Below are positions 1 through 10,792 of a stretch of DNA of 10,792 bases, one piece after another (positions within the stretch are counted from its first letter, which is position 1; each line of letters opens with the position of its first letter). This DNA is from a virus (lineage: Duplodnaviria; Heunggongvirae; Uroviricota; Caudoviricetes). Both the position numbers and the translations under genes were made by a program. Below the pieces are notes generated by a model, which saw only the letters and a program-made list of their open reading frames with translations, had not been told where the DNA came from and did not search any database. The stretch lies in the IMG/VR virus record IMGVR_UViG_2690315922_000018, positions 1-10,792 of that record. One strand, written 5' to 3'.

Positions 1-1236
1 CTACGATAACCGCGCATTCAACATGGCTACCTGTTCGTCGTTCATGTCATCAATCCACATACCGTAAATTTCATACACCATCTGCGCAGTTTCATGCCCC
101 ATCTGGCTGGCTATAAATGCCGGGTTCGCTCCTGCCGTCAACAGCCAACAGGCAAAAGTATGCCGCGTATGGTACGGATTACGGCGGCGAATACCAGCAC
201 GTTTTACTGCTGCATTCCATCTCGCCCCCAAACTGCTTACCGAGTAATAAGGTTTCTGTTTTCCGTTACACATCCTGGGCATGAAAACAAAATGCAGTTT
301 TTGCTTTTCGGTTCTGCCATACTCCCGATGATAAAAGGTGATTTCGCTTTTGCGATAATGTCCGGTCAGTTTGTATTGCTCCTTCAGTGCTTCAAGAGCA
401 GGCTGCAGTAATGTTACCGTTCGGATCCCGGCATTTGTTTTTGGAGGACCGAACATATCAAGTATCGTCAGGTTTCTTCTGACATTCACAATTCCCTTCT
501 CGAAATCCACATCCTCCCACGCCAGGGCTGCCAGTTCCCCGTGACGAAGCCCGGAGTAAACAGCAAATTTCCACAAGTTTTGACTCTGTCCTTTTTCTCT
601 TTCCATTAATGCATTGAATTCTGTTTTAGATAACGGATCAGGCTTTATTCTGTTTCGCTGTAATTTTTTTACTCCTTCAAATGGTTTGGTTGATATAAAT
701 CCCGACTGATACGCAAAACGTAACAACGAACATAGCAGGGCGATATAGTTATCAACTGTGCGCACGGTTCTTCCTTTTTTGTTGGCTCTTGGATTATCCT
801 GGTAAAGCGTTTCTCCATGCAGCAGTTCATTTCGGTAGCTTAAGATATCGCTATAACGAATATGTGATATTGGGGTACTCTCGCAAATGATTATTCTGAG
901 AGTTTTTAATTGTGATTTTGTTTTCTTCATTGTGTTTGTTGTTAACTCTGTCTCTTTAATTTTTGTCCAGATATCACAAAGCTCCCCGAATGTTTTTATG
1001 ACCCTCGTTGTCACCATTTTTGCCCCGGTATTGGACTGGGGAAAACGTCTTAAATACTCGAACTCGCCGGAATTTATTTCGTGAACTATCAATGCTCTTA
1101 AACTCCCGGCCTTTTTAATGTTACTGTTAGTAACCTCCCAGCCTTTCAATGTTTCCCGACATCGTTTCCCTCGAAACATGAACCAGATGCGAATGTATTT
1201 ACCTCGAATCTCGACACCTGTTGGTAATTTAGACAT
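1..1236 (-). CDS. intR: Tyrosine-type site-specific integrase, Rac prophage IntR family (411 aa)
   Basis: Full-length ORF from ATG at 1236..1234 to TAG at 3..1. N-terminal sequence MSKLPTGVEIRGKYIRIWFMFRGKRCRETLKGWEV closely matches the Rac integrase as I recall it; the C-terminal region carries the tyrosine-recombinase R...HxxR...Y pattern (HTRHTFACWLL ... MVYEIYGMW). It is the terminal gene of the leftward operon, as in lambdoid phages. Confidence 0.9.
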   Translation of the reverse strand: MSKLPTGVEIRGKYIRIWFMFRGKRCRETLKGWEVTNSNIKKAGSLRALIVHEINSGEFEYLRRFPQSNTGAKMVTTRVIKTFGELCDIWTKIKETELTTNTMKKTKSQLKTLRIIICESTPISHIRYSDILSYRNELLHGETLYQDNPRANKKGRTVRTVDNYIALLCSLLRFAYQSGFISTKPFEGVKKLQRNRIKPDPLSKTEFNALMEREKGQSQNLWKFAVYSGLRHGELAALAWEDVDFEKGIVNVRRNLTILDMFGPPKTNAGIRTVTLLQPALEALKEQYKLTGHYRKSEITFYHREYGRTEKQKLHFVFMPRMCNGKQKPYYSVSSLGARWNAAVKRAGIRRRNPYHTRHTFACWLLTAGANPAFIASQMGHETAQMVYEIYGMWIDDMNDEQVAMLNARLS

Positions 1237-1237
1237 A

Positions 1238-1453
1238 TTATGAGTCTTTGATAAACTGATTTATCTTCGGATAGTTGTACCAGATAATCCCTCGCTTGCT
1301 GTCTGGCTTACCTAAAGGAGATACTCGTTTGAAGTGGAGACCTTCCACCCAACAGTTCTGGCGATATGCTTCAATTTGTCTGGCCCCCAGACCAGTACGA
1401 AGCATCAGACCGTATTCAACCATCCACTCTTCATTAAAGATCACTTGTGCCAT
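1238..1453 (-). CDS. ydaQ: Excisionase-like protein, YdaQ/XisR family (71 aa)
   Basis: ATG at 1453..1451 with a GAGGTGA-type SD upstream; the ORF-track start at 1477 is TTG. Stop TAA at 1240..1238 lies 1 nt from the int start. The product [30 protein letters not shown]... matches Rac YdaQ as I recall it, in the xis position immediately upstream of int. Confidence 0.75.
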
Positions 1454-1552
1454 CGCATCACCTCTGGCGGGCGACAATATTAGACAGAAATTGACGCCCG
1501 GCGTTGATTATTAATAATCAGCTATGAAGTTTTAATTTGAATACAATGCAAC

Positions 1553-1753
1553 TTACCAAGACTGAAGTTTCTCGCAATTAAAATTCATCAGTTTTACTTT
1601 TTGCTCTCTGGAAACGCCTGCTTCTTTTTTCCCTGAGAGCATTTTTTCGCATTCTGATTTCGTTAGTTTAGATTTTGAATATCTTGTCCAGTTAGTAGGA
1701 GTACCACCTTCCTTTTCAATTGTGGCGGTAATTTTATACATAGATGCCTCCAT
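1553..1753 (-). CDS. ydaC: Small conserved prophage protein, YdaC-like (DUF1187)
   Basis: ORF 1553..1813; the likely start is the internal ATG at 1753 ([17 protein letters not shown]...), but the ATG at 1813 cannot be excluded and neither has a strong SD. Position between ralR and xis matches Rac synteny. Confidence 0.5.
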   Translation of the reverse strand: MEASMYKITATIEKEGGTPTNWTRYSKSKLTKSECEKMLSGKKEAGVSREQKVKLMNFNCEKLQSW

Positions 1754-1964
1754 TAATATTTTCAGCGGTTCGTTTATTCCATCTTTCGAGGGCTTCTTTC
1801 TCACTTCCACCATAGCCAGTTCGGGATTCGCATCCGTTGCATTTTGCCCGGTAATACCCTGAAATGGCTTTCACCGTTACAGATGGACAACCACAAAACG
1901 GACATGGTTTGACTTTTGTGTATCGCTCTGGTTTTTCTCCTGTGAGCTTTGTGGCTGCGCTCAT
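1734..1964 (-). CDS. ralR: Restriction-alleviation protein, Lar/RalR family (about 76 aa)
   Basis: Contains the CPFCG ... C..C ... ERWNKR pattern typical of the Lar family. Preferred start is ATG 1964..1962 (GGGGAG SD about 8 nt upstream), which forms an ATGA overlap with the exo stop; the alternative ATG at 1970 has the SD too close. Confidence 0.7.
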
Positions 1965-2641
1965 TTCCATTGCTCCCCAAATACAAAACCAATTTCAGCA
2001 AGTGCCTCGTCCATTTTTTCGATGAATTCTGGCACCATCTCGTCAAAACTCGCCATGTACTTTTCATCCCGCTCAACCACGACATAATGCAGGCCTTCAC
2101 GCTTCATACGCGGGTCATAGTTGGCAAAGTACCAGGCATCTTTTTGCGTCACCCACATGCTGTACTGCACCTGGGACATGTAAGCCGACTTTATGGCCCC
2201 GAAACCACCGAGCCGGAACTTCATGAAATCCCGGGAGGTAAACGGGCATTTCAGTTCAAGGCCGTTACCGTCGTTGCATAAGCCATCGGGAGAGCAGGCG
2301 GTGCGCATAGTCTCGTCACGATAGATGATCGGGGATTCAGTAACATTCACGCCGGAAATGAACTCAAACAGGGCTCTGGCGTCGTTCTCGTACTGTTTTC
2401 CCCAGGCCAGTGCTTTAGCGTTAACTTCCGGGGTCACTCCGGTGCAGACCTCAGCCAGCAGGGTGTGGAAGTAGGACATTTTCATGTCAGGCCATTTCTT
2501 TCCTGAGCGGGGTTTTGCTATCACGTTGTGAACTTCTGAAGCTGTGATGACGCCGAGCCGTAATTTGTGCCACGCATCATCCCCTTGTTTAACAGTTCTC
2601 ACGTCGATTCCTGTACGTTGCAGGATAATGTCAGGAGTCAT
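1961..2641 (-). CDS. exo: Lambda-type exonuclease (Red alpha / Exo, YqaJ fold), 226 aa
   Basis: Near-identical over its full length to phage lambda Exo as I recall it ([15 protein letters not shown]...[20 protein letters not shown]...[11 protein letters not shown]), same length of 226 aa. Start ATG 2641..2639 overlaps the bet stop TGA 2640..2638. Confidence 0.95.
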
Positions 2642-3417
2642 GCTGCCACCTTCTGCTCTGCGGCTTTCCGTTTCAGGAATCCAAGAGTTTTCACTGCTTC
2701 GGTCTGCGTCAGTTCTGATGATGCGCGAATGTCGCGGCGAAGTATCTGGGAACAGAGCGGCAATAAGTCGTCATCCCATGTTTTATCCAGGGCGATCAGC
2801 AGAGCGTTAATCTCCTGCATGGTTTCATCGTTAACCGGAGTGATGTCGCGTTCCGGCTGACTTTCTGATGCGGTATTTTCGACAATGCGCTCGGCTTCAT
2901 CCTTGTCATAGATACCAGCAAATCCGAAGGCCAGACGGGCACACTGAATCATGGCTTTATGCCGTAACATCCGCTTGGGGTGCGACTGCCACGGCCCCGT
3001 AACTTCTTTGCCTTCGCGGGTTTTGAATGGTTCGCGGCGGCACTCATCCATCCACTCGGTAACGCAGATCGGATGATTGCGGTCCTTGCGATAAATCCGG
3101 CATGTACAGGATTCATTGTCCTGCTCAAAGTCCATACCATCAAACTGCTGGTTTTCATTGATGATGCGGGACCAGCCATCAACGCCCACCACCGGAACGA
3201 TACCATTCTGCTTATCAGGGAAGGCGTAAATCTCTTTCGTCCACGGATTAAGACCGTACTGGTTGGCGACGATCAGCAGCGCGATGAATTGCGCATCGCT
3301 GGCATTGCCTTTAAATGCTGTCTGGCGAAGAGTGGCGATCAGTTCCTGCGGGTCGACAGTATCCATGCCGACACGTTCAGCCAGCTTCCCGGCCAGCGTT
3401 GCGAGTGCAGTACTCAT
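2638..3417 (-). CDS. bet: Lambda-type single-strand annealing protein (Red beta / Bet), 259 aa
   Basis: Near-identical to lambda Bet as I recall it ([19 protein letters not shown]...[42 protein letters not shown]...), about 2 aa shorter. ATG at 3417..3415. Confidence 0.95.
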
Positions 3418-3422
3418 TCGTT

Positions 3423-3722
3423 TTATACCTCTGAATCAATATCAACCTGGTGACGCGCAATGGTTTCAACCATGTACCGGATGTGTTCTGCCATGCGCTC
3501 CTGAAACTCAACATCATTATCAAATGCGCGGCTAATTGCCTGTTTACTGGCGCCGTGGCGTTGCAAATGGTCGATGCAGAGCGATTCAAACAGGTGCTGG
3601 GGCAGACCCTTTTCCAGGTCGCCCGCCAGCTCTGTTTCTTTTTCTTCGCGAACGATCTGCTGGTAGTGGCGTGACCATGCCAGATCTTCAATGCGATCAA
3701 AAATCAGGCATGTGCTCATCAT
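3423..3722 (-). CDS. gam: Lambda-type Gam (RecBCD inhibitor), short form of about 99 aa
   Basis: C-terminal 85 aa nearly identical to lambda Gam as I recall it (...[40 protein letters not shown]...[26 protein letters not shown]). First ATG is the tandem ATG ATG at 3722/3719; the ORF-track start at 3755 is a TTG. The start overlaps the 3' end of the upstream 663-aa ORF (stop at 3699..3697). Confidence 0.9.
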
Positions 3723-5688
3723 CCGCCACTCCAAAATTTTCAAGCCTGTTGGCAATCATCATTGCAATACCCGGAATTAATGGCGCTGAGGCTATACCCG
3801 CAGGATTCGCACATAAACCGTAAACCGCCGCAATCACCACTTGTCTTTTCCAGTCGAGTTTTTCTAATGATGAAGCTGCTGCTTCACCAGTTTCATCACT
3901 GCAATCGTGATGCTGATCGCTGCCAGCGTTCTCCTTGTGCAGATGTTTATTGTCTTCCATTTTCTCCGAATCTTTTTCCTGAGATTCATCCATATTTTCT
4001 TCATTAAAGGTTTCCTGATACGTTGCGTCTCCCATCACTGCACCACAGTCAGGGCAGCTATTTCCTCCAGCCTGACCGCAGGCGGTGTAAATTTTTTCTG
4101 CTTCCTGTTTCGCTACTGGCTCAGGTTGTTTCACATCCGGGCTGGTTTTTTCAGTTTCTGGTGTGTTTTGTTCTGTTTCTGGCTTATTCTGGTACACAGA
4201 ATCGCGGGTCTGGATCCCCTTGACCCATTTCGGATCGTTCGGGTCGCTAATTCCTTCAACAAACTCTCCGTGACAGGCAGCCAGTAATTTGTCTGCATCG
4301 ACAGGATTTTGGGGCGGAATGTTTTTCCGGGCTTCATGGAGTTCTGCCCTCAGTTCCTGATATTTCGCATCAACAGAATTTACCTGTGGCTGAGCATCCA
4401 TCGACTGCGTGTTCTGATGATGTTCAGTTGTATCCGGTTCCACTGTTTCAGGCGTTGCCTGTTCATTTGCCATTGCGCCAGATGGTTGTGGTTTTTCTTC
4501 ACCTTGTTTTCCTTCTTCTGTATCACGCTGTGGCATTGGGGCTGAGGAACGGCCGCAAGCAATATCCACGATTTCCTGATCAGGATTGGCGTGATTGGTT
4601 TCAATCAGCACCTTGTTCAGATATTCAGTGACGTGCGCGTGAATAACCTCAATACCGATAGGTGCTTCTTTCACGGATGCAACCACGATGGCGCGGGAAT
4701 AATCCAATCCCCCAGGCATAGCAGTGAATATGTCACGGAAAACAGAAAAGGGCGGCTTATTCTCTGCGATGATTTCATCAATACGTTTAGCGTGTGCCGG
4801 ATGAAGGTTATAAATATCAACATCCATTGAACGGGCCAGAATGCCAGTCGCAACATCGCGTGCCAGCGAAGCCTGATCGTGGACGAAATCTTCACCGCGA
4901 TCAGTTTTGTTCCCGCCGCCAGCATTAGCACCGGAGGGCGTGCGGGTGATGCGTGAAACACGATTCCCTTTCATCCACTCTTTTGTCAGCAGACCTCGAT
5001 CGGTGTAGTCGGTGCCCAGGTATGCTTCGAAAAAAGCAGTCATCAGTCCCAGATCTGAATTACCAGGATTAGGGAAAACTTTGTCAGTGTCACGAACCAG
5101 TTTGTGGAGATCTCGAATCTCAAGCAGTTCGAGTTGTGCTGTTTTATTTGAGATAGCCAGCGCTGTAACTGCGGGAAGTTCTTCATCCCGTGCAATGTGT
5201 AATGCCTGGAGTTCGTCGCGTGAAACGTGCGTTACTGGATTTTCACTGCCGTGTTGTGCCAGCCAGCGAACAGGTAATTCCTGACCTGAAATCGGCAGGA
5301 GCATGCTCTCCTCAATCTCAGTCATATCTTCGCCGTTGACGTTGGCATTGTCAGTGCTGGCTGGTTTGTCCTGTGCAGAGTGTGATGGCGCGATAAATAC
5401 CATTGTAATGCCATCTTCCCCGCCTTTTTCGTAACGGTTGCAGAATTCCGTATCAAATACGCCTTCTGGCGGAAGGTCATCAACAACGGGCAAATTTACG
5501 CGAACAGGTTTTTTAAAATCATCTTCGTCGTAGCCTGCATCGTCCATTGCAGCAATGCAGCGTGAAACCGCAACAGAAAGTTTTTTTGCCTCTGTCCAGA
5601 AGAAGCCGCCTTTGATGCCGAGGCGTTTTCTTGCGCCCTCATTTTTCGCGTCGCAATGTAACGCAAAATTTTGTTTGTCAGTGCTCAT
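3697..5688 (-). CDS. Large RecE (exodeoxyribonuclease VIII) N-terminal-region-like protein, 663 aa, with a divergent C-terminal tail and no evident nuclease domain
   Basis: Uninterrupted 663-codon ORF, ATG at 5688..5686 with a GAGG about 10 nt upstream. It sits immediately downstream of racC, which is the recE position in Rac. Long stretches ([101 protein letters not shown]) match what I recall of the non-catalytic N-terminal region of RecE; I cannot fully separate recall from priming by the sequence. The last 130 aa carry a Cys cluster ([12 protein letters not shown]), an acidic low-complexity run and a roughly 30-aa hydrophobic segment. Confidence 0.6.
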
Positions 5689-5756
5689 TGTTTTTTAACC
5701 TCAACTCAGATTAAAATTTAGTGCGAGTGATGAATAAATGTCCCAGGTTTTTCACT

Positions 5757-5789
5757 CAGGCCTGTACACTGTGCAGGCTTTCTTTTTTT
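5757..5789 (+). terminator. Putative rho-independent terminator on the plus strand (8-10 bp GC-rich stem followed by TTTCTTTTTTT)
   Basis: Stem 5759-5766 (GCCTGTAC) pairs with 5770-5777, followed by a T-rich run 5778-5789. On the minus strand the same hairpin is not followed by a U-run. Lies between the racC stop and the 663-aa ORF start. Confidence 0.35.
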
Positions 5790-6064
5790 CAAATTTCACC
5801 TTTTAATTTCATTGCAATCAGAGTTGCCAGAAACTCAGCTTTTTTTTCTGCTGGCAGATTATTTCCAATGTGCACCAGGCACATTTTTTTGACGCCTTCG
5901 TGAAGTGTTTTAACGTTGCCTGATGGACCGTCGATATCAACCACAGTGAATGGGGTTTCTTTATTTTCTGTTTTAATCACGTAGCCAATACGCTTTCCGT
6001 CCAGATTGACCTCGTGAACAATGTCATCAGTAGTTACAACAGTGGCTTCATAATTGGTAATCAT
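5789..6064 (-). CDS. racC: RacC (Rac prophage small protein), 91 aa
   Basis: ATG 6064..6062 with AAGGAG SD 7 nt upstream; product MITNYEATVVTTDDIVHEVNL.GKRIGYVIKTENKETPFTVVDIDGPSGNVKTL... matches Rac RacC as I recall it. The ORF-track N-terminal extension to 6112 is probably not used. Confidence 0.8.
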   Translation of the reverse strand: MITNYEATVVTTDDIVHEVNLDGKRIGYVIKTENKETPFTVVDIDGPSGNVKTLHEGVKKMCLVHIGNNLPAEKKAEFLATLIAMKLKGEI

Positions 6065-6138
6065 GTTTTTCTCCTTAATTAAGGTTGAGCGAATCCCTGC
6101 CATTGCTGGCATAAATTCAGTTTCGAATAGTCAGTTAA

Positions 6139-6309
6139 TTAAAGTTCGTGTGCCATCTGGTCTTTTTCGGCACAAGTTTCACTGCAATATTTTCTTGGTT
6201 CGTCTTTTGATAAAGTTCCGTGCATGAAATGAAGCATTCTTTCAATAGTTTTGCTTTCTTCAACGTCTTTTTTGCAAAGGTGGTAAGCACATTTTATTTT
6301 CTTATCCAT
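6139..6309 (-). CDS. ydaE: YdaE-like small Cys-rich (putative zinc-binding) protein, 56 aa; not in the ORF track
   Basis: Hand translation of the minus strand: ATG 6309..6307 -> [56 protein letters not shown], stop TAA 6141..6139. The start overlaps the kilR stop (TGATG). Position between kilR and racC matches Rac. Confidence 0.7.
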   Translation of the reverse strand: MDKKIKCAYHLCKKDVEESKTIERMLHFMHGTLSKDEPRKYCSETCAEKDQMAHEL

Positions 6310-6530
6310 CACCATGACTCCGCTTTTACAGGTAAACCATCACTACCGAGGAAGACTTTAATCATGCAGTCAGAAATGCATGTTTTTGTAGTCAGGCTAC
6401 GAATATAAAGTTTTCGCTTTTTTATATTGTTTGCCGAGGCGATATATGTCCGGCCTTCATGAAGAACATAATCGCCAGGAGTTACACACTGACGTGGTAT
6501 TTCATCAGTTCCGAAGTGATGAGTAATCAT
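6309..6530 (-). CDS. kilR: KilR-like killing protein (Rac KilR is an FtsZ inhibitor), 73 aa
   Basis: ATG 6530..6528 preceded by GGAGA with 6-nt spacing; the ORF-track start at 6542 lacks an SD. Product ...[67 protein letters not shown] matches KilR as I recall it. Confidence 0.8.
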
Positions 6531-6702
6531 AATTATCTCCATTTTTACAAATGAATTTTGTCGATGCGGTGCCTGGTGCCTCCAGGTGACGTTAACCAGT
6601 TAACAATTAACGCCGGATACAGAGAATCCACCCATAACACTGTTTTTAGCTTTAACTGTTCCGCGTGCGCTTAGCCGCATTCACCGCATCACAAAATTCA
6701 CT

Positions 6703-6751
6703 TTAAAAAGGGCGGACATCAGCCAAACTTCAAGAAAAAACTGATGCCGCC
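6703..6751 (-). terminator. Terminator-like hairpin on the minus strand (imperfect 11-bp stem, long loop, then CUUUUU)
   Basis: 6711-6722 GGCGGACATCAG pairs with 6741-6751 CTGATGCCGCC (one bulge). On the minus strand the stem is followed by CTTTTTAAAG (plus 6701-6710). The 18-nt loop is atypical for an intrinsic terminator, hence low confidence. Confidence 0.3.
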
Positions 6752-6969
6752 AGGACTACACACAGCAATGTCGTTATTTACAACCGGAGGCGCACTCCCA
6801 CCATTTAAATTTAACAGACAAGACCGACTCTTTATGGATACCGGAAGTGCGCCTTCGTGTTGTGCCCGGTTTTATTTCACCACCTCCGGGCTTCGGTGGT
6901 CTCGGCTATACCCCTACAGCGAGAGCTTGTGTTAACATTTCAATACCCTTACAGTTGAGAGTTATTGAT

Positions 6970-7458
6970 ATGTTGGATGTATTTACTCCATTGTTGAAAC
7001 TTTTTGCTAACGAGCCACTCGAAAGACTTATGTATACGATTATCATTTTTGGTCTCACTCTCTTGCTGATACCGAAAGAGTTTACTGTCGCATTCAATGC
7101 TTATACTGAAATACCTTGGCTCTTTCAGATTATCGTTTTTGCCTTTTCTTTCGTGGTCGCCATTTCCTTCTCAAGATTGCGAGCACATATTCAAAAGCAT
7201 TATTCATTACTACCAGAGCAACGAGTATTGCTTCGTTTATCTGAGAAAGAAATCGCTGTATTTAAAGATTTCCTTAAAACAGGAAATCTTATTATCACTT
7301 CTCCTTGCCGTAACCCGGTTATGAAAAAATTAGAACGGAAGGGCATCATTCAACATCAGAGTGATAGCGCAAACTGTTCTTATTATCTCGTCACCGAAAA
7401 ATACTCCCATTTTATGAAGTTATTCTGGAACAGCAGGAGTAGACGTTTTAATCGTTAG
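6970..7458 (+). CDS. sieB: Superinfection exclusion protein B (SieB), 162 aa, membrane protein
   Basis: ATG at 6970 (GAGAG 9 nt upstream). Product MLDVFTPLLKLFANEPLE.LMYTIIIFGLTL.LIPKEFTVAFNAYTEIPWLFQIIVFAFSFVVAISFSRLRAH... has two hydrophobic segments and matches Rac SieB as I recall it. The only plus-strand gene in the left half, as in Rac. The ORF-track extension back to 6847 is not supported. Confidence 0.85.
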   Translation: MLDVFTPLLKLFANEPLERLMYTIIIFGLTLLLIPKEFTVAFNAYTEIPWLFQIIVFAFSFVVAISFSRLRAHIQKHYSLLPEQRVLLRLSEKEIAVFKDFLKTGNLIITSPCRNPVMKKLERKGIIQHQSDSANCSYYLVTEKYSHFMKLFWNSRSRRFNR

Positions 7459-7610
7459 CTTACTGTGTGCTTCTCCAACCATCGGCGCGCACCAGTTTCG
7501 GTTTTAAATGTTTTGCTTTTGGTATACGTCATAGCAGTGAACGTTCCATCTTGGTTGGGGAACACGCCGCACACCAGGGATTCGTTGTTGCCGAGGTCGA
7601 TTTTTTGCAT
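7455..7610 (-). CDS. ydaF: YdaF-like small protein, 51 aa; not in the ORF track
   Basis: Hand translation: ATG 7610..7608 -> MQKIDLGNNESLVCGVFPNQDGTFTAMTYTKSKTFKTETGARRWLEKHTVS, stop TAA 7457..7455. Its stop overlaps the convergent sieB stop (TAG 7456-7458). Synteny with Rac ydaF. Confidence 0.65.
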   Translation of the reverse strand: MQKIDLGNNESLVCGVFPNQDGTFTAMTYTKSKTFKTETGARRWLEKHTVS

Positions 7611-7621
7611 TTTGGGAACTC

Positions 7622-7756
7622 TCACATCTTGTTGTTGCGGATAGAGGCTTCTGCTTGCCAGAGATCCCAGTCGTTGCTACGTAAAGCCTGCACAGCCTGG
7701 CTGTAAGTGATACCGCAACAATCCATCAAATACTGAACTACTTCGTAATGCACCAT
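7622..7756 (-). CDS. ydaG: YdaG-like small protein, 44 aa; not in the ORF track
   Basis: Hand translation: ATG 7756..7754 preceded by AAGGGAGAG SD -> MVHYEVVQYLMDCCGITYSQAVQALRSNDWDLWQAEASIRNNKM, stop TGA 7624..7622. Lies 11 nt upstream of ydaF, so the two are probably co-transcribed. Confidence 0.65.
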   Translation of the reverse strand: MVHYEVVQYLMDCCGITYSQAVQALRSNDWDLWQAEASIRNNKM

Positions 7757-7936
7757 CTTATCTCTCCCTTTAACGCCGGGTGGCGGAACGTTTTATCTAC
7801 TGCGCTTTGTATCAATCAACAACTGCCGTCATGTTCGTATGCCTCAGGCTGGCTACTTAGCCCTGTTCAGTGGCTGGATAACTCGAGGTATTGTCCTGCC
7901 GTTCTCTGGTGGGGCGTTGTTTGGATATGACAAATG

Positions 7937-7976
7937 CTCACATATCGTGAGTGATTTGTCAACTCAATATGTGAGC
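7937..7976. promoter_or_regulatory. Operator-like palindromes (OL-type) upstream of ydaG-ydaF, with a consensus TTGACA -35 on the minus strand
   Basis: 7937-7951 reads CTCACG-N4-GTGA on the minus strand, the same motif as the operators between the repressor and cro-like genes; 7963-7975 is a second near-palindrome CTCAATATGTGAG. A perfect TTGACA lies on the minus strand at 7962..7957, but no good -10 follows at 17 bp. Confidence 0.4.
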
Positions 7977-8003
7977 AATGTTGTTTTTGGATTTTTGATG
8001 GAC

Positions 8004-8036
8004 AAAAAAAGCCCTCGCTAATAGCGAGAGCTTTTT
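8004..8036. terminator. Bidirectional rho-independent terminator (A7 - 9-bp stem, 3-nt loop - T5) downstream of the repressor gene
   Basis: A-run 8004-8010, stem GCCCTCGCT (8011-8019) pairing with AGCGAGAGC (8023-8031) with one mismatch, T-run 8032-8036. On the minus strand it follows the repressor stop (8065..8063) by about 27 nt and is itself followed by U7. Confidence 0.65.
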
Positions 8037-8062
8037 GATTGGAATCGAGGGAGATTAAAGGT

Positions 8063-8452
8063 TTAGGAGGATTTCTTCTGTTGCCTGCTTCTTAGATATT
8101 TTTCCACATACTCATCAAGCTCTTGAAGACGGATTTCGAACAGATCAATCATGCGTGCTTGTTCTGAACCCGGGAGCTGATTAAACAGCTCTAGCATTTT
8201 TTTCTGGTTATCATTTAACCATGAGTACGTGTTTTCCTGTTCACCGAACATTAATTCTGCGGGGGAAATGCCTAGTACTTGGCCGAGGATGATCGCATCC
8301 TCAGCCCCCACACTCCTGGTGCCAGCTTCGTAGTTAGCAATACGAGAAGAACCTGACCAACCACATAGTTTTGCCAGGTTTCCCATACTTAATCCTCGAT
8401 TTAGGCGAGTGGCTTTTAGGCGCTCGCCTATTTGTTCTGCAATCGTTTTCAT
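8063..8452 (-). CDS. Prophage immunity repressor, XRE-family HTH (CI/RacR analogue), 129 aa, no S24 peptidase domain
   Basis: ATG 8452..8450; the ORF-track start at 8557 is TTG and the 35-codon extension would cover the operator region. N-terminal HTH (LKATRLNRGLSMGNLAKLCGWSGSSRIANYEAGTRSVGAEDAIILGQVLGISPAELMFGE) and a short helical C-terminus. Divergent from the cro-like gene and followed by a terminator. Sequence is not recognised as K-12 RacR, so it is probably a different immunity allele. Confidence 0.8.
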   Translation of the reverse strand: MKTIAEQIGERLKATRLNRGLSMGNLAKLCGWSGSSRIANYEAGTRSVGAEDAIILGQVLGISPAELMFGEQENTYSWLNDNQKKMLELFNQLPGSEQARMIDLFEIRLQELDEYVEKYLRSRQQKKSS

Positions 8453-8465
8453 AGTTCCGATTTTA

Positions 8466-8527
8466 TCACGATGTGTGAAATTGGCGGTACTCACGTATCT
8501 GTAGTTGATCTCGCTCACGAAGTGTGA
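8466..8527. promoter_or_regulatory. Three-site operator array (TCAC-N5-GTGA type) with divergent promoters between the repressor and cro-like genes
   Basis: Sites at 8466-8478 TCACGATGTGTGA, 8491-8503 TCACGTATCTGTA (imperfect) and 8515-8527 TCACGAAGTGTGA, spaced 25 and 24 bp centre to centre. Candidate rightward promoter: -35 TTGATC 8505-8510, -10 AATAAT 8527-8532 overlapping site 3, then AGGAGG SD 8539-8544. Candidate leftward -10 TAAAAT at 8465..8460, only 8 nt from the repressor ATG. Confidence 0.5.
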
Positions 8528-8549
8528 ATAATAGAAACAGGAGGTAGTG

Positions 8550-8792
8550 ATGAACAAAATTTCAACATATCGAAAACAGCTTGGGCTGTCTCAAAGACAA
8601 CTTGCTGTTCAGTTAGGGTGGATACAAAGCCGACTGGCAAATTACGAAGCAAATTTTCGTACCCCTGGACTAGAGGAGTGCAGAAAAATTGTTTCTACCC
8701 TTAATCGGCTTGGCGCTCATTGTGGACTTGACGATGTATTCCCCCCAGACGGTAAGCATAGCGAAAACAGCATAGGAGCGGTTGATTCATGA
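8550..8792 (+). CDS. Cro-like / YdaS-position HTH regulator, 80 aa
   Basis: ATG 8550 with AGGAGG SD 5 nt upstream (the ORF-track GTG at 8547 is too close to the SD). HTH motif LGLSQRQLAVQLGWIQSRLANYE. First gene of the rightward operon, divergent from the repressor. Stop overlaps the ydaT-like start (ATGA at 8789-8792). Confidence 0.75.
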   Translation: MNKISTYRKQLGLSQRQLAVQLGWIQSRLANYEANFRTPGLEECRKIVSTLNRLGAHCGLDDVFPPDGKHSENSIGAVDS

Positions 8793-9211
8793 AAATCAGG
8801 CATGAGCACATCGAATCAGTGTTGTTAGCCCTGGCAGCCGAAAAAGGGCAGGCGTGGGTCGCTAACGCAATTACTGAAGAATATCTGCGCCAGGGGGGCG
8901 GCGAATTGCCCCTGGTGCCTGGCAAGGACTGGAACAATCAGCAGAATATCTATCACCGTTGGTTGAAAGGTGAAACGAAAGCCCAAAGGGAAAAAATTCA
9001 GAAACTGATCCCTGCGGTTCTGGCAATTCTTCCGCGCGAGCTGCGTCACCGACTCTGCATCTTCGATACCCTGGAACGCCGTGCATTACTGGCGGCGCAG
9101 GAAGCGTTGAGTACGGCAATTGATGCGCATGATGATGCAGTCCAGGCCGTTTATCGTAAAGCACATTTCAGCGGCGGCGGGTCGCCCGGCGACTCTGTCG
9201 TAGTGCATTGA
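8789..9211 (+). CDS. ydaT: YdaT-like protein (proposed CII-like regulator family), 140 aa
   Basis: ATG 8789 with AGGAG about 10 nt upstream. N-terminal MKIRHEHIE... and C-terminal ...GGGSPGDSVVVH resemble Rac YdaT as I recall it, with the same length and the same position after the cro-like gene. Confidence 0.7.
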   Translation: MKIRHEHIESVLLALAAEKGQAWVANAITEEYLRQGGGELPLVPGKDWNNQQNIYHRWLKGETKAQREKIQKLIPAVLAILPRELRHRLCIFDTLERRALLAAQEALSTAIDAHDDAVQAVYRKAHFSGGGSPGDSVVVH

Positions 9212-9255
9212 TTGAAATTAATCGTGCCGGACTGTTTTGTTCGGTATCAGTTAAA

Positions 9256-9676
9256 TGTAACGCTTACAGCGTTACAAGGTGAAAACAATATGGCTTCAAA
9301 CTGGATAAAGCTCGAGGTTATTACGCCGGATAAGCCGGAAATATTCAGGCTTGCTGAGATTCTGAATATTGATCCAGATGCCGCATTAGGGAAAGTCATT
9401 CGCTTCTGGGCATGGGCGGATCAACAAATGATAGACGGTAACGCAGAGTGTAACGCTCGCGGCGTTACAAAAAGTGCAATAGATCGCATCACTTTTATGG
9501 CTGGTTTTGCTGATGCGTTAATTCAGGTTGGATGGCTGGTCGAAAATAACGGTGGGCTTTCTCTACCTAACTTTGAACGTCATAACGGAAAAAGCTCTAA
9601 AAAACGGGCGATTACAAACGAGAGGGTTACAAAAATACGCGAACTGAAACGAAAAGGTAACGCTGCCAGCGTTACA
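9256..9676. repeat. Three dispersed palindromes TGTAACGCT-N3-5-AGCGTTACA plus extra GTTACA(A) half-sites; candidate iterons or origin
   Basis: 9256-9276 TGTAACGCTTACAGCGTTACA (perfect 9-bp arms), 9449-9469 TGTAACGCTCGCGGCGTTACA, 9656-9676 GGTAACGCTGCCAGCGTTACA; further half-sites GGTAACGCA 9437-9445, GGTTACAAAAA 9625-9635 and ATTACAAA 9612-9619. Confidence 0.45.
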
Positions 9677-10078
9677 CAAACGGATCAAAAAGCGTTACCA
9701 GAGGAAGAGGAAGAGGAAGATATAAATACTGATCTCCCCCTAAATCCCCCTCGCCAAAAACGAGCATCTAAAAAATTCGAGCCGGAGGCTATTGAGTTGC
9801 CCGATTGGTTGCCGGAAACACTCTGGCATGAGTGGGTCCGGTTCAGGCAGGCATTGCGAAAACCGATTCGAACGGAGCAGGGCGCTAACGGGGCGATACG
9901 GGAACTGGAAAAATTCCGCCAGCAGGGTTTTACCCCTGAGCAGGTGATTCGACACAGCATCGCCAACGAATACCAGGGCTTGTTCGCGCCGAAAGGCGTT
10001 CGACCGGAGACGTTGCCTCGGCAGGTTAACACCGTCTCGTTGCCGGACAGTGCGATTCCGCCAGGCTTCAGGGGGTAA
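9290..10078 (+). CDS. ydaU: YdaU-like putative replication protein (DUF1376 family), 262 aa
   Basis: ATG 9290 with AGGTGA 7 nt upstream; the ORF-track start at 9212 is TTG. Position immediately upstream of the DnaC-like gene matches Rac ydaU. Contains an EEEEEED acidic stretch and the palindromic repeats listed separately. Confidence 0.6.
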   Translation: MASNWIKLEVITPDKPEIFRLAEILNIDPDAALGKVIRFWAWADQQMIDGNAECNARGVTKSAIDRITFMAGFADALIQVGWLVENNGGLSLPNFERHNGKSSKKRAITNERVTKIRELKRKGNAASVTQTDQKALPEEEEEEDINTDLPLNPPRQKRASKKFEPEAIELPDWLPETLWHEWVRFRQALRKPIRTEQGANGAIRELEKFRQQGFTPEQVIRHSIANEYQGLFAPKGVRPETLPRQVNTVSLPDSAIPPGFRG

Positions 10079-10084
10079 CGAACC

Positions 10085-10792
10085 ATGAAAAATATTGCGA
10101 CAGGCGGCGTTCTGGAACGTATCCGCAGACTGACCCCACCACATGTAACCGCCCCATTCAGAACGGTTGCGGAGTGGCGCGAGTGGCAACTTGCTGAAGG
10201 CCAGAAACGTTGCGAGGAGATCAACCGCCTGAATCGTCAGTTGCGGGTGGAAAAAATCCTGAATCGCTCTGGCATCCAGCCGTTGCACCGCAAATGCTCG
10301 TTTGCGAATTACCAGGTGCAGAACGACGGCCAGCGATACGCGTTAAGTCAGGCGAAATCCATCGCCGATGAACTGATGACCGGGTGTACAAATTTTGCGT
10401 TCAGCGGAAAACCTGGTACCGGGAAGAACCATTTAGCGGCAGCTATCGGAAATCGCCTGCTGAAAGATGGCCAGACAGTGATTGTGGTTACTGTGGCTGA
10501 TGTTATGAGTGCCCTGCATGCCAGCTATGACGACGGGCAGTCAGGCGAAAAATTTTTGCGGGAACTGTGCGAAGTGGATCTGCTGGTTCTTGATGAGATT
10601 GGCATTCAGCGCGAGACGAAAAACGAGCAGGTGGTACTGCACCAGATTATTGATCGACGGACAGCGTCGATGCGTAGCGTGGGAATGCTGACAAACCTGA
10701 ACTATGAGGCCATGAAAACATTGCTCGGTGAGCGGATTATGGATCGCATGACCATGAACGGCGGACGCTGGGTGAATTTTAACTGGGAAAGC
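10085..10792 (+). CDS. ydaV: DnaC-like replication ATPase / helicase loader (YdaV family), 3' end truncated by the window
   Basis: ATG 10085 (GGGGG 9 nt upstream), open in frame to the window end, 236 codons, hence absent from the ORF track. Walker A GKPGTGKNHLAAAIG and Walker B DLLVLDEIG; position after ydaU as in Rac. Confidence 0.85.
   Translation, partial: MKNIATGGVLERIRRLTPPHVTAPFRTVAEWREWQLAEGQKRCEEINRLNRQLRVEKILNRSGIQPLHRKCSFANYQVQNDGQRYALSQAKSIADELMTGCTNFAFSGKPGTGKNHLAAAIGNRLLKDGQTVIVVTVADVMSALHASYDDGQSGEKFLRELCEVDLLVLDEIGIQRETKNEQVVLHQIIDRRTASMRSVGMLTNLNYEAMKTLLGERIMDRMTMNGGRWVNFNWES

Follow-up and report, generated by a model that had tools for sequence, protein, structure and literature searches.

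The Red system of phage lambda consists of the RecBCD inhibitor Gam, of Exo, which resects 5' ends, and of the annealing protein Beta. The Rac prophage of Escherichia coli K-12, integrated at ttcA, carries a cassette of the RecE-nuclease/RecT type. The phage lambda rev is a lambda that acquired recET from Rac and was selected in the laboratory; with it, either cassette is able to serve the other backbone. This phage (lambda reverse) is mentioned in PMC3945230. A further study reports that lambdoid phages shuffle the parts of their Rec modules and that they have 'RecE-2' proteins which lack a nuclease (PMC12315714). KingRac is an inducible, particle-forming phage that entered the ttcA site of K-12 as a prophage in mice, while its recombination genes go undiscussed in the paper describing it (Frazao et al. 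2019, PMC6731689). Apart from this sequence paper, our literature search for descriptions of hybrids between Rac and Red yielded none, and a search for a function of YdfE found none.

Here we analyse a stretch of 10,792 nucleotides (the window), which matches an E. albertii contig with 100% identity and combines a Rac backbone with lambda-type Red genes. The product is the opposite of lambda rev, which has a lambda backbone with Rac genes and other junctions, although in both cases the same pair of recombination systems was exchanged and the same pair of phage families was involved.

Results

Rac-type backbone of the prophage

The prophage is integrated at ttcA, the same site as K-12 Rac, and ttcA and dbpA adjoin its int gene in L008, the source contig, as well as in three further contigs. 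By blastn the window matches K-12 Rac over positions 1-1916 (94.6% nucleotide identity), 3876-5350 (84%, corresponding to recE codons ~102-587) and 5681-7916 (92.7%). The Rac gene order, including ralR/RalA, is found to the left as well as to the right of the recombination genes, and an Rfam scan of the window found nothing besides RalA. The original prediction of Rac-order flanks, with int, a xis-like gene, ydaC (rcbA) and ralR on one side and racC, ydaE, kilR, sieB, ydaF and ydaG on the other, is borne out by amino acid identities of 89-100% to K-12. YdaT and YdaV are likewise shared, within 91-100% identity. The coordinates of all features are given in Table 1.

The backbone also differs from K-12 Rac in several respects. 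The window lacks recT and RecE residues 588-866, and its recE-like ORF begins with 96 amino acids of a different type. The N-terminal half of ydaU and the repressor/cro pair are unrelated to those of K-12; blastp of the window's repressor and cro-like proteins gave no match to the RacR/YdaS immunity pair, and positions 7916-8783 have no blastn match to K-12 Rac. In ralR the position of the K-12 start codon reads GAG, and the start is an ATG at 1962-1964 that overlaps the exo stop codon (ATGA). RalR is annotated as 76 amino acids in the E. albertii contigs.

Table 1. Positions of genes, junctions and the exchanged cassette in the window.
Feature	Coordinates	Strand	Evidence or remark
intR, Rac-type tyrosine integrase	1..1236	-	97% aa to K-12 IntR; ttcA adjacent in source contig
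xisR, excisionase	1238..1453	-	98.6% aa to K-12 XisR
rcbA/ydaC (DUF1187)	1553..1741	-	PF06688, E=1.7e-37; 98% to K-12 RcbA
RalA antitoxin sRNA	1557..1735	+	Rfam RF02694, 208.6 bits vs gathering score 170, full length
ralR (Lar family), new 5' end	1734..1964	-	NCBIfam RalR equivalog, 144 bits; 89% to K-12
Left junction	1917..1957	.	Rac homology stops ~1916-1939, lambda homology begins ~1950-1957
Exchanged cassette (ralR 5' end, exo, bet, gam, tail-coding end of 663-aa ORF)	1940..3873	-	Sibling comparison
exo, lambda-type 5'-3' exonuclease, 226 aa	1961..2641	-	93.8% aa to lambda Exo; Pfam YqaJ PF09588, E=6.5e-30
bet, Beta single-strand annealing protein, 259 aa	2638..3417	-	94.6% aa to lambda Bet
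gam, short 98-aa form	3423..3719	-	Pfam PF06064; 79.6% to lambda Gam residues 41-138
663-aa ORF: RecE N-terminal region (PF06630 + conserved core), disordered linker, tail	3697..5688	-	No nuclease domain
Tail-coding segment, aa 606-663 of 663-aa ORF	3699..3873	-	In neither K-12 Rac nor lambda (blastn)
Right junction	3871..3882 (3873/3874)	.	Codons ...DETGEA/A = K-12 RecE residue 587/588
racC, right flank	5789..6064	-	96.7% to K-12 RacC; NCBIfam PRK09790
ydaE	6139-6309	-	93% aa to K-12 (blastp)
kilR	6309-6530	-	92% aa to K-12 (blastp)
sieB	6970-7458	+	99% aa to K-12 (blastp)
ydaF	7455-7610	-	100% aa to K-12 (blastp)
ydaG	7622-7756	-	91% aa to K-12 (blastp)

Lambda-type Red genes

Between the Rac flanks, positions 1950-3698 match lambda exo-bet-gam with 92.7% nucleotide identity by blastn. 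In a sliding comparison the identity is 87-99% over exo, bet and most of gam, and falls to noise beyond ~3700. The ORF coordinates confirm the order gam-bet-exo, and the lambda arrangement is retained in the 5-nt spacer between gam and bet and in the overlap of the bet stop with the exo start as ATGA. All six catalytic and DNA-binding residues of Exo that were checked (W24, R28, L78, D119, E129 and K131) are conserved relative to lambda. Bet is recognised by the NCBIfam bet_lambda equivalog with 167.7 bits (cutoff 76.95) and Gam by PF06064 over its full length with 188 bits (cutoff 25), and the proteins encoded by the three genes are predicted to be active in recombination. The similarity to lambda is thus far above the family level, as had been proposed, while the description 'near identity' was too strong for genes that share ~93% of their nucleotides and for a Gam that shares ~80% of its amino acids with lambda.

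The locus departs from lambda around these genes. Gam is present as the short form alone, the homology ends at about gam codon 8, and a RecE-N-type ORF lies upstream and ralR downstream in place of the lambda neighbours kil, cIII, ea10, ral and orf60a-63; in a tblastn search of the window lambda kil, cIII, ea10, ral and orf60a were all absent. The same type of search found no match to RecT or to RecE 588-866 better than E=1.4. The gam ATG is preceded at 6 nt by GGAG, and the gam start overlaps the end of the 663-aa ORF by 23 nt.

Borders of the cassette

To one side of the cassette a sibling E. albertii prophage (L010) is 98.9% identical to the window over positions 1-1939, and to the other side 96.4% identical over 3874-6924. 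Between these flanks the sibling encodes a nuclease domain and a 350-aa RecT. As this near-isogenic prophage differs from the window there and shares its flanks, the swapped cassette corresponds to ~1940-3873. The GC content of 0.514 within the cassette vs 0.42 in the flanks supports its foreign origin.

Both breakpoints, which had been expected at about 1960 and between 3700 and 4100, were located by alignment with K-12 Rac and lambda, where the identity switches from Rac to lambda and back to Rac as foreseen. The DNA between the Rac and lambda homologies at the left junction is found only in other Rac+Red prophages. The right junction falls exactly on RecE residue 587/588, the starting point of the minimal nuclease fragment; this boundary is also the one that molecular biologists picked empirically when trimming RecE for recombineering. 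No flanking homology to lambda is visible in the alignments at either junction, and the original join of exo to ralR may have arisen by illegitimate rather than homologous recombination. Both junctions arose outside this genome and are common to E. coli prophages including KingRac.

The 663-aa ORF and its tail

Residues 58-604 of the ORF match K-12 RecE 50-587 with 76% amino acid identity. PF06630 is the only Pfam domain found in it (E=8.4e-32), while PF12684, the C-terminal PDDEXK nuclease comprising RecE 588-866, is absent from the ORF in the Pfam scan. The ORF covers positions 1-600 of the 877 positions of the NCBIfam RecE model and scores 1066, below the cutoff of 1269. In an AF2 model pLDDT exceeds 90 at residues 1-400. 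In a conserved 4-Cys knuckle, the first Cys has been lost. The database annotation of the ORF is 'exodeoxyribonuclease VIII', a label that is misleading beside gam-bet-exo since such genes have no nuclease domain. PGAP tags the equivalent E. coli gene as 'incomplete; missing C-terminus'.

The first 96 codons derive from neither K-12 Rac nor lambda and resemble the versions of the gene in Stx phages, as does the C-terminal tail. This tail of ~59 amino acids is helical, with ~45 conserved residues, and among relatives carries the motif LTYRQQLTIAALQGLCANPA...DDIPxMA. At least 17 distant relatives without a nuclease, which share just 20-35% identity, carry its QGLCANPA element at their very C-terminus (phmmer and alignment). 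Compared with the Stx phages, the dN/dS of the tail is 0.13-0.16 at a dS of ~1, and values for regions of the whole ORF range from 0.06 to 0.54; the reading frame is intact in all copies. These ratios indicate that the tail is under purifying selection. The ORF is an intact gene, maintained by selection, whose alternative C-terminus is old; it is neither a truncated recE nor a stump.

Two other sources of the tail were considered and rejected. In a comparison with the RecE nuclease domain, 285 of 500 shuffles matched or exceeded the Smith-Waterman score, so that the tail is no recognisable remnant of this domain. The lambda genes upstream of gam (kil and the N-terminus of the long Gam) show no similarity to the tail or junction DNA.

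The claim that the Red genes stand in place of recT and of the nuclease domain of recE is supported, as both are absent from the window. Because the ORF is intact and its C-terminus an old alternative, 'in place of' here expresses how the locus differs from K-12 and need not give the direction of change. The proposed exchange between two recombinase systems has left a real mosaic, but a cross of two parents, Rac and lambda, is too simple a picture since neither is the source of positions 3699-3873 or of the first 96 codons.

Alternative C-termini in the RecE-N family

Following the common ...CSDETGEA, the N-terminal region continues into at least three different C-termini: a PDDEXK nuclease of the K-12 type, a second, longer PDDEXK nuclease, and the 59-aa helical tail. 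Among 80 distant representatives of the family, which comprises 227 clusters, 17 carry a PDDEXK nuclease, 14 a DnaQ-like exonuclease and three a fused RecT, and ~46 are nuclease-less. Distant members with the tail lie by themselves in early-left operons, where no recombinase gene is close by.

The 663-aa ORF shares the characters of the nuclease-less YdfE/'RecE-2' proteins, i.e. the conserved core at about aa 230-400, the lack of a nuclease Pfam domain, the operon position and a C-terminal QGLCANPA...IPxMA. Distant members differ in having a YdfE_N-type N-terminus instead of PF06630 and usually have no adjacent recombinase genes. Precomputed matches to Pfam YdfE_C (PF27432) exist on the relatives P0221, P0240 and P0210. 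K-12 YdfE is a fragment truncated by IS2 and has no pairwise similarity with the ORF, so that the link to the YdfE family is made solely through the distant full-length relatives.

Recurrence of the mosaic

The same contig structure is found on 17 E. albertii contigs from several assemblies, and an identical mosaic including the left junction in 16 of the 5,426 complete genomes of E. coli searched; the tail-coding segment occurs in 106 of them. KingRac (L018) is collinear with window positions 1-6192 at 91.7% identity and is a Rac+Red mosaic with both junctions as in the window. It differs in its E. coli host, in a Rha-family gene that replaces kilR/sieB, and in its ralR start, which is a GTG at the K-12 position.

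The unit of ORF, tail, gam, bet and exo is also present in the Stx phages 75/02 Stx, POCJ13 and phiSTEC1589-Stx1c. In these phages and in PhiR5_2 a RecE-N-type ORF with the tail precedes gam-bet-exo, and its end overlaps the gam start. Their backbone is different, with another integrase, N and cI/cII, and lacks ralR. Overall the ORF has 58-59% identity, and for the Red genes the identity is 88% vs 93%. Copies that share the junctions (E. coli and KingRac, and for the right junction the Stx phages) have a nucleotide divergence of 8-28%.

Discussion

We consider it highly probable that the window represents the early-left arm of an E. albertii Rac-family lambdoid prophage at ttcA in which a Red-type cassette takes the place of the RecE-nuclease/RecT type of K-12 by cassette exchange between conserved blocks, with the 663-aa ORF as a working nuclease-less gene and with genes packed for co-expression. 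The bracketing blocks, i.e. the first 600 codons of the recE-like gene upstream and ralR-rcbA-xis-int downstream, are common to all Rac-family prophages. Since these flanks are shared, cassettes could be moved between related prophages by ordinary homologous recombination, which is most likely how this genome obtained its version. The upstream breakpoint coincides with a protein domain boundary at which alternative C-termini attach. Because the tail form is an old, selected and nuclease-less architecture of the YdfE/'RecE-2' type, the ORF is probably a working gene whose product is no exonuclease.

The ORF, gam, bet, exo and ralR may be co-transcribed from the early-left promoter of the prophage, as suggested by their packing: gam overlaps the end of the ORF and has a GGAG ahead of its ATG, and bet-exo and exo-ralR both overlap as ATGA. 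A scan of positions 1400-8800 for consensus promoters and terminators gave site counts not above the shuffled expectation. The full function of every gene is uncertain because the RalR start is altered and the ORF has lost its first knuckle Cys.

Red plasmids are widespread in laboratories working with Escherichia, and a chimeric assembly or a contaminating lambda Red recombineering construct could resemble such a locus. The cassette is, however, just ~93% identical to lambda, and the structure is present on many contigs of several E. albertii assemblies and in closed E. coli genomes; this recurrence together with the divergence refutes an artefact, to which we assign a negligible probability. 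A recent, one-off accident is also very improbable. Here lambda or a close relative would have recombined illegitimately with a K-12-like Rac in this lineage, removing the 3' third of recE together with recT, so that a truncated, decaying recE pseudogene stayed behind beside Red. The missing flanking homology at both junctions, the score of the ORF under the RecE equivalog cutoff and the PGAP tag of the E. coli gene would be in line with such an event. It is contradicted by an ORF that is intact in all copies and under purifying selection up to its tail, by the conservation in distant relatives of a tail that is missing from K-12 recE and lambda, by junctions that recur in diverged E. coli prophages, KingRac and, on the right, Stx phages, and by the limited identity to lambda itself.

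The direction of the exchange may also have been reversed. If the nuclease-less tail form were ancestral, with a separate recombination cassette or none, K-12 RecE would be a later fusion with a free-standing PDDEXK exonuclease gene and the recET of Rac the derived mosaic, and the window would lie nearer to the older arrangement. More than half of the distant representatives are nuclease-less (~46 of 80), at least 17 of them end in the tail motif, and distant tail forms lie in early-left operons on their own. Moreover, two different PDDEXK domains attach at the same point, and the nucleases in the family have unrelated folds (PDDEXK and DnaQ-like), which suggests repeated fusions. On the other hand, nuclease forms are far commoner within the close Escherichia group, and the lambda-type Red genes stand out clearly as imports against the low-GC Rac flanks. 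We regard this history as a tentative possibility, somewhat less probable than its opposite. It bears on history alone and does not conflict with the identity of the locus as a Rac-family arm carrying an exchanged Red cassette.

A more far-reaching idea, which we think rather unlikely, is that the RecE N-terminal region is an autonomous, ancient protein of early-left operons (YdfE/RecE-N) that partners end-processing enzymes in cis or in trans. The partners in cis would be the fused PDDEXK or DnaQ-like nucleases, or RecT; in trans the QGLCANPA tail would replace the covalent link, and the window would hold a natural 'split' version cooperating with lambda Exo, Beta and Gam. Full-length RecE is said to boost linear-linear recombination whereas RecE588 does not, and this would be explained if the region were indeed autonomous.

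The mosaic is a recurrent, already-sequenced case of lambdoid module swapping and otherwise an expected product of known mosaicism, i.e. an event of an ordinary kind in a tidy and informative instance. It displays how lambdoid phages trade whole recombination systems, here as a 1.9-kb cassette between conserved genes with one edge exactly on the boundary between two protein domains. The near-isogenic E. albertii pair, one with tail and Red and the other with nuclease and RecT, provides together with the culturable KingRac a ready experimental system for probing the role of the RecE N-terminal region.

A lambda-type Red cassette in a Rac-type left arm

Based on blastn comparisons with K-12 Rac, lambda and other references, the window resolves into a clean map that switches from Rac to lambda and back. 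K-12 Rac matches 1-1916 (94.6% identity), 3876-5350 (84%, recE codons about 102-587) and 5681-7916 (92.7%), and lambda matches 1950-3698 (92.7%). Flank proteins of Rac type are 89-100% identical to those of K-12, and identities to lambda are 93.8% for Exo, 94.6% for Bet and 79.6% for Gam, the last against the short form of lambda Gam. Along exo, bet and most of gam the sliding identity to lambda stays at 87-99%; it drops across the first gam codons and is noise past about 3700. In tblastn searches of the window neither RecT nor RecE 588-866 nor other lambda early-left genes were found. The GC content of the cassette is 0.514 vs about 0.42 in the Rac flanks. The original prediction of Rac-type flanks around lambda-type exo, bet and gam, with junctions at about 1960 and within 3700-4100, is borne out for both junctions; the Red genes are indeed similar to lambda, although the "near identity" claimed for them somewhat overstates the degree.

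Layout of the left arm in the window
Feature	Position	Strand	Remark
intR	1-1236	-	
xisR, rcbA/ydaC, ralR	between intR and exo	-	
RalA antitoxin sRNA	1557-1735	+	Rfam RF02694, 208.6 bits, full-length
exo	1961-2641	-	
bet	2638-3417	-	
gam	3423-3719	-	
663-aa ORF	3697-5688	-	recE-like
racC, ydaE, kilR, sieB, ydaF, ydaG	beyond the 663-aa ORF		in this order; sieB on +
repressor/cro pair, ydaT, ydaU-like gene, ydaV	beyond ydaG		in this order
repressor	8063-8452	-	
cro-like	8550-8792	+	

Exo retains W24, R28, L78, D119, E129 and K131, and Bet and Gam score far over their family cutoffs in profile searches. The bet-exo and exo-ralR pairs overlap by ATGA, and gam starts 6 nt past a GGAG, within the last 23 nt of the 663-aa ORF. 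By analogy with lambda, induction would set off early-left transcription at the operator region of the prophage, and the 663-aa protein, Gam, Beta, Exo and RalR would be made in series from this transcript; Gam would then block RecBCD, Exo resect the ends and Beta anneal them.

Escherichia albertii contig BBVO01000014.1 (GCA_001514765.1) contains the window at 100% identity. There, and in three further E. albertii contigs that were read closely, the integrase adjoins ttcA-dbpA-zntB, where Rac is attached in K-12. Identity to K-12 is only 84% in the host flank vs 94.6% over int-ralR; the prophage has therefore crossed between the species after they diverged.

Breakpoints of the exchanged cassette

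The best comparison is offered not by K-12 but by L010 (GCA_027566055.1), an E. albertii sibling prophage that occupies the same site and is 98.9% identical to the window over 1-1939 and 96.4% over 3874-6924. Between these flanks L010 has a PDDEXK nuclease domain together with a RecT of 350 aa, and the exchanged cassette therefore comprises about 1940-3873. The upstream breakpoint, with respect to the coding direction, falls within 3871-3882, the codons for ...CSDETGEA|A, i.e. at residue 587|588 of K-12 RecE. It coincides exactly with the domain boundary, at the point where the minimal active nuclease fragment used in recombineering starts ("from a.a. 588"; PMC3945230). The downstream breakpoint falls after the exo stop codon and before codon 6 of ralR; the short segment 1917-1957 there recurs only in other Rac+Red prophages.

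For Rac-family prophages to exchange cassettes, homologous recombination within the flanks they share would be enough, as the sibling pair of the window and L010 illustrates. For the original exo-ralR join no flanking homology was seen, and this first joining may have occurred by illegitimate recombination.

The 663-aa ORF carries an old C-terminal tail

The last 58-59 codons of the ORF (3699-3873) match neither K-12 Rac nor lambda. The same tail is found in E. coli prophages and in Stx phages 75/02, POCJ13, phiSTEC1589-Stx1c and PhiR5_2, where a 680-690-aa "exodeoxyribonuclease VIII", a misnomer for these nuclease-less ORFs, also stops right at the gam start. With a dN/dS of 0.13-0.16 at a dS of about 1, and 0.06-0.54 by region in the remainder, the tail and the rest of the ORF evolve under purifying selection. 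With the tail as phmmer query, at least 17 family representatives were found to carry the same motif, LTYRQQLTIAALQGLCANPA...DDIPxMA, at their extreme C-terminus; they are only 20-35% identical to the ORF and lack a nuclease domain. Three of these that were looked up (P0221, P0240 and P0210) are YdfE_N/YdfE_C proteins by precomputed Pfam hits. In three of four contexts looked up, the gene is part of an early-left operon and has no recombinase gene as a neighbour. These YdfE-type, nuclease-less relatives (L014, L015 and L016/L017) belong to other lambdoid prophages, and RecT, Bet, Exo and Gam genes were not found near them; thus the tail is not specific to a partnership with Red.

Given the shared, selected tail and its motif in nuclease-less relatives, the ORF is not the stump of a recE gene but belongs to an old architecture that has no nuclease. 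Such "RecE-2" proteins, of unknown role and without a nuclease domain, are mentioned in a survey of the Rec modules of lambdoid phages from 2025, which also documents free shuffling of module parts (PMC12315714). At least three C-termini follow the N-region of the ORF from one common joining point, namely the K-12-type nuclease (884-891 aa), another PDDEXK domain that is distinct and longer (1042-1048 aa; 1,143 member sequences in a single cluster) and the tail (655-671 aa). The wider family shows this pattern too: of 80 representatives at least 450 aa long, PF12684 is present in 17, a DnaQ-like Rv2179c 3'-5' exonuclease domain in 14 and a fused RecT in three, while in about 46 nothing was recognised. 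Because the tail motif is spread among distant nuclease-less relatives and varied nuclease folds are fused at the joining point, we lean toward the nuclease fusion being derived rather than ancestral. The Rv2179c or RecT fusions of P0121-P0270, distant family representatives, are built on the same N-region scaffold.

The ORF is itself a patchwork. Residues 1-96 (5401-5688) are of Stx-phage type (83% nucleotide identity, dN 0.07) and gave no hit to K-12 recE in blastn, residues 97-604 are K-12-like and the tail is Stx-phage/YdfE-like. The original prediction correctly placed a junction inside or at the 3' end of a recE-like ORF, but missed the distinct tail, the alternative C-termini and this patchwork. 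A second, intragenic mosaic boundary lies near 5350-5400; the E. coli relative L001 has a K-12-type N-terminus. A four-cysteine knuckle, CxxC-x8-CxxC, is kept in nearly all relatives including K-12 RecE. At 4042-4089 (aa 534-549) it reads YxxC-x8-CxxC in this E. albertii lineage (8 sequences), the first Cys being gone; AF2 confidence is low here. The gene after which the Pfam YdfE families are named, K-12 ydfE (L013 7079-7999, Qin prophage), is a pseudogene truncated by IS2; it lies at the equivalent early-left place, after dicB-ydfD.

Recurrence of the mosaic

Among 5,426 complete E. coli genomes the tail is present in 106, in every case annotated as "RecE family" or "Gam"; the gam-tail-recE junction is covered to at least 80% in 26 genomes and the exo-ralR junction in 16. 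These include KingRac, a 46.8-kb Rac-like phage; its left arm aligns collinearly with 1-6192 of the window at 91.7% and shares the junctions. KingRac forms particles, and in the mouse gut it displaced a K-12 strain's defective Rac at ttcA (PMC6731689), so the mosaic is part of a phage lineage that is viable. The locus is a genuine mosaic with well-defined limits, and its kind, the shuffling of lambdoid Rec modules, is known. Public annotated genomes already contain it, in KingRac, in further E. coli prophages and partly in Stx phages; our literature search found no paper describing a Rac+Red mosaic as such. Whereas lambda reverse is a laboratory phage, the mosaic in the window is a natural counterpart. 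What is added is modest: the exact RecE 587|588 breakpoint, three interchangeable C-termini joined there, an alternative tail that is old and selected, and the recognition that "exodeoxyribonuclease VIII" misnames these ORFs.

Neighbouring regions

The full-length RalA lies antisense to rcbA, so the Rac ralR/RalA type I toxin-antitoxin pair is kept beside the imported cassette. Within 1917-1970, the K-12 ralR start position is GAG in the window; an in-frame ATG upstream at 1962-1964, part of the ATGA with the exo stop, gives a 76-aa RalR with 12 added N-terminal residues from the junction segment. In L001 and KingRac the annotated ralR start is GTG at the K-12 position.

The immunity region (7916-8783) has no similarity to K-12 racR/ydaS and varies among E. 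albertii siblings, L006/L007 diverging at 8221-8550 and L010 at 7479-8347; it is therefore another swapped module. In the ydaU-like replication gene the N-terminal half (9212-9716) has no match to K-12 ydaU, and the C-terminal half together with ydaV matches at 91%.

Follow-up and report, generated by a model that had tools for sequence, protein, structure and literature searches.

The window (here, the entire 10,792-nucleotide stretch of DNA analyzed) carries the early-left operon of a lambdoid prophage, with the gene order kilR-ydaE-racC-ORF-gam-bet-exo-lar-DUF1187-xis-int. The ORF (positions 3697..5688, minus strand) has an ATG start with GAGG ~10 nt upstream and a single stop codon, and encodes a 663-aa protein of the nuclease-less RecE-N family (denoted 'RecE-2', or class B); it is located between the kil-type genes and xis/int, the position characteristic of class B genes. 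Immediately upstream of it, in the same operon, lies a racC homolog (5789..6064, minus strand) with a product 97% identical to RacC of Escherichia coli K-12. On the other side, also on the minus strand, follow gam (3423..3719; 98 aa, matching 5MBV with E=6e-49), bet (2638..3417; 259 aa, matching 7UJL with E=4e-120), and exo, the lambda exonuclease gene (1961..2641; 226 aa, matching 1AVQ/6M9K with E=3e-149). These are orthologs of the lambda Red genes in the lambda order, and DNA identity to lambda over gam/bet is 88.5%. The start codon of gam and a GGAG are situated inside the last codons of the ORF, the overlap being 23 nt, and translation of gam is probably coupled to that of the ORF. In K-12, racC is followed by recE (866 aa) and recT. 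A 663-aa gene that follows racC and precedes gam-bet-exo was the starting point of the original prediction, and the coordinates, the racC identity and the Red matches agree with it.

The 663-aa protein shares 100% identity with a protein of E. albertii annotated as 'exodeoxyribonuclease VIII' and is found unchanged in four independent assemblies; proteins of the same architecture are encoded in 14 complete E. coli genomes. A sequencing or assembly frameshift in a full-length recE, singled out for checking along with the original prediction, has a probability close to nil and is rejected because nuclease-coding sequence is absent downstream in any frame and the same protein recurs in independent assemblies.

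Relationship to RecE and domain architecture

Residues 58-604 of the 663-aa protein are 76% identical to residues 50-587 of K-12 RecE, and BLASTP detects no similarity beyond this region. The sole Pfam match, itself uninformative as to function, is to PF06630 (Exonuc_VIII; residues 55-187, E=8e-32), and the NCBIfam model NF007259 is matched with 1065.9 bits at model positions 1-600 of 877 only, so that the equivalog cutoff of 1269 is missed. The protein lacks a C-terminal nuclease domain of the PD-(D/E)XK (RecB-like) type, represented by PDB 3H4R and Pfam PF12684. The N-terminal region of RecE is retained and the nuclease is lacking, as had been surmised from the initial reading of the sequence, with one amendment: the first 57 aa are unlike those of K-12 RecE and match instead the common type found in the 884/891-aa RecE of other E. 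coli strains.

The N-terminus is predicted to form an alpha/beta domain (residues 1-100; 5389..5688, minus strand; AF2 pLDDT ~90). Downstream is a block (residues 157-388; 4525..5218, minus strand) that encompasses a helical middle domain (residues 157-240), a Gly-rich loop that is conserved yet disordered (residues 248-262), and a helical core (residues 266-388), which is the most conserved part of the protein (AF2 pLDDT >90). A long, acidic, mostly disordered linker (residues 389-604; 3877..4524, minus strand) contains a helix at residues 439-455 and a CxxC...CxxC zinc-ribbon-like motif at residues 534-548. In the window lineage, the first Cys of this motif is replaced by Tyr, which could represent partial decay of one sub-function in the window allele. 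The C-terminal tail (residues 605-663; 3700..3876, minus strand) is predicted to adopt a helix-turn-helix hairpin and carries the motif AAxxGLCANP. In two independent AF2 models, the domains are predicted confidently and the tail (pLDDT 76-89) is parted from the core by the long disordered linker; the pTM values of these monomer models are low (0.30 and 0.36).

The dN/dS ratio is 0.09-0.13 in the core and 0.12-0.16 in the tail (at dS ~1), compared with 0.4-1.2 in the linkers. The 663-aa ORF is an intact member, evolving under purifying selection, of a nuclease-less branch of the RecE N-terminal family. Many Enterobacteriaceae have nuclease-less relatives, as do inducible Stx phages, and the class B gene was identified in Shigella phage 75/02 Stx, POCJ13, phiSTEC1589-Stx1c and PhiR5_2. 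The proposal that the N-terminal region of RecE has an independent, selectable role is borne out by this spread of relatives and by dN/dS values of ~0.1 where the protein is folded. Acidic residues (D+E) outnumber basic ones (K+R) in 10 of the 11 segments, and such a strongly acidic protein is unlikely to bind DNA directly.

Cassette exchange and the conserved C-terminal hairpin

Comparison with a class A (nuclease-bearing) Rac-like prophage of E. albertii, L013, delineates an exchanged cassette at positions 1940..3873 of the window (minus strand), which consists of the tail, gam, bet and exo, and stands in place of the RecE nuclease domain and recT of L013. The flanks are 96.4% (window 6924..3874) and 98.9% (window 1939..1) identical between the two prophages, and the intervening segment is unrelated. 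The left breakpoint of the cassette falls at codon ~605 of the ORF; homology to Rac ends at 3876, and homology to lambda begins at ~3698. Cassette exchange in a Rac-like prophage of E. albertii gave rise to the window copy, the homology arms being the shared N-terminal coding sequence on one side and the lar-xis-int region on the other. In the tree of the N-region, the window protein is closest, apart from itself, to a class A protein (92% identical), and switches between the nuclease and hairpin endings are recurrent, with at least five among 112 close protein clusters. The two endings, the nuclease of true RecE and the hairpin, are mutually exclusive after the same upstream architecture, and the 663-aa protein is not a broken recE. 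We are highly confident in the identity, architecture and origin of the protein as described here.

The 'different tail' noticed at the outset does differ from the nuclease ending of RecE; it is not, however, incidental, but rather the motif that defines an old nuclease-less class and is best conserved within it, with the consensus LTYxQQLTIAALQGLCANPA...D[DE][IL]PxMA. As one of the features of class B, we set the motif AAxxG[LM]CANP located 30-49 aa from the end of the protein, and residues 620-629 of the window protein conform to this pattern. None of the 94 class-A-length proteins has the motif, and where present it always lies 30-49 aa from the C-terminus. The tail is kept in Stx-phage homologs that are 61% identical overall and also at the C-terminus of ~20 representatives with only 20-28% identity, with A620, A621, G624, N628 and P629 invariant. 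Its DNA is unrelated both to K-12 Rac and to lambda, and it was found in 106 of the 5426 complete E. coli genomes. A Pfam search with the tail gave no match, and the PHROGs search gave matches only to the ends of phrog_26058/607. A tblastn search against deposited phages yielded 4 distinct phages only, in each case at the C-terminus of the same gene, and a tail profile compared with 5.8 billion proteins retrieved 18 short fragments and no other architectures, a weak negative given the small candidate set (159). MAFFT suggests a YG...AxP...IA..P resemblance of the tail to the N-terminus of the nuclease, but the notion of a degenerate nuclease remnant was rejected given that DNA and BLASTP support is absent. 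A beta-clamp-binding motif (QL..) was likewise rejected, the tail being predicted helical and not fitting the consensus of that motif.

In Escherichia, the gene always adjoins a Rec module. At 26 distant tail-bearing loci (10 + 16), the gene lies 336-1057 bp before int, and no recombination genes were found within +/-6-8 kb. Because these distant members precede xis/int without recombination genes nearby, proteins of the 663-aa type have a role of their own that does not depend on Red. The idea that the nuclease and annealing activities are outsourced to lambda Exo and Bet accordingly has to be narrowed: it fits the window locus and its subclade, where the cassette was swapped, and does not hold for the family, given the 26 distant loci that lack Rec genes.

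Two of the distant tail-bearing relatives, P0221 and P0181, carry the Pfam domains YdfE_N and YdfE_C according to precomputed matches. In phmmer comparisons with the window protein, they yield E-values of 5e-24 and 5e-34, respectively, and P0221 matches K-12 YdfE with E=1e-12; direct BLAST of the window protein against the K-12 YdfE fragment gave no match. A literature search for a function of YdfE returned none.

Putative functions of the 663-aa protein

We tentatively propose that the 663-aa protein is a non-catalytic, acidic, early-expressed adaptor with a function linked to recombination. The folded N-terminal modules would carry the conserved activity of the family, most likely the binding of a partner that takes part in transactions at DNA ends or in recombination, a role suggested by the fusion of this region to a resection nuclease in RecE and by full-length RecE being reported to boost linear-linear recombination. 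The PD-(D/E)XK nuclease of RecE is tetrameric, and the flexibly tethered hairpin may take the place of this oligomerizing domain as a docking or oligomerization module. In the tail, a small-xxx-small pattern (AAxxG) precedes the helix-breaking NP and would fit close helix packing; docking or oligomerization is our best guess for the tail, judging from its sequence pattern and the low-pTM monomer models. At the window locus, lambda Exo, Bet and Gam would supply resection, annealing and RecBCD inhibition, respectively. Structure and fold comparison of the 663-aa protein with known folds and structures gave no match. A strictly recombination-linked role is weakened because the distant tail-bearing members sit in prophages without recombination genes. 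When the identity and origin of the protein are combined with the adaptor function into a single explanation, we place that explanation, as a compromise, slightly above even.

A host-takeover or anti-defense protein unrelated to recombination is a possible alternative, although we consider it less likely than not. Under this scenario, an acidic, partly disordered early protein binds and neutralizes a host nuclease or defense factor, and the fusion to the RecE nuclease is secondary. The composition and long disordered segments of the 663-aa protein fit such a role, as do the host-directed accessory genes among its early-left neighbors (kilR, lar/ralR with the RalA sRNA, gam and sieB), the patchy distribution of the tail among the complete E. 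coli genomes, and the location of distant tail-bearing members between kil and xis/int in prophages without a Rec module. In thousands of genomes, however, the same N-terminal architecture exists as a stable fusion with a resection nuclease, and the invariable association of the gene with Rec modules in Escherichia also speaks against a role divorced from recombination. Furthermore, full-length RecE alters the outcome of recombination even with Gam co-expressed (PMC4381043, where ETg is the LLHR reference; PMC11610958). PADLOC models detected 0 families in the window protein and three distant relatives, and no structural similarity to known inhibitors was found.

We assign an extremely small probability to the gene being a non-functional remnant, that is, a recE cut short by insertion of the Red cassette, with the tail resulting from fortuitous read-through. 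The score under the NCBIfam equivalog cutoff, the Cys-to-Tyr replacement in the zinc-ribbon-like motif of the window allele, and the split or truncated state of some relatives (L036, L069, L080; H62-H64; short fragments) could be taken as signs of decay, but this reading is contradicted by the conservation of the tail, which shows the low dN/dS given above and retains its motif in relatives with 20-28% identity that have no adjacent gam; moreover, the ORF is intact in inducible Stx phages and identical in the four assemblies. Also very improbable is a tail-anchored membrane protein, with the hydrophobic C-terminus inserted in the inner membrane, where it might, for instance, serve exclusion or localize recombination. 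The window tail does have the highest Kyte-Doolittle 19-residue mean in the protein (1.62, borderline transmembrane), but the homologous segment of distant members contains Q, D and E (QQLTIAALQGLCANPAxxxxDD) and is surpassed in hydrophobicity by other parts of those proteins, the N-P in the middle of the segment is conserved, and AF2 gives a short helical hairpin rather than one long helix. From the hydrophobicity comparison, a transmembrane segment was rejected for the family as a whole.

A further scheme, which we regard as doubtful at present, is that the N-terminal region of RecE and YdfE form one autonomous, ancient family of lambdoid early proteins. The flexibly tethered hairpin would be the docking element for a host target, at the replisome or at the ends of DNA, and RecE would be a derived fusion in which the nuclease replaced the hairpin. 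If a function of this kind is correct, the family would be a new class of phage mediators of recombination or host manipulation.

Comparison with RecE, RecE-2 and YdfE

For decades, no function has been assigned to the N-terminal ~600 residues of RecE, and full-length RecE underlies linear-linear 'direct cloning' recombineering. The findings described here indicate that this region also occurs naturally by itself, as a protein under selection that carries a conserved C-terminal motif of its own, that it switches repeatedly between nuclease and hairpin endings, and that distant YdfE-type relatives live without any recombination genes. The 663-aa protein offers a modest handle on this unexplained front part of RecE, and the inducible Stx phages, together with the two isogenic E. 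albertii prophages, which are distinguished by the cassette alone, provide genetic material for studying its role.

The nuclease-less class was known before, as RecE-2, as phrog_26058/607 and, for the distant members, as Pfam YdfE_N/YdfE_C, but is uncharacterized. A 2025 Genome Res report (PMC12315714) mentions, without further detail, 'RecE-2' proteins of lambdoid Rec modules that lack the nuclease domain and have unknown roles; the window protein fits this description, the match being by description only, whereas the present analysis adds the conservation of the tail motif, the connection to YdfE and the origin by cassette swap. The whole 663-aa protein matches phrog_607 ('exonuclease VII') at 3.8e-241, and phrog_26058 (unknown function) is matched at its end by the tails of distant members (1e-9 to 7e-16). 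Both are clusters only, with no functional information, and phrog_607 owes its 'exonuclease' label to full-length RecE. The proteins of the class identified here are labeled 'exodeoxyribonuclease VIII', 'RecE family exodeoxyribonuclease' or 'exonuclease VII' despite having no nuclease domain, and the 663-aa protein should not be called an exonuclease.

The YdfE family, which includes the Qin pseudogene ydfE (b1577; PF27430 YdfE_N and PF27432 YdfE_C), resembles the window gene in its location after a division inhibitor gene (dicB/kil) and before int. The YdfE-type members differ in being only ~23% identical to the window protein, in having another middle domain in place of the zinc-ribbon-like region, and in not lying beside Rec genes. 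RecE itself (K-12 b1350, 866 aa; nuclease PDB 3H4R) likewise follows kilR-ydaE-racC in an early-left operon of the Rac-like type and shares with the 663-aa protein PF06630, the conserved core and the zinc-ribbon-like motif. RecE, however, continues into the PD-(D/E)XK nuclease domain that the 663-aa protein lacks and, in K-12 and in the class A prophage of E. albertii, is followed by recT, whereas the 663-aa protein ends in a conserved 55-aa hairpin, found in no class A protein, and its gene is followed by gam-bet-exo.

A RecE-type protein without nuclease upstream of gam-bet-exo

The 663-aa ORF (3697..5688, minus strand; ATG start codon, with GAGG about 10 nt upstream) lies in a Rac-like prophage of Escherichia albertii, within the minus-strand order kilR-ydaE-racC-ORF-gam-bet-exo-lar/ralR-DUF1187-xis-int. 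Its product is unchanged in 4 independent assemblies and 100% identical to E. albertii entries titled 'exodeoxyribonuclease VIII'. The original prediction was that this gene, placed after racC and before a lambda Red cassette, retains the N-terminal region of RecE, ends differently and lacks the nuclease domain. The placement is borne out by a racC product 97% identical to K-12 RacC and by matches of Gam, Bet and Exo to the lambda proteins in PDB (E=6e-49, 4e-120 and 3e-149, respectively); the equivalent site of K-12 reads racC-recE-recT. Residues 58-604 are 76% identical to residues 50-587 of K-12 RecE (BLASTP), with no match past residue 604; the sole Pfam match is PF06630 (residues 55-187), and the NCBIfam ExoVIII equivalog is matched over model positions 1-600 of 877 (1066 bits, below the cutoff of 1269). 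The protein does not match the RecE nuclease structure 3H4R, which K-12 RecE 605-866 matches with E=3e-180. Residues 1-57 are unlike K-12 RecE and represent the type common in the 884/891-aa RecE of other strains. Together, these comparisons confirm the original observation wherever it is testable.

The start of gam (ATGATG), with GGAG 7-8 nt upstream, falls within the final codons of the ORF (3697-3722, minus strand), and this 23-nt overlap with its embedded GGAG suggests translational coupling of the two genes. The overlap is the same in E. coli M8 and is 4 nt (ATGA) in the Stx-phage versions.

Cassette exchange and the C-terminal tail

As the reference for the origin of the ORF, we used an E. 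albertii prophage (locus L013) encoding a full RecE (P0011) and RecT. The window is 96.4% identical to L013 over 6924..3874 and 98.9% identical over 1939..1; the intervening 1940-3873 is unrelated to the corresponding segment, such that 1934 bp encompassing the tail, gam, bet and exo stand in for 2425 bp that code for the nuclease domain and RecT. From this alignment, the ORF originates from a clean cassette swap, and from neither frameshift nor truncation; the pseudogene and artefact readings are contradicted by the data. The left breakpoint, at codon ~605, coincides with the edge of the nuclease domain as crystallised. Lambda-like DNA stops at ~3698 and Rac-like DNA begins at ~3876, and the 177 bp between them, which encode the tail, match neither lambda nor Rac DNA. 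When residues 1-600 of 112 close protein clusters are placed on a neighbour-joining tree, nuclease-bearing (class A) and tail-bearing (class B) proteins are intermixed, requiring at least 5 switches, and the window protein has its nearest non-self relative in class A (92% identical). Evidently, the common N-terminal coding region is a recombination arm for swapping the downstream Rec module.

Locus L013 (4208-8418) is itself an unusual, longer RecET variant: its RecE has 1048 aa vs 866-891 aa elsewhere, and its 350-aa RecT has no phmmer match with the K-12 RecT seed. In the window, the RalA antitoxin sRNA (1557-1735, plus strand; Rfam RF02694, 208.6 bits) adjoins a lar/ralR-type ORF (1734-1970, minus strand; PF14354 in the identical locus L015), with a 2-nt overlap on opposite strands. 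The two look like a Rac-type type I toxin-antitoxin pair kept just outside the exchanged cassette. A mechanically called 203-aa ORF with a GTG start (6847-7458, plus strand), read from an internal Met (MLDVFTPLL...), is a candidate for the Rac superinfection-exclusion gene sieB, going by its position relative to K-12 and its sequence.

When 1.84 billion representatives were searched exhaustively with HMMER, only 227 related clusters emerged, about 20 with the RecE nuclease domain (850-1090 aa) and about 20 others, 20-28% identical to the window protein, that end in the tail motif (491-732 aa). In the alignment of the latter, the tail is the best-conserved segment, with the consensus LTYxQQLTIAALQGLCANPA.....D[DE][IL]PxMAxxLA and the invariant residues A620, A621, G624, N628 and P629. 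The motif corresponds to the end of phrog_26058, invariably lies 30-49 residues before the C-terminus where present, and was found in none of the 94 class-A-length proteins. Stx-phage homologues keep the last ~50 residues at an overall identity of only 61%, with the adjacent linker unalignable. By the Nei-Gojobori method, dN/dS of the tail is 0.12-0.16 at dS ~1, similar to the core (0.09-0.13); the acidic linkers reach 0.4-1.2. Conservation within the nuclease-less class is 90% or higher for two cysteines, 378 in the core motif DIACG and 626 in the tail motif GLCANP.

The AF2 model of the window protein (21-sequence alignment) predicts an alpha/beta domain (residues 1-100, pLDDT ~90), a confident helical domain (157-240), a helical core (266-388, pLDDT >90) and, in the tail, a helical hairpin (610-655, pLDDT 76-85), with long acidic disordered stretches between domains; a conserved 13-residue Gly-rich loop is also predicted to be disordered. 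A second model, of the compact relative P0159 (491 aa), has the same plan (pTM 0.36), its tail (pLDDT 80-89) following a 67-residue disordered linker. Hydropathy of the window tail (1.62) is borderline for a membrane segment, and the homologous segments of distant members are polar or charged; a membrane-anchor reading is contradicted by the data. The zinc-ribbon-like CxxC...CxxC motif (residues 534-548; 4045-4089, minus strand) has Tyr for the first Cys, which is Cys in 97 of 105 motif-bearing clusters and Tyr in 8, all from the E. albertii lineage of the window; judging from the substitution, this allele may have lost metal binding.

Genomic context and the link to YdfE

YdfE_N and YdfE_C, two recent Pfam families, are present in the distant tail-bearing relatives P0221 and P0181, and P0221 has a match to ydfE, a pseudogene of the K-12 Qin prophage (E=1e-12); the window protein has no direct match to the K-12 ydfE fragment. 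We surveyed context in three sets. The first, 10 distant loci taken from assemblies and from representatives of GTDB species (Buttiauxella, Citrobacter, Lelliottia, Cedecea and Cronobacter), has a kil-type gene, then the tail-bearing gene, then int 500-850 bp further on; homologues of Exo, Bet, Gam, RecT and the RecE nuclease are all absent near the gene. In 16 distant IMG/VR contigs (27-47% identical), int lies within 336-1057 bp downstream. The other 64 IMG/VR contigs hold closer relatives, usually in the order gene, gam-bet-exo-int; wherever downstream sequence suffices, gam is next, with the single exception of L040, where only Bet and Exo were detected. Given these contexts, the family is autonomous, and the lambda Red association is a trait of one subclade. 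Among 5426 complete E. coli genomes, 106 have the tail and ~4500 have Rac-type recE sequence.

Seven IMG/VR contigs (L030, L031, L034, L036, L037, L071, L082) contain the gene, gam and then int 1.5-4.4 kb on, with no lambda Bet or Exo detected; possibly these contigs have deletions or encode recombinases of another type. At four of the distant class B loci (L006, L008, L010, L012), a 67-80-aa ORF overlaps the 3' end of the gene by 8 nt, or 13 nt in L006, resembling the gam overlap of the window; it is DUF1187/RcbA-like in L006 and a weak DUF7740 match in L008. The nuclease-less gene does decay in some lineages, notably Shigella: copies broken into two ORFs, or surviving only as a C-terminal fragment beside gam, occur in IMG/VR contigs (L036, L069, L080), E. 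coli genomes (H62-H64) and Shigella (P0248, P0284).

Possible function and relation to known proteins

The data show an intact, non-nuclease protein under selection, with a C-terminal module interchangeable with the RecE nuclease. Tentatively, and with less than even confidence, we read it as a non-catalytic adaptor. [quoted passage not shown] Given its small-xxx-small pattern, the tethered hairpin could dock on a partner or, alternatively, oligomerise, replacing the tetrameric nuclease domain, and at the window locus Exo, Bet and Gam would supply the enzymology. The main rival, a host-takeover or anti-defence role independent of recombination, draws on the lack of Rec genes around the YdfE-type members and on how acidic and disordered the protein is; we rate it only slightly less probable than the adaptor. 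The rest of the probability goes to something not yet imagined.

New here are the conserved tail motif as the class hallmark, the finding that tail and nuclease strictly exclude each other, the connection to YdfE by homology, the repeated exchange of the cassette, its breakpoints placed at the nucleotide level, and the Rec-independent context of distant members; the surprise to specialists is limited, yet with this material a long-standing question can be tested directly. NCBI gives class proteins, even in Cronobacter, the name 'RecE family exodeoxyribonuclease', and such exonuclease naming is a systematic misannotation. P0287 (Cronobacter dublinensis), P0122 (E. coli) and L002 gp06, class proteins without any nuclease domain, are labelled 'RecE family exodeoxyribonuclease', 'exonuclease' or 'exonuclease VII'. 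The RecE N-terminal region has repeatedly been described as being of unknown function (PMC11611040, PMC11610958), and families for nuclease-less RecE-type proteins exist in PHROGs and recent Pfam releases; given these descriptions and families and the NCBI naming, the window protein belongs to a known but uncharacterised kind.

Follow-up and report, generated by a model that had tools for sequence, protein, structure and literature searches.

The question raised by this locus is what stands at the C-terminus of a large RecE-like protein, and what that segment might do. The protein is encoded on the minus strand (3697..5688; 663 amino acids plus stop) of the 10,792-nt stretch of phage DNA analysed here, hereafter the window. 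The initial annotation had set apart its last 130 residues as unlike the rest of the protein, describing within them a possible metal-binding knuckle, an acidic disordered linker and a hydrophobic stretch of roughly 30 residues that could anchor the protein in a membrane.

A Pfam scan of the ORF returns a single family, PF06630 (Exonuc_VIII, E 8.4e-32), and does not find PF12684, the PD-(D/E)XK nuclease. The ORF covers positions 1-621 of the 883-position profile phrog_607, and an identical protein from Escherichia albertii (P0009) likewise carries PF06630 without PF12684. When searched against the PDB with phmmer, the ORF yields no match, whereas Rac RecE retrieves 3H4R, comprising its residues 605-866, with E 1e-176. 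Residues 1-605 are 71% identical to a Rac-type RecE and 91% identical to a nuclease-bearing E. albertii protein (P0019). The identity to P0019 stops at ...SDETGEA, and at the DNA level the resemblance to Rac recE extends no further than window position 3874. Because the foreign tail begins where the 3H4R nuclease (605-866) begins, the ORF can be parsed as a RecE N-terminal region, a disordered linker and a 42-residue core. As judged by these profiles and alignments, it encodes a RecE-family protein from a Rac-like E. albertii prophage, one that lacks the nuclease domain and has a predicted two-helix tail instead.

Rac RecE itself (E. coli K-12, 866 aa; 3H4R) is homologous over the N-terminal 605 residues of the ORF, and the two have in common PF06630, two conserved sequence blocks, the CxxC-x7-CxxC knuckle region and the acidic linker. 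Both also lie downstream of kilR, ydaE and racC in an early-left operon that is Rac-like in the window. Unlike Rac RecE, the ORF has neither the PF12684 nuclease nor the RecE-specific RecT partner; it ends in a 58-residue hairpin segment, and no cognate recT follows directly downstream, the next genes being gam, lambda-type bet and YqaJ-type exo instead. Of the attributes of a functional RecE, or exodeoxyribonuclease VIII, it thus retains the N-terminal PF06630 region and lacks the nuclease domain and the downstream recT. The label 'exodeoxyribonuclease VIII' is a misnomer for this ORF, because the nuclease domain is absent and a hairpin tail is found instead.

The segment that had been called unlike the rest of the protein proves to be composite. 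The description holds for the last 58 residues (3700-3873), but residues 532-605 are ordinary RecE, aligning to Rac RecE and being ~90% identical to nuclease-bearing P0019, such that alignment to canonical RecE accounts for the Cys cluster and the acidic tract only. The Cys cluster is a degenerate zinc-knuckle motif (residues 534-548, starting at Y534; 4045..4089, minus strand) that aligns to Rac RecE CNACGQTGGDNCPDC and to P0019. The motif could be placed in 107 relatives; 99 of them have the family consensus CxxC-x7-CxxC, with Cys at the first position, and eight E. albertii sequences have Tyr in place of this first Cys. The window allele reads YTAC...CPDC, with Tyr534 replacing the first Cys; its three Cys residues fall short of the four Cys/His ligands expected of a zinc knuckle or ribbon, a full set of which is carried by most relatives. 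AlphaFold2 assigns pLDDT <50 across the motif. A possible metal-binding knuckle is therefore present in degenerate form, as a feature of canonical RecE and not of the tail. The same is true of the acidic low-complexity linker (residues 554-605; 3874..4029, minus strand): its predicted disorder is borne out by pLDDT <50 for residues 453-606, but the acidic tract belongs to canonical RecE, aligning to Rac RecE up to ...SDETGEAA.

Within the 58 foreign residues lies a conserved core of 42 (DWKRQ...LENFG; residues 612-653; 3730..3855, minus strand), as defined by dN/dS, invariant columns and AlphaFold2 modeling. Two minus-strand helices are predicted, one of 15 residues (613-627; 3808-3852) and one of 17 (about residues 635-651; 3736-3786), which are joined by the turn C-A-N-P-A, with N-P-A invariant. 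Both helices are modeled at pLDDT 67-81, in the full-length protein and in the tail alone, a moderate confidence that is drawn from shallow input alignments of 10-20 sequences. The core exhibits a dN/dS of 0.05-0.09, with dS 1.1-1.5, and conservation at residues 601-645 peaks as high as in core domains. Residues A620, A621, G624, L625, C626, N628, P629, A630, I638, A642 and A646 are invariant in relatives down to 32% overall identity, leaving the motif AA..GLCANPA unchanged even in proteins this divergent. Hence the predicted hairpin is evidently translated in this frame and held under strong purifying selection; no conserved overlapping gene was found in another frame of the tail region. We define the tail-bearing RecE-N subfamily by the motif [WFY][KR]Q.L.[IL]AA[VIL].GLCANPA...I..[MA]A...A situated no more than about 45 residues from the stop codon, a motif that the window ORF carries.

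Pfam scans of seven tails and of cyanobacterial homologues (see below) returned no family, producing only chance-level matches to Elicitin and ST enterotoxin, and a Foldseek comparison of the full model with the PDB gave nothing at E <1. The tail is therefore a small conserved domain outside any Pfam family. A Rad50-like zinc hook, formed by C626 and a Cys or His at position 631 at the hairpin apex of two protomers, was considered and dropped because residue 631 is Gly in the window allele and the second ligand is also missing from the cyanobacterial homologues.

The tail had further been placed in the position where lambda carries kil and cIII, which would make it a candidate fused remnant of another gene. 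KilR is a separate, intact gene upstream (6309-6530; 96% identical to annotated KilR), and when 50,697 phage records were searched with the tail by tblastn, matches fell solely at the C-termini of RecE-like genes. The tail has neither the similarity nor the gene slot of lambda Kil or cIII, and this origin is accordingly set aside. An exhaustive search of 1.84 billion representatives with the tail profile returned 13 matches; those that were read proved to be RecE-like C-termini or short pieces of RecE-like proteins, with the exception of two long proteins matched weakly at internal positions. No separate small gene was found at this position in related prophages. The short proteins recovered, including those from word-indexed tail searches, look like pieces of disrupted recE-like genes, and we do not regard them as independent genes.

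We examined 85 loci encoding the tail. All 65 of the E. coli type have gam directly downstream, most with bet and exo as well. In the other 20 (Buttiauxella, Lelliottia, Cedecea and others), no gam, bet, exo, recT or nuclease gene was found downstream within the stretches searched, and an integrase gene lies 0.5-0.9 kb downstream of the tail gene in eight of them. Tail-bearing RecE-like proteins thus also occur in prophages that are devoid of recombination genes downstream, within the stretches examined. Tail DNA is present in ~2% of complete E. coli genomes (106/5426).

These data bear on whether the tail might be non-functional read-through, its frame left open by chance where recombination joined recE to the sequence preceding gam, or else what is left of a decayed nuclease domain or kil/cIII gene. 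Such an origin would fit the location of the swap, which falls on a module boundary of a mosaic phage region, and the variability of the last 4-10 residues with junction type. However, it is difficult to reconcile with a dN/dS of 0.05-0.09 at dS >1, with a motif that is also found in relatives 32% identical and in prophages lacking gam in the stretches examined, or with the confinement of tblastn matches to RecE-like C-termini. Descent from the first helices of the nuclease domain had been hinted at by a MAFFT alignment (tail vs IYYGISNENYHAG), but hhalign of the tail with the RecE nuclease domain returned a probability of 0.1%, and a kil/cIII remnant is opposed by the intact KilR elsewhere in the window. 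Read-through is already inconsistent with both the selection data and the distribution, and we consider this family of explanations exceedingly improbable. The tail is instead a real small conserved domain, with which a family of nuclease-less RecE-like prophage proteins natively ends.

Several described proteins resemble the window ORF to different extents. Nuclease-less 'RecE-2' proteins, whose role is stated to be unknown, have been noted in lambdoid recombination modules (Genome Res 2025, PMC12315714). The window ORF answers to the same description, being a RecE relative that lacks a nuclease domain and lies in a lambdoid prophage's early-left operon; unlike for the window protein as described here, no conserved C-terminal domain is given for RecE-2 in that paper. 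Closer counterparts that share the RecE N-terminal region plus tail are gp06 ('exonuclease VII/VIII') of Shigella phage 75/02 Stx and of POCJ13, and WP_001271588 from a prophage of the O104:H4 strain C227-11. Their tail cores are 72-78% identical to that of the window (tblastn) and their neighbors are gam, bet and exo, whereas overall identity is ~62%, the gam overlap is a 4-nt ATGA and the proteins end ...NFGGDKS. More distant is phrog_26058 (a 633-position profile), an unannotated PHROG of unknown function that represents another branch of the family; its C-terminus (~573-630) is matched by all seven tails tested (best E 3.5e-11), and the profile is also matched by the middle of the window ORF.

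Stand-alone proteins of 65-68 aa from Spirulina-like cyanobacterial MAGs (L013-L015) carry FRQxLIIAAVQGLCANP followed by an amphipathic helix, as in the tail. Their relationship to the tail is detected by hhalign (probability 97.4%, E 1.2e-11), and they independently match the C-terminus of phrog_26058. Unlike the window ORF, they have no RecE-like N-terminal region, their genomic surroundings are unrelated and their helix 2 is fully soluble. Therefore, although the idea that the tail derives from another gene fails for kil and cIII, its more general form retains some evolutionary support, since the foreign 58-residue module has stand-alone 65-aa homologues and is thus able to be a gene of its own.

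The cyanobacterial homologues are also informative with regard to the proposed C-terminal membrane anchor, or re-entrant hairpin, that would take the RecE-like protein to the inner membrane. The hydrophobic stretch on which this proposal rests is present, comprising 32 consecutive uncharged residues rich in Ala, Gly and Pro, with a best Kyte-Doolittle 19-residue mean of 1.62, which is borderline at the classical threshold, and an A/G-rich small-xxx-small pattern of a kind also found in membrane helices. However, the predicted helices are only 15 and 17 residues long and are split by the invariant N-P-A turn, and the position-independent insertion energy of the best 19-mer is +5.1 kcal/mol, compared with +0.5 kcal/mol for the membrane segment of SieB, which is encoded in the window and served as a control. 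In relatives, the homologous positions carry Asp, Glu or Arg in helix 2 (FDEIAEMA, FEEIPHMA, FDRLPDMA) and Gln or Lys in helix 1, with Kyte-Doolittle maxima of 0.95-1.3, and in the cyanobacterial proteins helix 2 is amphipathic and clearly soluble, APEELAERAVAIAEAVIEKK. The helix of at least ~19 residues, favorable energy and conserved hydrophobicity expected of a membrane-anchored protein are thus all lacking. Given the Asp or Glu of distant homologues in this stretch and an insertion energy near +5 kcal/mol, the tail very probably does not anchor the protein in a membrane, and we attach little credence to this mode of localization. What had been viewed as a novel membrane-targeting module is predicted to be a hairpin built around the N-P-A turn. 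For the E. coli/E. albertii subtype, a peripheral or re-entrant association with the membrane is nonetheless conceivable, because both helices are almost wholly hydrophobic across the 32 uncharged residues.

The finding changes no established concept, and the mechanism that we infer for it is as follows. The first 605 residues provide the RecE N-terminal region and long acidic linker, of which the Cys cluster and the acidic tract are both part, with the hairpin standing where the PD-(D/E)XK nuclease would begin. The two helices would pack through their small-residue faces, A620/A621/G624 in helix 1 and I638/A642/A646 in helix 2, and the hydrophobic surface left over could serve as an oligomerization or partner-binding module. 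By standing in for the tetrameric nuclease domain, the hairpin might keep the N-terminal regions together. This step is proposed because of the residue pattern and the analogy with the tetrameric nuclease domain. Recombination activities in this prophage come from lambda-type Exo, Bet and Gam. Here, bet (2638..3417, minus strand; Pfam RecT family, E 3e-33) encodes a lambda-type single-strand annealing protein whose counterparts at syntenic E. coli loci bear the annotation 'phage recombination protein Bet', and exo (1961..2641, minus strand; Pfam YqaJ, E 6.5e-30) encodes a YqaJ-type lambda exonuclease, the sole nuclease of the recombination module. Our best guess for the tail is a hairpin that serves packing or partner binding, and we think it reasonably probable that the ORF is a nuclease-less RecE whose tail has such a role and is not a membrane anchor.

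A more specific version would have the hairpin dock onto Gam, Bet or Exo, coupling the RecE N-terminal region to the lambda-type module. The arrangement of the E. coli-type loci, with 65 of 65 tails directly before gam, is what this would predict. Yet the domain is kept in the 20 distant prophages, where the stretches searched downstream contained neither Red nor RecET genes, and also in stand-alone cyanobacterial proteins, so the core function of the tail cannot depend on Red proteins. We therefore consider docking of this kind unlikely.

The same distribution admits a broader reading, which we advance tentatively and hold to be less probable than not: the RecE N-terminal region plus hairpin would be an autonomous, possibly ancestral, nuclease-independent form, canonical RecE a fusion in which the nuclease replaced the hairpin, and the hairpin a portable, hitherto undescribed oligomerization or partner-binding domain. 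A nuclease-independent function is argued for because the N-terminal region persists with its own C-terminal domain in prophages showing no recombinase nearby; the product of this early-left operon gene might, for instance, tether DNA ends, aid host takeover or counter host defences. If this is correct, the tail-bearing proteins constitute a natural separation-of-function allele with which to probe the first 600 residues of RecE. To our knowledge, the question of what these residues do dates back to the first description of the enzyme. Full-length RecE enables linear-linear cloning, and the N-terminal region is hence relevant to recombineering. Tail-bearing proteins offer a natural construct for testing its nuclease-independent function. 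Several hundred database proteins are labeled exodeoxyribonuclease VIII or RecE-family exonuclease without having a nuclease domain, and this mislabeled set includes proteins of Stx-converting phages and of a prophage of the O104:H4 outbreak strain. The RecE N-terminal region has been described as being of unknown function (PMC11611040).

The 3′ end of the ORF adjoins gam (3423..3722, minus strand; Pfam Gam, E 3.5e-56 over the whole profile), which encodes 98 or 99 aa depending on whether the ATG at 3719 or at 3722 is used; the PGAP start in the related locus L005 is equivalent to 3719. The ORF stop, TGA at 3699-3697, lies inside the gam frame as initially reported, with an overlap of 23 or 26 nt by gam start (the earlier figure being 22-25). 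Beyond the core is a variable C-terminal extension of 10 residues plus the TGA stop (3697..3729, minus strand) that runs into the ribosome-binding region and start of gam. The putative gam Shine-Dalgarno sequence, GGAG at 3732-3729, is embedded in the last conserved tail codons, within F-G-V. Three types of tail-gam junction were observed. The window and L005 share one; in the second, seen in phage 75/02 Stx and in the O104:H4 prophage, the protein ends ...NFGGDKS* and its gene overlaps gam by ATGA; in the third, from P0133, the two genes are separated by a 2-nt gap. The last 4-10 tail residues differ accordingly.

This arrangement could in principle allow the tail to be made as a separate protein from an internal start, in-frame Met codons being available upstream (M552, M564 and M577), or to be joined to Gam by a +1 slip at UUU UGA (3702-3697) that would yield a RecE-tail-Gam fusion. 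The stop context GAT TTT TGA TCG would permit tRNA-Phe to slip into the gam frame, and in one database fragment (P0136) tail and Gam are fused in frame, although a homopolymer sequencing error is a simpler account of it. Separate production is at odds with enterobacterial prophages, in which no stand-alone tail gene was found, the short matches resembling fragments of disrupted genes. The slip site is missing from the ATGA-overlap and gap junctions, and in the window no stimulatory Shine-Dalgarno sequence precedes it at short distance; being confined to one junction type, a programmed frameshift into gam is judged unlikely, and we give almost no weight to either of these routes. The gam overlap is incidental, reflecting the ordinary compact packing of phage genes.

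The window corresponds to the early-left arm of a lambdoid prophage of Rac-like type, in which minus-strand genes encode an integrase (1-1236), a DUF1233 excisionase (1238-1477), a DUF1187 protein (1553-1813), the restriction alleviation protein Lar (1734-1970; PF14354, E 5e-14), a YqaJ-type lambda exonuclease (exo, 1961-2641), Bet (2638-3417), Gam (3423 to 3719 or 3722), the 663-aa RecE-like protein (3697-5688), RacC (5789-6064), a 58-aa YdaE-like protein (6139-6315) and KilR (6309-6530). Beyond KilR lie sieB on the plus strand, DUF1391, a repressor/cro pair and YdaT. The product of the large RecE-like ORF is identical to the Escherichia albertii database protein P0009. This protein, a variant within a known family, is already listed in databases with a misleading label, and published work has mentioned it briefly; the conserved hairpin at its C-terminus has no earlier description.

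The initial annotation, which set the last ~130 residues of this protein apart from the rest, was partly confirmed: reading the sequence recovers the residues it quoted, the stop codon at 3699-3697 and the gam overlap. Judged by alignment, however, the C-terminal 132 residues are two different things. Residues 532-605 match Rac-type RecE column for column and are ~90% identical to the corresponding stretch of P0019, a 1048-aa RecE-like protein of E. albertii that bears the nuclease domain PF12684. The cysteine cluster and acidic tract, although present as described, thus belong to the normal makeup of the RecE linker and are not foreign elements. The pLDDT falls below 50 over residues 453-606 of an AlphaFold2 model, which is consistent with the proposed disorder. 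The cluster itself contains three cysteines (Y534-T-A-C...C-P-D-C), with Y534 (codon 4087-4089, minus strand) standing in place of the first cysteine of a conserved CxxC-x7-CxxC motif that is found in 99 of the 107 relatives in which the motif could be located. Among these relatives, the Tyr variant is limited to eight near-identical E. albertii sequences, and putative zinc binding, if RecE has any, may have been lost in this allele.

Only the last 58 residues (606-663) are unlike canonical RecE, and for this extreme C-terminus the idea of a foreign module is correct. Identity between P0019 and the large ORF extends as far as ...SDETGEA; at the DNA level, similarity to Rac recE breaks off at window position 3874, which coincides with the first residue of the nuclease domain whose structure has been solved. 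Rac RecE residues 605-866 match this structure (PDB 3H4R, E 1e-176); the same search against PDB sequences with the large ORF matched nothing, and a Pfam scan of the ORF returned PF06630 and no other family. These observations indicate that the 58-residue tail replaces the nuclease domain. A degenerate piece of that domain was ruled out as its source by profile comparison (probability 0.1%). Because residues 1-605 (3874-5688, minus strand) are 91% identical to P0019, whose C-terminus is of the longer, nuclease type, versus 81-88% identical to other tail-type proteins, C-terminal modules have been swapped in recent evolution at the boundary between linker and domain.

The hydrophobic stretch of the tail had been proposed to anchor the protein in a membrane. 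It consists of 32 uncharged residues, mostly Ala, Gly and Pro, with a best 19-residue Kyte-Doolittle mean of 1.62. AlphaFold2 predicts helices at 613-627 and 635-651 (pLDDT 67-81), joined by an invariant C-A-N-P-A turn, and yields the same helices from the tail alone as from the full-length protein; as modeled, neither is long enough to cross a bilayer. On the position-independent scale of Hessa et al. (2005), the best tail 19-mer has an insertion energy of +5.1 kcal/mol, compared with +0.5 kcal/mol for the membrane segment of SieB, which is encoded in the window as well. Relatives carry FDEIAEMA, FEEIPHMA, FDRLPDMA or YDDLPIMATELAR at homologous positions and Q or K in helix 1, and their tails reach Kyte-Doolittle maxima of 0.95-1.3. 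In distant relatives, helix 2 is amphipathic (hydrophobic moment 0.43-0.57) with an acidic polar face, whereas a basic face is usual in membrane-targeting helices. Together, the short helices, unfavorable insertion energy, charged homologous positions and acidic face make a membrane anchor unlikely.

The tail is under purifying constraint, with dN/dS of 0.05-0.09 at dS up to 1.5 over a 42-codon core (D612...G653) compared among the window, one E. coli relative, phage 75/02 Stx and the O104:H4 prophage. It holds most of the invariant columns (A620, A621, G624, L625, C626, N628, P629, A630, I638, A642 and A646) in an alignment reaching down to relatives 32% identical overall. In a windowed profile, residues 601-645 form a conservation peak as high as the core N-terminal blocks, and the linker is poorly conserved. 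A separate block at residues ~233-268 (4900-4990, minus strand), ending in (G/D)F, is nearly invariant down to RecE-like proteins of 32% overall identity and forms a low-confidence loop in the AlphaFold2 model; it is a candidate functional site in the RecE N-terminal region.

A tail profile run against 1.84 billion representative proteins gave 13 matches; those inspected were RecE-like C-termini or short fragments of such proteins, except for two long proteins that aligned weakly and internally. By tblastn against 50,697 phage records, the tail was located solely at the 3′ ends of genes labelled exodeoxyribonuclease VIII (phages 75/02 Stx, POCJ13, PhiR5_2 and phiSTEC1589-Stx1c), leaving the idea of a fused kil or cIII remnant unsupported. 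Tail DNA also occurs in 106 of 5426 complete E. coli genomes, including O104:H4 C227-11. Scans of GTDB genomes and IMG/VR yielded 85 tail loci. In each of the 65 with E. coli-type tails, gam follows directly, usually with bet and exo. The other 20, from Buttiauxella, Lelliottia, Cedecea and others, carry distant tails on proteins of 341-736 aa, most with a recognizable RecE N-terminal region; searches of the stretches covered downstream of them detected no gam, bet, exo, recT or RecE nuclease, and eight of these loci have an integrase 0.5-0.9 kb downstream. Each of the seven tail sequences tested matched the C-terminal end of phrog_26058, whose function is unknown. This distribution shows that the hairpin natively forms the C-terminus of a family of RecE-like proteins lacking the nuclease, and that it is independent of gam. 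In a Shigella-type subgroup from IMG/VR (L033-L039 and L069; ...NFGVTSDERLPDF), gam is present, and tblastn of the downstream stretches examined found neither bet nor exo; the recE-like ORFs are frequently truncated (21-646 aa), which suggests decaying prophages.

Stand-alone homologues of 65-68 aa (MEGHHLDRIGFRQHLIIAAVQGLCANPTQDGIAPEELAERAVAIAEAVIEKK...) are encoded in three Spirulina-like cyanobacterial metagenome-assembled genomes (L013 115-399, L014 1525-1731 and L015 3986-4183, all plus strand), the last just downstream of a ParA-like ATPase gene. They contain FRQxLIIAAVQGLCANP followed by an amphipathic helix, and match the tail profile with 97.4% probability (E 1.2e-11, an E-value inflated by their selection through a pattern search); an unbiased scan also matched them to the phrog_26058 C-terminus (E 6e-5 to 2e-4). 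The hairpin therefore appears to be a small autonomous domain. Pfam holds no family for the tail sequences or cyanobacterial homologues, and structure searches gave no informative fold match. Invariant small residues spaced i/i+4 (A620/G624 in helix 1, I638/A642/A646 in helix 2) suggest tight antiparallel packing within the hairpin, and the remaining hydrophobic surface might bind another copy or a partner. In canonical RecE, the tetrameric nuclease ring keeps four N-terminal regions together (PMC11611040); by analogy, the hairpin could supply an equivalent assembly function. Binding of the Red proteins (lambda-type Gam, Bet and Exo) was ruled out as its core role, since no Red genes are seen near the distant members. 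PMC11611040 describes the RecE N-terminal region as having no known function, and PMC12315714 reports "RecE-2" proteins that lack the nuclease, likewise with unknown roles. The main value of the present observations lies in annotation correction and in a natural handle on this unexplained region.

At the 3′ end of the ORF, the stop codon falls inside the gam start region, where adjacent ATG codons at 3722 and 3719 are preceded by GGAG (3732-3729), so that the overlap is 26 or 23 nt. Two other junctions occur: a 4-nt ATGA overlap (...NFGGDKS*) in phage 75/02 Stx and the O104:H4 prophage, and a 2-nt gap in the locus of database protein P0133. In both overlap types, conservation runs to ...LENFG, with the gam Shine-Dalgarno GGAG in the codons closing that motif; by this comparison, residues past G653 are chance coding of the gam start region in another frame. 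The stop context GAT TTT TGA TCG (3694-3705, minus strand) could let tRNA-Phe shift by +1 along the U run and so enter the gam frame; a fusion of precisely this kind, with tail and Gam in frame, is seen in the database fragment P0136. Because the slip site is missing from the remaining junction types, a homopolymer sequencing error is the likelier origin of P0136.

Elsewhere in the window, the start of the Lar gene, just downstream of exo, overlaps the exo 3′ end by 10 nt and is followed by the DUF1187 gene, an arrangement like that of the P0133 locus (L009). The YdaE-like protein has a Cys/His pattern and a sub-threshold match to the Rtr1/RPAP2 zinc finger (E 1.6e-5), and a 44-aa protein at the Rac ydaG position (7622-7756, minus strand) matches a UBA-like domain above the Pfam cut-off (E 5e-5).

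Follow-up and report, generated by a model that had tools for sequence, protein, structure and literature searches.

The window, the 10,792-bp stretch of viral DNA analysed here, is the early region of a Rac-like lambdoid prophage. A RacR-like repressor gene occupies the minus strand (8066-8557), and the plus strand carries a Cro/YdaS-like gene (8547-8792), ydaT, which encodes a CII-like regulator and not the binder proposed below (8789-9211; Pfam YdaT_toxin, 5e-11; phrog_163, CII-like), a gene for a replication initiator of 262 aa (9290-10078) and a ydaV-like gene for a DnaC-like helicase loader (10085-10792), which is cut by the window end. The loader gene was matched to Pfam IstB_IS21 (9e-20) and Bac_DnaA (1e-8) and to phrog_50 ‘DnaC-like helicase loader’ (1e-81); the loader directly downstream of the initiator is thus of the DnaC type and not of the lambda P type. 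The closest complete phage, Escherichia phage vB_EcoS-673R7 (37.8 kb; 96.6% protein identity), has the initiator gene annotated as ‘DNA replication protein O’, and in E. coli genomes it is mostly annotated as ‘hypothetical protein’.

Three exact copies (0 mismatches) of the palindrome GTAACGC-N5-GCGTTAC are present at 9257-9275, 9450-9468 and 9657-9675, and no fourth was found in the window even when two mismatches were allowed. Including flanking bases, they form 21-bp units that begin at 9256, 9449 and 9656 and have arms of 8-9 bp, exactly as described in an earlier note on this sequence, which had also judged such repetition unlikely by chance. This judgement was borne out, as 0.01 palindromes were expected and 0 of 200 shuffles produced three. 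On the two strands together, the window contains 11 copies of the constituent 7-mer (0.86 expected), 8 of which fall within 9257-9698. In vB_EcoS-673R7 the palindrome occurs solely at the three corresponding places. Further exact half-sites are limited to two, at 9438-9444 (+) and 9692-9698 (-), and the earlier count of at least three additional half-sites holds once degenerate copies are included, such as the one-mismatch half-sites at 9515 (GCGTTAA; gene +226) and 9624 (GGGTTAC; gene +335).

Site 1 (TGTAACGCT-TAC-AGCGTTACA, 9256-9276; an exact match with no strand assigned, like the two clusters that follow) is non-coding and lies in the ydaT-rep intergenic spacer, where it adjoins the Shine-Dalgarno sequence AAGGTG and ends 14 nt 5' of the ATG at 9290, in agreement with the earlier placement just upstream of this start codon. 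A promoter scan identified no sigma-70-like promoter overlapping site 1 or any other site, and the idea that site 1 is an operator placed on a promoter was dropped because none was found near it. The site 2 cluster (9437-9469) consists of a half-site GGTAACGCA (9437-9445) and, at a step of 12 bp, the palindrome TGTAACGC-TCGCG-GCGTTACA (9449-9469); the extra half-site is a 12-bp duplication, visible as an ‘ECNA’ insertion in the protein. The site 3 cluster (9656-9699), the proposed origin core, combines the palindrome GGTAACGCT-GCC-AGCGTTACA (9656-9676) with a half-site GCGTTAC (9692-9698) in the arrangement → ← (23-bp step) ← and encodes residues 122-136. The shared peptide motif C/G-N-A-x-x-V-T that had been pointed out for the two in-gene palindromes is present as CNARGVT (residues 53-59) and GNAASVT (residues 123-129).

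Directly after the last half-site of site 3 comes a 21-nt polypurine tract, AGAGGAAGAGGAAGAGGAAGA (9700-9720), followed by TATAAATA; the tract and the subsequent TATAAATACTGATC make up an element on the plus strand (9700-9734), which codes for the acidic inter-domain linker EEEEEEDINT and is a candidate site of unwinding or loading. The tract is the longest homopurine/homopyrimidine run of the window and a local minimum of duplex stability, and a strong A/purine skew extends across 9580-9720. Its duplex stability falls in the 96th percentile of the least-stable 40-bp windows, which is not the window minimum, at ~42% GC, and the profile provides moderate support for an unwinding element at this position. 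A caution for any origin model is that the putative site of unwinding is a purine run and not strongly AT-rich DNA.

The initiator is a mosaic. Over its whole length (residues 1-262 against profile positions 1-277 of 277) it matches phrog_2509 ‘replication initiation protein’ at 2e-89, where the function is an annotation and not a tested result. Residues 139-262 form a YdaU C-terminal domain that is 80% identical to K-12 YdaU over 124 residues, the only part aligned by BLASTP. For the N-terminal 138 residues, no match was found in Pfam or NCBIfam (Pfam at E≤0.01; nine family members at E≤1), and comparison with the DUF1376 domain of K-12 YdaU gave an hhalign probability of 0.1%, indicating no relation. 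Membership of the N-terminus in YdaU/DUF1376 was therefore ruled out by Pfam, BLASTP and hhalign, and the label ‘ydaU-like’ given to this gene earlier is correct for residues 139-262 but does not extend to the unrelated N-terminal part. No homology of the N-terminus to lambda O (Phage_rep_O) was detected: it has no such Pfam match, and only the C-terminal part matches the ‘O-like’ family phrog_678. The C-terminal part also matches ‘primosomal protein’ PHROGs, and residues 170-262 align to the C-terminal domain of DnaT (2ru8/9zbt, E=9e-5), including the terminal SxPDSxIPPGFRG; this domain was the sole match in a PDB sequence search.

An AlphaFold model of the initiator had a mean pLDDT of 69, with values of 76-92 in the domain cores. 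In this model the N-domain (residues ~10-95) comprises a helix-turn-helix and a beta-hairpin (H29-48, H61-68, H73-80, E84-86, E89-91), a topology by which it is predicted to adopt a winged-helix DNA-binding fold. Residues 97-159 are modeled as a disordered linker that leads into a C-terminal three-helix domain resembling both the DnaT C-terminal domain and YdaU. Both coding sites fall in peptide predicted to be unstructured: site 2 codes for D49-T59, a loop that connects helices of the winged-helix domain (loop 49-60, with residues 53-57 below pLDDT 50), and site 3 lies in the linker (120-159). Foldseek searches of BFVD returned mostly unnamed viral proteins together with weak matches to ‘replisome organizer’ and ‘DUF1376’ entries (E ~1e-4, low-TM, generic), which were left out of the membership evidence because of their weakness. 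The N-domain family is large, amounting to 6,545 clusters at 50% identity at E≤1e-3 and 4,156 at E≤1e-10.

Phage relatives that share only the N-domain, including Klebsiella ST11-OXA245phi3.2, E. coli TL-2011b and ZX5, Xanthomonas CP2, Pseudomonas VW-6S and Ralstonia YL1, carry GTAACG...CGTTAC at two matching gene positions. A genome scan using a six-sequence N-domain alignment identified 80 further loci in Pseudomonas, Burkholderiales, Xanthomonadales, Planctomycetes, Verrucomicrobia, Serratia and others. Together with six phage loci and the window, these gave a survey of 87 loci spanning 294 kb with 1.5-kb flanks. Palindromes with at most one mismatch were concentrated at gene +149 to +161, around codon 50 (75), and at +338 to +392 (57); six, including that of the window, lay at -92 to -31, and a lone exception at +650 was the only other palindrome. 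Equivalents of site 1 (at -31/-32 or -41/-43) occur in enterobacterial relatives only, plus one Stenotrophomonas locus at -92. A scan of viral contigs with a nine-sequence N-domain alignment retrieved loci that are 76-100% identical, nearly all 96-100%, and is uninformative for conservation. Conversely, when viral contigs were scanned by DNA pattern only, requiring two palindromes 170-200 nt apart, at least 119 contigs were recovered, and all 80 of the contigs retrieved encode the N-domain and have the sites at corresponding gene positions. Across these 795 kb, just two palindromes lie outside those gene positions.

The internal arrangement of the clusters is also conserved. The linker cluster most often reads → → ← ← at steps of 12/12/11 bp; the individual half-site steps were → ← at 12 bp (48), → → at 12 bp (45), ← ← at 11 bp (29) and, as in the window, ← ← at 23 bp (9). 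In 42 of 57 loci, the last half-site is separated from the polypurine tract by a gap of 1-2 nt. The tract itself, AGAGAAGAGAAGAGAAGA... in most lineages and AGAGGAAGAGGAAGAGGAAGA in the window, is kept here family-wide as (AGAGAAG)n despite a change of the encoded peptide (EEEEEE vs REEKRRE). The ~190-210 bp dispersal of the palindromes, which the earlier note had weighed against an origin, was confirmed as a measurement, with start-to-start spacings of 193 and 207 bp. It is no argument against an origin, because the two-cluster layout is family-wide and the half-sites within clusters are phased at 12/12/11 bp.

To separate DNA-level from peptide-level conservation, codon usage at the sites was set against that in the remainder of each gene in 40 non-redundant loci (≤85% identity) picked by peptide pattern alone. 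Glycine was encoded by GGT in 36 of 37 cases (background 65/319), asparagine by AAC in 40 of 40 (102/159), alanine by GCT in 35 of 40 (101/469) and valine by GTT in 40 of 40 (127/316). Many of these loci have a GC content of 55-68%. Fisher p-values ranged from 2e-7 to 3e-21, and overstate independence because the sequences are related. Reading frame provides an independent argument that agrees with the codon test: GCGTTAC is read as x-V-T in 97 cases and as A-L-P or A-L-L in 74, GTAACGC is read as x-N-A or V-T-x depending on frame, and site 3 encodes GNAASVT in the window vs VTLAAL in Klebsiella and E. coli phage relatives (L002/L003). Homologues that preserve the peptide and lose the nucleotide palindromes had been named in the earlier note as the outcome that would speak against functional sites; the opposite was found, with nucleotides kept even where the peptide differs. 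Judged from these comparisons, selection at the sites acts on DNA and not on the peptide.

In diverged subfamilies, the two-cluster layout is kept while another motif, rare elsewhere in the locus, occupies both clusters together. Locus L143 carries GTTGCGC/GCGCAAC, with 8 of 8 copies within +149 to +372; L149 and L163 have GTCACGC in both clusters, L152 has CTAACGG, and Ralstonia phage Raharianne has GTAGAC. In epsilon15, SPN1S and BUCT711 the motif is GTCCGC and the upstream cluster has moved to +55 to +101. In relatives that carry the GTAACGC palindromes, the upstream genes are unrelated (methylase, KilAC antirepressor, hypothetical proteins) and the hosts belong to different phyla. Because the N-domain is the sole constant partner of the sites and the motif changes with the N-domain subfamily, the gene's own product is the probable binder.

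On this comparative evidence, we consider it likely (probability about 0.7) that the palindromes are initiator-binding sites that constitute the phage origin. They are most likely iteron-like sites to which the product of the very gene in which they lie binds through its N-terminal winged-helix domain; this protein would then be a lambda-O-type initiator. The earlier suggestion of a lambda-like candidate origin within the initiator gene is, in its core idea, strongly supported by the conservation pattern, and the locus combines sites in the inter-domain linker with an initiator-like two-domain protein and a loader gene downstream. The cluster at 9656-9698, abutting the tract at 9700-9720, is accordingly placed as the putative replication origin of this Rac-like prophage. 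In the proposed sequence of events, initiator dimers would bind the GTAACGC-N5-GCGTTAC dyads and the adjoining phased half-sites, the adjacent polypurine/A-rich stretch would be distorted or opened, and the DnaT-like/O-like C-domain would recruit the DnaC-like loader encoded downstream with host DnaB. The site 2 cluster (family-wide) and site 1 (enterobacterial lineages only) may serve as auxiliary initiator sites, either forming a looped or higher-order complex over ~200-400 bp, or throttling transcription of the initiator-loader operon, or both. We infer the identity of the binder, unwinding at the polypurine tract and the roles of sites 1 and 2. Part of the system may be regulatory and not initiating, because two to three clusters ~200 bp apart are unlike the four tandem iterons of lambda. 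A search of the accessible literature found no description of this initiator family or its origin, and ydaU is not mentioned in a 2025 study of YdaT.

Inverted repeats commonly serve autorepression in iteron plasmids, and the initiator-bound sites could by the same token be purely autoregulatory operators or transcriptional roadblocks of the rep-ydaV operon, with the true origin elsewhere. Such a role would suit the position of site 1 directly before the ribosome-binding site, the dyad symmetry typical of operators and the spread of the clusters across ~400 bp without tandem arrangement. We nevertheless consider it unlikely as the whole explanation. No promoter-like site overlaps any of the palindromes, and most family members lack site 1, yet the junction between linker cluster and tract is fixed at 1-2 nt, which counts against a roadblock because a roadblock would not need such a junction. 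The position in the inter-domain linker also matches that of characterised lambdoid origins (PMC7466680). Autoregulation is in any case compatible with an origin role, and both could hold. A different regulator as the binder, whether YdaT/CII-like, Cro-like, RacR-like or a host factor, is far less probable. The earlier note had raised this possibility, ydaT lies immediately upstream, and a near-match to the published YdaT operator is located 30 nt upstream of site 1. However, this operator, TTGATT-N6-AATCAA, is unrelated to GTAACGC (PMC9986795), so the palindromes are not of the YdaT/CII operator type, and its near-matches in the window (8782-8799 and 9208-9225) are separate from them. The same palindromes moreover occur beside unrelated upstream genes in hosts of different phyla, with the N-domain as the one constant partner alongside which the motif changes. 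As the published site differs, neighbours vary and no promoter is found at site 1, the suggestion of an operator for another regulator is not supported.

Selection for an RNA or single-stranded DNA hairpin, acting in mRNA stability, translational pausing, antisense termination or as a cruciform, would account for the finding that each palindrome folds into a stable hairpin with an 8-9 bp stem (-7.6 to -8.9 kcal/mol, z -3.2 to -5.1), and on the minus strand site 3 precedes a T-rich run and has a terminator-like score. We regard this as very improbable, since the arm sequence itself is kept across phyla without compensatory variation, and half-sites that stand alone or form direct repeats with 12- or 11-bp steps are retained though unable to pair as simple hairpins. 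The T-run after site 3 is not kept in other lineages, and Rfam gave no match in 9200-9800 at E≤1. That the palindromes are a by-product of coding for a repeated G-N-A-x-x-V-T peptide, or of chance, is suggested by the matching peptide that two window sites give in one frame. This explanation is effectively refuted by the chance expectation of 0.01 together with synonymous positions frozen well above the codon-usage background; in addition, the 7-mer is used in two frames to give different peptides, site 1 is non-coding and both coding sites fall in predicted unstructured segments.

Lambdoid origins that have been characterised are located centrally within gene O and comprise iterons and an AT-rich tract (PMC7466680). 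The lambda ori and gene O, and those of P22, 933W and P27, resemble the present locus in having dyad-bearing initiator repeats within the initiator's own gene at the inter-domain linker segment, a strand-asymmetric tract, in the window putatively easy to distort, after the repeats and a helicase-loader gene immediately downstream, and the C-terminal part of the window protein falls in an ‘O-like’ PHROG family. In Stx-phage O, extra iterons add residues (13 extra; PMC7466680), to which the 12-bp ‘ECNA’ duplication that adds a half-site in the window is a parallel. The locus differs in several respects. By sequence, the DNA-binding domain at the N-terminus is not detectably related to lambda O; lambda has four ~19-bp tandem iterons, whereas the window has dyads with 12/23-bp half-site steps (12/12/11 in the family) and no contiguous array of four or more tandem ~19-bp iterons. 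Two family-wide clusters lie ~200 bp apart, one of them in the coding region of the DNA-binding domain, and this lineage has a third, upstream one. Instead of the classic AT-rich region there is a polypurine (GAAGAG)n tract, and a DnaC-like loader stands in the place of lambda P.

An active origin, oriJ, has been reported for the Rac prophage of K-12 (PMC3945230). The ydaU-ydaV region of this prophage corresponds to the window in position and in the gene order racR, cro-like, ydaT, initiator, ydaV, and the C-terminal 124 residues of the initiators are 80% identical. In contrast, the N-domain of K-12 YdaU is a DUF1376 domain without relation to that of the window, and the K-12 linker carries another repeat, TGTTCAAAC/GTTTGAACA, and after it an AT-rich stretch. 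Because both N-domain and linker repeat differ, the window appears to represent an alternative origin-specificity module and not that of K-12, and the two Rac alleles look like alternative modules of this kind joined near ...CCCCCTAAATCCCCC. For the same reason, namely the different N-module of its Rac allele, K-12 oriJ is no direct evidence for the window sequence.

Replisome organizers of Gram-positive phages (SPP1 G38P/oriL and lactococcal phage Rep) are two-domain proteins with an N-terminal domain of the winged-helix type, and their repeats and unwinding tract lie in their own gene. The window shares this plan of a two-domain initiator with repeats and tract inside the gene, to which the weak structural matches may be added; it differs in that its protein has no match to Pfam Phage_rep_org_N and in its repeats and hosts. 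With DnaT (primosomal protein I), the window protein has only the C-terminal ssDNA-binding domain in common, and DnaT is a host restart factor without sequence-specific origin binding.

Overall, the layout appears to follow an ordinary principle in a new and very widespread variant, here as a candidate origin. For general phage biology it is the expected layout and brings no new principle, in a protein family that has so far been without annotation. A bolder reading, which we hold only tentatively and consider doubtful, is that the locus belongs to a very widespread, undescribed class of origins in phages, linked to a winged-helix initiator domain that lacks annotation. Such a class would extend over ~4,000-6,500 clusters at 50% identity, from Enterobacteria to Planctomycetes and Verrucomicrobia. 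It would be marked by two obligatory clusters of dyads or 12-bp-phased half-sites ~200 bp apart, one of them within the coding sequence of the DNA-binding domain, and melting or loading would take place at a near-universal (GAAGAG)n polypurine tract and not at an AT-rich element. The two clusters would cooperate via looping, with occasional concerted switches of specificity, and given the near-invariant GTAACGC, the initiators would be interchangeable across very distant phages.

If the origin assignment is true, it would allow sequence-based prediction of origins in thousands of phages and prophages in which the initiator is at present annotated as ‘hypothetical protein’. The occurrence of alternative N-terminal and repeat modules on a shared YdaU-type C-domain in Rac-like prophages would also be explained, namely through swapping of origin specificity. 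The concerted motif switches could serve for studying the co-evolution of initiator and origin specificity, and the family offers a clean natural case of binding-site constraint overriding codon choice in a gene.

The K-12-type allele of Rac ydaU, represented by the E. coli locus L174 (942-1799), carries a repeat family of its own in the inter-domain linker (gene +355..+520), separate from the palindromes of the window and composed of 4-6 copies of TGTTCAAAC/GTTTGAACA. On the 3' side, these repeats are followed by an AT-rich stretch and by ...CCCCCCCTAAATCCCCCC, the latter being common to the K-12 and window alleles. Judged by sequence, the linker repeats are plausibly the iterons of K-12 oriJ, the reported Rac origin, and the two alleles look like exchanged origin-specificity modules with a junction at approximately window 9731-9751.

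Repeats with a different core, GTCCGC/GCGGAC, form two clusters (gene +55..+101 and +334..+378) within the initiator genes of the epsilon15 group (phages BUCT711, SPN1S and epsilon15). Their half-sites follow the order -> -> <- <-, with steps of 11/13/22 bp and 11/13/11 bp, and the second cluster adjoins AGAGAAGAGAAGAGAAGA. From their sequence, these clusters represent a candidate origin of well-known phages, one that apparently has no existing annotation.

Within the window, site 2 contains a 12-bp duplication (9437-9460; GGTAACGCAGAG followed by TGTAACGCTCGC) which, relative to most of the initiator family, adds one half-site to the DNA and four residues (ECNA) to the protein. The same duplication was found in related loci from Shigella, E. 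coli, Serratia and Rouxiella (L164-L168). Across the 795 kb scanned, the only palindromes located off the initiator-gene positions were single exact copies of GTAACGCTGCCAGCGTTAC in two viral contigs (L204, 1368; L251, 1561), each lying ~4.5 kb away from the initiator gene; these copies may mark an additional site at a distance or may have arisen by chance.

When the minus strand is considered (window 9657-9675), CTTTTCGTTT comes after the hairpin of site 3, and the structure receives a terminator-like score for antisense transcription; the T-run following the hairpin was not kept in the other lineages compared. GATC (Dam) sites, possible targets for SeqA or Dam control, are present at 9683-9686 and 9731-9734, one preceding the last half-site and the other beyond the polypurine tract, and among the related loci compared their conservation was absent outside enterobacteria.

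The window contains five near-matches to the YdaT operator described in the literature (TTGATT-N6-AATCAA; PMC9986795), where 1.0 would be expected. One of them spans the ydaS/ydaT junction (8782-8799), another, located 30 nt upstream of site 1, spans the stop codon of ydaT (9208-9225), and a third is close to the integrase end (1504-1521). Between ydaT and the initiator gene lies a stem-loop (CCGGAC-TGTTTT-GTTCGG, 9228-9245), which was rejected as a classic terminator since no T-run follows it. Its counterpart in phage vB_EcoS-673R7 is a perfect inverted repeat (CCGAAC...GTTCGG).
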